Source of the DNA: Sediminibacterium sp.
GTDB lineage: Bacteria; Bacteroidota; Bacteroidia; Chitinophagales; Chitinophagaceae
Assembly (NCBI GenBank): GCA_040403885.1
Contig: JBBAJX010000008.1
Span: forward strand, 13,169-77,168
Direction of reading: 5' to 3'
Length of the DNA stretch: 64,000 nucleotides
How positions within the stretch are numbered: position 1 is the stretch's first letter; every line of letters begins with the position of its first letter. Under the pieces are notes generated by a model, which was not told the DNA's origin, did not search any database, and saw only the letters and a program-made list of their open reading frames with translations. Below are positions 1-64,000 of the stretch, in pieces. A program made the position numbers and the translations under genes.

Positions 1-2
1 TT

Positions 3-1364
3 AGTATTAGTGGAACTGGATTACATACGGGGGTTTTAGTGGAAATGACTTTGAATCCGGCCAACCCAGGTTTTGGTTACCAATTTCAAAGAACAGATTT
101 ACCCAACCAACCTATTATTAAAGCAGACTGCGATTTAGTCACCGATACAAGTAGAGGAACCACCCTACAAGTAGGCGATGCTAAAATAAGTACAGTAGAA
201 CATATACTAGCTGCATTAGTAGGTTTAGGTGTTGACAATTGTTTAATACAAGTCAACGGACCTGAAATTCCTATTATTGATGGAAGCTCCTCTCCATTTA
301 TAGAGATCATTGAAAAAGCAGGTGTGGTAGAACAAGATGCGGCAAAAGCTTGGTATAGTATTGATGAAAATATTTTTCACTACGATGACGAAAAGCGTGT
401 AGAAATGGTAGCCCTTCCTGCATTAGATTATCAAATAACTACTTTAATAGATTTTAATAGTCCGGTTTTAGGAACACAACATGCGGCCTTAAAAACGATC
501 AAAGAATTTAAATCTGAAATTGCTCCTTGCAGAACATTTTGTTTTTTACATGAGCTTGAAGCTTTATTAAAAAATGATTTAATTAAAGGGGGCGATATTA
601 ACAATGCCATTGTGGTCGTGGACCAGCCTGTGACTGAACAAGAGATGAGCCGACTAGCCAAGGTTTTTAAAAGAGATAAAATTGAAGTAAAGAGCGAAGG
701 CTATTTAAATAATTTAGAATTAAGATTCCCTAATGAGCCTGCAAGACATAAGTTATTAGATGTTGTTGGTGACCTTGCGTTAATTGGCTATCCCATTAAA
801 GCGCGCATTATTGCTAATAGACCAGGCCATAGCAGCAATGTTGAGTTTGCTAAAAAAATTAAGCAGTACATCAAAAAAAATAAGCACGTTAAAGATGTAC
901 CTATTTATGATCCAACGGCAACACCTGTATTTGCTTTAGAGCAAATTGAAAAAACTTTACCCCATCGTCATCCGTTTTTATTCGTTGATAAAATCATTGA
1001 GCTAACCGACACCATTATTGTGGGTGTAAAAAATGTAACTTTCAATGAATGGTTTTTCCCTGGACATTTTCCGGGCAATCCTGTTATGCCAGGTGTTTTA
1101 CAAATTGAAGCCCTTGCACAAACTGGAGGTATACTTTGCATTAACGCCATGCCAAAAGGTGAATACGATACTTATTTTTTAAAGATTGATAATTGTAAGT
1201 TTAAACAAATGGTAAAACCAGGTGATACCATGTTGTTAAAAATGGAATTAACCAGTCCTATTAGAAGAGGTATCTGTGAAATGCGCGGTACCGTATATGT
1301 GGGTGGAAAAGTAGTCACCGAAGCAGACTTGGTGGCGCAAGTTGTAAAAAGAACAAATAAATAA
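3..1364 (+). CDS. lpxC-fabZ: Bifunctional LpxC/FabZ, 5'-truncated by the window edge
   Basis: Frame is open back to base 3 (SISGTGLHTG). LpxC zinc motifs TVEHILAAL and RHKLLDVVGDL; FabZ motifs LPHRHPFLFVD and GHFPGNPVMPGVLQIEALAQ. Confidence 0.97.
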   Translation, partial: SISGTGLHTGVLVEMTLNPANPGFGYQFQRTDLPNQPIIKADCDLVTDTSRGTTLQVGDAKISTVEHILAALVGLGVDNCLIQVNGPEIPIIDGSSSPFIEIIEKAGVVEQDAAKAWYSIDENIFHYDDEKRVEMVALPALDYQITTLIDFNSPVLGTQHAALKTIKEFKSEIAPCRTFCFLHELEALLKNDLIKGGDINNAIVVVDQPVTEQEMSRLAKVFKRDKIEVKSEGYLNNLELRFPNEPARHKLLDVVGDLALIGYPIKARIIANRPGHSSNVEFAKKIKQYIKKNKHVKDVPIYDPTATPVFALEQIEKTLPHRHPFLFVDKIIELTDTIIVGVKNVTFNEWFFPGHFPGNPVMPGVLQIEALAQTGGILCINAMPKGEYDTYFLKIDNCKFKQMVKPGDTMLLKMELTSPIRRGICEMRGTVYVGGKVVTEADLVAQVVKRTNK

Positions 1365-1383
1365 TTGAACCCCTAGTATAAAT

Positions 1384-2181
1384 ATGACACATCCCTTTAC
1401 CTATATTGATCCGAATGCAAAAATTGCCTCCAATGTAAAAATTGATCCTTTTACCGTTATACACGGTGAAGTAACTATTGGAGAAGGTACATGGATTGGA
1501 AGTTCTGTGACTATTATGAATGGTACTAAAATTGGAAAAAATTGTCGCATTTTTCCTGGTGCTGTAATTGGCGCCGACCCACAAGATTTAAAATTTAACG
1601 GAGAAAAAACAACGGTTGAAATTGGAGACAATACCACCATTCGTGAATTTGTAACCATTAACAGAGGTACTTCCGACAGATGGATTACCAAGGTGGGTAA
1701 TAATTGTTTGATCATGGCCTATAGTCATATTGCACACGATTGCATTGTTGGCAACCATTGTATATTAAGTAATAGCGTACAAATTGCAGGCCATGTTACC
1801 TTAGGTGATTTTGCTTGGATAGCAGGTGTGAGTGCCGTGCATCAGTTTGTAAACATTGGTCAACATGCCTATATAGCTGGAGGTAGCTTGGTAAGCAAGG
1901 ATGTACCTCCTTATATAAAAGCAGTGCGTAATCCTTTAAGTTATGGTGGTGTGAATAGTGTGGGATTAAAAAGAAGAGGTTTTGACTTAGAAAAAATTAA
2001 CCATATCCTAGATATCTACCGTTATATATTTAACAAAGGAATGAATACCACGCAAGCACTTGAATTTATTGAAGAAGAAATTCCAGCCACTGATGAGCGT
2101 GATGAAATTATAACCTTCATAAGAGATAGTGGTAGAGGCGTTATTAAAAGATTTGGCAAAGGATTGATGGAAGAAGATTAA
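1384..2181 (+). CDS. lpxA: UDP-N-acetylglucosamine acyltransferase
   Basis: Hexapeptide repeats, PQDLKF, IREFVTINRGT, HIAHDC, VHQFV; follows lpxC-fabZ. Confidence 0.97.
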   Translation: MTHPFTYIDPNAKIASNVKIDPFTVIHGEVTIGEGTWIGSSVTIMNGTKIGKNCRIFPGAVIGADPQDLKFNGEKTTVEIGDNTTIREFVTINRGTSDRWITKVGNNCLIMAYSHIAHDCIVGNHCILSNSVQIAGHVTLGDFAWIAGVSAVHQFVNIGQHAYIAGGSLVSKDVPPYIKAVRNPLSYGGVNSVGLKRRGFDLEKINHILDIYRYIFNKGMNTTQALEFIEEEIPATDERDEIITFIRDSGRGVIKRFGKGLMEED

Positions 2182-2187
2182 TCATTT

Positions 2188-2799
2188 ATGCAAATAAGCC
2201 TAGCACAAGCCTGCAAACGATTTAATAAAGAATGGATTTTTAAAAATCTTAGTTTTCAATTTGAAGCAGGTAAGCATTATGCACTGGTTGGCAACAATGG
2301 TTCTGGGAAAACTACTTTATTACAAATTATTGCGGGCTATAGTAGTCTTACCAAGGGCAGTATTGAGTGGAGTCCCTTTGACGCCAATACTATTTACGAG
2401 CAAATTAGTTTTGCAGCTCCTTATTTAGAATTAGTAGAAGAATTTACCGCCACAGAACAGTTTGAATTTCAAGCTCAATTCAAACCATTACAAAAACAGT
2501 TAAGTACCGAAAAAATAATTTCACTTATTGGTTTAAAAAATGCAGCGCATAAACAAATTCGTTATTATAGTAGCGGTATGAAACAGCGATTAAAATTAGC
2601 ACTCGCTATTTTTTCCGACTGCCCTATTTTATTATTAGACGAGCCTTGCAGTAATTTAGATAAAGAAGGCTATGGCTTGTATGATACTTTAATAAAGGAC
2701 TTTGCTATGCACAAATTAATTATTGTAGGTAGCAATGACCCAGCAGAATATCATTTCTGTAATGCACAAGTGAATTTAATGGATTATAAGCTGGACTAG
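2188..2799 (+). CDS. ABC transporter ATP-binding protein (stand-alone)
   Basis: Walker A GNNGSGKTT, signature YSSGMKQR, Walker B LLLDEP. Confidence 0.9.
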   Translation: MQISLAQACKRFNKEWIFKNLSFQFEAGKHYALVGNNGSGKTTLLQIIAGYSSLTKGSIEWSPFDANTIYEQISFAAPYLELVEEFTATEQFEFQAQFKPLQKQLSTEKIISLIGLKNAAHKQIRYYSSGMKQRLKLALAIFSDCPILLLDEPCSNLDKEGYGLYDTLIKDFAMHKLIIVGSNDPAEYHFCNAQVNLMDYKLD

Positions 2800-4010
2800 C
2801 TTCTGCTAGCAATAATCAAATTCAAATCGGTAAATTTCAAATCAAATTTTGCACTAATATACAAATCGGTTAAAGCCCCTTTGTATAAATAAATACCTTC
2901 TCTAAGGTGTGCTTGTTGCCAAATAATTTCGGCCAAGCCTCCTTGATCCCCTACTTGTACTAGTAAAGGCATAAGTACATTGCTAATAGCTTGACTAGCC
3001 GTACGTGCAAACCCGCTAGGAATATTCGGCACGCCATAATGAAGTACATTATGTTTGATAATAATGGGATTTTCGTGATTGGTTAATTCACTGGTTTCAA
3101 AACAACCTCCTCTGTCAATTGCTACATCTATAATAATACTACCTGGGCGCATGGCTGCTACCATTTCTTCTGTAACCACAATGGGCGCTCTTCCAAAATC
3201 ATTTCTTAAAGCCCCTACTGCTACTTCACAAGTTTTAAGTTGCTTCGCTAAAATTTTTGGCTCTAATACAGAGGTCCATACTCTTTGACCTAAATTATTT
3301 TGAAGTCTTTGTAATCTTGAAACATTGTTATCAAATACTTTCACACTGGCCCCTAAGGCTAGTGCATTTCTTGTAGCAAATTCTCCAATAATATCGGCTC
3401 CAATAATGACTACCTTAGTAGGCGGCACACCACTAACACCTCCTAATAATATACCCTTGCCCTGATTAAAATTACTTAAGTACTGACCTGCAATTAACAT
3501 CACCGCACTTCCTGTAATTTCTCCCATACTTCTTAGTATAGGATAGTTTTGATTTTCATCCTTAATATTTTCAAGTGCTAGTGCCGTAATTTTTTTAGCC
3601 ATCAACTGCTCCATTAATTCTTTTTTTACCGCCGTTAAATGCAAAGGAGAAATAATGGTTTGATGCATTTGTAAAAAAGGCAAATCGGCTTCAACGGGTG
3701 GAGCCGTCTTTACGAGTATGGGACATTTATACACTGCTTCTTTATCTACCACAATATGTGCACCTGCTTCTGAATAATCATTGTCTGAATACCTGCTACC
3801 CTCTGCTGCATTTGATTGCATGAGTACTTCATGTCCATTGGCAACAAGCACACTTACTGCTTCTGGAATGAGTCCAATTCTATTTTCTTGAAAAGCCGTT
3901 TCTTTAGGAATACCAATTAATAAGGGCTTACTTTTTTGAGGAATATCTAATACTTCTTCCTGTGTTTCATAGGAAAAAGCACTATGTATTTGTGGTTTGA
4001 TACTACTCAT
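2796..4010 (-). CDS. ald: Alanine dehydrogenase
   Basis: IGIPKETAFQENRIGL, VAIDRGGCFETS, HYGVPNIP motifs of the AlaDH/PNT family. Confidence 0.9.
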   Translation of the reverse strand: MSSIKPQIHSAFSYETQEEVLDIPQKSKPLLIGIPKETAFQENRIGLIPEAVSVLVANGHEVLMQSNAAEGSRYSDNDYSEAGAHIVVDKEAVYKCPILVKTAPPVEADLPFLQMHQTIISPLHLTAVKKELMEQLMAKKITALALENIKDENQNYPILRSMGEITGSAVMLIAGQYLSNFNQGKGILLGGVSGVPPTKVVIIGADIIGEFATRNALALGASVKVFDNNVSRLQRLQNNLGQRVWTSVLEPKILAKQLKTCEVAVGALRNDFGRAPIVVTEEMVAAMRPGSIIIDVAIDRGGCFETSELTNHENPIIIKHNVLHYGVPNIPSGFARTASQAISNVLMPLLVQVGDQGGLAEIIWQQAHLREGIYLYKGALTDLYISAKFDLKFTDLNLIIASRS

Positions 4011-4024
4011 TGTAAAAAATATTT

Positions 4025-4435
4025 TTATGAAGGTATAAAAATCCTTCTATGTTCAGGATCTAAAATTTCAATTTGAAAGACTTGGGTATCATCGGGAAGT
4101 AGTCCTTTTGCGTTTTCAGGCCACTCTATAAAACAGTGGTCGGCCTGCTCAAAAGCAGCTTCAACCCCGGCCCTAATTGCTTCCTTTTCGTCTTGCAAAC
4201 GGTACCAGTCCATATGGAAAACTAATTTTCCCGCGGCATCGTACTCATTCATAATGGCGAAAGTAGGGCTGGTGACATGGTCTGTAATACCCATTTCTTT
4301 ACAAATAGCAGCAATGAGGGTAGTCTTGCCTGCACCCATGGGCGCTTGGAAAGCCCATATTGGCTTTTGACCATAAGCCTTCAAAAGGGCCCCTGCCACC
4401 TGACTTAGTTCCTTTAAAGAATAGCTCATTTCCAT
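4025..4435 (-). CDS. tsaE: tRNA t6A biosynthesis ATPase TsaE
   Basis: MGAGKTT, VTSPTFAIMNEY, HMDWYRL, IEWPE. Confidence 0.96.
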   Translation of the reverse strand: MEMSYSLKELSQVAGALLKAYGQKPIWAFQAPMGAGKTTLIAAICKEMGITDHVTSPTFAIMNEYDAAGKLVFHMDWYRLQDEKEAIRAGVEAAFEQADHCFIEWPENAKGLLPDDTQVFQIEILDPEHRRIFIPS

Positions 4436-4516
4436 AATCCAAAGATAAGCAAGAATAGAATCTCTGCTAGCGTATTAATGCTTTAAAATAAGCTAAAATG
4501 TCTTCGTACCTTTAGG

Positions 4517-6664
4517 GTGAAAATTAAGGATATGGAATCAGTACAGTGGAAGGTAGACGGCATGAGTTGCACCAATTGTGCTTTATCTATTCATAAATAT
4601 TTACAAACTAATGGCATCGAAGCCCCTAAAGTAAGTTTTATGGATGGCGAAGTGCAGTTTGAAATGCCACAGGAAATAAAAAAAGAAACATTAATTAAGG
4701 GCATACAAAAACTAGGCTATAAAGTTAGAGGGCAAGAAGAAAAGCAGGTTAAAAAATGGTTGGATAATAATAAAGAACGCGCTTTATTTTCTTTTCTATT
4801 CACAGTTCCTTTATTGATGCATATGATACCTGGTGTGCATATTCATTTTCTAATGAACCCCTATGTTCAACTTACTTTTACTTTACCTGTTTTTATATTA
4901 GGTATGTCTTATTTTGGAAAAAGTGCTTGGTATAGTATTACCCAGGGCATTCCCAATATGAATGTACTTGTGGCCATTGGCGCACTCGCTTCCTTTGGTT
5001 ATAGTTTATACGGAACCCTTATAGGACAAGGCGCTTTATTTGCTTATTATGAAACTACCGCCACCATTATTACATTAGTATTTTTTGGTAACTACTTAGA
5101 AGACGCTTCTGTACAATCTACACAACGCGCTTTAAAGGATTTAGTAAAGGCACAAAAAGTAATGGCCAATATGATAGTCTTTGACGAAAATCATAAAGAA
5201 ATTATTTTTAATGTAGAAAGCACAAGCTTAAAAGTGGGCGATATTATTTTAGTGAATGCAGGCGAAACCATTCCCATGGATAGTAAAATTTTATGGGGAG
5301 AGGCCAGTGTGAATGAAAGTATTGTGACTGGAGAAAGTGTTCCTGTATTTAGAAAAATGCATGATATATTATTAGGAGGCAGCACTATTGAAAATGGAAC
5401 TATTAAAGCCTATGTGACTGCAGTGGGAGACGATACAGTACTTGCTAATATTTTAAAAATGGTGAAGGCTGCCCAAGGCGAAAAGCCTCCCGTGCAAATT
5501 TTAGCCGACAAAATTAGTGCCATTTTTGTACCCTTGGTTTTAGGCATAGCCCTACTTACACTTATAGGCAACTTAATAATTACGGATATTGGTTTTGGGC
5601 CTAGTATGCTAAGAGCCATTGCAGTACTGGTTATATCCTGCCCTTGTGCTATGGGTTTAGCCACACCTGCAGCCATTGCAGTGGGACTTGGCAGAGGTGC
5701 ACGTAATGGTGTTTTATTTAAAAATGCAAAGAGTTTAGAAACTTTTAAAGATATCAAACAAGTGGTATTTGATAAAACAGGCACTTTAACTTCAGGCCAT
5801 TTTACGATTACCCATTTTAATGTTGAAGCGGGATTAGCAGAAGATGAGTTTAAAAAAATTGCTTATTCTTTAGAAAAATATTCTAACCACCCTATTGCCA
5901 AATGCATTAGCACTCATTGGAAAAATAAAGAAGATATAAAATGGAAAACTATTGAAGAAATAAAAGGAAGGGGTATTCAAGCAACCGATAAAGAAGGCAA
6001 TACTTACTTTGCAGGTTCTTATGATACTTTGAAAGAGAGTAAAAAAGAAACTAAAGCAGAAGATGGGCATAATATTTACATTCAAAAAAATAATATCCTC
6101 TTAGGTTGGATTGATGTAGCCGATGAAATTAGACCGGAAGCAAAAGAAGTAATTGCGACTTTGCATGCACAAGGTATTCATACCATATTATTAAGTGGTG
6201 ATAGAAAAATTAAATGCGAGCAAGTGGGCAAGGCCTTAGGTATTCAAGAAATTATTAGTGAGCAAAGCCCATCCGATAAATTAAATAAATTAGAAGCCCT
6301 TACTAAAATAAGCCCTACTGCCATGGTGGGCGATGGTATTAACGATGCGCCTGCTTTAGCCAAGGCCACTATTGGTATTTCTTTAAGCAATGCATCACAT
6401 ATTGCTATACAAAGTGCGCAAGTTATTTTAATGAACCAGGGACTTAAGAATTTACCTATGGCCTTGGGACTAGGTAGAAGAACATATGAAACCATTAAAG
6501 AAAATTTAGCCTGGGCATTTTCTTATAATATTATTGCGATTCCGGTGGCAGCCCTTGGCCTACTGGGTACCTGGGGACCCACTTATGGTGCACTTATTAT
6601 GGGATTAAGCGATGTAGTACTAGCCATTAATTCATTAAGATTATTTAAGAAAAAATTGGTCTAG
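4517..6664 (+). CDS. Heavy-metal (probably Cu+) P1B-type ATPase; likely start ATG 4532
   Basis: N-terminal HMA motif GMSCTNC, TGES, CPC, DKTGT, GDGINDAP, YN in a late TM helix; the usual MxxSS reads MGLSD. Confidence 0.93.
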   Translation: MKIKDMESVQWKVDGMSCTNCALSIHKYLQTNGIEAPKVSFMDGEVQFEMPQEIKKETLIKGIQKLGYKVRGQEEKQVKKWLDNNKERALFSFLFTVPLLMHMIPGVHIHFLMNPYVQLTFTLPVFILGMSYFGKSAWYSITQGIPNMNVLVAIGALASFGYSLYGTLIGQGALFAYYETTATIITLVFFGNYLEDASVQSTQRALKDLVKAQKVMANMIVFDENHKEIIFNVESTSLKVGDIILVNAGETIPMDSKILWGEASVNESIVTGESVPVFRKMHDILLGGSTIENGTIKAYVTAVGDDTVLANILKMVKAAQGEKPPVQILADKISAIFVPLVLGIALLTLIGNLIITDIGFGPSMLRAIAVLVISCPCAMGLATPAAIAVGLGRGARNGVLFKNAKSLETFKDIKQVVFDKTGTLTSGHFTITHFNVEAGLAEDEFKKIAYSLEKYSNHPIAKCISTHWKNKEDIKWKTIEEIKGRGIQATDKEGNTYFAGSYDTLKESKKETKAEDGHNIYIQKNNILLGWIDVADEIRPEAKEVIATLHAQGIHTILLSGDRKIKCEQVGKALGIQEIISEQSPSDKLNKLEALTKISPTAMVGDGINDAPALAKATIGISLSNASHIAIQSAQVILMNQGLKNLPMALGLGRRTYETIKENLAWAFSYNIIAIPVAALGLLGTWGPTYGALIMGLSDVVLAINSLRLFKKKLV

Positions 6665-6669
6665 TTCTT

Positions 6670-8391
6670 TTGGAAAATATACAAGCCATATTAAAACAGT
6701 ATTGGGGCTATACTCAGTTCAGACCTCAGCAAGAAGAAGTCATAGAAGCAGTCTTAGAAGGCAAAGATGTACTCACTTTACTACCCACAGGCGCAGGTAA
6801 ATCACTTTGTTTTCAAGTGCCCACCATTTATCAAAAGGGTATTTGCGTTATCATTAGTCCTTTAATTGCGCTCATGCAAGATCAAGTAAAGGATTTAAAG
6901 AGTAAAAATTTAACAGCCGTAAATTTAGGAGGCGAAATAAATTACGAACAGCAAGAAACTATTTTAAATGATGCAATTACTGGTAAGTATCAATTTATTT
7001 ACCTCTCTCCTGAAAAATTAGTACAAAAATCTTTTCAAATTTTTTTACAGGCCCTACCTATTACTTTATTTGCCATTGATGAAGCGCATTGTATTTCTCA
7101 GTGGGGATATGATTTTAGACCCTCTTATAGAAAACTTGATGTATTAAAGAAAATGTTTCCTTCTATTCCAGTATTAGCTATGACAGCATCAGCCATTCCA
7201 CTAGTACAAGAAGATATTGTAAAACAATTAGTATTAAAAAATGCTACTGTTATTAGCAGTTCTTTTTTAAGGCCTAACCTAAGTTACAGCGTTCATAAGG
7301 TAGCCACTAAAATACATAGTCTTCGAAAACTCTTAGAAAATATAAAAGGCACCATTATTATTTATGGTAGTACCCGTAATAATGTAAGTCAATTAGCAAA
7401 ACTATTGCAAGACTATGGCTACCCTGCTGCCGAGTACCATGCAGGCATGCCTTATGCTACAAGACAAAAAGTGCAAGAAAACTGGACGAACAATAGTTTG
7501 CGTATAGTGGTGTGTACTAGCGCTTTTGGTATGGGTATTAACAAACCCGATGTGCGCGCTGTTATACATTATGACTTACCCAATAGTATTGAGCAGTATT
7601 ATCAAGAAGCAGGTCGTGCAGGTAGAGACGGAAAGCCCGCTGAAGCCATTTTACTTTTTCAACAAAACGATTGGGATTACTGGCAAATGGTACAAGAAAA
7701 AAAATATCCCCCCATTGATACTATTAAAAAAGCCTACCAAGACTTAGCCGATTTTATTCAAGTACCTATTGGCATTGGTGAAAAACAAGAATATCCTTTT
7801 GACTTTGAAAATTATTGTAGCATTTTCAAATGGGATAAAATGATAGCGCGTAGTGCACTGCAGTGGATAGAACAAGAAGGCCATGTAAAATTTTCAGCAA
7901 GTTCTTTTAAGCCATCATTAGTTCAAGTCATTGCCGATAGAAATACCATTGAAGAATTTGAGCAGCGTAATTCCAATGCAGGCGCTGTACTTCAATTAAT
8001 ACTTAGAACTTATGGAGGCATTTTGGATAGCCCACAATATATCAACGAAAAATTACTAGCCTCCTTATTACAAAGAGACATTGAATTTGTCCAAAAAAAC
8101 TTATTGTTTTTAGTGCAGGTAGGTCAAATAAGCTTTGAACAAAAAGAGAGTCAGCCCGTGGTACAATTCTTATGGAATAGAACGGCAGCTGCCTTTATGA
8201 AAATAGATCTTGATAATTATCAGCTTAGAAAAAAGGCCTTTTTGCAACGCGTCAAGCAGTTCACAGACTATATCTGGGCCCATGATATGGATTGTAGAAG
8301 CAGTTATTTAGCTGCTTATTTCGGAGAAAAAAATCCAAGTAAATGTAAAATATGCGACCTTTGTACAGGAAGTCAAAATACTAGATTTTAA
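6670..8391 (+). CDS. RecQ-family DNA helicase (no HRDC domain evident)
   Basis: PTGAGKSLCFQ, DEAHCISQWG, MTASA, QEAGRAGRDG; C-terminal Cys cluster CRSS...CKICDLC. Confidence 0.93.
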   Translation: MENIQAILKQYWGYTQFRPQQEEVIEAVLEGKDVLTLLPTGAGKSLCFQVPTIYQKGICVIISPLIALMQDQVKDLKSKNLTAVNLGGEINYEQQETILNDAITGKYQFIYLSPEKLVQKSFQIFLQALPITLFAIDEAHCISQWGYDFRPSYRKLDVLKKMFPSIPVLAMTASAIPLVQEDIVKQLVLKNATVISSSFLRPNLSYSVHKVATKIHSLRKLLENIKGTIIIYGSTRNNVSQLAKLLQDYGYPAAEYHAGMPYATRQKVQENWTNNSLRIVVCTSAFGMGINKPDVRAVIHYDLPNSIEQYYQEAGRAGRDGKPAEAILLFQQNDWDYWQMVQEKKYPPIDTIKKAYQDLADFIQVPIGIGEKQEYPFDFENYCSIFKWDKMIARSALQWIEQEGHVKFSASSFKPSLVQVIADRNTIEEFEQRNSNAGAVLQLILRTYGGILDSPQYINEKLLASLLQRDIEFVQKNLLFLVQVGQISFEQKESQPVVQFLWNRTAAAFMKIDLDNYQLRKKAFLQRVKQFTDYIWAHDMDCRSSYLAAYFGEKNPSKCKICDLCTGSQNTRF

Positions 8392-8405
8392 CAATACATT
8401 ATAAT

Positions 8406-8429
8406 AGGCGAATTAAACGCCTTGTTTTT
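8406..8429 (+). terminator. Weak putative intrinsic terminator after the RecQ gene
   Basis: AGGCG-AATTAAA-CGCCT followed by TGTTTTT. Confidence 0.4.
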
Positions 8430-8570
8430 AACAAAAGATTGGAAATTAATATTTTGAACCAGGCATTGAATCATCGTTTCTTTACATAGAAGCCTGAGAA
8501 ACAATAGTAAAAGAAGCAATCATATAGCAATTATATAAAAGAATTAAAGTATAAAAGAAAAATTAATCAA

Positions 8571-9269
8571 ATGGAAGACAAGAAAAAATATAAGATTTTA
8601 TTGTGTGAGGATGATAGCAATTTAGGTTTAGTCTTAAAAAACTATCTAGAACTAGACGAATACGATGTGACCCTTGAAAGAGATGGTCGTTTAGGACTTG
8701 CTGCTTTCCAAAGAGAAAAGTTTGACCTCTGCTTACTTGATGTAATGATGCCCCATGTAGATGGTTTTACCTTGGCAGAAGAAATTAGAGACATAGACCC
8801 TGAAGTGCCATTATTCTTTTTAAGTGCTAAAACTTTAAAGGAAGATATTATCCATGGCTATAAATTAGGTGCAGACGATTATATTACGAAGCCATTTGAT
8901 AGTGAAGTATTAATGTTAAAAATTAAAGCCATTATCAAAAGAAATGAAGAAGATAATAAAGTAAGCGATAATATCGAGTTCCAATTAGGCAAGTACCATT
9001 TTAATCCAAGATTAAGAGAATTAAAGATGGGCGATATTACGTATACACTCTCTCCTAAAGAAAATGAATTATTAAAAATGTTGGCTGAAAATATCAATGA
9101 TTTACTTACCCGCGAAAAAGCATTAAAGAAAATTTGGGGTAGCGATACTTATTTTAACGGAAGAAGTATGGACGTATACATTGCCAAACTAAGAAAATAC
9201 TTAAGAGAAGACGATCAAATTGAAATTGTTAATATTCATGGTAACGGATTCAGATTAGTAGTTTTATAA
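8571..9269 (+). CDS. OmpR-family response regulator (RprY-like), no adjacent kinase
   Basis: Receiver motifs EDD, LLDVMMP, GADDYITKPF; winged-helix RSMDVYIAKLRKYL...GNGFRL. Confidence 0.93.
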   Translation: MEDKKKYKILLCEDDSNLGLVLKNYLELDEYDVTLERDGRLGLAAFQREKFDLCLLDVMMPHVDGFTLAEEIRDIDPEVPLFFLSAKTLKEDIIHGYKLGADDYITKPFDSEVLMLKIKAIIKRNEEDNKVSDNIEFQLGKYHFNPRLRELKMGDITYTLSPKENELLKMLAENINDLLTREKALKKIWGSDTYFNGRSMDVYIAKLRKYLREDDQIEIVNIHGNGFRLVVL

Positions 9270-9321
9270 ATCATATCTAAGTTCATCAGCATAAAAATAA
9301 TTGGCAAAGCCAAATTTACTA

Positions 9322-9349
9322 TAAAAACCCTTGTTTAACAGGGTTTTTT
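9322..9349 (+). terminator. Intrinsic terminator after the response regulator; marks the left edge of the islet
   Basis: AAAAACCCT-TGTTTAAC-AGGGTTTTT. Confidence 0.8.
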
Positions 9350-9564
9350 AATTAGAGACAAAGCCGGAAATTAAATCATTAAAATTTTAGTATAAAATTT
9401 AATAAACATCTTTTGCTAAATTAATGTGAAATATTTTTAGAATATTTTCTAATAAATATTAATATCTCAAGATAAATTTAGAATAGAATCTAAAATTCAA
9501 TATTATTTTTTTACTACTACCCCAATTATTAAAATACTTTAAGAAGAAATAAATTATGATGGAT

Positions 9565-9572
9565 TATGTTTG
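9565..9572 (+). promoter_or_regulatory. Candidate Bacteroidota -7 promoter element for the islet
   Basis: TATGTTTG matches TAnnTTTG, about 38 nt upstream of ATG 9610. Chance matches are plausible in DNA this AT-rich. Confidence 0.4.
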
Positions 9573-9609
9573 ATTAGAAAAGAAATTAAATAAAAATTAA
9601 ACATTCTAT

Positions 9610-10837
9610 ATGATTAAAAAATTCAGCATTGTAATTCTGATTAGTACATTATTTTTTATTGCACTTAGTTCTTGCAATAAAGAAAGTATATTACTCATTC
9701 AAAATGTTAACCAAAATTCTACAAATGAACTAAAATCATTTGTTAGTCAAGTAAAATTTTGGCATGATTCTGTTGTTAGTAATAAAGTAAAAGGCGTAAA
9801 CGTCGAAAATAATGTCAAATCATTTAGCCTAGGACCTGATGATATTTCACCAGCAGCAATTAATTGGGAACTAGCCTATAAGAATTTTGACTCTGCCAAT
9901 GTTGAAAGTTTAACAGTTCCTTTAAAATATAATATTTCGACAGGCGAAATAATACAATTAGATGCTACTTCAAAAAAAGATACAATAAATGGTTATTTAG
10001 TAAGACAGCTACCCGATAGTACATATTATGCTAACCATCCAAATATTTTAGATCTTAATGGATATACTGGAAGTACATTATTTATGACCTTATCGGACAT
10101 TGCTTAAAAATAATAAACTTTAGAAGTGGATCAGTATATTCTAATTCATCAAATCAATCAGAAATTCAAAGTATTCGAACAAATGGCGAGGCAGTTACTT
10201 CTATCAGCCCTTTTATTGCTTATGTTTATAATACGAGGAATTTAAGGCAATTAAATGATTTAAAAATTTTTCAGGTTTTGCAATTAGTCTTCAAAATCAA
10301 TTTTATAATGGAGTAAATTTTTATAATTTTAATGTCATTGTAGGAGGTGGTTCTATTTACAATAGCTCCATATTAGACCTAATTAAAATTCCTAATGGTT
10401 TTTGTGTATTTGGATCATTATCTTTTATAAGTTCTAGAATTGGCTTAGATGAAAATTCAGATTTTTATTTAAGTCAATGGGCGGCAAAAAAGGGTTTATC
10501 ATTAGAAAGTATGAGGAATAGTATTGGCGAAAATTCAAATAATTGGCCATCAGCAGCAGATGCAATAGGTTTATTAAAATCAAATTTTGATGTAACACCC
10601 ATTAATAAGGAAGATATTGAAACTACTGCAAAATTATCCCCTATTTTTACAATAATTAATTGGGGTGATGGAACTGGACATGCTGTTGTTATAGGATGGA
10701 ATAATACTTTAAATACATTATATTATTATGACCCAACTGGAGATATCAAAGAAGTAAATTTTAATTCAAATTCAAATATTTCTTCTAATATGAAATTATT
10801 TTATAGAGTAAATGGAATAAGTCAAAGCAATGAATAA
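9610..10837 (+). pseudogene. Frameshifted lipoprotein (about 409 aa when restored) with a C-terminal papain-like/C39-like Cys peptidase domain
   Basis: Lipobox LSS-C22. Frame 1 runs 9610-10107, frame 3 is open 10059-10316 and frame 2 is open 10259-10837. 1228 nt + 2 = 410 codons. Putative triad: Cys GFCVFG (10403-10405), His GHAVVIG (10679-10681), Asp YYDP (10730-10732). Confidence 0.8.
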
Positions 10838-10852
10838 TACAAATAAGATAAA

Positions 10853-11467
10853 ATGAAAATAATATACTTAATTTCCTTTTTATTAATTAATTCCACATTG
10901 ATTGGTCAGGTAAAAAATGACTCTACCACTTTTGAATACCTTTGTGAGAATAAATATAAGGTTGACTTTGAAATTAGTGATAAATATATTAAATATAATC
11001 ATCATCGTGCTTTTATACCAACATATACTGTATGGTCTTGTATGCCTTTTTACTTTAGCGAGGCTTTAGTAAATAAAATAAATAAAAAAAAATATATAAT
11101 TTATTTTGAATTTGATATTAGTGCAAGTGATCCTGGTGATTATATAAAAAATAATGTCAATCCAAATTATGATAAAAATAAAAATTACCTAGCAGGTCGA
11201 AGATGTCAAATAGAAAGAGATCAAGGGCTAATTAAAGTATTTACAAATTCTGATTTTAATAAATTTAATGCGGATACAATTTTATGCATACGTCCAGATA
11301 GCAATTCTATTAGAAAAAATGATCCTGATTTTAATAATTTCTTATATATTATTATGCATAAAGAGAATATTGGGGATATAATTGTTGGCTTTGCTTATAA
11401 AAAGGAATATGAAATTGAAGTTATGGATGAAATTAAAAACTTATATAAGTTAATTAAATTCAAATAG
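10853..11467 (+). CDS. Hypothetical exported protein (signal peptide), partner of the upstream lipoprotein
   Basis: 204 aa; N-terminus MKIIYLISFLLINSTLIG-Q is SPI-like; starts 15 nt after the upstream stop; same low GC; no family recognised. Confidence 0.75.
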   Translation: MKIIYLISFLLINSTLIGQVKNDSTTFEYLCENKYKVDFEISDKYIKYNHHRAFIPTYTVWSCMPFYFSEALVNKINKKKYIIYFEFDISASDPGDYIKNNVNPNYDKNKNYLAGRRCQIERDQGLIKVFTNSDFNKFNADTILCIRPDSNSIRKNDPDFNNFLYIIMHKENIGDIIVGFAYKKEYEIEVMDEIKNLYKLIKFK

Positions 11468-11495
11468 TCAAAGTAGTGAAGTTGAAAATTCTATA

Positions 11496-12536
11496 TTATC
11501 TAAACAATTCTGGATTATTGGTGGCATGTCCTGAAGGGGGCTTCTTGCCTAAGTGTTTATAGGCCTTCTGTGTAACTTCTCTGCCTCTAGGGGTTCTTTG
11601 TAAAAAACCTTCTTGTATTAAGAATGGCTCGTATACTTCTTCAATGGTGCCCGACTCCTCGCCTACTGCAGTTGCAATGGTACTAATACCTACAGGCCCT
11701 CCTTTAAATTTTTCAATAATGGCAAGTAATATTCTATTATCCATTTCATCTAGTCCATGTTCATCTACATTCAATGCTTTTAGTGCATGTTGTGTAATAC
11801 CTATATCTACAATACCATCATTTAATACTTGTGCAAAATCGCGTACACGTCTAAGTAATCCATTGGCAATTCTAGGTGTGCCTCTACTTCTTCTAGAAAT
11901 TTCTCCTGCAGCTGCTGAATTTATATTGACATTTAATATACCCGCACTTCTTACAATAATTTTTTCAATCACAGTGGCTGGATAATATTCCAAGCGAGAC
12001 TTAATGCCAAATCTTGAAAGTAGTGGCGCTGTTAATAAGCCACTTCTTGTAGTAGCCCCCACTAAAGTGAAGGGATTTAAATTAATTTGAATACTTCTTG
12101 CATTGGGACCACTATCAATCATGATATCTATCTTATAGTCCTCCATGGCCGCATATAAATACTCTTCTACCACCGTACTTAAGCGGTGTATCTCGTCAAT
12201 AAATAAAACATCATTGGGTTCAAGGCTTGTTAAAAGTCCTGCTAAGTCACTTGGTTTTTCAATCACAGGTCCTGAGGTTTCTTTTATTTGTACACCCATT
12301 TCATTGGCCACAATTCTACTTAAAGTAGTTTTTCCTAAACCTGGAGGGCCGTGAAATAAAATATGATCCAAGGCTTCACCGCGCATCTTGGCAGCCTTAA
12401 TAAAAATGCTAATATTTTCAATAAGCTGTGGCTGTCCCGCAAAGGCTTCCATTTCTCTGGGACGAATACTATTTTCAAACTCTTTGTCTAAAGAGTTGAT
12501 TTCATTATTCGTATTATCTAAAGGTGAATTTGACAT
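11496..12536 (-). CDS. ruvB: Holliday junction branch migration helicase RuvB
   Basis: [42 protein letters not shown]. Confidence 0.98.
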
Positions 12537-12552
12537 GCTTATTTTTAAACTA

Positions 12553-15303
12553 TTAAATTACAATATTGACCATCTTCCCTTTTACAAATATGAGCTTTTT
12601 AATAGGTTTATCCTCCACCCATTTTTTAACCACCTCGTTGTCTAGAACAATAGCACGCACTTCCTCTTCACTGGCATCTAGGGTAATAAGAATATTAGCT
12701 CTTAATTTCCCGTTAATGCTAATAGGATACTCTTTCGCTGTCTCCATTACATACTGTGCATCAAAAACTGGATAAGCAGCGTCTACCACTAAGCCTTCCA
12801 TGCCTAATACCTGCCATAACTCTTCTGCAAAATGTGGCGCATAGGGCGTTAACAAAATTACTAATTGAGAGAGAATTTCTTTTTTATGACAATTCAAGTC
12901 GGCTAGTTCATTCACGCAAATCATAAAGCTACTAACGGCTGTATTAAAACTAAAACGCTCTGTATCTTCTTCAATTTTTTTAATGGCCTTATGTAGTACT
13001 TTTAATTCCGCAGCTGTTGGCTTCTCATCCACCCAAACCTTTCCTATTAGCTCATCAAAAAATAAACGCCAGCATTTTTTTAAAAAACGATGTACCCCTT
13101 CAATCCCTTTTGTATCCCATGGTTTACTTTGCTCCACCGGACCTAAAAACATTTCATACATTCTAAAAGTATCGGCGCCATATTTTTCTACTAAGTCATC
13201 TGGGTTCACTGTATTAAATTTCGACTTAGACATTTTTTCTACCTCTACCCCGCATATATATTTTCCGTCTTCTAAAATAAATTCAGCTTGGGCATAATCG
13301 GGCTTCCATTTTTTAAAGGCTTCTGTATCTAGTTCAAGGCCGTCTACTATATTTACATCTACATGCAGGGCGTCCACTTCATGCGCATGCTTTAATCCAC
13401 TTGATACAAATTTTTGCGTACCTCTTATTCTATAGACAAATCGAGAACTACCTTGTATCATCCCCTGATTTAATAATTTCTTAAAGGGTTCATCAAAACC
13501 AATATGGCCTAAATCAAATAAAACCTTGGTCCACATTCTACTATAGAGTAAATGTCCTACAGCATGTTCTGTTCCTCCAATGTAAAGGTCTACCTGTCCC
13601 CAATAATCACTTGCTTTTCTACTACAGAACTCGGTATCATTGGAAGTATTCATATACCTTAAAAAATACCAACTGCTACCTGCAAAGCCAGGCATGGTAT
13701 TGGTTTCATAATTTTCTGCTTTCCATGCAGCAATATTTGCCAAGGGGCCTTCTCCTTCTGGACCTGGTGAATAATTATCAACGGTGGGTAATAATAAAGG
13801 AAGTTCTTTTTCTGCTAAAGGATAAGCTACTCCGTCTTTCCATTTAATAGGAAATGGCTCGCCCCAATAACGTTGTCTACTAAAAGCGGCATCGCGCATT
13901 CTATAGTTAATCTTCAACTTGCCAATACCCATGGCCTCTAATTTTTGAGTCACAATAGCAATAGCCTTTTTTTGAACCATTCCATTTAGAAAATCGCTAT
14001 TAGATAAAATACCTTCTTTAGTCGGGTTCGCTTCCTCTCCATTAAACGCGGCTCCAATAATATTGGTAATGGGTATATTAAAATGTTGTGCAAATTTAAA
14101 ATCACGGTCATCTCCACAAGGCACAGCCATAATAGCTCCCGTACCATAACCTGCTAATACATATTCTGAAATCCAAACAGGAATTAATGCATTATTAAAA
14201 GGGTTAGTCACATAAGCACCTGTAAAACATCCTGTAATTTTTTTCTCCGAAATACGCTCTCTCTCACTTCTACTTTTTACATACCCAATATATTCAGCAA
14301 CGGCTGCTTTATGGGTAGTGGGTATAATGGTTTCAATTAGTGCATGTTCAGGCGCTACTACCATAAAGTCCACCCCAAAAATGGTATCTGGTCTTGTGGT
14401 GTATACTTTTAAACTGCCTGCATGTCCCTGTATGGCAAAATCAATTTCAGCACCTTCACTTCTTCCAATCCAATTGGATTGCATTTCTTTCATGGCTTCG
14501 CTAAACTGAATGGTCTCTAGCCCCGACAGTAGCCTATCTGCATATTCCGTAATTCTTAAATACCATTGACGTAATTTCTTTTTCTCTACAGGATGTCCTC
14601 CTCTTTCACTAAATCCATTAGTGACCTCATCATTGGCAAGCACGGTTCCTAAGGCGGCACACCAATTCACTTCGCCATAACCACAAAAAGCCAAACGGTA
14701 TTGCATTAAAATAGCTTGCTTTTCTTTTTCCGAATACCCTTTCCAATCATTACCAGTAAAATTTAAAGCAGCATCGCCTGGGCAACTATGATTTGCATTG
14801 CCTTGCTTACCAAAAGCGGCTTCTAGTATGGCAATGGGCATTGCTTTGGCTGCATCTTTATCAAAATAGCTATTAAATAATTGTAAAAAAATCCACTGCG
14901 TCCATTTATAATAACTAGCATCACAAGTTTTTACTTCTCTATCCCAGTCAAAACAAAAACCAATATTATCTAATTGCTTTCTGAAATTATTAATATTATC
15001 ATAAGTGCTTTTAGTAGGATGCACACCATGTTCAATTGCGTATTGCTCGGCAGGTAATCCAAAGGCATCATAACCCATGGGATGTAAAACATTAAAACCT
15101 TTTAGTCTTTTATACCTGCTATAAATATCTGAAGCAATATAACCAAGAGGATGACCAACATGCAAACCCGCACCACTTGGATAAGGAAACATATCCAACA
15201 CATAAGCCTTAGGTTTCGAAGATTCATTACTTACCTTGTACGCCTTTTTTTCCTGCCAAATAGTTTGCCACTTTTTTTCAATGGCCCTAAATTGATACTC
15301 CAT
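12553..15303 (-). CDS. leuS: Leucine--tRNA ligase
   Basis: [14 protein letters not shown] (HIGH motif), KMSKS, editing-domain [11 protein letters not shown]. Confidence 0.98.
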
Positions 15304-15403
15304 TTCTTAATTTTCTTTATAAAAGCTTGGAAAACTAACAATTCTTTAACCAAATTTTGGGCCGACCCCATAATGAGTAAAAAATGTCCGAATTCACCCT
15401 CTG

Positions 15404-15440
15404 CAAATGTAAGCCATTAGCGTTCAAAACCCTACATTTG
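15404..15440. promoter_or_regulatory. Back-to-back identical -7 promoter elements for leuS (-) and ftsX (+)
   Basis: TACATTTG on + at 15433-15440 and on - at 15411-15404; together they form a 10-bp inverted repeat TGCAAATGTA / TACATTTGCA. Confidence 0.7.
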
Positions 15441-15468
15441 CAAAGCGAACAAACAAAATTTTAAGGCT

Positions 15469-16344
15469 ATGGCTTCTTCCGGAACATCGGCGCTGAAACG
15501 CAGTAAACCCAACTATATTTATAGTATTGTAGGGGTGGCCATTGTTTTATTTATTATGGGCATTATGGGCTGGTTATTTTTAAACCTTCAGTCTATTGGG
15601 GACAGCTTCAAAGAGGATATTCGTATTAGTGTTTATGTGAGAACCGCTGACAAAAATATAGTGGGTAACATTCAGCAATTTATAGCAAGTCAGCCCTATG
15701 CCAAAAATGTAGAATACATTAATAAAGAAAAAGCGAAGGCTATTTGGAATAAAGAAAATAATGAAGACTGGGCGAAAATTTTAGAGGCTAATCCGCTTCC
15801 AGAAAGTGTTGACTTTTATGCGAAAGCCGATTATGTAAATACAGATAGCTTAACTAAAATTACAGCCGCTATTAAAAATTCGTTTAGCAAAGATGTTGCC
15901 GATATTCAATATCCTAAAAACTTAGTAACTAACTTAAATGAAAGGGCTACTAAAATTGGGGTCATATTTTTAGTCATGTCCATTATACTTTGTATTATTG
16001 TTATTATTAGTATCGATAATACCATTCGCTTAGCCATGTATAGCAATCGCTTTTTAATTAAGACCATGCAAATGGTGGGTGCTACGCGTAATTTTATTTC
16101 TAAGCCTTTATTAATTCGCGCTTTATTAAATGGTTTGATTAGCGCTTTTGTAGCCATCTTTCTTTTATTTGGATTAATTGAATGGGCCACCATGCAGTTT
16201 CCTCAAATAGGCATGTTGCAAGGTATTAGTAATAGTTTAATTTTATTTGGAGGCCTTATCCTACTGGGTGTGGGCATTTCGGTATTGAGTACTTACCGCA
16301 GCGTTTTGAAATATTTAAAAATGAAATTGGACGAATTATATTAA
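15469..16344 (+). CDS. ftsX: Cell division permease FtsX
   Basis: NPLPES, IDNTIRLAMY...IKTMQMVGAT..FI.KP; four TM segments. Confidence 0.93.
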   Translation: MASSGTSALKRSKPNYIYSIVGVAIVLFIMGIMGWLFLNLQSIGDSFKEDIRISVYVRTADKNIVGNIQQFIASQPYAKNVEYINKEKAKAIWNKENNEDWAKILEANPLPESVDFYAKADYVNTDSLTKITAAIKNSFSKDVADIQYPKNLVTNLNERATKIGVIFLVMSIILCIIVIISIDNTIRLAMYSNRFLIKTMQMVGATRNFISKPLLIRALLNGLISAFVAIFLLFGLIEWATMQFPQIGMLQGISNSLILFGGLILLGVGISVLSTYRSVLKYLKMKLDELY

Positions 16345-16372
16345 TTGTACCCAAACTTTTACAAAAAATTTA

Positions 16373-16633
16373 TTGAAAATAAAACTTGAAACCATGAGTC
16401 AGAAAGAAAAAACTAAATCACTTGATTTTTTTGGAAAATCTAATTATACATGGATGCTTATCGGAGCAGCCTTAATCGTGCTAGGTATGTTCTTAATGTC
16501 TGGTGGTAAAAGTGCCGACCCCAATGTATTCAATGAATCGGAAGTGTACAGCTTTAGACGCATTACCCTAGCCCCTATTGTGGTCATTGCAGGTTTTGTT
16601 GTAGAGATATATGCAATTTTCAAAAAATCATAA
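16373..16633 (+). CDS. DUF3098-like small membrane protein; likely start ATG 16394
   Basis: FGKSNY, MSGGKS.DP.VF, RRITLAP; lies between ftsX and uppP as is usual in Bacteroidota. Confidence 0.8.
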   Translation: MKIKLETMSQKEKTKSLDFFGKSNYTWMLIGAALIVLGMFLMSGGKSADPNVFNESEVYSFRRITLAPIVVIAGFVVEIYAIFKKS

Positions 16634-16635
16634 GA

Positions 16636-17460
16636 ATGAACACTTTACAATCCGTTATCATAGCCATTATTGAGGGCATTACCGAGTTCTTGCCAGTATC
16701 CAGCACGGCCCATATGAAATTTGCCAATCCTTTTTTAGGCATTGAAAGCAGCCCCTTTGTAGACTTATTTGAAATAGTGATTCAACTAGCAGCCATTGCA
16801 TCGGTGGTAGTTATCTACAGAAAAAAGTTTTTTGATTTTAAACATACTAGTTTTTACATAAAATTAATAATTGCCGTTATACCTGCTTTAATTTTCGGCG
16901 CTGTCTTGAAAAAATATATCGATGCTGCTTTAGGTAATTTATGGTCAATTGCTATTGTGATGGTAGCAGGCGGTGTATTACTATTATTCATTGATAGGTT
17001 TTTTGCAAAAGCAGAAGCTTCAAAAAATCAAACCTCAGATCTAATATCCGATCAAGAAGAAGTCACCTATAAAAAATCTTTTATCATTGGTTGTTTTCAA
17101 GTATTATCTATTTTATTTCCAGGACTTAGCAGAAGTGCTGCTACCATCATTGGTGGAATGAGTCAGCAATTAAATAAAAAAACAGCTTTAGAATTTTCTT
17201 TTTTCTTAGCAGTGCCTACCATGTTGGCCGCTTCTGCTAAAAGTACTTTAGATGTTTATAAAACTAATCCGCAAGTTTTTGGAAAGGACAACCTCATTAC
17301 ATTATTCATTGGTGCAGTAGTAGCATTCGTGGTGGCTCTAATAAGTGTGCAATTTTTCATGCGCATTGTACAAAAAAGAGGCTTTGCTCCTTTTGGCTGG
17401 TACCGTATTGTACTAGGGCTGAGCATCTTAGGGCTTTTATACACCCATTATCTTAACTAA
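16636..17460 (+). CDS. uppP: Undecaprenyl-diphosphate phosphatase
   Basis: IIEGITEFLPVSSTAH, PGLSRSAATI, EFSFFLAVP. Confidence 0.96.
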   Translation: MNTLQSVIIAIIEGITEFLPVSSTAHMKFANPFLGIESSPFVDLFEIVIQLAAIASVVVIYRKKFFDFKHTSFYIKLIIAVIPALIFGAVLKKYIDAALGNLWSIAIVMVAGGVLLLFIDRFFAKAEASKNQTSDLISDQEEVTYKKSFIIGCFQVLSILFPGLSRSAATIIGGMSQQLNKKTALEFSFFLAVPTMLAASAKSTLDVYKTNPQVFGKDNLITLFIGAVVAFVVALISVQFFMRIVQKRGFAPFGWYRIVLGLSILGLLYTHYLN

Positions 17461-17514
17461 ATATCCCCTATAGGAGAGTTGCATAATTATTAGTATTTTT
17501 AAAACACTAAATAA

Positions 17515-18828
17515 TTGCTAATGCAAACAGCTTCTAAAAAAGTAGTGAACGGTTGGGCCATGTATGACTGGGCCAATAGTGTATATAACCTTGTGATTAC
17601 TTCAACTATATTCCCTGCTTATTACGAAGCAGTCACTGGAGATGGCAATGAAAATACTTTAATTGATAAAATTAAAATAGGCCCTTACGAATTTTCTAAT
17701 ACTGCACTGTATAATTATGTATTAGGTATTGCTTTTGTAATTGTAGCCATTCTCTCTCCTATTCTTTCTTCTATTGCCGATTACAGAGGCAATAAAAAAC
17801 AATTCCTTCGTTTCTTTTGCACCATGGGTAGTTTAGCCTGCGCTTCTTTATACTTTTTTGATAGCAATCATATTATGGGTGGTTTATTTTCTGTGATTAT
17901 TGCCTGTGTGGGTTTTTGGGCCAGTTTAGTTTTTTATAACTCTTATTTGCCAGAAATTGCAGCACCCGCAGACCGTGACCGTATTAGCGCCAGAGGTTTT
18001 ATGATGGGCTATATTGGATCGGTACTCTTACAACTTATTTGTTTTGTTTTTGTATTAAAGCCTGAACTATTTGGTATTACAGTGGGCAAGGCTTCTCAAA
18101 TTTCATTTTTACTAGTAGGTATATGGTGGATAGTTTTTGGATGGTTGTCTATTTCAAGACTTCCAGAAGGTAAAGGTGCGAAAGGTATACATACAAAAAA
18201 CTTAATCACCCAAGGTTACAAAGAGTTGCATAAAGTATGGATTGAATTAAAAACATTACCCGTACTTAAAAGATTTCTTCTTTCATTTTTCTTTTATAAT
18301 ATGGGTGTGCAAACTGTTATGTTAGCTGCCACCCTCTATGGAAAAAGTGAATTAAATATTCCTACCACTAATTTAATCTTAGCTATATTAATTATACAAA
18401 TTGTAGCCATACCAGGTGCGCATTTAATGGCAAAACTTGCAAGTAAATGGGGCAATTTTAATACTATTATGATGGCCATTGTTATTTGGATTGGAGGTTG
18501 TATCATGGGCTATTATTTACCAAGAAATGCGGTAGTTCCTTTTTATACCCTAGCCGTGGTGGTGGGCTTTGTAATGGGCGGTATTCAGTCGGTGAGTAGA
18601 AGTACCTATTCCAAATTAATGCCTGAGACAAATGATACCACTAGTTATTTTAGCTTCTTTGATGTTACTGAAAAAGTTGCCATAGTCATTGGTATGTTTA
18701 GCTTTGGCTTTATTAATGAAATTACTGGATCACAAAGAAATTCGGTATTGGCCTTATGTATATTTTTTATCATCGGATTTATACTATTATACCGTACTTC
18801 AAAAATAAAAGGACATGCAGTTGTATAG
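17515..18828 (+). CDS. MFS transporter (UMF1/Atg22-like)
   Basis: WAMYDWANS, YNSYLPEIA, GGIQSVSRS; about 12 TM segments. Confidence 0.88.
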   Translation: MLMQTASKKVVNGWAMYDWANSVYNLVITSTIFPAYYEAVTGDGNENTLIDKIKIGPYEFSNTALYNYVLGIAFVIVAILSPILSSIADYRGNKKQFLRFFCTMGSLACASLYFFDSNHIMGGLFSVIIACVGFWASLVFYNSYLPEIAAPADRDRISARGFMMGYIGSVLLQLICFVFVLKPELFGITVGKASQISFLLVGIWWIVFGWLSISRLPEGKGAKGIHTKNLITQGYKELHKVWIELKTLPVLKRFLLSFFFYNMGVQTVMLAATLYGKSELNIPTTNLILAILIIQIVAIPGAHLMAKLASKWGNFNTIMMAIVIWIGGCIMGYYLPRNAVVPFYTLAVVVGFVMGGIQSVSRSTYSKLMPETNDTTSYFSFFDVTEKVAIVIGMFSFGFINEITGSQRNSVLALCIFFIIGFILLYRTSKIKGHAVV

Positions 18829-19681
18829 TGTAGAGACAGGTAAATTTAAATTAGATGGAGGTGCCATGTTCGGTGTAGTACCAAAATCTATTTGGAATAA
18901 AACCAATCCGGCAGATGAAAATAATTTATGTACTTGGGCCTTACGTTGTTTAGTCATTAAAGAAGGCGCTCGTACTATATTAATAGATACGGGCATGGGT
19001 GATAAACAAGATGCCAAATTTTTTAGTCATTATCAGCCTCATGAAACTATTACCTTAGCTGATGCACTTCAAAAAATAAATATAGCTATTGAGGATATCA
19101 CCGATGTATTATTAACGCATTTACATTTTGATCATGTAGGTGGCGCCATCACAAAATTGAATGATAAGTTGGTGACCAGTTTTCCGAATGCTACTTATTG
19201 GGTAAGTGAAACACAATGGAATTTAGCCTTGCATCCAAATAGAAGAGAAAAAGCTTCTTTTTTGACCGAGAACATTATGCCTATTAAAGAAAGTGGTCAG
19301 CTTAAATTAATAACACTACCTTCTTTTCAAACTAATACTAGTTTACAAGAAATTAAATTTACTGAAAGTATTAGCTGCTTGATAGTGCATGGGCATACAG
19401 AAGCTATGCTACTTCCTAAAATTAAAATGGGTAATGAAACTATTGTATATATGGCAGACCTACTGCCTTCCATAGGACATATACCTCTACCCTATGTAAT
19501 GGGTTATGATATGCAGCCTCTAATTACCTTAGAAGAAAAAGAAAAGTTTTTAACTATGGCGCTTAAGGAAAATTATATATTATTTTTTGAACACGACGCA
19601 GTGAATGAATGCTGCCGTTTAATAGAAACGGAGAAAGGAATTAGGGCGGGTGCTAGTTTTAGTTTAAAAGAAATAGTTTAA
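18815..19681 (+). CDS. MBL-fold metallo-hydrolase (YtnP-like)
   Basis: KLDGGAMFGVVPK, THLHFDHVGG, GHTEA, FEHD. Confidence 0.88.
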   Translation: MQLYSVETGKFKLDGGAMFGVVPKSIWNKTNPADENNLCTWALRCLVIKEGARTILIDTGMGDKQDAKFFSHYQPHETITLADALQKINIAIEDITDVLLTHLHFDHVGGAITKLNDKLVTSFPNATYWVSETQWNLALHPNRREKASFLTENIMPIKESGQLKLITLPSFQTNTSLQEIKFTESISCLIVHGHTEAMLLPKIKMGNETIVYMADLLPSIGHIPLPYVMGYDMQPLITLEEKEKFLTMALKENYILFFEHDAVNECCRLIETEKGIRAGASFSLKEIV

Positions 19682-20469
19682 TTATTCACAAGCTCAATTA
19701 AAGAACTTAGAGGATATCTAATATTTTGATAGCCCACCATATCTACTTTAATGCTTCCTACCACAATGGGTGTTTCAATACGAACAGGTATATGATTCTC
19801 ATCGTCAGTCACCCAAATAGTCATTTTTTCACCTCCTTCAAACATACTGCCTTTTAACAATAAGGGTGCTAATTTAATGACTTTAAATTTTCCATACTTA
19901 GTTGTAATCACTTCTCTGCCTAAATACTTAAAATAGGAAGGGTATAAACTTTTATCAAGGAAAAAATGAAGAGAAATTTTATCATTGATGACCAAATTTG
20001 AATAATTAAAATTCCTAGCAGCATAAATAGCACTTACCACATCAAAAGTGCATTCCGATGTTTTAAATACTTCTTCTTCGGTGCTAGCTGTTCTAGCTTT
20101 TTGATTAAACTTCACCATCTCATTTTTATGAAAAGAGCCTTCGTTTATTTGTCTTGTAAATTGATAAGGTAGTAAGGTTTTAGCGTCCACCACCGATTCG
20201 TACTTATCCCTTACTTTAAATATCCAATCATATTTTGAGTTAGATTTTCCTATAGCGGTAAATGTAAAAGCGTCATTATCATTAAAGCTAGTGGACTGCA
20301 CTGTAAAATCGGTTTTGCCCGCATTTACATAAAGCCCAATGACATTGTAATAAATAGTATAACTAATCTTCTCCCCTGCATTAAAGGCCGTATTATTTAA
20401 ATTACATAAACCTTTATCATTGCTTGGTAAAAAGGCGAAAAAAGAGAATAAAAGAAATAGAAAATGCAT
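19678..20469 (-). CDS. DUF3108-like exported protein
   Basis: Signal peptide; AFNAGEKISY, KVRDKYES, WVTDDENHIPV. Confidence 0.75.
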   Translation of the reverse strand: MHFLFLLFSFFAFLPSNDKGLCNLNNTAFNAGEKISYTIYYNVIGLYVNAGKTDFTVQSTSFNDNDAFTFTAIGKSNSKYDWIFKVRDKYESVVDAKTLLPYQFTRQINEGSFHKNEMVKFNQKARTASTEEEVFKTSECTFDVVSAIYAARNFNYSNLVINDKISLHFFLDKSLYPSYFKYLGREVITTKYGKFKVIKLAPLLLKGSMFEGGEKMTIWVTDDENHIPVRIETPIVVGSIKVDMVGYQNIRYPLSSLIELVNN

Positions 20470-20522
20470 CTTAGTTGTTTACTTGATTGGGTTGTTTATT
20501 TATTGGAGAGACTACTGCAAAA

Positions 20523-21446
20523 TTATTGCTTTATCCTGTAATTTATTATAAGAATAGAACCAATTATAGCAGGTAATAAAAAATTAACAACCCAAATGAT
20601 GGTACTTACAGAAATTAGCATTAGACTATTGTCATAAAAAGGACTTAATAATAAAACAATAAGCTGCCCTCTTATTACCACATCCGTCATAGCAATGGAA
20701 GGAATTAGACTTAAGCAAAAAAACAAGACCGACAAGGCCACCCAAAGATCCAGCGTGCCAATGGGTATATTAAATATTTTAACCACCCAGGTATATTGTA
20801 GTATAAAAACGCAATATTTTAAAAAAGCAAATAAGACCAATTGACCCTTTAATTTAGTTTTAATTTGCAGTAAGGATAGCTTTTTTAGCCAGCCTGTAAA
20901 ATTACCTGGATGAAAATAAATGACCCAGGCAACAGCTACAATAAAAGGCCCCACATATTTTAACCAAGGTAAAAAAGGGAGGTTATAAAATAGGCCAATA
21001 CTTCCAAAAAATAAAGTAATTAATAACTGCGCATAGGATGCCCAAGCCATTTGAGCCAGCCCTTTTAATTTATTACCCGGTGCTAAGAATAAAATTCTAC
21101 CTACATAATCACCGGATCTAGCGGGGGTAAAAAAGGCGAAAGCCTGGCCTACTAAAACAGATTTAAAAGATTTTAAAATAGAAGTAGGATTTAATTCCGC
21201 AAGCACCAACTTCCATTTAATGGATTCCATTAAATAATTTAAAACAAATAAGATAATTAAGACAGCCCACTGAAAAAAGCCAATGGTATAAAATTGTTGC
21301 TTGATTTGATCCCCGAATTGATTTAGGTTATCATTAGAAGCTACTTTATTATAAATAGCCACTGCACATACAAGGAACAAAATAAATCCAATAGAATTAT
21401 TAAGGGTGGTTCTTATTTTTTTGAAGCGCTCTTGATTCATTGCCAC
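20523..21446 (-). CDS. Lysylphosphatidylglycerol-synthase TM / flippase-like membrane protein; likely start ATG 21440
   Basis: ESIKWK, FTPARSGDYVGR; multiple TM segments. Confidence 0.75.
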   Translation of the reverse strand: MAMNQERFKKIRTTLNNSIGFILFLVCAVAIYNKVASNDNLNQFGDQIKQQFYTIGFFQWAVLIILFVLNYLMESIKWKLVLAELNPTSILKSFKSVLVGQAFAFFTPARSGDYVGRILFLAPGNKLKGLAQMAWASYAQLLITLFFGSIGLFYNLPFLPWLKYVGPFIVAVAWVIYFHPGNFTGWLKKLSLLQIKTKLKGQLVLFAFLKYCVFILQYTWVVKIFNIPIGTLDLWVALSVLFFCLSLIPSIAMTDVVIRGQLIVLLLSPFYDNSLMLISVSTIIWVVNFLLPAIIGSILIINYRIKQ

Positions 21447-22072
21447 AAAGTTCGGAATTTGCTATGATATATGTAACTTTAATGTGCATGTCAAAAACAC
21501 CCATTATTTTAGGAATTGATCCAGGCACCCAAATACTAGGGTATGCAATTTTAAAAGGGGGCCCAAAGCCTGCTCTCATTACAATGGATGTCTTAAAAAT
21601 GACTAAGGAAAAAGACATTTATGCAAGGCTTCAAATGATACATGCTAGAATCATTGAATTAATAGAAACCTATCAGCCCACACATTTTGCCATTGAAGCA
21701 CCTTTTTTTGGCAAGAATATACAAAGTATGTTAAAGCTTGGTCGTGCACAAGGCGTTGCCATAGCAGCGGCCATGCATTTTAAAATTCCCGTGACCGAAT
21801 ATGCGCCTAAAAAAGTAAAGCAATCTATTACGGGTAATGGCAATGCCGATAAAGAAATGATTTGGAAAATGTTGGAGCGTATTTTAGTTATTAAAAAACA
21901 GCCTAAATACTATGATGCTACCGATGCCTTAGGTGTTGCCCTTTGTCATCATTATCAAATTAGTGGTTTAATACTACCTGCTGCAAAAATTGTAAAAGGA
22001 AAAAAGTCTTCTAAAAAAGCCAATAGTTGGGAGGCCTTTCTTACTAAAAATCCGGAGCGACTAAAAAAATAG
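21440..22072 (+). CDS. ruvC: Holliday junction resolvase RuvC; likely start ATG 21488
   Basis: ILGIDPG, AIEAPFFGKN, LGRAQGVA, GNGNADKE, DATDALGVA. Confidence 0.96.
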   Translation: MPQSSEFAMIYVTLMCMSKTPIILGIDPGTQILGYAILKGGPKPALITMDVLKMTKEKDIYARLQMIHARIIELIETYQPTHFAIEAPFFGKNIQSMLKLGRAQGVAIAAAMHFKIPVTEYAPKKVKQSITGNGNADKEMIWKMLERILVIKKQPKYYDATDALGVALCHHYQISGLILPAAKIVKGKKSSKKANSWEAFLTKNPERLKK

Positions 22073-22079
22073 CCCCCAT

Positions 22080-22469
22080 TTATAATTTACTTATAATTAA
22101 ATTTTGAATGGCTATAAACTCTTCTGTACTTAAAGAAAGTTTAGGCTGAGAGAATTCCATATCAGCAGCTGCATTAATAGGTATTAAATGTAAATGCGCA
22201 TGAGGCACTTCTAAACCTACAGTAACCATAGCTACTCTATTACAAGTAAAACTTTTTTCAATGGCCGCTGCAATGGGCTTGGCGAATATTAATAATTCAC
22301 TTAGATAAGTATCTGGCAGCTCAAATATTTTATCTACTTCTATTTTAGGTACTATTAAGGTATGTCCTTTTTGCAAAGGAAAGATATCTAAAAAAGCATA
22401 AAACTTTTCTGACTGCGCAATTGTATAAGAAGGAATATCGCCATTGATAATTTTAGAAAAAAGAGTCAT
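22080..22469 (-). CDS. HIT family hydrolase
   Basis: AFLDIFP..KGHTLIVPK; HAHLHLIP histidine triad. Confidence 0.93.
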   Translation of the reverse strand: MTLFSKIINGDIPSYTIAQSEKFYAFLDIFPLQKGHTLIVPKIEVDKIFELPDTYLSELLIFAKPIAAAIEKSFTCNRVAMVTVGLEVPHAHLHLIPINAAADMEFSQPKLSLSTEEFIAIQNLIISKL

Positions 22470-22494
22470 GGCTTTTATTTATTTTGATGCTAAT

Positions 22495-22971
22495 TTATAC
22501 TGTAATATTATCTACTACAAATTTCATCACACCGTTGGGTGCTTGAATTTCTGCTAGCTCTCCTACTTTTTTTCCAATCAAACCTTTTCCAATAGGTGAA
22601 GAAGCAGAAATTTTACCGGCTTTTAAATCGGCTTCTTTTTCTCCTACTAATTGATAAGTCATTGTTTTTTTAGTAGCCTGATTAGTAATAGTAACCTTCG
22701 TTAAAATAGTTACCTTACTTGTATCAATGGTACTTGTATCTACTATTTTAGCATTAGAAATAGCCGATTCTAATTGTTTAATTTTCGCTTCCAGCATTCC
22801 TTGCGCTTCTTTAGCAGAATCGTATTCAGCATTTTCTTTTAAGTCCCCTTTTTCTCTCGCTTCTCCAATAGCTCTAGAAGCAGCCGGACGCTCTACCGAC
22901 TTCATCTTTTGTAATTGCTCACGCATTTTATCAAAAGTATCTTGGGTGACATATACTGTAGTATCGCTCAT
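22495..22971 (-). CDS. greA: Transcription elongation factor GreA
   Basis: GDLKENAEYDSAKEAQ, ISASSPIGKGL. Confidence 0.96.
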   Translation of the reverse strand: MSDTTVYVTQDTFDKMREQLQKMKSVERPAASRAIGEAREKGDLKENAEYDSAKEAQGMLEAKIKQLESAISNAKIVDTSTIDTSKVTILTKVTITNQATKKTMTYQLVGEKEADLKAGKISASSPIGKGLIGKKVGELAEIQAPNGVMKFVVDNITV

Positions 22972-22988
22972 ATGCTTAGTTTAGTTAT

Positions 22989-23021
22989 AAAAAAATACAA
23001 CGCCACATAAGTGAGGCGTTG
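22989..23021 (-). terminator. Intrinsic terminator-like hairpin inside the predicted greA 5' leader
   Basis: Minus strand: GCAACGCC-TCACTTATGT-GGCGTTGT followed by A and T7. Confidence 0.7.
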
Positions 23022-23028
23022 CATATTA

Positions 23029-23036
23029 CAAAGATA
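23029..23036 (-). promoter_or_regulatory. greA -7 promoter element
   Basis: TATCTTTG on the minus strand, between the upstream stop (23048) and the hairpin. Confidence 0.7.
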
Positions 23037-23047
23037 TAAAATATTGC

Positions 23048-23986
23048 TTAAATGATACCTAATTTTTCCAATAGAACTTTAGACATTTTATAGTAGGCTT
23101 CCTGGCTATAGCCTGCAATATGGGGGGTTAATATGAAATTAGGATACATCATAAGTGCTTCTAAAACAGCCTTTTCTTGCGCTGTATGAAGGCTAATGGG
23201 CTCCTTTTCTAGCACATCAATACCAGCCCCTCTAATTTGCTTATTTTGCAATGCTTTTAACAAAGCGTTGGCATCGGTAACGGCCCCTCTGCAAGTGCTT
23301 ATAAAATAAGGCTTCTTTTGAAGGCCGCTAAAAAAGGCTTCATTGGCATAATAATGTGTGAGGGTGCTAAGAGGCAAATGCAAGCTAATGACATCGGCCT
23401 TTTCTTGAATCATTTTAAGTGTTGCGGATTTTATTTGCGCTGTCTCAAATCCTGTTTTATAGATATCGTGTGCTAAAATTTCTACATCAAATCCAGACAA
23501 TACTTTTGCAAAAGCAGCTCCTGTATTACCCAGCCCAATAATGCCCACTGTTTTTCCTGTTAGCTCATCAGCTCTATTGGCATCACGTATCCATTTGCCT
23601 TCTTTCACTTCTGTATAAGCACTATGAATGCGGTTCATTAAACTTAATAATAAACCTAGGGCATGTTCTCCCACTGTGGTTCTGTTTCCTTCAGGACTAC
23701 TTACACATAGTATGTTTTTAGCTGCTGCAAATTCAGTATCAATTAATTCCATACCACTTCCAATACGGCCTATCCATTGTAATTGATTCGCTTTTGCTAA
23801 AATACTGGCATCTATTTTTAAACGCGTAGTTACAATTAATCCACTAGCTGTATCAATACAATCCATTAAGGTTTCATAGCTAATGGTGGGTTCGTATTGA
23901 ATAGTATACCCTTTTTCTTGAAAAGTATCTAATAAAAAAGCATGCACGGGTGCTGTTATAATTATTTTTAGAGCCATCTTATTCAA
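23048..23986 (-). CDS. D-isomer-specific 2-hydroxyacid dehydrogenase
   Basis: GKTVGIIGLGNTG, ISLHLP, IDVLEKEP, LTPHIAG; no ACT domain. Confidence 0.9.
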   Translation of the reverse strand: MNKMALKIIITAPVHAFLLDTFQEKGYTIQYEPTISYETLMDCIDTASGLIVTTRLKIDASILAKANQLQWIGRIGSGMELIDTEFAAAKNILCVSSPEGNRTTVGEHALGLLLSLMNRIHSAYTEVKEGKWIRDANRADELTGKTVGIIGLGNTGAAFAKVLSGFDVEILAHDIYKTGFETAQIKSATLKMIQEKADVISLHLPLSTLTHYYANEAFFSGLQKKPYFISTCRGAVTDANALLKALQNKQIRGAGIDVLEKEPISLHTAQEKAVLEALMMYPNFILTPHIAGYSQEAYYKMSKVLLEKLGII

Positions 23987-24740
23987 TATGCATTTTAAAA
24001 GTTAAGTCAGCATAGTCATCATAGGTAAGGTTTTCGGCTCTTTTGGTAAATAGCGGGTCCTGCAATTGCGCCGCACTAAAATAAGGCTTTAATGGATTTC
24101 TTAACATTTTTCTTCTTTGCCCAAATGCCATTTTAACAATATGATAAAATAGTTTTTCAGAAACAAATTTCGGAAAATTATCTTTTCTAGTCAATTGAAT
24201 CACTCCACTCATTACTTTAGGAGGAGGGGTAAATGCAGTAGGTGGCACATCAAATAAGTAAGTAACATCGTAAAATGCTTGTGTTAAAACACTTAGTATT
24301 CCATAAGCCTTTGAATTAGGCTTGGCTGCTATTCTTTCTGCCACTTCTTTTTGAAACATACCCACCATCATAGGCACTTGCTCTTTCCACTCTAAAATTT
24401 TAAAAACAATTTGCGTAGAAATATTATAAGGGAAATTACCCACCACCACAAAATCATTGTCAAAGGGAATGGCCGCCTCTAAAATATCGGCAAGTATTAA
24501 TTTGTCTTTTAATGCGGGGTATTCAGTACTTAAAAAAGCCACTTTTTCTCGGTCTAATTCAATGGCTTTAAATGACTGCGTTGGAATATCTTGAATATAC
24601 TTCGTTAAAGCTCCTGCTCCTGGGCCTACTTCAAGCAACCTCTCAATAGGCTGCGCTAGCAATACTGCCTGAATATCCTTACAAACTTGAGCGTCATTTA
24701 GAAAATGCTGCCCCAATGATTTTTTTAGCGTGTATTGCAT
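23979..24740 (-). CDS. rsmA: 16S rRNA dimethyltransferase RsmA/KsgA
   Basis: KKSLGQHFL, EVGPGAGALT, VGNFPYNIS, MFQKEVAERI. Confidence 0.97.
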   Translation of the reverse strand: MQYTLKKSLGQHFLNDAQVCKDIQAVLLAQPIERLLEVGPGAGALTKYIQDIPTQSFKAIELDREKVAFLSTEYPALKDKLILADILEAAIPFDNDFVVVGNFPYNISTQIVFKILEWKEQVPMMVGMFQKEVAERIAAKPNSKAYGILSVLTQAFYDVTYLFDVPPTAFTPPPKVMSGVIQLTRKDNFPKFVSEKLFYHIVKMAFGQRRKMLRNPLKPYFSAAQLQDPLFTKRAENLTYDDYADLTFKMHIE

Positions 24741-24744
24741 GAGG

Positions 24745-24752
24745 CAAAGTTA
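24745..24752 (-). promoter_or_regulatory. rsmA -7 element, only 4 nt before ATG
   Basis: TAACTTTG-CCTC-ATG on the minus strand. Confidence 0.7.
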
Positions 24753-24757
24753 GGTTT

Positions 24758-25879
24758 TTGTGCGTACTTTTACAGCCTAATCAAATGGATATGAACCCTG
24801 ACATCAGAAAACCAATTATAGGCTTTACCTGCGGCGATTTAAACGGCATTGGCATTGAATTAATCATCAAATCTCTATCCGATAGCCGCCTATTAGATTT
24901 TATTGTGCCTGTGGTTTTTGCTAATAATAAATCTATTAATTTCTATAGAAAGGGACTACCGGAATATGCCATTAACTTTGCAGCAGCTACCGACCTCTCT
25001 AAATTAAATACCAAGCAAGTGAACTTAGTCAACTGCTGGGAAGAAGAAGTAGCAATTACCCCTGGCGAAATGTCTGAAATTGGAGGAAAATATGCATTGA
25101 TTTCTTTAGAAGCTGCCGTGGCTGCTTTAAAAAATAAACAAATAGACGGACTAGTAACCGCCCCTATTCATAAAAAAAGTATTCAATCCCCTAATTTTAA
25201 TTTTAGTGGACATACCCCTTATTTACAAGATGCTTTTGGGAATATTGAAAACTTGATGCTATTAGTTGCCGATAATTTAAGAATGGCACTTGTTACCGAG
25301 CATGTAACTATACAAGAAGTAGGCAAGCATATTACCAAGGATAAAATAAAACAAAAGCTAAGTATTTTAAATAGTAGTTTGAAAAAAGATTTTGGCATTG
25401 ATGCACCACGCATTGCTGTTTTAGCATTGAACCCACATGCAGGCGATGAAGGTTTAATTGGTAAAGAAGAAATTGAAATTATCAAGCCTGCCATTAAAGA
25501 AAGCAAACAACAAATGCTAGTTTACGGACCTTACTCTGCAGATGCGTTTTTTGCAAGAGGTGCACATGAAAAATTTGATGGTGTACTTGCTATGTATCAT
25601 GATCAAGGCCTTATACCCTTTAAATCATTGGCATTTGGTGAGGGTGTCAATTTTACCGCAGGGCTTCCTATTGTAAGAACTAGTCCAGACCATGGCACTG
25701 CATTTGATATTGCTGGAAAAAATAAGGCCGATGCAGGCTCTTTTATAGCAAGTATATTTGAATGTGCTAGAATTATACATGCAAGACAAGGCTATACAGA
25801 TATGCGCCTAAACCCACTTAAAAAAATAAGTGCTAAAATGTTTGCAGGCGCCGTTGATGAAAGATTATATGAAAATTAA
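24758..25879 (+). CDS. pdxA: 4-hydroxythreonine-4-phosphate dehydrogenase; likely start ATG 24785 or 24791
   Basis: CGDLNGIGIE, LVTAPIHK, GHT, LNPHAGD, AMYHDQGL, RTSPDHGTAFDIAG. Confidence 0.96.
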   Translation: MCVLLQPNQMDMNPDIRKPIIGFTCGDLNGIGIELIIKSLSDSRLLDFIVPVVFANNKSINFYRKGLPEYAINFAAATDLSKLNTKQVNLVNCWEEEVAITPGEMSEIGGKYALISLEAAVAALKNKQIDGLVTAPIHKKSIQSPNFNFSGHTPYLQDAFGNIENLMLLVADNLRMALVTEHVTIQEVGKHITKDKIKQKLSILNSSLKKDFGIDAPRIAVLALNPHAGDEGLIGKEEIEIIKPAIKESKQQMLVYGPYSADAFFARGAHEKFDGVLAMYHDQGLIPFKSLAFGEGVNFTAGLPIVRTSPDHGTAFDIAGKNKADAGSFIASIFECARIIHARQGYTDMRLNPLKKISAKMFAGAVDERLYEN

Positions 25880-26508
25880 AAAGGACATGCTTTTTTTAAT
25901 TGCACTAAGGATTGAAAACCCCAAGATGGCTGCAGTGAATTTGATTTAGTTTGAGTATTAAAACACAATTCTGCTTTTTCAATCAATGGCTTTACTGACT
26001 TACACCCACCACCAAATATAAAAGGTATTTTTTGTTGGATATTGGCTTCCAAAACATAGGCCCTAGGATTATTTGGATTCAACTTCTTAGCAAGGCTTAA
26101 GGCTTTTTTAATTTTACCTTCATAGCTAAACCACCTCAATGTAGGATTCACTGACATCTTTGCAGTATAGGCTAAACTTTCTGCGCAATACACTTCGTCA
26201 TTCGCCATAATAGATTTCGCCCTACCCACCCATAATAAAGCATCATTGGCTAGCACATCTTTATCGCCCATTTTCAAAAGACACATGATAGATCTAGTCA
26301 TTCCAGCATAATAAGGGATTAACCAATTGGTTTTATTAACAGTATAAAGTTGTTCAAATTGTAGATACAATTCTTGATAGTTTAGGTTTTTATTTGCCTG
26401 ATTGAATTGCATGACAGCTATCTCCAAAGTTTTATTTGTACTGTTTACCTGCGCTTGCACCTTCAAAAAGCAAATTGAAAAAAATAAAATAAATAAATAA
26501 CTACGCAT
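25876..26508 (-). CDS. Hypothetical exported helical (TPR-like) protein
   Basis: Signal peptide ending VQA-Q; helical pattern with LNPNNPRAYVL. Confidence 0.7.
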   Translation of the reverse strand: MRSYLFILFFSICFLKVQAQVNSTNKTLEIAVMQFNQANKNLNYQELYLQFEQLYTVNKTNWLIPYYAGMTRSIMCLLKMGDKDVLANDALLWVGRAKSIMANDEVYCAESLAYTAKMSVNPTLRWFSYEGKIKKALSLAKKLNPNNPRAYVLEANIQQKIPFIFGGGCKSVKPLIEKAELCFNTQTKSNSLQPSWGFQSLVQLKKACPF

Positions 26509-26510
26509 AG

Positions 26511-27221
26511 TTAAAAAATATTATTAGGTATGCCTTTATTAATCGTATACTTAGAATAAGTGATTTCTATAGTCCCTTTTTTATTTTTAAGGGCCTTTTG
26601 TTTAGCCGTTGGGTCTTCGTCTCCAAATTCTAAAGTAATACCATTCGGTAATTTATAATCTTTAGTGTTAAAACTAAAAACAATTTTACTAGCTAGACCC
26701 TCTTTAGCGTAATCGCCATATTGCATGGTAATTTCATAACTACCGTTTTCCTTCGTGGTAGTAGCAGTCTTATATACTAAGGCTTCTACCGGATCAATCC
26801 ATAAAGTAGAAATAACCCAGTCTAGGTTATCGTCTGTTGGAATTAATTTAATTACCGTTAAATTCTTACCATTCAATACCTGGTTGCCTGCGGGTATAGT
26901 GGTATACTGCTTTGTATTTAATAAAGTATTAATAGTAAGCGATACCCCACCTCTTGGTAATAAGGAAATACCCCCTTCTTTTTTTACTTTTAATAAATTG
27001 GGTTTTTTAAAATACACTTTCACTTTCCCTAAAGAGGCCTTGATAAAAGCAACATCTGTTTTCATGACCGCTTCCGCAACATAGTCGTTTACCTGTGCTA
27101 GTTTTTGACTTACCTTTTCAATCAAGGGATCGGTTTGCGCCATCGCATTCACCGATAAAAATAAAAGGAAGGCGAAAGCCAAAAAGTAACATACAATATT
27201 TTTAAAATTTTTCGGGTACAT
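26511..27221 (-). CDS. LolA-like / lipoprotein-sorting fold periplasmic protein
   Basis: Signal peptide ending AMA-Q; VYFKKPNLLKV (LolA-like xKPN strand), TLWIDP; beta-rich. Confidence 0.65.
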   Translation of the reverse strand: MYPKNFKNIVCYFLAFAFLLFLSVNAMAQTDPLIEKVSQKLAQVNDYVAEAVMKTDVAFIKASLGKVKVYFKKPNLLKVKKEGGISLLPRGGVSLTINTLLNTKQYTTIPAGNQVLNGKNLTVIKLIPTDDNLDWVISTLWIDPVEALVYKTATTTKENGSYEITMQYGDYAKEGLASKIVFSFNTKDYKLPNGITLEFGDEDPTAKQKALKNKKGTIEITYSKYTINKGIPNNIF

Positions 27222-27222
27222 C

Positions 27223-28098
27223 TTAACTTAATATATCTTTTTTCTTAATAATAATAACAGAGGCCGTTACAAATAAAATAATGTGCAGGGTTAATACTAT
27301 TATAGAGGTTTTAATTTTAGGTATATTTAAAATACTCCCTCTAATAGCTTCATTGTCTAGATTCACTTTAATATCAAAAAATTCTTTCCAGTTATTCATA
27401 TGGGTAGTGAATAAATAAGGCTTCACTACATTGAATAAAGGAATATTTAAAGTGCTTAGAATGGTAAAAAAAACAATAGCGCTCATGGTACCTACAATGG
27501 GTCCAATGGAATTACTAGACAAACTTGACATTAGAAAACCAAGGCTGGTAACGGTTAACAAAGAAAAGCTAGCAAATACAAAGGCGCCTACATATCTCCA
27601 CAAAACATCTGACTGCTCTATTAATACTACATAATTAGACTTCATTAAAAATAAATCATCGGTGCCAAATATCCACATACTTACAAAAAGTGCTAAGAAG
27701 GCTAGCCATATTAAAAGTAAAATAGTATACATACTAGCTGCAATAAACTTGGCAAGTACCCAATGCGTTCTACTATAAGGCGAGCTGAATAATAAACGAA
27801 GCGTGCCTAAATTGGCTTCACCGGAAATCATGTCAGCAGCAATTAAGGCTACCAGCAAGGGCACATGAACTAATAATAATTGTAATAAAATATAACAAAT
27901 TAAATAGCCATTCAATACTTTACCATCGACCGTTAGAGTATCGTTGATATCCTTCATAAGAAAACCTGCATAAGTATCCCCATCAATTTTTAATCCAAAT
28001 TGAATGACCACAATCAGCACCGCTACGGCTCCAAAAGCAATATAGGTTCTAGGGCGTCTAAATATTTTATATAATTCTATTTGTATAAGCGACCACAT
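27223..28098 (-). CDS. ABC-2 type transporter permease
   Basis: ELYKIFRR N-terminus; ISGEANLGTLRLL...SR...LAKF; six TM segments. Confidence 0.88.
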   Translation of the reverse strand: MWSLIQIELYKIFRRPRTYIAFGAVAVLIVVIQFGLKIDGDTYAGFLMKDINDTLTVDGKVLNGYLICYILLQLLLVHVPLLVALIAADMISGEANLGTLRLLFSSPYSRTHWVLAKFIAASMYTILLLIWLAFLALFVSMWIFGTDDLFLMKSNYVVLIEQSDVLWRYVGAFVFASFSLLTVTSLGFLMSSLSSNSIGPIVGTMSAIVFFTILSTLNIPLFNVVKPYLFTTHMNNWKEFFDIKVNLDNEAIRGSILNIPKIKTSIIVLTLHIILFVTASVIIIKKKDILS

Positions 28099-28100
28099 AG

Positions 28101-29036
28101 CTAAGCGTTTGAAGTAATTTGTAAAAAATAATCTTCTAAAGAATTCTTGGTTTCGATACCCAAGACCGCAATCCCTGACTGGACAAGGCTTTCATTAAGC
28201 ATAGAAATAGCACTGGTGGGTAATTTTAAAAAAATACCTTCTTTTCTGCTAAGTAAGTATTGACTAAACCCACCTGCCACAATAATTGACAAGGCCTTTA
28301 CATCATCCATTGTTTTTATTTGTACAATTCTTTTTTCAGGATCTAATAATTCTTTAGTCACCCCTTCTACCATTTTTTTACCCTGATGTATAATTAATAT
28401 CTGATGCGCCACTTGTTCTATTTCAGAAAGTAAATGAGAAGAAACAAATACAGTCTTGCCTTCCTCTTTGGCTAAATGCTGTATGAGTGCTCGAATATCT
28501 GCAATACCTTGAGGATCTAGTCCATTGGTAGGTTCGTCTAATATAATTAAACTTGGATTATGCACCAGCGCAATGGCAATGCCTAAACGCTGCTTCATCC
28601 CTAATGAAAATGTTTGTACTTTATCTTGGGAACGATTCGATAAGCCTACTTGCTCTAAGGTTTTGGTAATACTTATGGCAGCTACTTTTTGCTTTCTTAC
28701 TTTAGCAAATAACTGTAAATGTTCTGTAGCACTTAAATAAGGGTATAAGTCGGGCCTTTCAATAATAGCACCCACTTTTTCTAAAATAGAGGCTCTATTT
28801 TTTTGTATCGACTTTCCAAATAGCTCAATGTTTCCACTACTGGGATGGATCAAAGACAATAACATACGAATGGTGGTGCTTTTCCCAGACCCGTTTTGAC
28901 CCAAAAAGCCAAAGACCTGTCCTGCCTCTACTTCAAAGCTGAGGTCATCCACTGCTTTCAGTGCACCAAAATTTTTACTAATATTTTCTACTTTAATAAC
29001 TGCCATACTATGTTTATAACAAAAAACCCCAAACAT
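28101..29036 (-). CDS. ABC-2 type transporter ATP-binding protein; likely start ATG 29006
   Basis: GQNGSGKST, FSLGMKQRLGIA, LDEPTNGLDP, SSHLLSE. Confidence 0.93.
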   Translation of the reverse strand: MFGVFCYKHSMAVIKVENISKNFGALKAVDDLSFEVEAGQVFGFLGQNGSGKSTTIRMLLSLIHPSSGNIELFGKSIQKNRASILEKVGAIIERPDLYPYLSATEHLQLFAKVRKQKVAAISITKTLEQVGLSNRSQDKVQTFSLGMKQRLGIAIALVHNPSLIILDEPTNGLDPQGIADIRALIQHLAKEEGKTVFVSSHLLSEIEQVAHQILIIHQGKKMVEGVTKELLDPEKRIVQIKTMDDVKALSIIVAGGFSQYLLSRKEGIFLKLPTSAISMLNESLVQSGIAVLGIETKNSLEDYFLQITSNA

Positions 29037-29049
29037 AGTTCGGGGTTTT
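29021..29049 (-). terminator. Intrinsic terminator after atpA
   Basis: AAAAAACCCC-AAACATAGTTC-GGGGTTTT; A/T tails on both sides. Confidence 0.75.
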
Positions 29050-29073
29050 ATATCAATTTAATATTAACTAATA

Positions 29074-30651
29074 CTATTTGTATTGAGGAATGATGCTGTT
29101 GGCTAATTCTACCATTTGCTTCAATCCATCTTCAGGTAAGTTGCCTTTCTTAAATTCAGAAAGTACATTGGGTAATTTGTTAGTCATCTCTAATAAGAAA
29201 TGAGCTTCGAATTCTTTTACCTTACGTACCGACACTTCTTTCAATAAACCATTGGTACCTAAGTAAATAATGGCTACTTGTTTTTCAACAGAGAATGGAG
29301 TGTACTGCGCTTGCTTTAAGATTTCCACGTTTCTAGCACCTTTATCAATTACCGATTTAGTAGCAGCATCTAAGTCACCACCAAATTTTGAGAAGGCTTC
29401 CAACTCACGGTATAAGGCCTGGTCTAATTTCAAAGTACCAGATACTTTTTTCATGGATTTAATTTGCGCATTACCACCCACACGACTTACAGAGATACCT
29501 ACGTTAATCGCTGGACGAATACCTGCGTTAAACAAGTTACCTTCTAAGAAGATTTGTCCGTCGGTAATAGAAATTACGTTGGTAGGAATATAGGCAGAAA
29601 CGTCACCCGCCTGTGTTTCAATAATAGGTAAGGCTGTAAGAGATCCTCCTCCTTTTACTAAATGCTTAATAGAGACTGGTAAATCGTTCATATTTTTTGC
29701 TACTTCATCATTGGCAATAACTTTTGCAGCACGCTCTAATAAACGACTATGCAAATAGAATACATCACCAGGATATGCTTCACGTCCTGGAGGGCGACGT
29801 AATAATAAAGAAACCTCACGATAAGCCACGGCTTGTTTAGATAAATCGTCATAAACAATTAATGCTGGACGACCTGTATCACGGAAGAACTCTCCAATAG
29901 CTGCACCCGCAAATGGAGCGTAGAATTGAAGTGGAGCTGGATCTGCTGCAGGAGCCGCTACAATAATAGTATAAGCCATCGCACCATTGTCTTCTAATGT
30001 TTTCATAACACCTGCAATCGTAGATGCTTTTTGTCCAATGGCTACATAAATACAATACACTGGTTTACCTGCATCAAAAAATTCTTTTTGATTGATAATG
30101 GTATCTACACAAATTGCAGTCTTACCTGTTTGACGGTCACCAATAACTAACTCACGTTGTCCACGACCAATAGGAATCATCGCATCAATGGCTTTGATAC
30201 CAGTTTGTAATGGTTCTTTAACTGGCTCACGAAAAATTACCCCTGGCGCTTTACGCTCCAAAGGCATTTCATATAAGTCACCTTTAATAGGACCCTTACC
30301 ATCGATTGGCTCCCCTAATGTATTAATAACACGACCTGTAAGACCATCTCCTACTTTAATAGAAGCAATCTCGCCTGTTCTTTTTACTTTATTTCCTTCT
30401 TTAATACCTTTACTATCACCCATCAATACCACACCCACATTGTCTTCTTCAAGGTTAAGCGCAATGGCTTTAGTGCCATTCTCAAATTCAACTAGCTCAC
30501 CACTTCTAACACCATTCAAACCATATACACGGGCAATACCATCACCCACCTGTAGTACAGTTCCTACTTCTTCTAAATCTGCAGAAGCATTAAAGTTGCT
30601 TAATTGTTGTCTAAGAATCGCCGAAATTTCATCTGGTTTAATGTCCGCCAT
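29074..30651 (-). CDS. atpA: ATP synthase F1 subunit alpha
   Basis: [46 protein letters not shown]. Confidence 0.99.
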
Positions 30652-30677
30652 AACAGTCTATTTTAATGTATGATTAT

Positions 30678-31238
30678 TTATATTTTACTAATGAACGCGT
30701 TGTTCAAAAATTGTTTTTTAATGTCTTTTAAATCTCTGGCAATACTAGCGTCTACTAAATTATTATTAAACTCTAGTACAAAACCACCAATTAAACTTTC
30801 ATCTATTTTAGTGGTTAATTCTATGGTTGTAAAATGGGAAGCCGATTTTACTTTTTCCTCAATTGATTTTTTTATTTCTTCACTTACCGCTACTGCAGTA
30901 GTTAAGGTAACTTGATGAATTCCTTTGATGGCATTGTACTGCTCAATAAAAGCAGTGGCCATTTCAGGTAATTCTAATTCTCTGCCTTTTTTAACCAATA
31001 GAATAGTGAATGAATTTGTTAAAACGCCTACTTTATTTTTAAGTACTTCATTAATGATACTATTTTTTTGATCGGCTTTAATAATAGGACTGCGTAACAT
31101 GTTTACAAAATCGCTACTTGCATGGCAGACGGCATGAATGTATTTCATATCTGTATACACGGCCTCTAATTGACCTTGTTCTGTGGCTAAATCTAATAAG
31201 CTCTTTGCGTATATACCTGCTAAACGTGCGTTGGGCAT
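30678..31238 (-). CDS. atpH: ATP synthase F1 subunit delta
   Basis: RLAGIYAKSL, LIGGFVL, VDASI; operon position. Confidence 0.95.
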   Translation of the reverse strand: MPNARLAGIYAKSLLDLATEQGQLEAVYTDMKYIHAVCHASSDFVNMLRSPIIKADQKNSIINEVLKNKVGVLTNSFTILLVKKGRELELPEMATAFIEQYNAIKGIHQVTLTTAVAVSEEIKKSIEEKVKSASHFTTIELTTKIDESLIGGFVLEFNNNLVDASIARDLKDIKKQFLNNAFISKI

Positions 31239-31249
31239 TTTTTAAAAAT

Positions 31250-31759
31250 TTAGTTTAGCTTAACTCCGTCTGCTAATTGCTTAATATAGGTTTCTTGTTC
31301 CGCTTTATTAGCAAGCTCGCGTCTTAATACTTTCTCAGCTACTTCTACCACTAAGCTACCCACTTGGTTTTTCACTTCCGTTAAGGCTGCATTTTTTTGT
31401 TGGTTAATAGCCACTTGTGCATCCGCTACAATTCTTTCATATTCAGACTTCGCTTTATCTTTTGCTTCTGCTATCATTTTCTCAGAAGCTTCTTTAGCTT
31501 CTTTGATGAGGGTAGCTCTTTCTTCTCTCGCTTTAGCTAACAAAGTTTCATTTTCATTTTGCATAGCAGTTAAGTCTGCTTTCATTTTGTCTGCCTTGGC
31601 TAAAGAATCCTCGATGCCTTTCTCTCTATCAGAGATGGCTTTCAACATCGGCTTCCATGCAAACTTGCCTAATACAACAAGTAGTCCAAGAAAGGCAACA
31701 GTATTCCAGAATACCAATCCGATATCTGGCAACACTAATGGGTTTATTTCTAAAAACAT
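31250..31759 (-). CDS. atpF: ATP synthase F0 subunit b
   Basis: N-terminal TM segment, LGKFAWKPML...RE, then coiled coil. Confidence 0.95.
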   Translation of the reverse strand: MFLEINPLVLPDIGLVFWNTVAFLGLLVVLGKFAWKPMLKAISDREKGIEDSLAKADKMKADLTAMQNENETLLAKAREERATLIKEAKEASEKMIAEAKDKAKSEYERIVADAQVAINQQKNAALTEVKNQVGSLVVEVAEKVLRRELANKAEQETYIKQLADGVKLN

Positions 31760-31847
31760 AATCCTTAATTTATCTTAATGATGTAAAATATTTTTATCTA
31801 AAATCTTTTCTTTAAAAAATCTTTTTCTACAACGCTTTGTTTAAAAA

Positions 31848-31883
31848 ATTATAGGCCCTTCGCCCTGTGCTAGGGCCTATAAT
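31848..31883 (-). terminator. Hairpin/terminator between atpE and atpF
   Basis: Perfect 12-bp inverted repeat ATTATAGGCCCT (31848-31859) / AGGGCCTATAAT (31872-31883), followed by a T-run on the minus strand. Confidence 0.7.
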
Positions 31884-31906
31884 GCTTTGGGAAATCTTTT
31901 GATAGA

Positions 31907-32137
<231 letters not shown>

Positions 32138-32164
32138 TTATTGAAAAAAAAATTATAAATATTA

Positions 32165-33247
32165 TTAATGATATGCTTGATCATGATGCCCTTCTTCTGA
32201 TGCCATTCCAATATACATTGCAGTGAGCATCGTAAAAATATAAGCTTGTAAAAAAGCGACTAGCAATTCTATCAAGAATATAAATATTACAAAAGGCACT
32301 GCTACTGCAGCTGCATATACTGTTTTAAAAATAAATATTAAACAAACCAAACTCAATACCAAGATATGACCCGCCGTAATGTTTGCAAAAAGTCGAATCA
32401 TTAAAGAAATAGGCTTGTTGAACACCCCAATTAATTCAATAGGTGCTAAAAATAATTTCATAGACCAATGCATGCCAGGCATCCAAAAAATATGCTTCCA
32501 ATAGTTTTTATTAGAACTTAAATTAACTACAATAAAAACACAAACGGCTAAAGTCATGGTAAAAGCAATGTTACCACTCACATTCGCACCGCCTGGAAAT
32601 ATTGGAATTAAGCCTAAAAAATTATTCGTTAATATTAAAAAGAAAATAGTCAATAAGAAAGGCATGTACTTTGCATAACGCTTCGCACCAATATTTGGAA
32701 GCGCAATTTCATCTCTTACAAATAAAACAATGGGCTCCATAAAAGATTGCAAACCTTTAGGAGCAGAGGTAATCCCTGTTTTCTTATAAGCGCCTGCAGC
32801 AGTTAATATCACCAACAATAAAATGATAACTGATATAAATAAACTAGCTACGTTTTTAGTAATAGAGAAGTCCCATAATTTTTTACTGGCGACTAAGTCT
32901 ACTTCACCCGCTTCGTTTACAATTTTAGTTTTGCCTTCTACTAATTTGTAATTAAAATTTCCTTTGTATACAACTGGCTCATGATGTTCGTCCACTAGTT
33001 TAGCGGAAGAAAAAACTTCAAAGCCAGCTGGTGTATATAATAAAACTGGTAAAGAAATAGTGGTATGTCCCCATAAATGCCAGCTATGGTCATCTTTAAT
33101 ATGCTCCAAAATAGTTTGGGTTACATTAAAGCTACCTTCTTCTTTCGCAGCAGCTGCTTTTTCATTCGCAAATAAATTAAGCGTATTTAATAAGAAAATA
33201 CTTACGAAACTGACTATCAATAGGGGTTTAAGACGCTGAAGGACCAT
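32165..33247 (-). CDS. atpB: ATP synthase F0 subunit a
   Basis: NKPISLMIRLFANITAGH, ELLVAFLQAYIF. Confidence 0.97.
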   Translation of the reverse strand: MVLQRLKPLLIVSFVSIFLLNTLNLFANEKAAAAKEEGSFNVTQTILEHIKDDHSWHLWGHTTISLPVLLYTPAGFEVFSSAKLVDEHHEPVVYKGNFNYKLVEGKTKIVNEAGEVDLVASKKLWDFSITKNVASLFISVIILLLVILTAAGAYKKTGITSAPKGLQSFMEPIVLFVRDEIALPNIGAKRYAKYMPFLLTIFFLILTNNFLGLIPIFPGGANVSGNIAFTMTLAVCVFIVVNLSSNKNYWKHIFWMPGMHWSMKLFLAPIELIGVFNKPISLMIRLFANITAGHILVLSLVCLIFIFKTVYAAAVAVPFVIFIFLIELLVAFLQAYIFTMLTAMYIGMASEEGHHDQAYH

Positions 33248-33368
33248 ACGAATTTCAAAATTTGCTGCAAAGATAAGAAATAAGCACCTGAATTTGAATA
33301 AATTTAAAGAGAAATTCTACGCAAAAATAGAAATTTGAATTGATGCTAAAAAATTGAAAATCAATGCT

Positions 33369-35183
33369 TTATACGCCTGCCATTTTTTTCTGCACAGCAA
33401 ACTGCATTTCACTCAATTTTGCATAAAAACCACCTACAGCTAAAAGCTCATTGTGCGTACCCATTTCCATAATTGATCCCTTGTCTAAAACAATAATTTT
33501 AGAGGCTTTTCGAATAGTAGAAAGGCGGTGGGCAATTACAATAGAAGTTCTGCCCTTAATCAAGGTTTCAATAGCTTTTTCAATGAGCTGCTCACTTTCA
33601 GTATCGATAGAAGAAGTGGCTTCGTCTAAGATTAAAATAGAAGGGTTGTATAATAAAGCCCTAATAAAACTAAGTAATTGTCGTTGTCCCAAACTTAAAG
33701 TAGCGCCTCTTTCCATTACTTGATAATCATAGTTACCAGGAAGTTGCATGATAAAGTCATGCATGCCAATCATCTTTGCCGCCGCATGTACCTGCTCTTT
33801 TGAAATACTGGTATTGCGCAGTGTTATATTATCGTAGACCGAGCCTGAAAATAAGAATACATCTTGCAATACCACACCTACAGAAGCACGCAAACGATTC
33901 AATGCAAAAGATTCTATTGGATGATCATCTAATAATATATTACCTAATTGATAGGGATACAAACGGTTGAGTATACTTATAATAGAAGTTTTACCCGATC
34001 CTGTTTGTCCCACCAGCGCAATAGTCTCGCCTGCTTGCACTGTAAAGTTAATATTACGAAGCACAAAATTGGGCTCGTTATAAGCAAAAGAAACGTTTTT
34101 AAATTCTATTTTACCTTCAATTTTTGCTGGCGCATAAGTACCTTCATTCAGCGTTATATCTTCATTGTCTAAAACTTTAAATACGCGCTCGGCCGCCACC
34201 ATACCCATTTGTAGCACATTAAATTTATCGGCAATCATTCGAAGGGGTCTAAAAATTTGATTTAAAAATAAAATGAATGCTACTAACAAACCTGCGTCTA
34301 GAGAATTACCTGCCACCCACCAAACAATTAAACCAATACTTAAGGCTAGCACTACTTCTACCACAGGAAAGAATACCGAATAGGCAAAAATGGCTCTTAC
34401 GTTCGCTACCTTATGGCCTTCATTAATTTTAGTAAACTTGGACATTTCTTTTTCTTCTGCTGCAAAAGTTTGCACTACTTGCATACCAGAAATATGTTCT
34501 TGCACAAAAGCATTTAAAGCAGCCACTGCATTTCTTACTTGTATAAAACTTTTATTAACACTTTCTTTAAAAAAGTAAGTAGCCACTAGCATAATAGGAA
34601 AAGGGATCAAACAAATAAGTGTCAATTTCCAATCTATCACAAACATAGTGGTGAGGGTTACTATAATGGTAAGTAGGTCTGCTAATATAGGAATGAGCCC
34701 ATCAGAAAAAATATCATTGATGCTTTCAATATCATTAATAGTGCGGGTGGTTAAAGTGCCAATGGGCGTTTTATCAAATTGACGCATTTCCCAATGCATA
34801 ATTTTATCATATACTTTATTGCGTAAATCTCTAATGACCTGTTGCCCCAACCATGCCATGCCAAAAGTGAAAAAAAAGCGAATAATGGTTTCAAAAATAA
34901 TAAAGGCCACCTGAAATAAAGTAATAGATAAGATGAGATGTATAACCGATTCAAAAGCATTGCCTGGTAAAAACCAATGTACCCATAAAGGCAGGCTTAC
35001 TGTTTTGCCAATAGCGGCATTCACTGTGGCCTGAATGAGATAAGGTCTGACAGGGGTGGTAAAGGCAAGTAATATGGATAAAAACACAGATACCAAAAAC
35101 ACGAAGCGATAAGGCTGTACAAACGAAAAAACGCGTTTTAAGAGCGATAATTGAAATATTTTCTTGGGTTCTTTGCTGGGCAT
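33369..35183 (-). CDS. ABC exporter, fused permease/ATPase (MsbA-like)
   Basis: TM domain plus GQTGSGKTS, LSLGQRQ, LDEATSSID. Confidence 0.93.
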   Translation of the reverse strand: MPSKEPKKIFQLSLLKRVFSFVQPYRFVFLVSVFLSILLAFTTPVRPYLIQATVNAAIGKTVSLPLWVHWFLPGNAFESVIHLILSITLFQVAFIIFETIIRFFFTFGMAWLGQQVIRDLRNKVYDKIMHWEMRQFDKTPIGTLTTRTINDIESINDIFSDGLIPILADLLTIIVTLTTMFVIDWKLTLICLIPFPIMLVATYFFKESVNKSFIQVRNAVAALNAFVQEHISGMQVVQTFAAEEKEMSKFTKINEGHKVANVRAIFAYSVFFPVVEVVLALSIGLIVWWVAGNSLDAGLLVAFILFLNQIFRPLRMIADKFNVLQMGMVAAERVFKVLDNEDITLNEGTYAPAKIEGKIEFKNVSFAYNEPNFVLRNINFTVQAGETIALVGQTGSGKTSIISILNRLYPYQLGNILLDDHPIESFALNRLRASVGVVLQDVFLFSGSVYDNITLRNTSISKEQVHAAAKMIGMHDFIMQLPGNYDYQVMERGATLSLGQRQLLSFIRALLYNPSILILDEATSSIDTESEQLIEKAIETLIKGRTSIVIAHRLSTIRKASKIIVLDKGSIMEMGTHNELLAVGGFYAKLSEMQFAVQKKMAGV

Positions 35184-35255
35184 TGCGGTACAAAGTTACA
35201 CTATCTGTTTGTTCTTTGTAAAAATCCTAGCGCTTTTACGTATTTTCGTAAGAAG

Positions 35256-37514
35256 ATGGAAGCCTTGAATATCAATACCCATGCTGAGATTGTAACAAAT
35301 TACAATTTAGATGAAGAACAAGAGAAAAAAGAAATTGTTCGTCATTATCGTGCATTATTAAGGGCACTAAGAGAAAAATTAAAAAAAGGAGATAAAGAAT
35401 TACTAAGAACTGCATTTGAGATGGCTGCGGAGGCCCATAAAACCATGCGTCGAAAAAGTGGTGAGCCTTATGTATTGCACCCACTTGCCGTGGCTATGAT
35501 TTGTGTGGAAGAAATAGGCCTCGGCGTAAGAAGTACTATTTGTGCTTTATTACATGATACAGTAGAAGATACCAATATTGCGCTTGACGATATTAAAAGT
35601 GAATTTGGAAATGAGATTGCCAAAATTGTAGATGGCTTGACCAAGATATCCACGGTGATGGATACCAATAGCAGTCAGCAAGCAGAAAATTTCAAAAAAA
35701 TTCTACTTACACTCACAGATGATCCTAGGGTTATATTAATTAAGCTAGCAGACAGGCTGCACAATATGCGCACATTGGATGCGATGAAGCAAGAGAAGCA
35801 ATTAAAAATTGCCTCTGAAACCATTTGGGTATATGCCCCACTGGCACATCGTATGGGATTATACAATGTAAAAACCGAATTAGAGGATTTGTCTATGAAA
35901 TATATGGAGCCTGCCATATATAAAGAGATTGCCCAAAAATTAGCAGAAACAAAAAGAGAACGCACTAAATATATCAATGAATTTATTCGTCCTTTGAAAG
36001 AAAAATTAACGGGCGCTGAATTTGACTTCGAAATTCAAGGGCGCCCTAAAAGCATTCATTCTATTTGGAATAAAATAAAAAAGAAAGAAGTAAGCTTTGA
36101 AGAAGTGTATGATCTTTTTGCCATTCGCGTTATTTTAAATGCTGACTTAGATAAAGAAAAAGAAGATTGTTGGAAAGTATATTCTTTGATAACTGATGAA
36201 TATAACCCTTCGCCAGAAAGATTGAGAGACTGGTTAAGCAATCCAAAGAGCAATGGTTATGAAGCCTTGCACACCACGGTAATGGGCCCACAGGGGAAAT
36301 GGGTAGAAGTGCAAATTAGAACAAAGAGAATGAATGAGATAGCTGAAAAAGGTTTGGCGGCGCATTTTAAATACAAAGAAGGTTCTCAAAATGAAGATAG
36401 GTTCGATAAATGGTTTGTTCAAATTAGAGAAGCCCTCGGCAATCAGCAAGAGGAAGGCATTGATTTTTTACAAGACTTTAAAACCTCTTTTTTAGCAGAA
36501 GAAATTTATGTATACACACCAAAGGGAGATGTAAAAATGCTTCCTATTAATAGTTCAGCCTTAGACTTTGCTTTTTATATACATACGGCCATTGGTTCTA
36601 AATGTATTGGCGCTAAAGTGAATCATAAGCTAGTACCCATTAGCCATAAATTAAGAAGCGGGGACCAAATTGAAATTATTACGAGCAATAAGCAAAAACC
36701 TTCTGAAGACTGGTTAAGTAATGTAGTAACGGCCAAAGCAAAAAATAGTATTAAAGATGCTTTAAGAGAAGAGAAGAAAATAATAGCTGAAGAAGGTAAA
36801 TATACATTGCAAAGAAAATTAGAGGGCATTGGTGCGGTATACAATACTTATAATATAGACCAAGTCATGTTTTACTATAAATTATCTAGCCAACTAGATC
36901 TTTTATTTAAAATAGCTACTAAAATCATCGACTTAAAAGAATTAAAATTATTTCAAGTTATAGGAGATAAAATTGAAGCGCCTAAGCCAGTAAATTTGAG
37001 CCCTGAAATAAACTTGGAAAACCCCGGTATTAAAGCGGCTTCCAAGAAGGACTCTGAGTTAATTATTTTTGGAGAGTCTAGTGATAAAATTAAATACACT
37101 TTAGGCAAATGCTGCAACCCTATTCCTGGGGACGATGTTTTTGGTTTTGTGAGTACTGGAAAGGGTTTAATTATTCACCGCAACAACTGCCCCAATGCCA
37201 CCCAACTTTTAGCGAATTATGGTCATAGAGTGGTAAAAACCAAGTGGGCTAAAAATAAAGAAATCTCCTTCCTAACAGGCCTTAGTATCATTGGACTAGA
37301 TGATGTGGGGGTGGTGAATAAAATTACCAATATTATAAGTGGAGAGTTGAAAATTAATATAGCCGCACTCACCATTGAATCAACGGAAGGATTATTCAAT
37401 GGTACTATTAAAGTATATGTCCACGATAAGGATGAATTAGAAGAATTGGTGACTAGAATTAAGTCATTGAACGGTATTCAACAAGTTATACGATTTGACA
37501 CCGAAACTGTGTAA
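35256..37514 (+). CDS. relA: Long RelA/SpoT (p)ppGpp synthetase/hydrolase; ATG 35256 preferred over the ORF-track start 35151
   Basis: HD hydrolase LLHDTVED, synthetase RPKSIHS...EVQIRT, TGS domain, CCNPIPGD, C-terminal ACT-like domain. Confidence 0.96.
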   Translation: MEALNINTHAEIVTNYNLDEEQEKKEIVRHYRALLRALREKLKKGDKELLRTAFEMAAEAHKTMRRKSGEPYVLHPLAVAMICVEEIGLGVRSTICALLHDTVEDTNIALDDIKSEFGNEIAKIVDGLTKISTVMDTNSSQQAENFKKILLTLTDDPRVILIKLADRLHNMRTLDAMKQEKQLKIASETIWVYAPLAHRMGLYNVKTELEDLSMKYMEPAIYKEIAQKLAETKRERTKYINEFIRPLKEKLTGAEFDFEIQGRPKSIHSIWNKIKKKEVSFEEVYDLFAIRVILNADLDKEKEDCWKVYSLITDEYNPSPERLRDWLSNPKSNGYEALHTTVMGPQGKWVEVQIRTKRMNEIAEKGLAAHFKYKEGSQNEDRFDKWFVQIREALGNQQEEGIDFLQDFKTSFLAEEIYVYTPKGDVKMLPINSSALDFAFYIHTAIGSKCIGAKVNHKLVPISHKLRSGDQIEIITSNKQKPSEDWLSNVVTAKAKNSIKDALREEKKIIAEEGKYTLQRKLEGIGAVYNTYNIDQVMFYYKLSSQLDLLFKIATKIIDLKELKLFQVIGDKIEAPKPVNLSPEINLENPGIKAASKKDSELIIFGESSDKIKYTLGKCCNPIPGDDVFGFVSTGKGLIIHRNNCPNATQLLANYGHRVVKTKWAKNKEISFLTGLSIIGLDDVGVVNKITNIISGELKINIAALTIESTEGLFNGTIKVYVHDKDELEELVTRIKSLNGIQQVIRFDTETV

Positions 37515-37592
37515 AAGTTGAGCTAATTATTTTGAGTTTAAATAGGTAATAAACTTGCCAAGACTTATTTTTGCCCTTTCAAATATTCAACT

Positions 37593-38855
37593 ATGGTAGA
37601 TGTAATTTTAGGCCTCCAATGGGGCGATGAAGGAAAAGGAAAGATTGTAGATTATTTCGCTCCTAACTACGACATCATTGCGCGTTTTCAAGGTGGACCG
37701 AATGCAGGTCATACCCTATATGTGAATGGCACTAAAATGGTTTTACATCAAATACCTTCTGGTATATTTCACCAAGATAAAATTAATATTATAGGTAATG
37801 GAGTGGTATTAGATCCCGTTACATTAAAAAAAGAATGTGATGCGGTAGCTGCCATGGGTGTAGATGTAAAAAAGAATTTATTTATCTCTGAGAGAACTAA
37901 TATTATTATTCCTACCCACCGTGCTTTAGACAAGGCTTCTGAACTAGCCAAAGGCGAGAGTAAGATTGGGTCTACTTTAAAAGGTATTGGCCCCGCCTAT
38001 ATGGATAAGACGGGTCGTAATGCTTTAAGAGTAGGTGATTTATTGAGTAAGAACTTCATTAGCAAGTACATTACTTTAAGAATGAAGCATCAGAAAATTT
38101 TAGATAGCTTTAATTTCAATGAAGATATTAGCGAAATGGAAAATGAGTTTTTTGAAGCCTTAGAGTTTTTAAAAAGCATGAATATCATTAATTGCGAATA
38201 TTTTATTAACGATCAAATTTCAAAAGGTAAAAAAGTACTAGCTGAAGGCGCACAAGGCTCTATGTTAGATATTGACTTTGGTACCTTCCCTTTTGTAACT
38301 TCTTCTAATACTATTTCTGCAGGTGTTTGTACTGGTTTAGGTATTGCGCCAAAATTAATCAATGAAGTATTTGGTATTACAAAGGCTTATTGTACAAGAG
38401 TAGGTAGCGGTCCCTTCCCTACCGAATTACACGATGAGGTAGGTGAAGAGTTAAGAAAACTAGGTAGCGAATTTGGAGCCACTACCGGCAGGCCAAGAAG
38501 ATGTGGCTGGATTGACTTAGTGGCCCTTAAATATACTTGCATGATCAATGGTGTAACACAAATTATTATGACCAAGGCCGATATTCTAGATACATTTAAA
38601 GAACTAGAACTAGGTATCGCTTATGAAATGGAAGGTAAAGAGATAGATTATGTTCCTTTTCAGTTAGTAGGCACGCCGGTGGCCCCTATTTGGAAAAAAA
38701 TGCAAGGATGGAATATTGATACAACTAAAATGAAGGCTGAGAAAGAATTACCAGCTACCATGAAAACATACATAGACTTTATTAATAGTTACTTAGGTGT
38801 TCCTGTAAAATATGTTTCCAACGGACCAGGAAGAGATCAAATAGTACATATTTAA
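37593..38855 (+). CDS. purA: Adenylosuccinate synthetase
   Basis: GLQWGDEGKGK, GGPNAGHT, EGAQG, GATTGRPRRCGW. Confidence 0.98.
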   Translation: MVDVILGLQWGDEGKGKIVDYFAPNYDIIARFQGGPNAGHTLYVNGTKMVLHQIPSGIFHQDKINIIGNGVVLDPVTLKKECDAVAAMGVDVKKNLFISERTNIIIPTHRALDKASELAKGESKIGSTLKGIGPAYMDKTGRNALRVGDLLSKNFISKYITLRMKHQKILDSFNFNEDISEMENEFFEALEFLKSMNIINCEYFINDQISKGKKVLAEGAQGSMLDIDFGTFPFVTSSNTISAGVCTGLGIAPKLINEVFGITKAYCTRVGSGPFPTELHDEVGEELRKLGSEFGATTGRPRRCGWIDLVALKYTCMINGVTQIIMTKADILDTFKELELGIAYEMEGKEIDYVPFQLVGTPVAPIWKKMQGWNIDTTKMKAEKELPATMKTYIDFINSYLGVPVKYVSNGPGRDQIVHI

Positions 38856-38974
38856 TTTTAATTATATTAAAACTGCGTAAAAATTTAATACAAGTATTTT
38901 AAAAAAAAGGTTCATTTTTTTTGGTAAATACAATTTTGAGTTGAAATTTTACATTGACAATTTTATAATTACCT

Positions 38975-39313
38975 ATGGCATTAAAAACTATCAAAGAAAA
39001 AAAGGCTGCTGCACCCAAAAATGGTGTTTTGAAAGCAGAGAAAGCAAGTAAATCAGCTGCGAAGAAAAAAGACGTAGATGAAGATGACTTGGATCAAGAA
39101 GAAGAGGTGAAGGATGATTGGGAAAAAGCCGAAGATGATACAAGTTGGGATCCAGACTTCGAAGAATTTGATATGCCTAAAAAATCGGCAAAAAAACCAG
39201 GTAAATTTAAGGCAGGTGAGGAAGATGATGACTTTAATTTAAATGACGATCTCAAAGATATTGACGACGATGATTTATTTGACGATAAAGATGAATTAGA
39301 AGACGATTTTTAG
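38975..39313 (+). CDS. Hypothetical intrinsically disordered protein (Lys/Ala-rich N-terminus, Asp/Glu-rich C-terminus)
   Basis: 112 aa with ATG start, occupying its own intergenic slot with no competing ORF; strongly charge-segregated. Confidence 0.75.
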   Translation: MALKTIKEKKAAAPKNGVLKAEKASKSAAKKKDVDEDDLDQEEEVKDDWEKAEDDTSWDPDFEEFDMPKKSAKKPGKFKAGEEDDDFNLNDDLKDIDDDDLFDDKDELEDDF

Positions 39314-39377
39314 TAGTTCAATTTTAAGCAGTTAATAAGTCTAACTCAATAACACTACTCTTGACCTACTCAACTCT

Positions 39378-40844
39378 CTATAATTTATTAAGCATCTGCT
39401 CTTTAGAAAAGCTTAACAAGCCAACCTCATTAAAACTAGCACTCATAACTTGTAAGCCAAATGGCATACCATTACTATGCGTAAATAAAGGAATAGATAT
39501 GGCAGGTATGCCCACCAAATTCGCATATACAGTATAGATATCTGCTAAAAACATTTCAGTAGCACTATGATTATTCTCTCCTAAACCAAAGGCCGTTGTG
39601 GGAACAGTAGGCGATACAATAAGATCATATTTTGAGAACACAGTATTTGTCAAGTCCACTAATTTTTGTCTTACTTGTTGCGCCTTGGTAAAATAGGCAT
39701 CAAAATAACCAGCACTTAAAACAAAACTGCCCAGTAAAATTCTTCTTTGTACTTCTTCGCCGAATCCTTCTGTTCTTGTTTTTTTATATAGGTCATTCAA
39801 ATCAGCAATACTTTCCTTGGTTCTATGTCCAAACTTAATACCATCAAACCTGGATAAATTACTGGAAGCCTCTGCCGTAGTTAATACATAATAAGTGGGT
39901 ACTAAATAAGATAATAAAGAGAAATCAATGGCTTCTACGATGTACCCCTTCACCGTCAAATCTTTTAAATAGCTTTCTATTTTCGTTTTAATTTCTGCAT
40001 CTAGGCCAGGATGAAAAAGAGTTTCTTTAAAATAGGCAATTCTTTTAGGATTATTTTCCTTTTCAATTTCTTTACTACCTATTTCTTTACTACCTATTTC
40101 TTTGCTATAAGCAGGAACTGCTTTTGTTGAAACAGTACTATCAAACTCATCTGCTCCTGCCATTACTTCTAAAACAAGGGCAGCATCGTCAATGGTTTTT
40201 GAAAAAATACCTATTTGATCAAAGGAGGAAGCATAGGCAATTAAACCATAACGAGAAATACGACCATAACTTGGTTTTAATCCTACTACTCCGCAAAAAT
40301 CTGCAGGCTGTCTTACAGAACCTCCTGTATCGGATCCAATACTAATCATGGACAAATTAGCTTGCACAGAAACAGCCGATCCTCCTGAAGAACCACCCGG
40401 CACTTTTGAAATATCTATGGCATTTTTTACCGGACCATAAGCAGAATTTTCATTACTACTACCCATGGCAAATTCATCACAGTTCTGACGCCCAATAATA
40501 ATGCCACCCTCGTCTACTAATTTTTGAATGGCTGTGGCTGTATAAATAGCCGTATAATTTTCTAAGATTTTAGATGAAGCGCTAAGCTTATGTCCTTTAT
40601 AAGAAAGCACATCCTTGATACCTATAATAACTCCGTGCAATTTTCCTAGCCTTTTTCCTTGCTTTGCTTCTGCATCTAAACTAGCTGCTTGGCTGAAGGC
40701 TTCTTCAGCAAATACTTCTAAATAAGCATTTAAATTTTCATGTGTAGCAATTTGATCCAAGTAATATTTTACCGCTTGGGTACAAGTTGTATGCTCTGCT
40801 ACTAATGCAGCATGATAGTCTTTGATGGAAGTAAACCGAAACAA
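39378..40844 (-). CDS. gatA: Asp/Glu-tRNA amidotransferase subunit A
   Basis: IGIKD, DEFAMGSS, PGGSSGGSA, SDTGGSVRQPA amidase signature; EVQRRILLG. Confidence 0.96.
   Translation of the reverse strand: MFRFTSIKDYHAALVAEHTTCTQAVKYYLDQIATHENLNAYLEVFAEEAFSQAASLDAEAKQGKRLGKLHGVIIGIKDVLSYKGHKLSASSKILENYTAIYTATAIQKLVDEGGIIIGRQNCDEFAMGSSNENSAYGPVKNAIDISKVPGGSSGGSAVSVQANLSMISIGSDTGGSVRQPADFCGVVGLKPSYGRISRYGLIAYASSFDQIGIFSKTIDDAALVLEVMAGADEFDSTVSTKAVPAYSKEIGSKEIGSKEIEKENNPKRIAYFKETLFHPGLDAEIKTKIESYLKDLTVKGYIVEAIDFSLLSYLVPTYYVLTTAEASSNLSRFDGIKFGHRTKESIADLNDLYKKTRTEGFGEEVQRRILLGSFVLSAGYFDAYFTKAQQVRQKLVDLTNTVFSKYDLIVSPTVPTTAFGLGENNHSATEMFLADIYTVYANLVGIPAISIPLFTHSNGMPFGLQVMSASFNEVGLLSFSKEQMLNKL
40066..40107. 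repeat. 15-bp tandem repeat (about 2.8 copies) inside gatA
   Basis: ATTTCTTTACTACCT x2 plus ATTTCTTTGCTA, encoding SKEIG-SKEIG-SKEIE. Confidence 0.9.
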
Positions 40845-40855
40845 AGGCTTATAAA

Positions 40856-41044
40856 TTAAGCAGGTTTTTCGTCTTTTTCTTTGATTCCGTCTTCGATTTC
40901 TTTTTTCACGTTGTTTTTAGCATCGTTGAATTCGCGAATACCCTTTCCTAATCCACGCATGAATTCAGGGATTTTACGTCCGCCAAACATTACTAAAATA
41001 ACCACACCGATAATTAATAATTCTTGAAATCCTAAGTTGCCCAT
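40856..41044 (-). CDS. tatA: Twin-arginine translocase TatA/TatE
   Basis: MGNLGFQELLII...FGGRKIPEFMRGLGKGIREF. Confidence 0.95.
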   Translation of the reverse strand: MGNLGFQELLIIGVVILVMFGGRKIPEFMRGLGKGIREFNDAKNNVKKEIEDGIKEKDEKPA

Positions 41045-41139
41045 AATATTAAATTTAGAAGTTTAAAGGTAAGGTAATTCTAAAATAGAAGGGGAATATT
41101 TATAAGAAATAAGCCAATATAAAGCTAAAAATGAGGGCC

Positions 41140-41179
41140 AAAAAAAGCCCCGATTTCATGGATATGAAAACGGGGCTTT
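41140..41179 (-). terminator. Intrinsic terminator after rplS
   Basis: AAAGCCCCG...TTTCAT-GGAT-ATGAAA...CGGGGCTTT with a T-run on the minus strand. Confidence 0.8.
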
Positions 41180-41227
41180 GTATCGTTTACTAGTGGTTTA
41201 CTAGCTATCTCCTTAAAATCTTTCTCT

Positions 41228-41578
41228 TTAGAATCTTTTTTCTTTGATACGAGCACTCTTACCGCTTCTCTCGCGTAAGTAATACAATTTAGCACGACGT
41301 ACTTTACCAGACTTGTTCAACAAAATACCATCGATATTTGGTGATAAGAAAGGGAATAAACGCTCTACGCCTACTCCATCAGAAATTTTACGCACTGTAA
41401 AAGAGGCAGTTGCGCCTGTTCCTTGTGTTTTAATTACATCACCACGGAAACTTTGAATACGCTCTTTACCACCCTCTACAATTTTGTAGTTTACGGTAAT
41501 ATTATCACCAGCTTTGAAGGCTGGATAGTCTTTTTTTGCGGTCAATTGCTCGTGTACAAATTTTACTGCTTCGCTCAT
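41228..41578 (-). CDS. rplS: 50S ribosomal protein L19
   Basis: [38 protein letters not shown]. Promoter box TACCTTTG at 41608-41601. Confidence 0.98.
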
Positions 41579-41658
41579 AATACATTGTTTTTGCGGACGG
41601 CAAAGGTAGGAGAACCCACCTTATAATCCAAATTATTTGATCCAAAATTAATAATCGC

Positions 41659-43224
41659 CTATCTGGCAATGTTCACAGCCCTTTTCTCCCTTATAACGGT
41701 TACTTTAATCTGACCAGGGTAAGTCATCTCAGTTTGTATTTTTTGGGCTATTTCGAAGCTCAATTGATCAGAACTGGCATCCGTTACCTTTTCAGCCTCT
41801 ACAATAACTCTTAACTCACGGCCCGCTTGAATCGCATAGGCTTTTTCTACCCCTTGGTAGTTCATCGCTAAGTTTTCTAAGTCCTTGATTCTCTGAATAT
41901 ATTGTTGCATAATCTCTCTTCTTGCTCCTGGTCTAGCACCGCTAATAGCGTCACAAGCCTGGATAATTGGAGAAATCACATATTCCATTTCCATTTCATC
42001 ATGGTGGGCCCCAATGGCATTCACTACCGCAGGGTTTTCACCGTATTTTTCAGCTAGTTTTGCCCCTAATAAAGCGTGGCTTAATTCAGTTTCTTCGTCA
42101 GGCACTTTACCAATATCATGTAATAGACCTGCTCTTTTCGCTAGTTTTGGATTCAATCCTAATTCAGCCGCCATGATACCACATAAATTAGCGGTCTCAC
42201 GAGAGTGCATTAATAAGTTTTGACCATAAGAAGAACGGAATCTCATTTTACCAATAATACGAATCAACTCTTTATGTAATCCATGAATACCTAATTCAAT
42301 AACGGTACGCTCTCCAATTTCTGCAATTTGATCTTCTAATTGACGACGTGTTTTTTCTACCACTTCTTCAATACGGGCAGGATGTATACGACCATCTGTT
42401 ACTAAACGTTGCAAACTTAATCGTGCAATTTCACGACGAAGTGGATCAAATGAAGAAAGTAAAATGGCTTCTGGTGTATCATCTACAATTAAATCTACTC
42501 CTGTAGCTGCTTCAATGGCGCGAATATTACGACCTTCTCTTCCAATAATTTGACCTTTCATTTCATCCGACTCCAAATTAAATACAGTCACTGTATTTTC
42601 GATGGCTATTTCTGCAGCCGTTCTTTGAATAGACTGGATAATAATTTTTCTAGCTTCTTTATTAGCCTTCTGCTTCGCGTCTTCAATAATCTCTTGTTGT
42701 AAAACAAGGGCCTGTGTTTGCGCCTCGTGCTTTAAACTTTCAATTAATTGTTGCTTAGCATCTTCTGCACTAAGGTTAGCTATCTTTTCTAATCTACGGA
42801 TATGCTCTTCTTGGTTTTTCTCTAATTCAGAACGCTTAACATTAATTAAGTCAATCTCACGATTTAATTTTTCTTTAATCACATCATTGTCTTTGACTTG
42901 TTTGTCAATGGACGCTTCTTTTTGATTAATGGTAAGTTCTTTTTGCTTAATTCTATTTTCCGCCTCCCCTATTTTTTTATTTTTCTCCAATAAGTCACGA
43001 TCGTATTCGGACTTTAATTGCACGAAACGCTCCTTCGCTTCCAATTGCTTTTCTTTTTTAATTGTCTCCGCTCTTAATTCGGTTTCTTTTAAAATATTAG
43101 CAGCTTGTGCTTCGGCTTCTTCAACTTGTTTTTTGGTATTGCGGGCAAATACGAATTTGCCTACGAGTAAGCCTCCGAGTAAGGAAGCGCCTCCAATGAT
43201 GACGAATAATATGGTCTGGTCCAT
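41659..43224 (-). CDS. rny: Ribonuclease Y
   Basis: N-terminal TM anchor, coiled coil, KH domain [14 protein letters not shown] domain LLHDIGK...AHH. Confidence 0.97.
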
Positions 43225-43251
43225 TGTTTAAATCTTGTTGTTTGTAAATAA

Positions 43252-43425
43252 TGCATACTCCCCTTTTTCGTTGTTAATGAGGTTAAGACTTCATGGTGAG
43301 TGAGGTTAAAACATTAATCCTATATTATTTATAAATCATTGATAGTCACCTATAGCAAGCTTCATTTCTTCTTTAACTCTAGGATGACGTATTTAAATTA
43401 TTCATAATGCGTCAAAGGTTCCGCT
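43252..43425 (-). ncRNA. ssrS: Probable 6S RNA (ends approximate)
   Basis: About 175 nt with no ORF between zapA and rny (known ssrS synteny). Own -7-like box TATCTTCG (43434-43427). Ends pair by eye: CCTTT/AAAGG, GAGTTAAAGA/TCTTAACCTC, ATG/CAT, GGT/ACC. Confidence 0.7.
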
Positions 43426-43480
43426 ACGAAGATAATCAAATAATGGAAAGAATGGAGTCGAAGCAGGCAAATTATGTGGC

Positions 43481-43798
43481 CTACAGCACCTTTTCAATAG
43501 AATTAGCGAGCGCATCAATCTGATTTTGAATATCTTCTAGCTCATATAGGTTCTGGCCTGTCTGCTGCTGCTCGGTGGTGAACCAAAGTAAAACCATGGA
43601 AATATAGTCCTGCATATCCTTGCCCGCATAGGCATTTTTAAACTCCACTATTTTCTGGTTAATAAGGGCTGCTGTTTTACGGACCGCTTCCTCGTCCTTG
43701 GCAGCTAGCTTTATACGGTAGGACCTATCAGCAATGGTAATATTAACAGGAATTAAAAAGTCTTCTTGGTTGTCTGAGATGGCTTGGTTGTCTGACAT
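43481..43798 (-). CDS. zapA: Cell division protein ZapA
   Basis: VNITIADRSYRI, EEAVRKTAALIN...KDMQDYISMVLL. Confidence 0.9.
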   Translation of the reverse strand: MSDNQAISDNQEDFLIPVNITIADRSYRIKLAAKDEEAVRKTAALINQKIVEFKNAYAGKDMQDYISMVLLWFTTEQQQTGQNLYELEDIQNQIDALANSIEKVL

Positions 43799-43801
43799 AA
43801 A

Positions 43802-44089
43802 TTAAGGGTTCAAATTTTTAATGGCAGTATCTATTTCTTTAATATAATGATCTACTTTTTTCATAAGGGCAGCCTTGTCAGTGGGTTGCATGCCTGCTGT
43901 ATTCACCATGGCAGCGGCTATTTTAGACCTAGCTTCTTGCACTTCGTCCATTAATTCCTTTACATGGTTTTGCTCTTTATTAAGACTTGCCTTTAACTGC
44001 ATATTTTCTTTTTCTATCAAAGCAGTTCGCTTTAATAAGAGTTGCAGTTTGTCTTGTAAATTAGTTAATGAAGTAGCAATATCCACCAT
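43802..44089 (-). CDS. ZapB-like coiled-coil protein
   Basis: Heptad pattern, KVDHYIKEIDTAI; lies between pheT and zapA. Confidence 0.75.
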   Translation of the reverse strand: MVDIATSLTNLQDKLQLLLKRTALIEKENMQLKASLNKEQNHVKELMDEVQEARSKIAAAMVNTAGMQPTDKAALMKKVDHYIKEIDTAIKNLNP

Positions 44090-44116
44090 ACTTGTATTTT
44101 GATTTACTGAAAATAA

Positions 44117-46525
44117 TTATTTTCTAATTTCTGCTAGCAGGTTTTTTTCAAAAGTCTGAACCAATTTTTTCATCATGGTATCTATCTCCACATCGGTCAA
44201 TGTTTTATCATTTGCATTAAAAACAAAATTTATAGCCACCGATTTTTTCTGATCTCCCAATTTTTCACTTTCAAAAATATCAAAAACACTGGTTTGTTGA
44301 AGTGCTGCTAATTTAACGGATGCAATACTTTGTTCAATAGCTGCATAGGCTGTATCACTTGGAAGCACTAGTGCAATGTCGCGCTCCACTGAAGGATATT
44401 TAGAAACCTCCTGATAAACTACTTGTTGGCTTTGATACAGTGCAAGTAAATTGGCTAAATCGAATTGAATATATAATACCGATTGCTTAATGCCAAATGC
44501 TTGTAGTTTTTTTGTACCTATTACTTCAACACTACAAACTGTTTTTTTATCAATAATATAATTGACTTGTCCTGGGTCTGCGCTTTTCCACTGTCCATGG
44601 GGAAGTCCTAATAGTTTAAAAAGTGCAGTGGCCATTCCTTTGGCTACAAAAAAATCGGCAGGTAAGGCCTTGGTTCTCCAACCTTCTGCATTTTGCTTTC
44701 CTGAAATATAAATAGCCAATTGCTCCGACTCATAATATTTACCATTACCCGATTTTCCATATACTTTTCCCATTTCAAAAAAGGAAATAGCCGTATTTTT
44801 TCTGTTTATATTATAAGCAATGGTTTCAAGTCCTGTCTCTAACATAGAGGGACGCATCAGATCTAATTCTGCTGTTAAATTATTCAACATTTTGACAGAA
44901 CGCGCAATGACTTCTTCGGAAAAATAAGCACTGTTGGTAATAGAGTTAGTTAAGATTTCAGTAAAGCCACGACCTACTAAATATTGTGCAATTTTATCTT
45001 TGAACTTTTCTTTTTTCTCTAGTGGGTCAATAGCAGGACTCATGGTAATCACAGTAGGAATTGCAATATTATCTAGGCCATCAATTCTTAATACTTCTTC
45101 CACAATGTCGGCAGCAATACTAATATCTGGCTTATGATAAGGTACGGCTAATTCCAAACCTTCTGCTGTTTGATTTAAAATTTCAAAACCTAAACTACTA
45201 AGAATGGTTTTTACTTTATCTGTTGGATATAGTTTACCGCTTAACTTTTTTAAATAAGCAAAGGAAATATTCACCTTGGTTTTAGGGGCTGGTGCAGGAT
45301 ACACGTCAATCACTTCACTACATTTTCCACCGGCTAATTCTTGTATTAATTGAGCCGCATGTTCTAAGGCATGCACGGTGCCGTCAATAGCCACGCCCTT
45401 TTCAAAACGAGTAGCTGCATCGGTTCTTAAACCATGGTGCACCGATGTTTTTCTGATATGTACATTTTCAAATAAGGCACTTTCTAAAAATAAATTCGTG
45501 GTACTAGCTTTTACGCCACTTGTAAGTCCACCAAATACACCTGCAATACATAGAGGTTTCTGCGTATCGCTAATCATTAGATCATTGGCTGTTAATGTTC
45601 TCTCTACACCATCAAGTGTAGTAAACTTAGTGCCTGCTGGATATTTTTTTACTAGAATAGTTTTATCCTTAATTTCATTAGCATCAAAAGCATGCAGTGG
45701 CTGTCCTGTTTCATGCAAAATATAATTCGTAATGTCTACAATATTATTAATGCTACGAACACCAATAGCTTGTAATTTATTTTTTAACCAAGTAGGTGAG
45801 TCTTTCACCTTAACTCCTTCTATTACTAGGCTACTATATCTTTTACAACCTGCTGTATCTTCAATGCTTACTTTAAAAGGCGTTACTGATTTATCTTTGC
45901 TTGCCTGCTTTTTAAATGGGCTAATAGCCGAAACCGGCGATTCATGATAAGATAAATAAGCACAAACATCCTTGGCTACACCATAATGACTCATGGCATC
46001 CATTCTATTGGGCGTAAGGCCAATTTCATAAATCCAATCTTCATAAGATGCATAAATAGTTGAAACTAGGGTACCTGCTTTTAAACTTTCATCTAAAACT
46101 ATAATGCCTCCATGGTCATCGCTTAAACCAATTTCATCTTCTGCACAAATCATACCTTCACTTTGCTCTCCTCTAATTTTAGCAAGCTTCATGGTAATAG
46201 GTTCTCCGCCTTTTGGATATATAGTAGTTCCAATGGTGGCCACTACTACTTTTTGTCCTTGGGCTACATTGCTTGCGCCACATACAATATTTAAGGGTTG
46301 GTCCTTTCCAATATTTACCTTGGTTAAATTTAATTTATCTGCATCCGGATGCTTTACCACTTCTAAAACCTCGCCTACCACCAAACCAGCAAGGCCTCCT
46401 TTGAAATTTTCATATTTTTCTAATGACTCCACCTCAAGCCCAATAGAAGTTAAAATAAGGGATAACTTTTCAGGGCTCACCGTATGCGGTAAATATTCAC
46501 TCAGCCAGCGATAACTAATCGTCAT
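44117..46525 (-). CDS. pheT: Phenylalanine--tRNA ligase beta subunit
   Basis: MTISYRWL, HPDADKL, LTPNRMDAMSH, RTDAATRFEKG, KYPSVERDIA. Confidence 0.97.
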   Translation of the reverse strand: MTISYRWLSEYLPHTVSPEKLSLILTSIGLEVESLEKYENFKGGLAGLVVGEVLEVVKHPDADKLNLTKVNIGKDQPLNIVCGASNVAQGQKVVVATIGTTIYPKGGEPITMKLAKIRGEQSEGMICAEDEIGLSDDHGGIIVLDESLKAGTLVSTIYASYEDWIYEIGLTPNRMDAMSHYGVAKDVCAYLSYHESPVSAISPFKKQASKDKSVTPFKVSIEDTAGCKRYSSLVIEGVKVKDSPTWLKNKLQAIGVRSINNIVDITNYILHETGQPLHAFDANEIKDKTILVKKYPAGTKFTTLDGVERTLTANDLMISDTQKPLCIAGVFGGLTSGVKASTTNLFLESALFENVHIRKTSVHHGLRTDAATRFEKGVAIDGTVHALEHAAQLIQELAGGKCSEVIDVYPAPAPKTKVNISFAYLKKLSGKLYPTDKVKTILSSLGFEILNQTAEGLELAVPYHKPDISIAADIVEEVLRIDGLDNIAIPTVITMSPAIDPLEKKEKFKDKIAQYLVGRGFTEILTNSITNSAYFSEEVIARSVKMLNNLTAELDLMRPSMLETGLETIAYNINRKNTAISFFEMGKVYGKSGNGKYYESEQLAIYISGKQNAEGWRTKALPADFFVAKGMATALFKLLGLPHGQWKSADPGQVNYIIDKKTVCSVEVIGTKKLQAFGIKQSVLYIQFDLANLLALYQSQQVVYQEVSKYPSVERDIALVLPSDTAYAAIEQSIASVKLAALQQTSVFDIFESEKLGDQKKSVAINFVFNANDKTLTDVEIDTMMKKLVQTFEKNLLAEIRK

Positions 46526-46747
46526 AGAACAACTTTATGGTATAGCTTCAAAAATACTAATTTTTAAGTGCTTTTAGTTAAAAACTAGGTGCAAAACCCG
46601 TTAATAACCCCCTTTTTTTGTGGATTTCAGATGGAGAAGACCTGTGTACAACCCTATTGCAAAACTAAATTTCTTGAAGTCCCAATTTGGTTTGATTTTC
46701 GCAGTAAGAAAATTTGCATCTCACCGCTAAACAATTGATCAATCACT

Positions 46748-48316
46748 ATGGCTATTCCTAGTATAAATACAAACAGAACAAAGAAAAAAAATAGCAATAT
46801 AGATATTAGTTCTATGATGTACGGAAAGATTCCACCACAAGCAAGAGAATTAGAAGAAGCAGTGCTAGGTGCGATACTCTTGGACAAAAGTGCATTCGAT
46901 ACTATTAGTGAAATATTAAAGCCAGAATGTTTTTATGTAGAAGCGCATCAACTTATTTTTAGCGCTATGCAGGGCTTGCAACAAAAGAACATGCCTATTG
47001 ACATGTTGACCATGGTGGAAGAATTAAAAATGCGCGAGCAGTTAGATATTATCGGTGGCGCCTACTATGTTTCTAAATTAACCAATGTCGTTGTTTCTAC
47101 TGCGAACATTGAAGCACATGGAAGAATTGTTTTACAAAAATTTATTCAAAGAGAATTAATAAGAATAAGTGGCGAAGTGATTGCGAACGCTTATGAAGAC
47201 AGCACCGATGTTTTTGATTTACTAGATGATAGCGAAACAAAAATGTTTAATATCACCAATAACTATTTGAAGAAAAACTTCGTGGATATTGGAGACGCCT
47301 TAGCACATGCTGTAACACGTATCGATCAATTAAGAACTAAGAAAGACGAGATATCGGGTGTGCCTAGCGGATTCACCGCACTTGATAGAATTACTTATGG
47401 ATGGCAACCAACGGATTTAATTATTTTAGCAGCCCGTCCTTCTGTGGGTAAAACCGCTTTTGCCTTAAACCTAGCACGTAATGCGGCACTGCATCCTACT
47501 AAACCGCAGGCGGTTGGATTTTTTAGTTTAGAGATGAGTGCAAGTCAATTAGTGCAACGTATCTTGAGTGCGGAGAGTGAAATTAAAATGGAAAAAATTT
47601 CAAGAGGTAAATTAGAAGAATACGAATACCAACAATTACATAGCAAGGGTATTAAAAAATTAGAACAAGCCCCTATTTATATTGACGATACAGCGGCATT
47701 AAATATTTTTGAATTTAGAGCAAAGGCAAGAAGACTGGTAAATAAACACCAAGTTAAAATGATCATCATTGACTACTTACAATTAATGAGTGGCTCGGGT
47801 GATAGAAACTCCAATCGGGAACAAGAAATTAGTAATATCTCAAGAAGTTTAAAAGCCTTAGCGAAGGAATTAAATATTCCTATTATTGCACTTTCTCAAT
47901 TAAGTCGTGCGGTAGAAACTAGAAAAGAAAGTAAGATGCCTCAGTTGAGTGATTTACGTGAATCGGGTGCGATTGAGCAAGATGCGGATATGGTTATGTT
48001 TATTTATCGTCCTGAATATTATGAAGTAATGAGTAATGAGATGGGAGAAAGTACACAGGGGGAAACACATATTAGAATTGCGAAGCATAGAAATGGTCGA
48101 TTAGATTTAATTAAACTAAGGGCTAATTTAGATATTCAAAGATTTGAAGAATGGGAAGGCGATGCGGGCATTCCGGGACTTGCTAGTAACTATAAACCTT
48201 TACAACCCAGCTTAAATAGTGGTGGGGCTCCTGATGGTGGCAAGTTTTTTATTCAAGGAAGTAAAATGAATGAGGGAGAATTTGATGAAGGCATTAATGA
48301 CGACCAACCGTTTTAA
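46748..48316 (+). CDS. dnaB: Replicative DNA helicase
   Basis: PPQARELEEAVLG, AARPSVGKT, IDYLQL, SQLSR, DLRESGAIEQDAD, AKHRNG. Confidence 0.98.
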   Translation: MAIPSINTNRTKKKNSNIDISSMMYGKIPPQARELEEAVLGAILLDKSAFDTISEILKPECFYVEAHQLIFSAMQGLQQKNMPIDMLTMVEELKMREQLDIIGGAYYVSKLTNVVVSTANIEAHGRIVLQKFIQRELIRISGEVIANAYEDSTDVFDLLDDSETKMFNITNNYLKKNFVDIGDALAHAVTRIDQLRTKKDEISGVPSGFTALDRITYGWQPTDLIILAARPSVGKTAFALNLARNAALHPTKPQAVGFFSLEMSASQLVQRILSAESEIKMEKISRGKLEEYEYQQLHSKGIKKLEQAPIYIDDTAALNIFEFRAKARRLVNKHQVKMIIIDYLQLMSGSGDRNSNREQEISNISRSLKALAKELNIPIIALSQLSRAVETRKESKMPQLSDLRESGAIEQDADMVMFIYRPEYYEVMSNEMGESTQGETHIRIAKHRNGRLDLIKLRANLDIQRFEEWEGDAGIPGLASNYKPLQPSLNSGGAPDGGKFFIQGSKMNEGEFDEGINDDQPF

Positions 48317-48329
48317 ATAAGTCGAAGCT

Positions 48330-49031
48330 ATGTCGATACCTTATTTTTACGAGCCTAGTATTGTAGCGGGTCAAACTAGTTTTACCTTAAACGAAATAAG
48401 CAGCAAGCATTGCGTTCAAGTACTTAGAATGCAAGAAAATCAAAGAGTAGATATTACCAATGGCGTTGGCTATTTATTTGAAGCCATTATTGTAAGTGCT
48501 CATAAAAAAAATACTATTGTTCAAATACAATCAGAAAAATTTATTGCAGCGACATCACAAAAAATTACTTTAGGCATTGGCCTACTAAAAAATCTTACAA
48601 GATTAGAATGGCTTTTAGAAAAAGCAACGGAGATGGGCGTATATGAAATTATGCCGCTTTTATGCGAGCATACCTTATTTGAAAAATTTAAGTTGGAAAG
48701 GTTTCAAAATATTTTGCAATCGGCCATGATACAAAGTAGGCAGGTTTGGCTTCCTTTATTAGGAACGCCTGTTAAATTTAAAGAAGCTATTCAAAATCAA
48801 AAACAAACACAGAAATTAATAGCGCACTGCGAAGCCAGCGATAAATTAGATATTAAAAAAATAGAGGCCTCCACAGACTGTCTATTATTAATTGGTCCTG
48901 AGGGCGATTTTTCTACTGCCGAAATTGAATTAGCCCTTGCAAATAATTACCAAGCCATTCATTTGGGACCTACCAGGCTTAGAACAGAAACCGCTGCCTT
49001 ATTTGCACTAAGTGTCTTAAAAAAATTCTAA
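48330..49031 (+). CDS. rsmE: 16S rRNA m3U1498 methyltransferase
   Basis: HCVQVLRM, EKATEMGV, IGPEGDFS, LGPTRLRTETA. Confidence 0.95.
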   Translation: MSIPYFYEPSIVAGQTSFTLNEISSKHCVQVLRMQENQRVDITNGVGYLFEAIIVSAHKKNTIVQIQSEKFIAATSQKITLGIGLLKNLTRLEWLLEKATEMGVYEIMPLLCEHTLFEKFKLERFQNILQSAMIQSRQVWLPLLGTPVKFKEAIQNQKQTQKLIAHCEASDKLDIKKIEASTDCLLLIGPEGDFSTAEIELALANNYQAIHLGPTRLRTETAALFALSVLKKF

Positions 49032-49040
49032 TTTCAATAA

Positions 49041-50234
49041 ATGAATATGGCTGCAAGCATTATTGAAGTAAATACCCCCTTATTAGAAAAACAATTTCTA
49101 CTTATTAATGCTTCTTTGAATAAAAGCAACCCAAATTATATACGCCCTTTGGATAATGAAGTAAGCCAAGTATTTGATCGAAGCCTCAATAAATTATTTC
49201 AACAAGGTGATGCTAAAAGATGGATCGCTCATAATGAAGAGGGTATTTGCATTGGACGCATTGCAGCTTTTTATTACGAGAGCTATAAAAATAAAGGCAC
49301 TGAATTTCCTGTGGGTTGTATTGGTTTTTTTGATTGCATTAATGAAAAAGCTACCGCTAATTTACTTTTTTCAACCGCCCAAGCATGGCTGAGTGATAGT
49401 GGTATGGAAGCTATGGATGGCCCTATTAATTTTGGAGACAGAGATAAATGGTGGGGACTGATGGTGAAAGGATTTGAAACAGAACCTATGTATGGCATGT
49501 CTTTCAATCCAAGCTATTACGAGTCGCTTATAACGAATTATGGTTTTCAGAATTACTATAACCAATATTATTATCAAAAAGATTTACGCGAACCCCTTCC
49601 TCCAAGATTTGAAGAGCGTTACAATAAGTTTAAAGCCAAGCCCGATTATTCTGCCTTGCATTTGGATAAAAATAATTTAGAAAAATTTGCCAAGGACTTT
49701 GTACATATTTATAATAGCGCTTGGGCGCAGCATGGAGAAGAAAAAGCCATTACCCTAGAACAAATATTAAAACTATTTAAAACTTTGAAAGCCGTAATGG
49801 ATGAAAGGGCTATTTGGTTTGCCTATTATAAGCAGGAGCCCATTGCTATGTTTATTAATATTCCAGATGTGAATCAATACTTTAAATATTTTAATGGGAA
49901 GTTGGGGCTATTTCAAAAACTACATTTGCTTTGGATGAAATGTAGAGGAAACAATAATAAATTAACAGGTTTAGCTTTTGGAGTAGTACCTAAATACCAA
50001 GCCTTGGGCATAGATAGTTATTTAATTAACTGCTGCTATAAAATGCTCGATAAAATAAAACTATATAGCGGCTATGAAATGGGCTGGGCTGCGGACTGGA
50101 ATCCTAAAATGGTGAATATTTATAAAAGCTTAGACGCTCAACCTAGCAGACAGATGGTCACTTTCAGGCATATTTTTAAACCAAGCGTTCATACTTTTGA
50201 AAGGCACCCTCCCATGGATTATACTTCAAAATAA
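49041..50234 (+). CDS. Tandem-GNAT acyltransferase of the YghO/bCerS-like family
   Basis: GRIAAF, GFFDCIN, GMEAMDGPINF, FNPSYY, GVVPKYQALG. Family assigned from recalled motifs, not from a search. Confidence 0.7.
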   Translation: MNMAASIIEVNTPLLEKQFLLINASLNKSNPNYIRPLDNEVSQVFDRSLNKLFQQGDAKRWIAHNEEGICIGRIAAFYYESYKNKGTEFPVGCIGFFDCINEKATANLLFSTAQAWLSDSGMEAMDGPINFGDRDKWWGLMVKGFETEPMYGMSFNPSYYESLITNYGFQNYYNQYYYQKDLREPLPPRFEERYNKFKAKPDYSALHLDKNNLEKFAKDFVHIYNSAWAQHGEEKAITLEQILKLFKTLKAVMDERAIWFAYYKQEPIAMFINIPDVNQYFKYFNGKLGLFQKLHLLWMKCRGNNNKLTGLAFGVVPKYQALGIDSYLINCCYKMLDKIKLYSGYEMGWAADWNPKMVNIYKSLDAQPSRQMVTFRHIFKPSVHTFERHPPMDYTSK

Positions 50235-50337
50235 AGGGCGAAAATAAGGGCCTAAAAGGGGCTTTAACAATTAGGGGATAAGATTTATTTCCCCGGTGAA
50301 TACTTTTGATTTTGAATGTGTATATTGCGCGTCAACT

Positions 50338-52170
50338 ATGGATAATTTCGTCGTTTCAGCTAGAAAATACAGGCCCCAAAACTTTAATACAGTGGTGGGA
50401 CAGGCGCCTATTACTACTACTTTAAAGAATGCCATTTTAAACAATCATTTGGCACATGCCTTTTTGTTTTGTGGACCAAGAGGGGTAGGTAAAACAACTT
50501 GCGCTCGTATTTTAGCTAAAACCATTAACTGTACTAGTATTACCAAGGAAGGTGAAGCCTGTAATACTTGTGAGTCTTGTGTTTCTTTTGAAAAAGGGGC
50601 TAGTTTAAATATTCATGAATTAGATGCAGCTTCTAATAATTCAGTAGATGATATCAGAACCTTAGTAGAACAGGTTCGTTTTGCACCTCAAGCTGGTAAA
50701 TACAAAGTATATATAGTAGATGAGGTACATATGTTAAGTACCAGTGCCTTTAATGCCTTTTTAAAAACATTAGAAGAGCCACCACCCTATGCCATTTTTA
50801 TTTTAGCCACTACTGAAAAACATAAAATTCTTCCGACTATTTTAAGTCGCTGTCAAATTTTTGATTTCAGACGCATTACGTCCAATGATACCGTAGCACA
50901 TTTAGAAGAAATTATTGGCAAAGAAAATATCAAGGCTGAAAAAAATGCATTGCAATTGATTGCGCAAAAAAGTGAAGGTTGTATGCGTGATGCATTAAGT
51001 ATTTTAGATAAAATAGTAAGTTTCTCTAACGGAGCTTTAACTTACGAAAATACACTTGAGCATTTAAATATTTTAGACGAAGCTTACTTTTTTAAATTAC
51101 TAGAATACCTTACCACACAGGACCTTACCCAGGCCATGTTGTTGTATGATGAAATTAATCAAAAAGGATTCGAGGGTGATATGGTTTTATACGGACTTGC
51201 TAGCTTTATCAGAAACTTATTAGTATGCAAGGACCCAGCCAGTGCCAAATTATTAGAATCGATTGAGGGATGGAGAGAACAATATATAAGTGTTGCCAAA
51301 GAAATAAGTACTCCTTATTTAGTAAGTGCACTTAACTTATTAAATGAAGCCGAGATTCAATTTAAAATGGCGCGTAATAAAAGACTGCATGTAGAAATGG
51401 CCATTATCAAACTCAATTTTTTACAACAAGCTATTGAACTAAGCATGGAAGACAGCCAAGTTGTAAAAAAAAAATTAGTGGATAGTCATTACCCTATTCG
51501 TTTAAAAAAAATTATTCCTTTAAGCAATTCAGTTGTCACCAAGGAGGCCAAATTAATTATAGAACAAAAGCCAGCAGTTACAAAAGCAGCTCTTACCAAA
51601 ACTACTCAAGCAGCGGAACCTATAGCTATAGCATCTGAACCTATAACTGCAACTTTGCCATTATCCAAAGAAGAAAATAGTGCTACCACGAATTCAACGC
51701 CTACTGAAAAAGGCAGCAATAAAAACTTACTTGCCGTTCTTCAAAATAAATACGGAGAAAAATACAAGATAGAGGAGGTCATCGATTCTGTTCCACTCAC
51801 CATAGCGGATTTAAGAAAATGTTGGGATGATTTCACCCTTACTTTAGAAACAGCTTTAAAACATTCTGCGGCCAGCACTTTTAAATTAGCAGCATTAGAT
51901 ATAGAAAATGAAACTCATTTCACCATTACTGTTCCTGCTTTAACAGCACAAAAATTTGTAGAACAAGAACGCATGAATGTGTTAGAAAGAGTATGGGATC
52001 ATTTCCACAACCGCGCCATTCAATTTAGTATACTAGTAGCCGCTAGCGAAAAAGAAGACGTGCCCTTACATTTAAGTTTGAATAGCAAACAAAAATACGA
52101 ACGCATTGCAGCAATGTACCCCTTGGTGCAGGAATTAAAAACAAGATTGAACTTAGAGATTTACTATTAA
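50338..52170 (+). CDS. dnaX: DNA polymerase III subunits tau/gamma (ATG 50338; 610-aa tau)
   Basis: SARKYRP, GPRGVGKTT, CxxCxxC, ELDAASN, DEVHML, ILSRCQ. TACTTTTG promoter box at 50301-50308. Confidence 0.97.
   Translation: MDNFVVSARKYRPQNFNTVVGQAPITTTLKNAILNNHLAHAFLFCGPRGVGKTTCARILAKTINCTSITKEGEACNTCESCVSFEKGASLNIHELDAASNNSVDDIRTLVEQVRFAPQAGKYKVYIVDEVHMLSTSAFNAFLKTLEEPPPYAIFILATTEKHKILPTILSRCQIFDFRRITSNDTVAHLEEIIGKENIKAEKNALQLIAQKSEGCMRDALSILDKIVSFSNGALTYENTLEHLNILDEAYFFKLLEYLTTQDLTQAMLLYDEINQKGFEGDMVLYGLASFIRNLLVCKDPASAKLLESIEGWREQYISVAKEISTPYLVSALNLLNEAEIQFKMARNKRLHVEMAIIKLNFLQQAIELSMEDSQVVKKKLVDSHYPIRLKKIIPLSNSVVTKEAKLIIEQKPAVTKAALTKTTQAAEPIAIASEPITATLPLSKEENSATTNSTPTEKGSNKNLLAVLQNKYGEKYKIEEVIDSVPLTIADLRKCWDDFTLTLETALKHSAASTFKLAALDIENETHFTITVPALTAQKFVEQERMNVLERVWDHFHNRAIQFSILVAASEKEDVPLHLSLNSKQKYERIAAMYPLVQELKTRLNLEIYY
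51465..51474 (+). other. A10 slippage/frameshift site in dnaX
   Basis: GTA AAA AAA AAA TTA GTG GAT AG. A9 reads AAT TAG; A11 reads ATT AGT GGA TAG. Lies directly after domain III. Confidence 0.7.
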
Positions 52171-52187
52171 AGTATTAGTACTAAAGC

Positions 52188-52215
52188 TTTATTACTAGAA
52201 TTTTATTACTAGAAT
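52188..52215. repeat. 14-bp tandem duplication between convergent dnaX and the SUI1-family gene
   Basis: TTTATTACTAGAAT x2. Confidence 0.8.
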
Positions 52216-52223
52216 TTTTACTA

Positions 52224-52577
52224 CTAAAGCCTAGCCTTTTGGTATCCCTTTTGTTTTAGATATTGGAATATTTTTTGGCGGTGATCACCTTGAATAATAA
52301 TTTCTCCATCTTTCACCGAGCCCCCTGTACCGCAATGATTTTTTAAAGCCTTCCCTAAATCATTCATTGCGTCTAAACTACCTTCAAAACCATACACAAT
52401 GGTCACTGTTTTTCCTGCTCTATGTTTTGTCTCTAAAATAATGCGCAGTGCTTGTTCTGCTGGCGCTAGTGTTACGGTGGATGCTTCTTCCTTGGGGAGC
52501 ATATAATTGGGATTAGTGCTATACACTAAAGGGGAAGTATTTTGACTAGTTGTATTTGATTTGCCTTTTTTGTTCAT
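52224..52577 (-). CDS. SUI1/YciH family translation initiation factor
   Basis: LVYSTNP, RAGKTVTIV, LKNHCGTGGSVKDG, IQGDHR. Confidence 0.93.
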   Translation of the reverse strand: MNKKGKSNTTSQNTSPLVYSTNPNYMLPKEEASTVTLAPAEQALRIILETKHRAGKTVTIVYGFEGSLDAMNDLGKALKNHCGTGGSVKDGEIIIQGDHRQKIFQYLKQKGYQKARL

Positions 52578-52683
52578 TTTTCAGGTATTATAACAGTTTA
52601 AAGTTTGTAGTCTGCCTAGTATTTTGAAACTTTGTAATACAAATTAATAAAACAAAGTTAAGGCTAAAAATAAAGTAACCATT

Positions 52684-54201
52684 ATGTCTAAAAAAGTAAT
52701 CTTAGTAATCATGGATGGTTGGGGTCTTGGGCTTGTACCTGCTTCAGATGCTATACAACAAGCAAAAGTACCCTTCGTGTCAAGTTTATATAAGGCTTAC
52801 CCTCATACTACACTTGTTACTTGCGGAGAAGCAGTGGGCCTGCCCGATGGACAAATGGGCAATAGCGAAGTAGGTCATTTAAACTTAGGGGCAGGACGTA
52901 TTGTATACCAAGAATTACAAAGAATTAATGTGGCCATTAAAACAGGTGCATTAGCTAGCAACCCTAGTTTACTAGCAAGCATCGATTATGCAAAACAAAA
53001 TAATAAACCCTTACACTTATTAGGTTTAGTGAGCGATGGTGGCGTGCATTCTCATACAAGTCATTTGAAAGCCATTTGTGATGTATGTAAAATCAAAGGT
53101 TTAAGCCAAGTCTATATTCATGCCTTTACGGACGGAAGAGATACCGATCCTAAAAGTGGATTAAGCTATATAGAAGATCTTGAAAATTATTTACAAAATT
53201 CAGCAGGAAAAATTGCGACAGTAAGTGGTAGGTATTACGCTATGGATAGAGATAAAAGATGGGAAAGGGTTCAACTAGCTTATAACGCATTAGTAAAAGC
53301 AGAAGGGCCAACAGCGACTGCGGCTATAGATGCGATTAAAGCAAACTATGCTGGTAATATTACAGATGAATTTATAAAACCAACCGTCTTAACAGAAAAC
53401 GGCATAGCCATTGCTACAATTAAAGACGGCGATGCAGTGCTTTGTTTTAATTTTAGAACCGATCGTTGTAGAGAAATTACAGAAGTGCTAAGCCAAAAAG
53501 ATTTTCCAGACTTTGGTATGAAAAAATTGGACTTAGATTATACCACCATTACAAAATACAATGAGACTTTTAAAAATATAAATGTCATTTTTGAGAATGA
53601 TAATTTAGAAAATACCTTGGGCGAAGTTTTAGCAAAATATAATAAGAAACAAATTAGAATTGCGGAGACGGAGAAATATCCGCATGTGACATTTTTCTTT
53701 AGTGGCGGAAGAGAATTGCCTTTTGAAGGAGAAACAAGAATTATGGCCCCTTCTGCTAAAGTTGCCACTTATGATTTGCAACCTGAAATGAGTGCTGCTG
53801 AATTAACTAATAAATTATTGCCGGAATTAAAAGTAGGTAACCCCGATTTTGTTTGCTTGAATTTTGCCAATGCCGATATGGTAGGACATACCGGTGTATT
53901 TACTGCAGTAATGAAGGCGGTAGAAACGGTGGACGCCTGCGTTGAAAAAATTGTCACTACTGGTTTAGAAAATGGATACAGTATTTTTTTAACAGCGGAC
54001 CATGGTAATGCCGATTATATGATTAATGAAGACGGAAGTCCTAATACAGCGCATTCCCTCAATTTAGTACCCTTCTTTATTATTGACAAGCAGTGGAAAG
54101 GCAGCATAAAACCCGGTAAACTAGGTGATTTAGCGCCTACTATTTTAAAAGTAATGGGCTTGGATATACCTAAGGAAATGACCGGTGATGTATTAATCTA
54201 A
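52684..54201 (+). CDS. gpmI: 2,3-BPG-independent phosphoglycerate mutase
   Basis: MDGWG, GQMGNSEVGH, SDGGVHSH, GRYYAMDRD, AETEKYPHVT, TADHGN. Confidence 0.98.
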   Translation: MSKKVILVIMDGWGLGLVPASDAIQQAKVPFVSSLYKAYPHTTLVTCGEAVGLPDGQMGNSEVGHLNLGAGRIVYQELQRINVAIKTGALASNPSLLASIDYAKQNNKPLHLLGLVSDGGVHSHTSHLKAICDVCKIKGLSQVYIHAFTDGRDTDPKSGLSYIEDLENYLQNSAGKIATVSGRYYAMDRDKRWERVQLAYNALVKAEGPTATAAIDAIKANYAGNITDEFIKPTVLTENGIAIATIKDGDAVLCFNFRTDRCREITEVLSQKDFPDFGMKKLDLDYTTITKYNETFKNINVIFENDNLENTLGEVLAKYNKKQIRIAETEKYPHVTFFFSGGRELPFEGETRIMAPSAKVATYDLQPEMSAAELTNKLLPELKVGNPDFVCLNFANADMVGHTGVFTAVMKAVETVDACVEKIVTTGLENGYSIFLTADHGNADYMINEDGSPNTAHSLNLVPFFIIDKQWKGSIKPGKLGDLAPTILKVMGLDIPKEMTGDVLI

Positions 54202-54346
54202 TAAAATTGTTAATTAATATTATCTTTAAACAATTATAAGGTCAATATAAAATTTCCTAGGGCCTCAAAATATAAATTTAATTAAGAATAAGCAGTCAAA
54301 ATAGTATGGATACATTGCAAGCTAATTATTCTGCTGATAGCCTAGT

Positions 54347-54982
54347 ATGAAAATTGTAAAAGCAACTTATTTAATTTCTAGTCCCAATTTTGATCAATGC
54401 CCCGCATTGAAAGCGCCAGAATATGCCTTTATTGGAAGAAGTAATGTGGGCAAGTCTTCTATTATTAATGCACTTTGCGCACAAAAAAATTTAGCTAAAA
54501 CTTCGGGCACACCAGGAAAGACGCAGCTTATTAACCATTTTGAAATTGTAAGTAATAGTGTGGCTAAAGGGAAACAAGACAAATGGTATATTGTAGATTT
54601 ACCCGGTTACGGATTTGCAAAAGTATCCCAAAGTAGTAGAAGAAGATGGGAGCAAATGATAGAAAACTATTTAAGAAAAAGAGAAAACTTGAATCGAGTA
54701 TTTGTTTTAATTGATAGCAGGCATGCTCCCCAAAAAATTGATTTAGAATTTGTCGAACAATTATTCAAATGGGAAATTCCCTTCACCCTTATATTCACTA
54801 AGTCAGACAAAGAGAAACCGGGTGTGGTTGCAAGAAATGTAAAGTCATTTTTTGAGGCATTAAATAAAATACTACCTTTTTTACCACAAGGCTTTGTAAC
54901 GAGTGCAGAAAAAAGAACAGGCGTGGATGAAGTGATAGCCTGTATAGACCAATACAATAAATTAGACGCCGAGGGGATGTAA
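54347..54982 (+). CDS. engB: Ribosome biogenesis GTPase YihA/YsxC
   Basis: GRSNVGKSS, PGKTQ, DLPGYG, TKSD. Confidence 0.96.
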   Translation: MKIVKATYLISSPNFDQCPALKAPEYAFIGRSNVGKSSIINALCAQKNLAKTSGTPGKTQLINHFEIVSNSVAKGKQDKWYIVDLPGYGFAKVSQSSRRRWEQMIENYLRKRENLNRVFVLIDSRHAPQKIDLEFVEQLFKWEIPFTLIFTKSDKEKPGVVARNVKSFFEALNKILPFLPQGFVTSAEKRTGVDEVIACIDQYNKLDAEGM

Positions 54983-55003
54983 GCCTGTCAATAATTCAAT
55001 TTT

Positions 55004-55477
55004 TTAATTCACTGCTTTATCTGCACAGCAACTGCTTGCAAAAGCTTCCGGCTTGGCTTTAAAGGCAAAACCCATTCCTAATATATAACCCATGGCTTCT
55101 TTTAAAGCGTCATTACTTTTAAATTGCGGATTCGTATTAATATCGGCGTGTACTTCCATTTCAATATTATATTCTATAAATAAATCACATAGCTCATAAG
55201 CAATTTCAATGCTTTTAGCCACTTCCAATAACATTCTTTCTTTTAGATGATATTTTTGTGTGGTTTTATCATTATGGATATACATGAAACCTCCATTATG
55301 CTCTCTTAAAAAAACAATCACTGTTGCAAATTCAGTAACATTGGCTTTTACTTGACTATCTGTTCCAATACAAACTTTTAATTTTGTCTTTTTTGCAGAC
55401 TCGGCAATGATTGTTTGTTTGACGGCCTCTTTAATAGGTAGTACTATTTTTTCTCCATTAAATTTTCTCCATAACAT
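55004..55477 (-). CDS. RNase H-like YkuK family protein
   Basis: CIGTDSQ, ERMLLEVAKS, EVHADIN, KPEAFASSCCAD. Confidence 0.8.
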   Translation of the reverse strand: MLWRKFNGEKIVLPIKEAVKQTIIAESAKKTKLKVCIGTDSQVKANVTEFATVIVFLREHNGGFMYIHNDKTTQKYHLKERMLLEVAKSIEIAYELCDLFIEYNIEMEVHADINTNPQFKSNDALKEAMGYILGMGFAFKAKPEAFASSCCADKAVN

Positions 55478-55657
55478 AGATTCAATATTATAAGTTCTAT
55501 AGAATAAGTTGCCTAAATCAGTAACCTAAATTAGTTATAAGATTTGAATGGCCCTTTTAGTAGAAGCTACAGTTTTCAACAGCAGGTGGATAATCCCCTC
55601 TTTTGCCTAAAAGCCACCTATATTTATTACCTTTGATCACTTAATAGAAAGCCCATT

Positions 55658-57427
55658 ATGAAGATATTATTCCAATACATTAAACCCTTTAGAAGCCTTG
55701 TTTTACTCGCTTTTATATTAGCAGGTATTAACCAAACCTTTTCCTTATTCGACCCCATGATTTTTGGTAAACTAATTGATGAATTTGCCAAAAACCCAAT
55801 CGTAGATGCAGCGGGTCACCACAGAACACAATCCGATTTTTTAAGGGGCGTGAGTAATATGTTATTGTTATTAGTGGGCACTGCCATGGTAAGTAGAATA
55901 GCCAAAGCCTTTCAAGATTATACAGTGAATGTAATTATTCAAAAATTTGGGGCCGCCTTATTTACCGATGGATTAAAGCATTCCATGCAACTTCCTTATC
56001 AAGCCTTTGAAGACCAAAGAAGTGGAGAAACCCTTTCTATCTTAACCAAGGCAAGAGCCGATTGTGAAAAGTTTATTAGCTATGTGGTAAATGTATTATT
56101 TGGCATTATTGTAAGCGTCATTTTTGTGTCTATTTATGCTACCAGATTACATTGGTCCATTATTCCCATATATATTGGAGGAGCCAGCCTTATTGCCTAT
56201 GTTACCAATTTGTTAAGTAAGCAAATAAAAGTGATTCAAAAAACAATTGTCAAAGAAACCACTTCTTTGGCAGGTACTACCACAGAAAGCTTACGCAATA
56301 TTGAATTAATTAAAAGTTTAGGCTTAACCACACAAGAAATTCAAAGACTCAATAATAATACTTATAAAATTTTAGCACTCGAATTAAAAAAAGTAAAAAA
56401 TGTTCGCTCCTTGAGTTTTATACAAGGCACCATGGTGAACTTTTTAAGACAGGTTATTACTTTTACTTTAATGTGGCTCATTTTTAAAGAAATACTAACT
56501 GTGGGTCAATTAATTTCATTGCAATTTTATAGCTTTTTTATATTTGGTCCATTACAAGAAATTGGAAGTATTATTTTAAGCTATAGAGAAACAGAAGCCT
56601 CTTTAAATAATTTCGACGCTTTAATGAAAAAGCCTATCGAACAAACCCCTAGCAACCCCGTTGCTATTGGAGATATACAACACTTGGCATTCAATCAAGT
56701 AGGCTTTCAACATCAAACAGCTAATTTTAAAGCCATTGATAATATTAGTTTTGAAGCAAAGAAGGGCGAAACCGTTGCCTTTGTGGGACCTTCAGGAGCA
56801 GGTAAAAGTACCTTGGTGAAATTATTAGTGGGATTATATGAGCCACAAGAGGGACAAATTTTAGTCAATGATGTGAATTCAAATAATATTGATATGACTG
56901 GACTTCGCAATCAAATTAGTTTTGTTACCCAAGACACACAATTATTTGCAGGCACTATTAGAGAAAACTTAGCCTTTGTAGCACCTAATGCGACAGAAGA
57001 AGAAATGCTAATTGCACTTACCAAGGCTAGTTGTACCAATATTTTAGACAAAGGTGGCAATGGCCTAGCTACTTTAATTGGAGAAGGTGGTTTGAAATTA
57101 AGTGGAGGGGAAAAACAAAGACTATCTATTGCCAGGGCCTTATTAAGGCATCCTCATTTATTAATATTTGATGAAGCCACTTCTTCATTAGATAGTATTA
57201 CTGAAGAATCTATCACCGATACCATCAGACAATTATCAGCTGAAAGAGAACAAATAACTATTATGATTGCGCATAGGCTATCTACCATTATTCATGCTAC
57301 AAGAATTTATGTATTAGAGAAAGGGCAAGTGATAGAAAAAGGAACCCATGACTCATTATTATTAGAGAAGGGTTTATACTATGCCATGTGGAGACAACAA
57401 ATTGGAGAAAGAAGAATGGCTAATTAA
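55658..57427 (+). CDS. ABC exporter, fused permease/ATPase
   Basis: TM domain plus GPSGAGKST, LSGGEKQR, FDEATSSLD. TACCTTTG box at about 55627-55634. Confidence 0.93.
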   Translation: MKILFQYIKPFRSLVLLAFILAGINQTFSLFDPMIFGKLIDEFAKNPIVDAAGHHRTQSDFLRGVSNMLLLLVGTAMVSRIAKAFQDYTVNVIIQKFGAALFTDGLKHSMQLPYQAFEDQRSGETLSILTKARADCEKFISYVVNVLFGIIVSVIFVSIYATRLHWSIIPIYIGGASLIAYVTNLLSKQIKVIQKTIVKETTSLAGTTTESLRNIELIKSLGLTTQEIQRLNNNTYKILALELKKVKNVRSLSFIQGTMVNFLRQVITFTLMWLIFKEILTVGQLISLQFYSFFIFGPLQEIGSIILSYRETEASLNNFDALMKKPIEQTPSNPVAIGDIQHLAFNQVGFQHQTANFKAIDNISFEAKKGETVAFVGPSGAGKSTLVKLLVGLYEPQEGQILVNDVNSNNIDMTGLRNQISFVTQDTQLFAGTIRENLAFVAPNATEEEMLIALTKASCTNILDKGGNGLATLIGEGGLKLSGGEKQRLSIARALLRHPHLLIFDEATSSLDSITEESITDTIRQLSAEREQITIMIAHRLSTIIHATRIYVLEKGQVIEKGTHDSLLLEKGLYYAMWRQQIGERRMAN

Positions 57428-57456
57428 TTAGTATTTTTGCGACCATAGCGTCTATT

Positions 57457-59265
57457 ATGGAAAAAGAGCAGTTTAAGGAAATTCAGTCCAGTATACCCCA
57501 AGAACCAGGGATCTATCAATATTTTGATGGAAAGGGGGCTTTATTATATGTAGGCAAGGCTAAAAACATACGAAAAAGGGTGAGTTCCTATTTCTTAGCC
57601 ACCCAAGAAAATCAGAAAACAATTGAATTAGTAGAAAAAATTAAAGACATCCAATTTACCATTGTGAATTCAGAGCATGATGCATTTATACTGGAAAATG
57701 AACTCATTAAAAACTATCAGCCCAAGTATAATATTAATTTAAAGGACGATAAAACCTACCCTTATATTATTATCAAAAACGAGTCCTTCCCTAGGGTATA
57801 TATTACAAGAAGAAAAATAAAAGATGGATCCACTTATATAGGCCCTTTTACGCATGCACTAGCGGTAAGGGAATTAATGAACCATATTAAACAAACTATT
57901 CCCTTAAGAACCTGTACCCTTCCGCTTACTAAAAAAAATATTGAATTAGGTAAGTTTAAAGTTTGTTTAGAATATCATATTGGAAACTGCTTGGGGCCTT
58001 GTCAAAATTTTCAGTCAGAAACTAATTATAACGAATCTATAGAGCAGGTACAAAATTTATTGAAAGGTAATATCAAACCCGTCATTCAAACTTTGCAAAC
58101 AAAAATGCAAGAGCAGGCCACTGCTATGCAATTTGAAAAAGCAGGATTGACCAAAAGAAAAATAGAAGAACTAGAAACCTACCAAATTAAATCGGTTGTT
58201 TATACAAAACATCAACACCCCATAGATGTTTTTAGTATTGCCCATAATGAAGACCAAGCCTATGTGAGTTATTTAATGGTGCAAGAAGGTAGAATTATAC
58301 AAACACATATATTGCCTTTAACAGTGCCTCTAGATGAAAACAAAGAAACTATTTTGTCTTTCGCGATACATTATTTCAGAACGAATCTTAGCTCTGAGGC
58401 CAAAGAGATTATTCTGTCCCTTGAATTGGAAGGTACATTACCAGGCGTGAAATATACCATTCCCTTACAAGGAGATAAAGAACAACTTTTAGCCTTATCT
58501 CAAAAAAATGCCGACTATGCTTTAAAGGATTGGGAATATAAACAAAAGCTAGTACAAGTCAACCCTATCAAAGACGATAGCGTTTTACAGGAACTTAAAG
58601 ACCAACTTCATTTGGGTGCCATGCCCGTGCATATAGAATGTTTTGATAACTCAAATATACAAGGAGCCTTTCCTGTATCGGCCATGATTTGTTTTAAAAA
58701 TGGGCAGCCTAGTAAATCGGATTACCGTAAATTTAATATCAAAACAGTAGTGGGTATTAATGATTTTGCCAGCATGAAGGAATCGGTGTATAGAAGGTAT
58801 AAATCGGTAATAGAAAAAAAGCAGGCTCTTCCTCAGCTTATAATAATAGATGGTGGTAAGGGGCAGTTAAATGCCGCTATTGAAGCTTTGTCTGAGTTAG
58901 GTATTCAACAGCAGGTCACCACCGTTGGACTTGCTAAAAATTTAGAAGAAATTTTCTTTGTAGGCGATAAAGACTCCCTGAAATTAAACTGGCAGTCCGA
59001 CGCACACCGATTAATTAGAAATATAAGGGATGAAGTACACCGTTTTGGTATACAGTTTCATAGAAGCAAGAGGTCTAAAGGAGCGCTTGAAAACAGCTTG
59101 GATCAAATTGAAGGCATTGGACCTAAGACCAAGGACTTATTATTGATTTATTTTAAATCGGTACAAAAAATAAAAGAAGCTAAGCTTGAATTGCTTTCAG
59201 AAATTATAGGCCCAAGTAAAGCTCAAATACTAAAGGCCGCATTTGAAAAAAGAGAGCTTGAATAA
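57457..59265 (+). CDS. uvrC: Excinuclease ABC subunit C
   Basis: GIY-YIG motifs PGIYQY and YVGKAKN, ECFDNSN, IDGGKGQL, IRDEVHRF, HhH GIGPKT. Confidence 0.97.
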   Translation: MEKEQFKEIQSSIPQEPGIYQYFDGKGALLYVGKAKNIRKRVSSYFLATQENQKTIELVEKIKDIQFTIVNSEHDAFILENELIKNYQPKYNINLKDDKTYPYIIIKNESFPRVYITRRKIKDGSTYIGPFTHALAVRELMNHIKQTIPLRTCTLPLTKKNIELGKFKVCLEYHIGNCLGPCQNFQSETNYNESIEQVQNLLKGNIKPVIQTLQTKMQEQATAMQFEKAGLTKRKIEELETYQIKSVVYTKHQHPIDVFSIAHNEDQAYVSYLMVQEGRIIQTHILPLTVPLDENKETILSFAIHYFRTNLSSEAKEIILSLELEGTLPGVKYTIPLQGDKEQLLALSQKNADYALKDWEYKQKLVQVNPIKDDSVLQELKDQLHLGAMPVHIECFDNSNIQGAFPVSAMICFKNGQPSKSDYRKFNIKTVVGINDFASMKESVYRRYKSVIEKKQALPQLIIIDGGKGQLNAAIEALSELGIQQQVTTVGLAKNLEEIFFVGDKDSLKLNWQSDAHRLIRNIRDEVHRFGIQFHRSKRSKGALENSLDQIEGIGPKTKDLLLIYFKSVQKIKEAKLELLSEIIGPSKAQILKAAFEKRELE

Positions 59266-59286
59266 TAAAGGATTAATAAGCGCAGA

Positions 59287-60339
59287 TTAATACACCCATC
59301 TGTCTTGCTCGTAATCGAAAATTCTTTGTCTAATCTTCTCCCCTTCTAATAATCTTTTACTAGGATCTTTATACAAAGCATTCAACATTTTATCGTTGTA
59401 ATTGTCTAGTGTAGACTTTACAACATATCCATTAAAGTATCTGCTTTCAAAAAGTTCTTCCCAAGTAATTCTATTTGAAATATTTTTAGGATTATATACT
59501 TGGTTCTTAGCAAGTGTAGCTCTTAATTCTGGATAGTAAATCCAAAATAAGGTACGTTTAATAGGCTTATTATTAATGACAATGGTAGCCACAGGCGCAA
59601 TACCAATAATTCTGCAATACATTCTGCTAGTTCTATTATCAAAGATGAATTGCTCTTTTAACCTGAATGTATAAATGGAATCTGGATTAGGCGCTAGTTT
59701 GGTATTGTAAATAATACTTGTATCAAATACATTGGGATTATTAATATTTTGTACTAACTGCGTATCTAAACTTCCTTTCAACATGGCGTTCACTTCGTCG
59801 ATACCCAATGGTTTGGTAAAACGGTCGTCTCCTCCTTCTGCTGAAAAGGGTACGACACCGTCTTTTTCAATAGCTCTTAATAAAAGAGCAAAAAAACGTT
59901 GGTCCCCATTATCATCATAAGCTTGGTAAATAAAAGGGCGATTAATTTTTTCTCTGCCATCTACTTCTTCCCAAACAAACTCACTAAACAAGGCGTCCTC
60001 TTCTCTTAAATTTTCATAAGCCATGGGTGTTCTTTGTTGAATGGCTTTTTTTGTATTATTCTCGGAAAAGAATCCATAATTAGGTCTTAAACTTCTTTTG
60101 TTATTCGCATTAAACCCACCCACCATAGTGGTGTCAATTGTTTTAGTCGATTTTATATTGGAATCAATGGCCACTTTCGATACGGCCACTGTAGGGGCAG
60201 GTACATCGACCGTGTTACTGGCCACGGTGTCTTTTGTAGCAGGTGCCCCTTTTTTCTTGTAATTAAACTGAGCATTAGCACTATTGACTATGCTAAACGC
60301 TAACACTAATAGGCAACTATGGAATATTAATTTTTTCAT
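59287..60339 (-). CDS. gldN: Gliding/T9SS protein GldN
   Basis: PMAYENLREED, VWEEVD, LFWIYYP, WEELFESRYF, IFDYEQDRW; last gene of gldKLMN. Confidence 0.9.
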   Translation of the reverse strand: MKKLIFHSCLLVLAFSIVNSANAQFNYKKKGAPATKDTVASNTVDVPAPTVAVSKVAIDSNIKSTKTIDTTMVGGFNANNKRSLRPNYGFFSENNTKKAIQQRTPMAYENLREEDALFSEFVWEEVDGREKINRPFIYQAYDDNGDQRFFALLLRAIEKDGVVPFSAEGGDDRFTKPLGIDEVNAMLKGSLDTQLVQNINNPNVFDTSIIYNTKLAPNPDSIYTFRLKEQFIFDNRTSRMYCRIIGIAPVATIVINNKPIKRTLFWIYYPELRATLAKNQVYNPKNISNRITWEELFESRYFNGYVVKSTLDNYNDKMLNALYKDPSKRLLEGEKIRQRIFDYEQDRWVY

Positions 60340-60394
60340 GTCTTATATTTTTCAACTTTTCTATACAATATTTAGTAATATTTTTTCAACTTAA

Positions 60395-61942
60395 TTATTG
60401 CAAGATAAAAGTAATGGTTTGATCTAATTTTCTAGTGCCCCCTCCTGGCTCTGTTACTTTAATTTCACCAATAGTCACCGTGGTGCCTGGTTGACATCTT
60501 CTAATTAAAGATTGTGCGCCACCTGCAAAAGCAGCTCCATTGACTTCGGCTACTTCAGGTTCGTCAAAACCTTTTCCAGTTGCAATGACAATAAATGAAA
60601 CTACATTAAATTTAATACCCTCAAATACAAAGTCTCTTAAATCGGCAATCACCCCTTGTTGAACTCTAAATTTATTAGCAGTCATATTGCCTCCTGCACT
60701 TCCACCAATAATGGCAATTGGATCTGGAACACGCTTAACGGGTATATTAATTTTTTGAGATAATTTACCATCATTCACATTCACCATTACATTGCCAAGT
60801 TGCGTACACTTCACTATATATTGTCCAGCGCCCGCTTTACTAACGCTTGCACCTATTCCTTCTACTGTTACATTTATTTTTTCAGCGCCGCCCCCGCCTG
60901 TTACACTTAATGGATTATCTAAGCCTTTATAAAATACTCTTGTTTTATCTGTTGACACCACTAAACCAGCAGGTGTACCTACTGTATACTTTACATCCTT
61001 CTCTACAATAGCGGTTTCTCCATTAGGCTTTAAAAAAGAAATTCTTACTCTTTTTGAATTAATCCCTGGTGCCCCTGCTGTTGATTTATAGATAGCAGAA
61101 CCATCGGCAGTGATAGGTAAGTTCACACCATCTATTGAAATAGAAGGCTTGGCTGCACTACTAAATGCACCTACCCCTGCAGTAATCACTAATTCTTCTC
61201 CTTGCATTAAGTATTGAGAATTAGAAGCCGCAAAGGCATTGAACTGATCGTAAATTAATTCTACTTCTCCAATTTCTTTATGGCAGTATTCAGCTACTTG
61301 TGCTTCACTATTACGAATATCGTTTTGAAACTTAGTTAAGATAGTAATAGCTGCTACACTAGGCGTCATATGAAAGTAAGCATAGGCCCAATCGTCTTTA
61401 CCTGCAATACTTGAAGTAGCAGGAATAGATAAGTCTAATGGTAAATTAGGAATCACTTCTTTCGCAATTGCAGGATCAATAGCTGATAAATCGGCTTTAA
61501 ATTGAACTAATCTATTATAGAGTTCCTTTCCTTTTGAATTGCCTGCTTTATTATTCAAGAACAACCTTGAAGTGGCATCTAAATCATCTTCTTTATATTC
61601 CTCTTTACCGTTCTTTGTTTTCAAACCTGACTCTACTTTTAAAGCATGCTTCAATGATTCTACATAAGTATAGACTGCGTCAGCAAAGGCATGTGCTTTT
61701 TCTGCTTTAGGTGCCCATATTGCAGCTTTTTCTGCCGATTTTGGATCCGACATTTTTGCCTTCAAAGATTTATAAATATCTGCGTTTTTTCTCTCTATAA
61801 TATTACTTGCACTATTTAAACTTTGCTCGATTGTTTTAAATGCATTGAGAATTTCACTAGATACATTTAATGCCAACAACGCAGTTAACACTATATACAT
61901 AATGTTTATCATCTTCTGCCTTGGCTCCTTAGGTAATGACAT
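60395..61942 (-). CDS. gldM: Gliding/T9SS motor protein GldM
   Basis: PKEPRQKMINIMYIVLTALLALNVSSEIL; KRVPDP. Confidence 0.95.
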   Translation of the reverse strand: MSLPKEPRQKMINIMYIVLTALLALNVSSEILNAFKTIEQSLNSASNIIERKNADIYKSLKAKMSDPKSAEKAAIWAPKAEKAHAFADAVYTYVESLKHALKVESGLKTKNGKEEYKEDDLDATSRLFLNNKAGNSKGKELYNRLVQFKADLSAIDPAIAKEVIPNLPLDLSIPATSSIAGKDDWAYAYFHMTPSVAAITILTKFQNDIRNSEAQVAEYCHKEIGEVELIYDQFNAFAASNSQYLMQGEELVITAGVGAFSSAAKPSISIDGVNLPITADGSAIYKSTAGAPGINSKRVRISFLKPNGETAIVEKDVKYTVGTPAGLVVSTDKTRVFYKGLDNPLSVTGGGGAEKINVTVEGIGASVSKAGAGQYIVKCTQLGNVMVNVNDGKLSQKINIPVKRVPDPIAIIGGSAGGNMTANKFRVQQGVIADLRDFVFEGIKFNVVSFIVIATGKGFDEPEVAEVNGAAFAGGAQSLIRRCQPGTTVTIGEIKVTEPGGGTRKLDQTITFILQ

Positions 61943-61982
61943 GTATACTAGATTTTAAAAAATGAATGTTTGAATAATTGAA

Positions 61983-62666
61983 TTAACGTCCTTGCATTGC
62001 AATAATCATATTGCCATACACTTTGTTTAATTGAGTAAGGTTGTCAGCTAATAATGCAATTTGCTCTTTAGCTCTAATAGCATCTTGCGCAGAACTTGAC
62101 ATGGCATCAGCAGCATCTGTTAACTTTGTATAATAGGTATTCATGGCTTCCATACTTTTACTCATCATAGCAAACTGTTCATTTAAGTTTTTAACACCAT
62201 CGGTAGCCGATGCAAAACTTCCTAAATTACTAGAAACAACTCCTGCCGCATCTTTGATAGAACTTAAAGCAATGGCTGCATCCTTGGTATTATGTGTAAA
62301 ATCTTTACTTGCTTTTGACATATCTGCTAAATCACCCAAATACATAGCAGTATCATTTAAGCGCTGAAAACTATTACTTAATTTTTCAAAAGCAGCGCCG
62401 TCTAATTTGGCTGCTTCCAAATGCGCCATGACAGAATCTACTGCACCTGCTTGTGGAGCATGCGTTGCATCCCCTACTTCTGGCGGTGGCAAGAAAGCAT
62501 AGATAGTAAAAATTACGGCTTCTGTAATGAAACCAACTATTAAAGCATAATCGGCCCATGCTAGATGTAAGATTTTTGCCAATGTAGCTATAATAACTAC
62601 CGCAGCTCCTAAAGAGAAAACTACGTTAATGATCTTATTGGTTTTGGGAGAAATGGAATTTGACAT
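61983..62666 (-). CDS. gldL: Gliding/T9SS motor protein GldL
   Basis: GAAVVII...KILH, TM Glu in FITEAVIF, LNKVYGNMI C-terminus. Confidence 0.92.
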   Translation of the reverse strand: MSNSISPKTNKIINVVFSLGAAVVIIATLAKILHLAWADYALIVGFITEAVIFTIYAFLPPPEVGDATHAPQAGAVDSVMAHLEAAKLDGAAFEKLSNSFQRLNDTAMYLGDLADMSKASKDFTHNTKDAAIALSSIKDAAGVVSSNLGSFASATDGVKNLNEQFAMMSKSMEAMNTYYTKLTDAADAMSSSAQDAIRAKEQIALLADNLTQLNKVYGNMIIAMQGR

Positions 62667-62748
62667 TTGAAAAATTTATAAATTTTATAGGATACTATTT
62701 AATTCGAAATGATGATTATAAAATAATGATTATAATTAGAAATAATTT

Positions 62749-63999
62749 TTAATTAATTCTTGGCGCCATTGACAATACACATCTGAACCCAATATAAGAT
62801 TTAGCGGTGTCTTGGTATTCATAATTTCTAGTACTTACCTGAATATTGTAAGCGATATCTTTCCAAGAACCTCCTCTTACTACTTTTCTTTTCATAGAAA
62901 TGGGGTCTTCCTCTTTTGCATTGTATTGTAAATCGGGGCTAAAATCTCCCATAAAATTATAGCCACCTTCATAATATACAGAGCTTGTCCATTCCGCTAC
63001 ATTACCTGCCATATCATATAATCTAAAACCATTTTCTGGAAAAGATTGGACTTTAGTGGTGTAAATATTGTCGTTCTTCGCATCTGATCCAAAATAATCA
63101 CCTCTTCCTGGTTTAAAATTAGCAAGCAATCTTCCTTCCTTAGTTCTTGTATAAGGAGAACCCCATGGATACATATTATTTGTTTTGGAATTGCCTCTTG
63201 CAGCATATTCCCACTCTGCCTCTGTGGGTAAACGATAAATACCATCAATTTTTTCGTCTTTCTTATTTCCTTTGTCTAAATAAAAATTACTATTATTAGT
63301 TCTCCAATGACAGAAAGCAATAGCTTGCTTCCAAGTAACCCCTACCACTGGATATTCATTATAAGATGGGTGTGAAAAGTATAAACGGGTAAAAGGTTCG
63401 TTATAAGAATAAGAAAAATCTCTCATCCATACAAGTGAATCGGGATAAACGGCTTCTGTTTGAGAAACCAAAAAATTACTCAAGGGTTGTTCTAATCCTT
63501 TAGAAGCTTTTGCAGCTGCTCTTAAATCGACATAAGAATACCTGTAAATTAATTTAGTAGGATCTATTTCCACTTTACCCTGAATGCGATTATCGGGACT
63601 TAACAATAGTTCATTTAATTTTTCTATGACTGCCTTACTATTAGTATTAATTTTTAAGGCTCTATTCCAATCTACTTTCACAGTATCTTCTGCTTGATTC
63701 ACGCCACCTCCATATACGGCTAAATATTTAAGAGAATCGGATACATATTTTACAAATTTGCGATATTGCTGATTGGTTACTTCCGTACGGTCCATCCAAA
63801 AACCTGAAATAGACACTAATTTTTTTCTATTAACCATGGCCATATCTATCTGCTCGTCGCTAGGTCCCATATAAAAAGATCCTCCTGGTATTGAAATCAT
63901 GTTAGGGTCGGAACGAAACTTAGTAGGTTTAAATGATAATATACTGATAGAACCTAGTATAATTATAACTAATACCAATGGCAGTTTGTATGGCAGTTT
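62749..63999 (-). CDS. gldK: Gliding/T9SS protein GldK (SUMF1/FGE domain); frame open to the window edge, true start probably outside
   Basis: GGSFYMG, MDRTEVTN, YPVVGVTW, RLPTEAEWEYAARG, DMAGNVAEW, RGGSW, IGFRC; first gene of gldKLMN. Confidence 0.92.
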   Translation of the reverse strand, partial: KLPYKLPLVLVIIILGSISILSFKPTKFRSDPNMISIPGGSFYMGPSDEQIDMAMVNRKKLVSISGFWMDRTEVTNQQYRKFVKYVSDSLKYLAVYGGGVNQAEDTVKVDWNRALKINTNSKAVIEKLNELLLSPDNRIQGKVEIDPTKLIYRYSYVDLRAAAKASKGLEQPLSNFLVSQTEAVYPDSLVWMRDFSYSYNEPFTRLYFSHPSYNEYPVVGVTWKQAIAFCHWRTNNSNFYLDKGNKKDEKIDGIYRLPTEAEWEYAARGNSKTNNMYPWGSPYTRTKEGRLLANFKPGRGDYFGSDAKNDNIYTTKVQSFPENGFRLYDMAGNVAEWTSSVYYEGGYNFMGDFSPDLQYNAKEEDPISMKRKVVRGGSWKDIAYNIQVSTRNYEYQDTAKSYIGFRCVLSMAPRIN

Positions 64000-64000
64000 T

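Follow-up and report, generated by a model that had tools for sequence, protein, structure and literature searches.

The AT-rich islet between a response-regulator gene and ruvB, a slot of Sediminibacterium-like Chitinophagaceae, is probably one allele of a lineage-specific polymorphic toxin-immunity cassette, in which the toxin gene has been broken and the partner gene kept. Within the window, i.e., the whole stretch of 64,000 nucleotides of Sediminibacterium sp. DNA analyzed here, the islet is the 1.5-kb stretch of lowest GC content (0.258 vs. a median of 0.355), so that the window GC scan confirms the AT-rich character noted in a preliminary description of this DNA. The GC content of the cassette is 0.264, and that of the partner gene is 0.236. 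A PADLOC scan found nothing. Coordinates of the features are given in Table 1.

Table 1. Features of the cassette locus, in positions of the 64,000-nt window.
Feature	Position	Strand	Basis
Candidate Bacteroidota -7 promoter box TATGTTTG (TAnnTTTG), predicted	9565..9572	+	pattern scan
Toxin pseudogene (predicted toxin): 409-aa lipoprotein with C39-like cysteine-peptidase C-domain, two 1-bp deletions	9610..10837	+	translation, alignment
Signal peptide with lipobox L-S-S-C22	9610..9675	+	read from sequence
Family-defining N-terminal ("escort-like") domain, residues 23-172	9676..10124	+	alignment
Variable cassette: distal N-domain, linker, toxin domain, most of partner gene	9891..11389	+	blastn
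Frameshift 1: G lost out of GGG, codon Gly154; adjacent A>G change	10068..10069	+	DNA alignment
N/S/G-rich linker, residues 173-254, predicted disordered	10125..10369	+	model, alignment
Frameshift 2: codon CAA (Gln218) minus its C	10262..10263	+	DNA alignment
Papain-fold (Peptidase_C39_2-like) domain, predicted, residues 255-409	10370..10834	+	alignment, model
Intact 204-aa secreted partner, predicted cognate immunity/inhibitor	10853..11467	+	homologue alignment
Final 77 nt of partner gene	11390..11466	+	blastn

Three-frame translation of the toxin gene recovers one reading frame distributed over three frames (frame 1 at 9610-10068, frame 3 to 10262, frame 2 to 10837). The ORFs at 9610-10107 and 10511-10837, previously proposed to be pieces of one gene, are indeed joined by this restoration, and the restored product of 409 aa has homologues of the same length: nine database proteins, each exactly 409 aa long, cover it by 100% at 84-88% identity. 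A further protein of 328 aa, ended by a contig end (P0012), is 97% identical to it.

The signal sequence MIKKFSIVILISTLFFIALSS-C22, judged by eye, fits [LVI][ASTVI][GAS]C, the lipobox consensus of SPII substrates. The lipoprotein signal LSS-C22 suggested earlier is upheld by the family alignment, in which C22 and K24 never vary and E25 is conserved in at least 90% of sequences, the C-x-K-E motif after the lipobox being near-invariant. The accompanying suggestion of an acidic/Lys motif for surface export stands in part: Lys at +3 and Glu at +4 are conserved, but a second acidic residue is missing. The defined Bacteroidota surface export signal (LES) is C-X-K-(D/E)2-X, its minimal form has two acidic residues, and in C. 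canimorsus KD alone is insufficient for surface export (PMC5080379). The window has C-N-K-E-S, with one acidic residue only, as measured against a consensus that may not be that of Chitinophagaceae, so that the protein may still be exposed at the surface.

The N-terminal domain had no match to Pfam, NCBIfam, or PDB in sequence and profile searches, and its AF2 model is of moderate quality only (pLDDT 45-69), with one long helix and five strands. The motifs W..A (W86/A89), VPL (P104), and PD..Y (P135-D136..Y139) listed in the preliminary description, as well as GYTG/YDLxG, are invariant or nearly so in homologues down to 42% identity. The fourth of these had been read as GYTG..LFYDL; GYTG and YDLxG are real, but at the true first junction GYTG is followed by KYIIYDL. 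The linker is modeled with pLDDT below 40 and shows little conservation except for a GGGS stretch.

The C-terminal domain is supported as a predicted papain-fold, C39_2-like Cys-His-Asp enzyme. The residues picked out earlier as lying in papain/C39-like order, Cys266 (10403-10405; GFCVFGSL), His358 (10679-10681; GHAVV), and Asp375 (10730-10732; YYDP), are invariant in 17 sequences, down to 42% identity, and their codons are still intact in the broken gene of the window. As had been noted, the 108-aa ORF misses the cysteine, since its start lies 3' of the Cys codon. In the AF2 model of an intact homologue, the C-domain has pLDDT 85-95, with a helix at 265-278 (Cys266 at its N-terminus) and strands at 358-365 (His358 at the start) and 370-374 (Asp375 just after). 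The fold check proposed for residues 255-409 thus yields a confident model and papain-like best structural matches, with weak Foldseek E-values. With the whole 409-aa model as the query, the seven best matches, at E-values of 0.02-0.3, comprise a USP deubiquitinase, a CdiA-CT toxin, and five entries that are either peptidases of papain-like or C39 type or toxins labelled as such. The list is headed by BpJOS, a Josephin-type clippase, and includes the C39 peptidases ComA (TM over target 0.62, probability 1.00) and PCAT1 and two interbacterial toxin entries. These are the CdiA-CT toxin and 9l5u, a papain-like toxin/immunity pair (TM to target 0.61, sequence identity about 10%) that is probably Cpe1/Cpi1. 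The lowest E-value of any match is 0.019, and none is below 1e-3.

At the sequence level, the toxin protein of the window has no Pfam match at E<=1, and the C-domain profile found no match among PDB sequences. A homologue of 48% identity (P0013) matches PF13529 (Peptidase_C39_2) at 26.7 bits against a cutoff of 24, over profile positions 14-142 of 143, and PF13529 is matched at E<1 by 5 of the 17 members. The C-domain family is tiny: an exhaustive search across 1.84 billion proteins gave 15 representative clusters at E<1e-3, and a profile homology search added a single protein (P0072). When the restored toxin and its partner were scanned against Pfam and NCBIfam, nothing useful emerged; the lone match was a weak one, to DUF6567, on the signal peptide. 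The domain resembles C39 peptidases (clan CA; ComA, PCAT) in its Cys...His...Asp order and in its matches to 3k8u and 5xe8 (TM 0.62 over target) and to 8vp9. Canonical C39 domains stand N-terminally in ABC transporters and cleave double-glycine leaders; unlike these bacteriocin-processing peptidases, the domain described here occupies the C-terminus of a lipoprotein and has no ABC transporter fused or adjacent to it.

The partner ORF starts 15 nt after the toxin gene and encodes, as initially described, a 204-aa protein with a signal peptide. This is followed by an invariant Gln19, in line with the Q-rule of Bacteroidetes, according to which Gln follows the signal peptide in SPI substrates (PMC5837995), and by four conserved cysteines. 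The partner had no match in Pfam, NCBIfam, PDB, or PADLOC, and its AF2 model is poor (pLDDT 46).

The toxin has 53 homologues, and the family is restricted to Sediminibacterium/Chitinophagaceae. The proposal that the N-domain is joined to exchangeable C-termini holds among the 50 complete N-domain homologues, 17 of which carry the C39-like cysteine peptidase and 33 an HExxH metallopeptidase of one of at least four types, with N-domain identity of 51-64% across proteins whose C-terminal classes differ. Of the metallopeptidase proteins, P0037 and P0019 score above the Pfam cutoff for Tox-MPTase3 and P0023 above that for SprT-like; the JGI label of P0023, "membrane-bound inhibitor of C-type lysozyme", was not reproduced, Pfam giving SprT-like only. 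The downstream gene co-varies with the C-domain, as had been anticipated. Downstream of the C39 type there is always a member of the 204-aa partner family (nine loci in three genomic contexts), and downstream of the non-C39 types a member of one of four other partner families, so that five toxin classes are associated with five partner families in about 20 loci with no exception. By hhalign, partner families A and B show no relationship (probability 3%), and signal peptides are present in all partners.

In other strains, the variable cassette is swapped as a whole in the same chromosomal slot. Alignment of the window with two other alleles (L003 and L009) by blastn shows that homology stops at 9890 and restarts at 11390 or 11481. 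The 5' breakpoint is at about codon 94 of the toxin, the preceding part of the N-domain being common at the DNA level to other toxin alleles in this slot, and homology returns at the 3' end of the partner gene. In alleles L009 and L017, whose partner genes are unrelated, the final 77 nt of that gene persist behind them as a relic, and likely constitute the 3' recombination flank. Duplicated, truncated, or orphan partner copies were observed in L002, L003, L009, L018, and L024: e.g., L002 has a second, truncated copy, L003 a fragment of an L009-type partner, and L009 an orphan of the L018 type. Two putative joints at 10592 and 11075 were dismissed as 20-nt chance matches to an unrelated 69-kb contig.

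This pattern could also be produced by a housekeeping or nutrient-scavenging protease, secreted or anchored at the surface, with a periplasmic inhibitor or chaperone, following a staphopain/staphostatin-like logic in which C-terminal swaps widen the substrate range. Such a role would account for the repertoire of the family, which consists of peptidases only and lacks nucleases and deaminases. A repertoire of this kind, unusual for classic polymorphic toxin families, fits a non-antagonistic protease/inhibitor pair as well. Exported partners would be expected for shielding the producer's own envelope, and many enzymes are displayed as surface lipoproteins in Bacteroidota (PMC5080379). We nevertheless consider this explanation unlikely for four reasons. 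Firstly, non-homologous enzyme-partner pairs swap at one slot in strains whose flanks are 91-94% identical. Secondly, partner genes are found orphaned and duplicated. Thirdly, the enzyme is recurrently lost and the partner retained, three more toxin genes of the family having acquired independent nonsense mutations next to intact partner genes. Finally, one allele class belongs to a curated toxin family, Tox-MPTase3. These are signatures of conflict systems, as are the breaks in homology between alleles of the slot and the low GC content of the islet.

If the peptidase is an effector, its targets might be non-bacterial (protist grazers, algae, or phage particles), with the partner guarding the producer during export. 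A precedent from the same phylum is provided by the APD1/APD2 proteins of Amoebophilus asiaticus, which, compared by description in the part of PMC3482391 considered here, have a signal peptide and lipobox, a lineage-restricted N-domain, and polymorphic C-termini, but are proposed to target the eukaryotic host and are described there with no paired immunity genes. The top Foldseek match is likewise a ubiquitin-directed enzyme. However, this match has a sequence identity of 11%, and no other eukaryote-directed domain was found in the proteins studied; strain-level allele replacement, matched immunity-like partners, and orphan copies indicate intraspecific conflict, and a non-bacterial target is therefore quite improbable.

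Returning to the toxin-immunity cassette, the toxin gene of the window is a true pseudogene. It is 98.7% identical to an intact allele, and each break, when the DNA is aligned with L001 and L002, corresponds to the loss of a single base (ACTGGGAAATAC to ACT-GGAAGTAC, and TTTACAAAAT to TTTA-AAAAT). Contigs of three metagenome runs (X3, X4, and X25) have an extra G after position 10068 relative to the window, and those of X3 and X4 have C or A inserted at the second site; the contigs of these two runs have the intact gene. The frameshifts are biological rather than assembly errors, because both deletions are present in contigs of runs X1 (depth 20) and X2 (from a different study, depth 27) and all other long ORFs of the window are intact.

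It is highly improbable that the frame changes are functional, i.e., that programmed frameshifting or phase variation still yields the full-length protein. The first site does lie within a short G run (GGG to GG), and the intact triad codons and the high identity to an unbroken allele are as expected of a working gene. On the other hand, intact relatives have a single continuous frame, the second site has lost a lone C with no change of a repeat tract, neither site contains a slippery heptamer, two separate compensating +1 events would be needed, and in other genomes the gene is inactivated by plain nonsense mutations. An artefactual origin, from chance ORFs in AT-rich non-coding DNA or assembly-error frameshifts, is refuted: low GC (0.26) favors long chance ORFs and the window's own sequences match no curated family, but the 53 homologues include conserved full-length versions, two independent assemblies (20-27x depth) share the deletions, and no gene elsewhere in the window is broken.

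The family shares with polymorphic toxin systems, as presented in the sections of Zhang, Aravind et al. 2012 (PMC3482391) consulted, a conserved N-terminal region with recombining C-termini, a matched downstream gene, and orphan immunity genes; a C39/ComA-like papain toxin class (Tox-PL-C39) and Tox-MPTase3 are both listed there. In contrast to these systems, neither the N-domain nor any of the five partner families matches a curated family here, the repertoire is so far restricted to peptidases, no involvement of a dedicated secretion system (T5/T6/T7, RHS, etc.) was identified, and all partners are exported, whereas most described immunity proteins are cytoplasmic. The SitA/SitI system of Myxococcus xanthus, whose lipoprotein toxins are delivered by outer membrane exchange (PMC5562445, PMC8546572), has the same combination of a lipobox, a family-defining N-terminal "escort" domain, a modular C-terminal toxin, and an adjacent immunity gene, with strain-level variation consistent with kin discrimination. 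However, SitA toxins are nucleases with a cytoplasmic site of action, SitI, unlike the partners described here, is not exported, and a Pfam scan detected no homology to SitA escort domains. The Sediminibacterium family is thus an analogue of SitA/SitI and not a member. The Cpe1/Cpi1 pair also combines a papain-fold toxin with an adjacent immunity protein, and Cpe1 cleaves cytoplasmic GyrB and ParE according to the available part of PMC12136450; the exported partner described here argues for extracytoplasmic action, unlike Cpe1. Among polymorphic toxin systems, the family represents a new, lineage-specific variant whose logic comes closest to that of SitA. The system had been put forward as undescribed, which is correct for the family but not wholly so for the concept, known from APD1/2 (as covered in the consulted part of PMC3482391) and SitA (PMC8546572).

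From N- to C-terminus, the predicted toxin comprises a lipoprotein signal (Sec/SPII), the conserved N-domain, the linker predicted to be disordered, and a peptidase that is exchangeable, sister alleles having one of several Zn-metallopeptidases in place of the papain-fold enzyme. We infer the toxicity, its neutralization, the localization, and the target as follows. The protein would be exported, lipidated at Cys22, and anchored in the outer membrane, at the surface or in vesicles, through its lipid and N-domain. No machinery for delivery was found. The peptidase would hit an extracytoplasmic target, possibly a peptidoglycan peptide or an envelope protein, in neighbors lacking the cognate partner. 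The co-transcribed partner, presumably Sec-exported and soluble, would neutralize the peptidase in the producer's own periplasm. With its toxin gene inactivated and its partner kept, the cell studied here would be an immune non-killer.

In fresh water, Sediminibacterium and related bacteria are abundant, and, to our knowledge, almost no interbacterial weaponry has been described for them. If the proposed role holds, it would add a Sec/lipoprotein-based, secretion-system-independent mode of delivery to Bacteroidota antagonism, and would define a trafficking domain at the N-terminus as well as five candidate immunity families, all of them new. The export of the partners points to the envelope as the place where the peptidase domains act, and thereby reduces the range of possible targets. 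In a more speculative version, which we hold only tentatively and consider rather doubtful, kin discrimination or antagonism in Chitinophagaceae would proceed with no dedicated secretion machine: lipid-anchored toxins, exclusively peptidases, would be transferred to neighbors by outer-membrane vesicles or direct lipoprotein transfer, act in the recipient periplasm, and be countered by periplasmic immunity proteins. We know of no TraA/TraB-type exchange in Bacteroidota; this version would imply a route resembling outer membrane exchange outside myxobacteria and the maintenance of frequent immune non-killer genotypes in natural lake populations. The metagenomes, in which predicted killer alleles, alternative alleles, and immune non-killers coexist at one locus, offer a tractable natural example.

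In metatranscriptome data, an intact allele is represented by a single 274-nt contig at depth 2.6, which is too weak to claim expression. The candidate promoter box TATGTTTG, which agrees with TAnnTTTG, the -7 promoter consensus of Bacteroidota, is located 38 nt 5' of the ATG.

A three-frame translation of 9550–10860 yields a single coding path across three frames, and a homology search with the 409-aa read-through product identified 53 relatives, nine of them exactly 409 aa long (100% query cover, 84–88% identity to the restored toxin). P0012, a homolog that stops at the end of its contig, has 97% identity. Hence, the two ORFs are pieces of one gene, as had been proposed from the sequence. 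When aligned at the DNA level with L001 and L002, which encode P0012 and P0009, respectively, the window gene shows two single-base deletions. The first junction reads GYTG-KYIIYDL, slightly different from GYTG..LFYDL in the preliminary description.

We compared the toxin region with contigs from four public metagenome runs (X1–X4). The X1 contig is identical to the window and carries both deletions (depth 20); the X2 contig, from another study and another sample, carries both deletions and three substitutions relative to the window (depth 27); the X3 and X4 contigs have the intact version. Since, in addition, none of the other long ORFs of the 64-kb window is broken, the toxin gene is a genuine pseudogene allele circulating beside intact alleles. 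Contigs that diverge from the window at 9747–9852 (approximately codons 46–81) into other N-domain variants, e.g., PSIDFDKAY, are also present in the X3 and X4 metagenomes, and therefore several alleles of the locus coexist within single samples. The islet, described earlier as AT-rich, is indeed the lowest-GC 1.5-kb stretch in the window (0.258 vs. the median of 0.355).

Features of the toxin and partner genes and nonsense mutations in related loci (window positions or toxin residues unless a locus is named)
Feature	Position	Details
Lipoprotein signal peptide	residues 1–22	lipobox LSS-C
N-terminal domain	residues 23–~172	invariant positions in alignments
N/S/G-rich linker	residues 173–254	disordered in model
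C-terminal domain	residues 255–409	compact; pLDDT 85–95
Toxin gene, frame 1 part	ATG at 9610	to ...LNGYTG; three-frame translation
Toxin gene, frame 3 part		KYIIYDLIGHC... to ...RQLNDL; three-frame translation
Toxin gene, frame 2 part	end 10837	(Q)NFSGFAISLQ... to ...SQSNE*; three-frame translation
Deletion 1	after 10068	G of GGG, codon Gly154; alignment with L001, L002
Deletion 2	after 10262	C of CAA, codon Gln218; alignment with L001, L002
Partner ORF	10853–11467	204 aa, intact
Toxin nonsense mutation, L019	5124	AAA to TAA
Toxin nonsense mutation, L020	5253	TGG to TAG
Toxin nonsense mutation, L021	206	GAA to TAA

Cys266 (NGxCVFGSL), His358 (GH[AC]VV), and Asp375 (YYxD) of the C-domain are invariant in 17 sequences with identity down to 42%. 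In the model, helix 265–278 opens with Cys266, strand 358–365 opens with His358, and Asp375 directly follows strand 370–374; as modeled, this is the canonical papain arrangement. The top Foldseek matches in PDB include ComA C39 peptidase domains (target-normalized TM 0.62), PCAT1, a Josephin-type clippase, streptopain, Tse1, a CdiA-CT toxin, and 9l5u, a "papain-like cysteine protease toxin/immunity pair"; the E-values are weak (best 0.019), partly because the query was the entire 409-aa model. These data agree with the papain-like fold suggested initially. The window protein has no match in Pfam; its 48% identical homolog P0013 exceeds the Peptidase_C39_2 gathering score (26.7 vs. 24 bits), and this family is matched by 5/17 members and Peptidase_C70 by three. 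The sequence family of the C-domain is very small, with only 15 representative clusters at E<1e-3 among 1.84 billion proteins. Its most distant relatives are three stand-alone proteins of 175–182 aa (P0080, P0081, and P0083), whose N-termini resemble double-glycine-type leaders (e.g., ...SEQKRFIGG), suggesting that the same peptidase may also be exported by a bacteriocin-type route.

Relatives aligning only to the first 43–47% of the query share 51–64% identity in the N-domain and have different C-termini. Among 50 complete N-domain proteins, 17 have the C39-like C-terminus and 33 have HExxH metallopeptidase C-termini, i.e., HEILHSY (13, including one HEVLHSY; P0023 passes Pfam SprT-like), HEMIHGY (11), HETVHYG/HESVHYG (7; P0037 and P0019 pass Pfam Tox-MPTase3), and HEISHML/HEIAHAI (2), confirming the predicted exchange of C-termini on one N-domain family. 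No nuclease, deaminase, or pore-forming C-termini were seen in this set. Invariant N-domain positions are W86, A89, P104, G112, P135-D136, Y139, G154, Y159-D160-L161, and G163; no relatives of this domain were found in Pfam, NCBIfam, or PDB. In many alleles (P0013–P0017, P0020, P0023, P0037), the segment linking the N-domain to the Gly-rich stretch contains a conserved PPCxxCDLxTVxV motif, aligned to window positions ~10190–10235, with a possible role in processing or disulfide formation; the window-type subgroup has lost both of its cysteines (TPISPFIAYVYNTR).

Comparison of gene neighborhoods at about 20 loci, with clustering of downstream proteins, demonstrated the expected co-variation: five toxin types are followed by five partner families. 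C39-like toxins precede the 204-aa family (55–99% identity; window, L001, L002, L005, L007, L015, L020, L021), HEISHM/HEITHA toxins a 171–178-aa family (L003, L019, L022, L023, L024), HEMIHGY toxins a 206–210-aa family (L009, L017), HEILHNY toxins a 189/191-aa family (L018), and Tox-MPTase3 toxins a 177/188-aa family (L012–L014). Profile–profile comparison shows no relationship between the 204-aa and 171-aa families (probability 3%), and all partners start with a signal peptide. C39-type loci occupy three different genomic contexts, one adjoining an integrase (L005). There, a tyrosine integrase is encoded a short way upstream of the pair and HipBA and HTH genes lie nearby (4308–5633, 11238–12743); hence, the pair also resides on an integrative island, beyond the RecQ–RuvB slot.

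Additional partner copies are present at several loci. Directly behind the first 204-family gene of L002 lies a second copy, shortened at its C-terminus (169 aa, 7864–8373); it is 95% identical to the window partner vs. 83% to its own neighbor and resembles an orphan immunity gene that was acquired. L003 contains an L009-type partner fragment, L009 an L018-type orphan partner, and L018 and L024 tandem partner paralogs.

The slot has the order RecQ – response regulator – [cassette] – RuvB – LeuRS. Strains with other alleles in this slot are 91–94% identical to the window up to 9890 (toxin codon ~94), with identity returning from 11390/11481. The 3′-terminal 77 nt of the 204-family gene (window 11390–11466) are retained with 93% identity behind unrelated partner genes of metallopeptidase-allele loci (L009:8007–8083, L017:2111 onward), probably as a recombination scar or flank. 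Judging by these sequence borders, alleles are replaced by recombination between the conserved toxin 5′ part and the 3′ flank. Just 3′ of the response-regulator gene, a GC-poor hairpin with a T-run (9327–9352; aaaaccCTTGTTTAACAGGGtttttt) looks like the terminator of that gene, in which case the toxin–partner pair would form a separate transcription unit. A 274-nt intact-allele contig from freshwater metatranscriptome X25 covers window positions 9868–10140, with G after 10068 (depth 2.6); it weakly hints at toxin-gene transcription, DNA carry-over being possible.

Three GTDB loci have a single-base nonsense mutation in the toxin gene and an intact partner gene. Counting the window, the sequences indicate that the toxin has been knocked out independently four times in about 20 loci. 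As the window retains the partner and its toxin is dead, the predicted phenotype of the cell is immunity without aggression.

Only 17 relatives of the 204-aa partner were found in the database; Pfam, NCBIfam, PADLOC, and PDB gave no match, and AF2 models the protein poorly (pLDDT 46). It contains four conserved cysteines and a signal peptide followed by the invariant Gln19. As Bacteroidetes signal-peptidase-I substrates as a rule expose an N-terminal Gln (PMC5837995), the partner is most likely exported.

Genomically, polymorphic toxin–immunity systems are defined by features all seen here: the architecture, C-terminus swapping, matched downstream genes, orphan copies, low GC, and strain-level allelism (PMC3482391). 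The initial interpretation is supported on all computable points, with the modeled fold, swapping, and co-variation all as predicted, and from these we infer the function. The cassette had also been considered the best candidate in the window for an undescribed system. The kind is already known, and PMC3482391 lists both a C39-like papain toxin class and Tox-MPTase3, but no description of the N-domain, of any of the five partner families, of a repertoire limited to peptidases with exported immunity proteins, or of the taxon was found in the libraries and literature searched.

The nearest functional analog is SitA/SitI of Myxococcus, sharing the lipobox, escort domain, and modular toxin (PMC8546572). 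However, SitA toxins are nucleases and their immunity proteins are not exported, whereas the family studied here has only peptidases and all its partners are exported, which argues for a periplasmic or cell-surface site of action of the candidate toxins. The producer would need protection there, since the toxin would cross the producer's own periplasm, where the exported partner would protect it. The surface-routing motif noted earlier is partial. Compared with the Capnocytophaga export signal, C-X-K-(D/E)2-X, the conserved C-x-K-E at the lipidated Cys has K(+3) and an acidic residue in the first of the two acidic positions but not in the second, which was required in Capnocytophaga (PMC5080379). 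By this analogy, surface or vesicle display is therefore only plausible.

Scanning one genome per GTDB species yielded 10 loci of the family, nine of them labeled Sediminibacterium, Chitinophagaceae, Chitinophagia, or unclassified Bacteroidetes MAG; the tenth, L021, is a 2-kb contig labeled Akkermansia (CAYYUS010000693.1). L001 (GCA_041730655.1, JBGSBJ010000016.1) is labeled Burkholderiaceae and shares 98.7% identity with the window across 3.1 kb. All other relatives have Sediminibacterium/Chitinophagaceae or broader Bacteroidetes names, and these two labels are probably binning errors.
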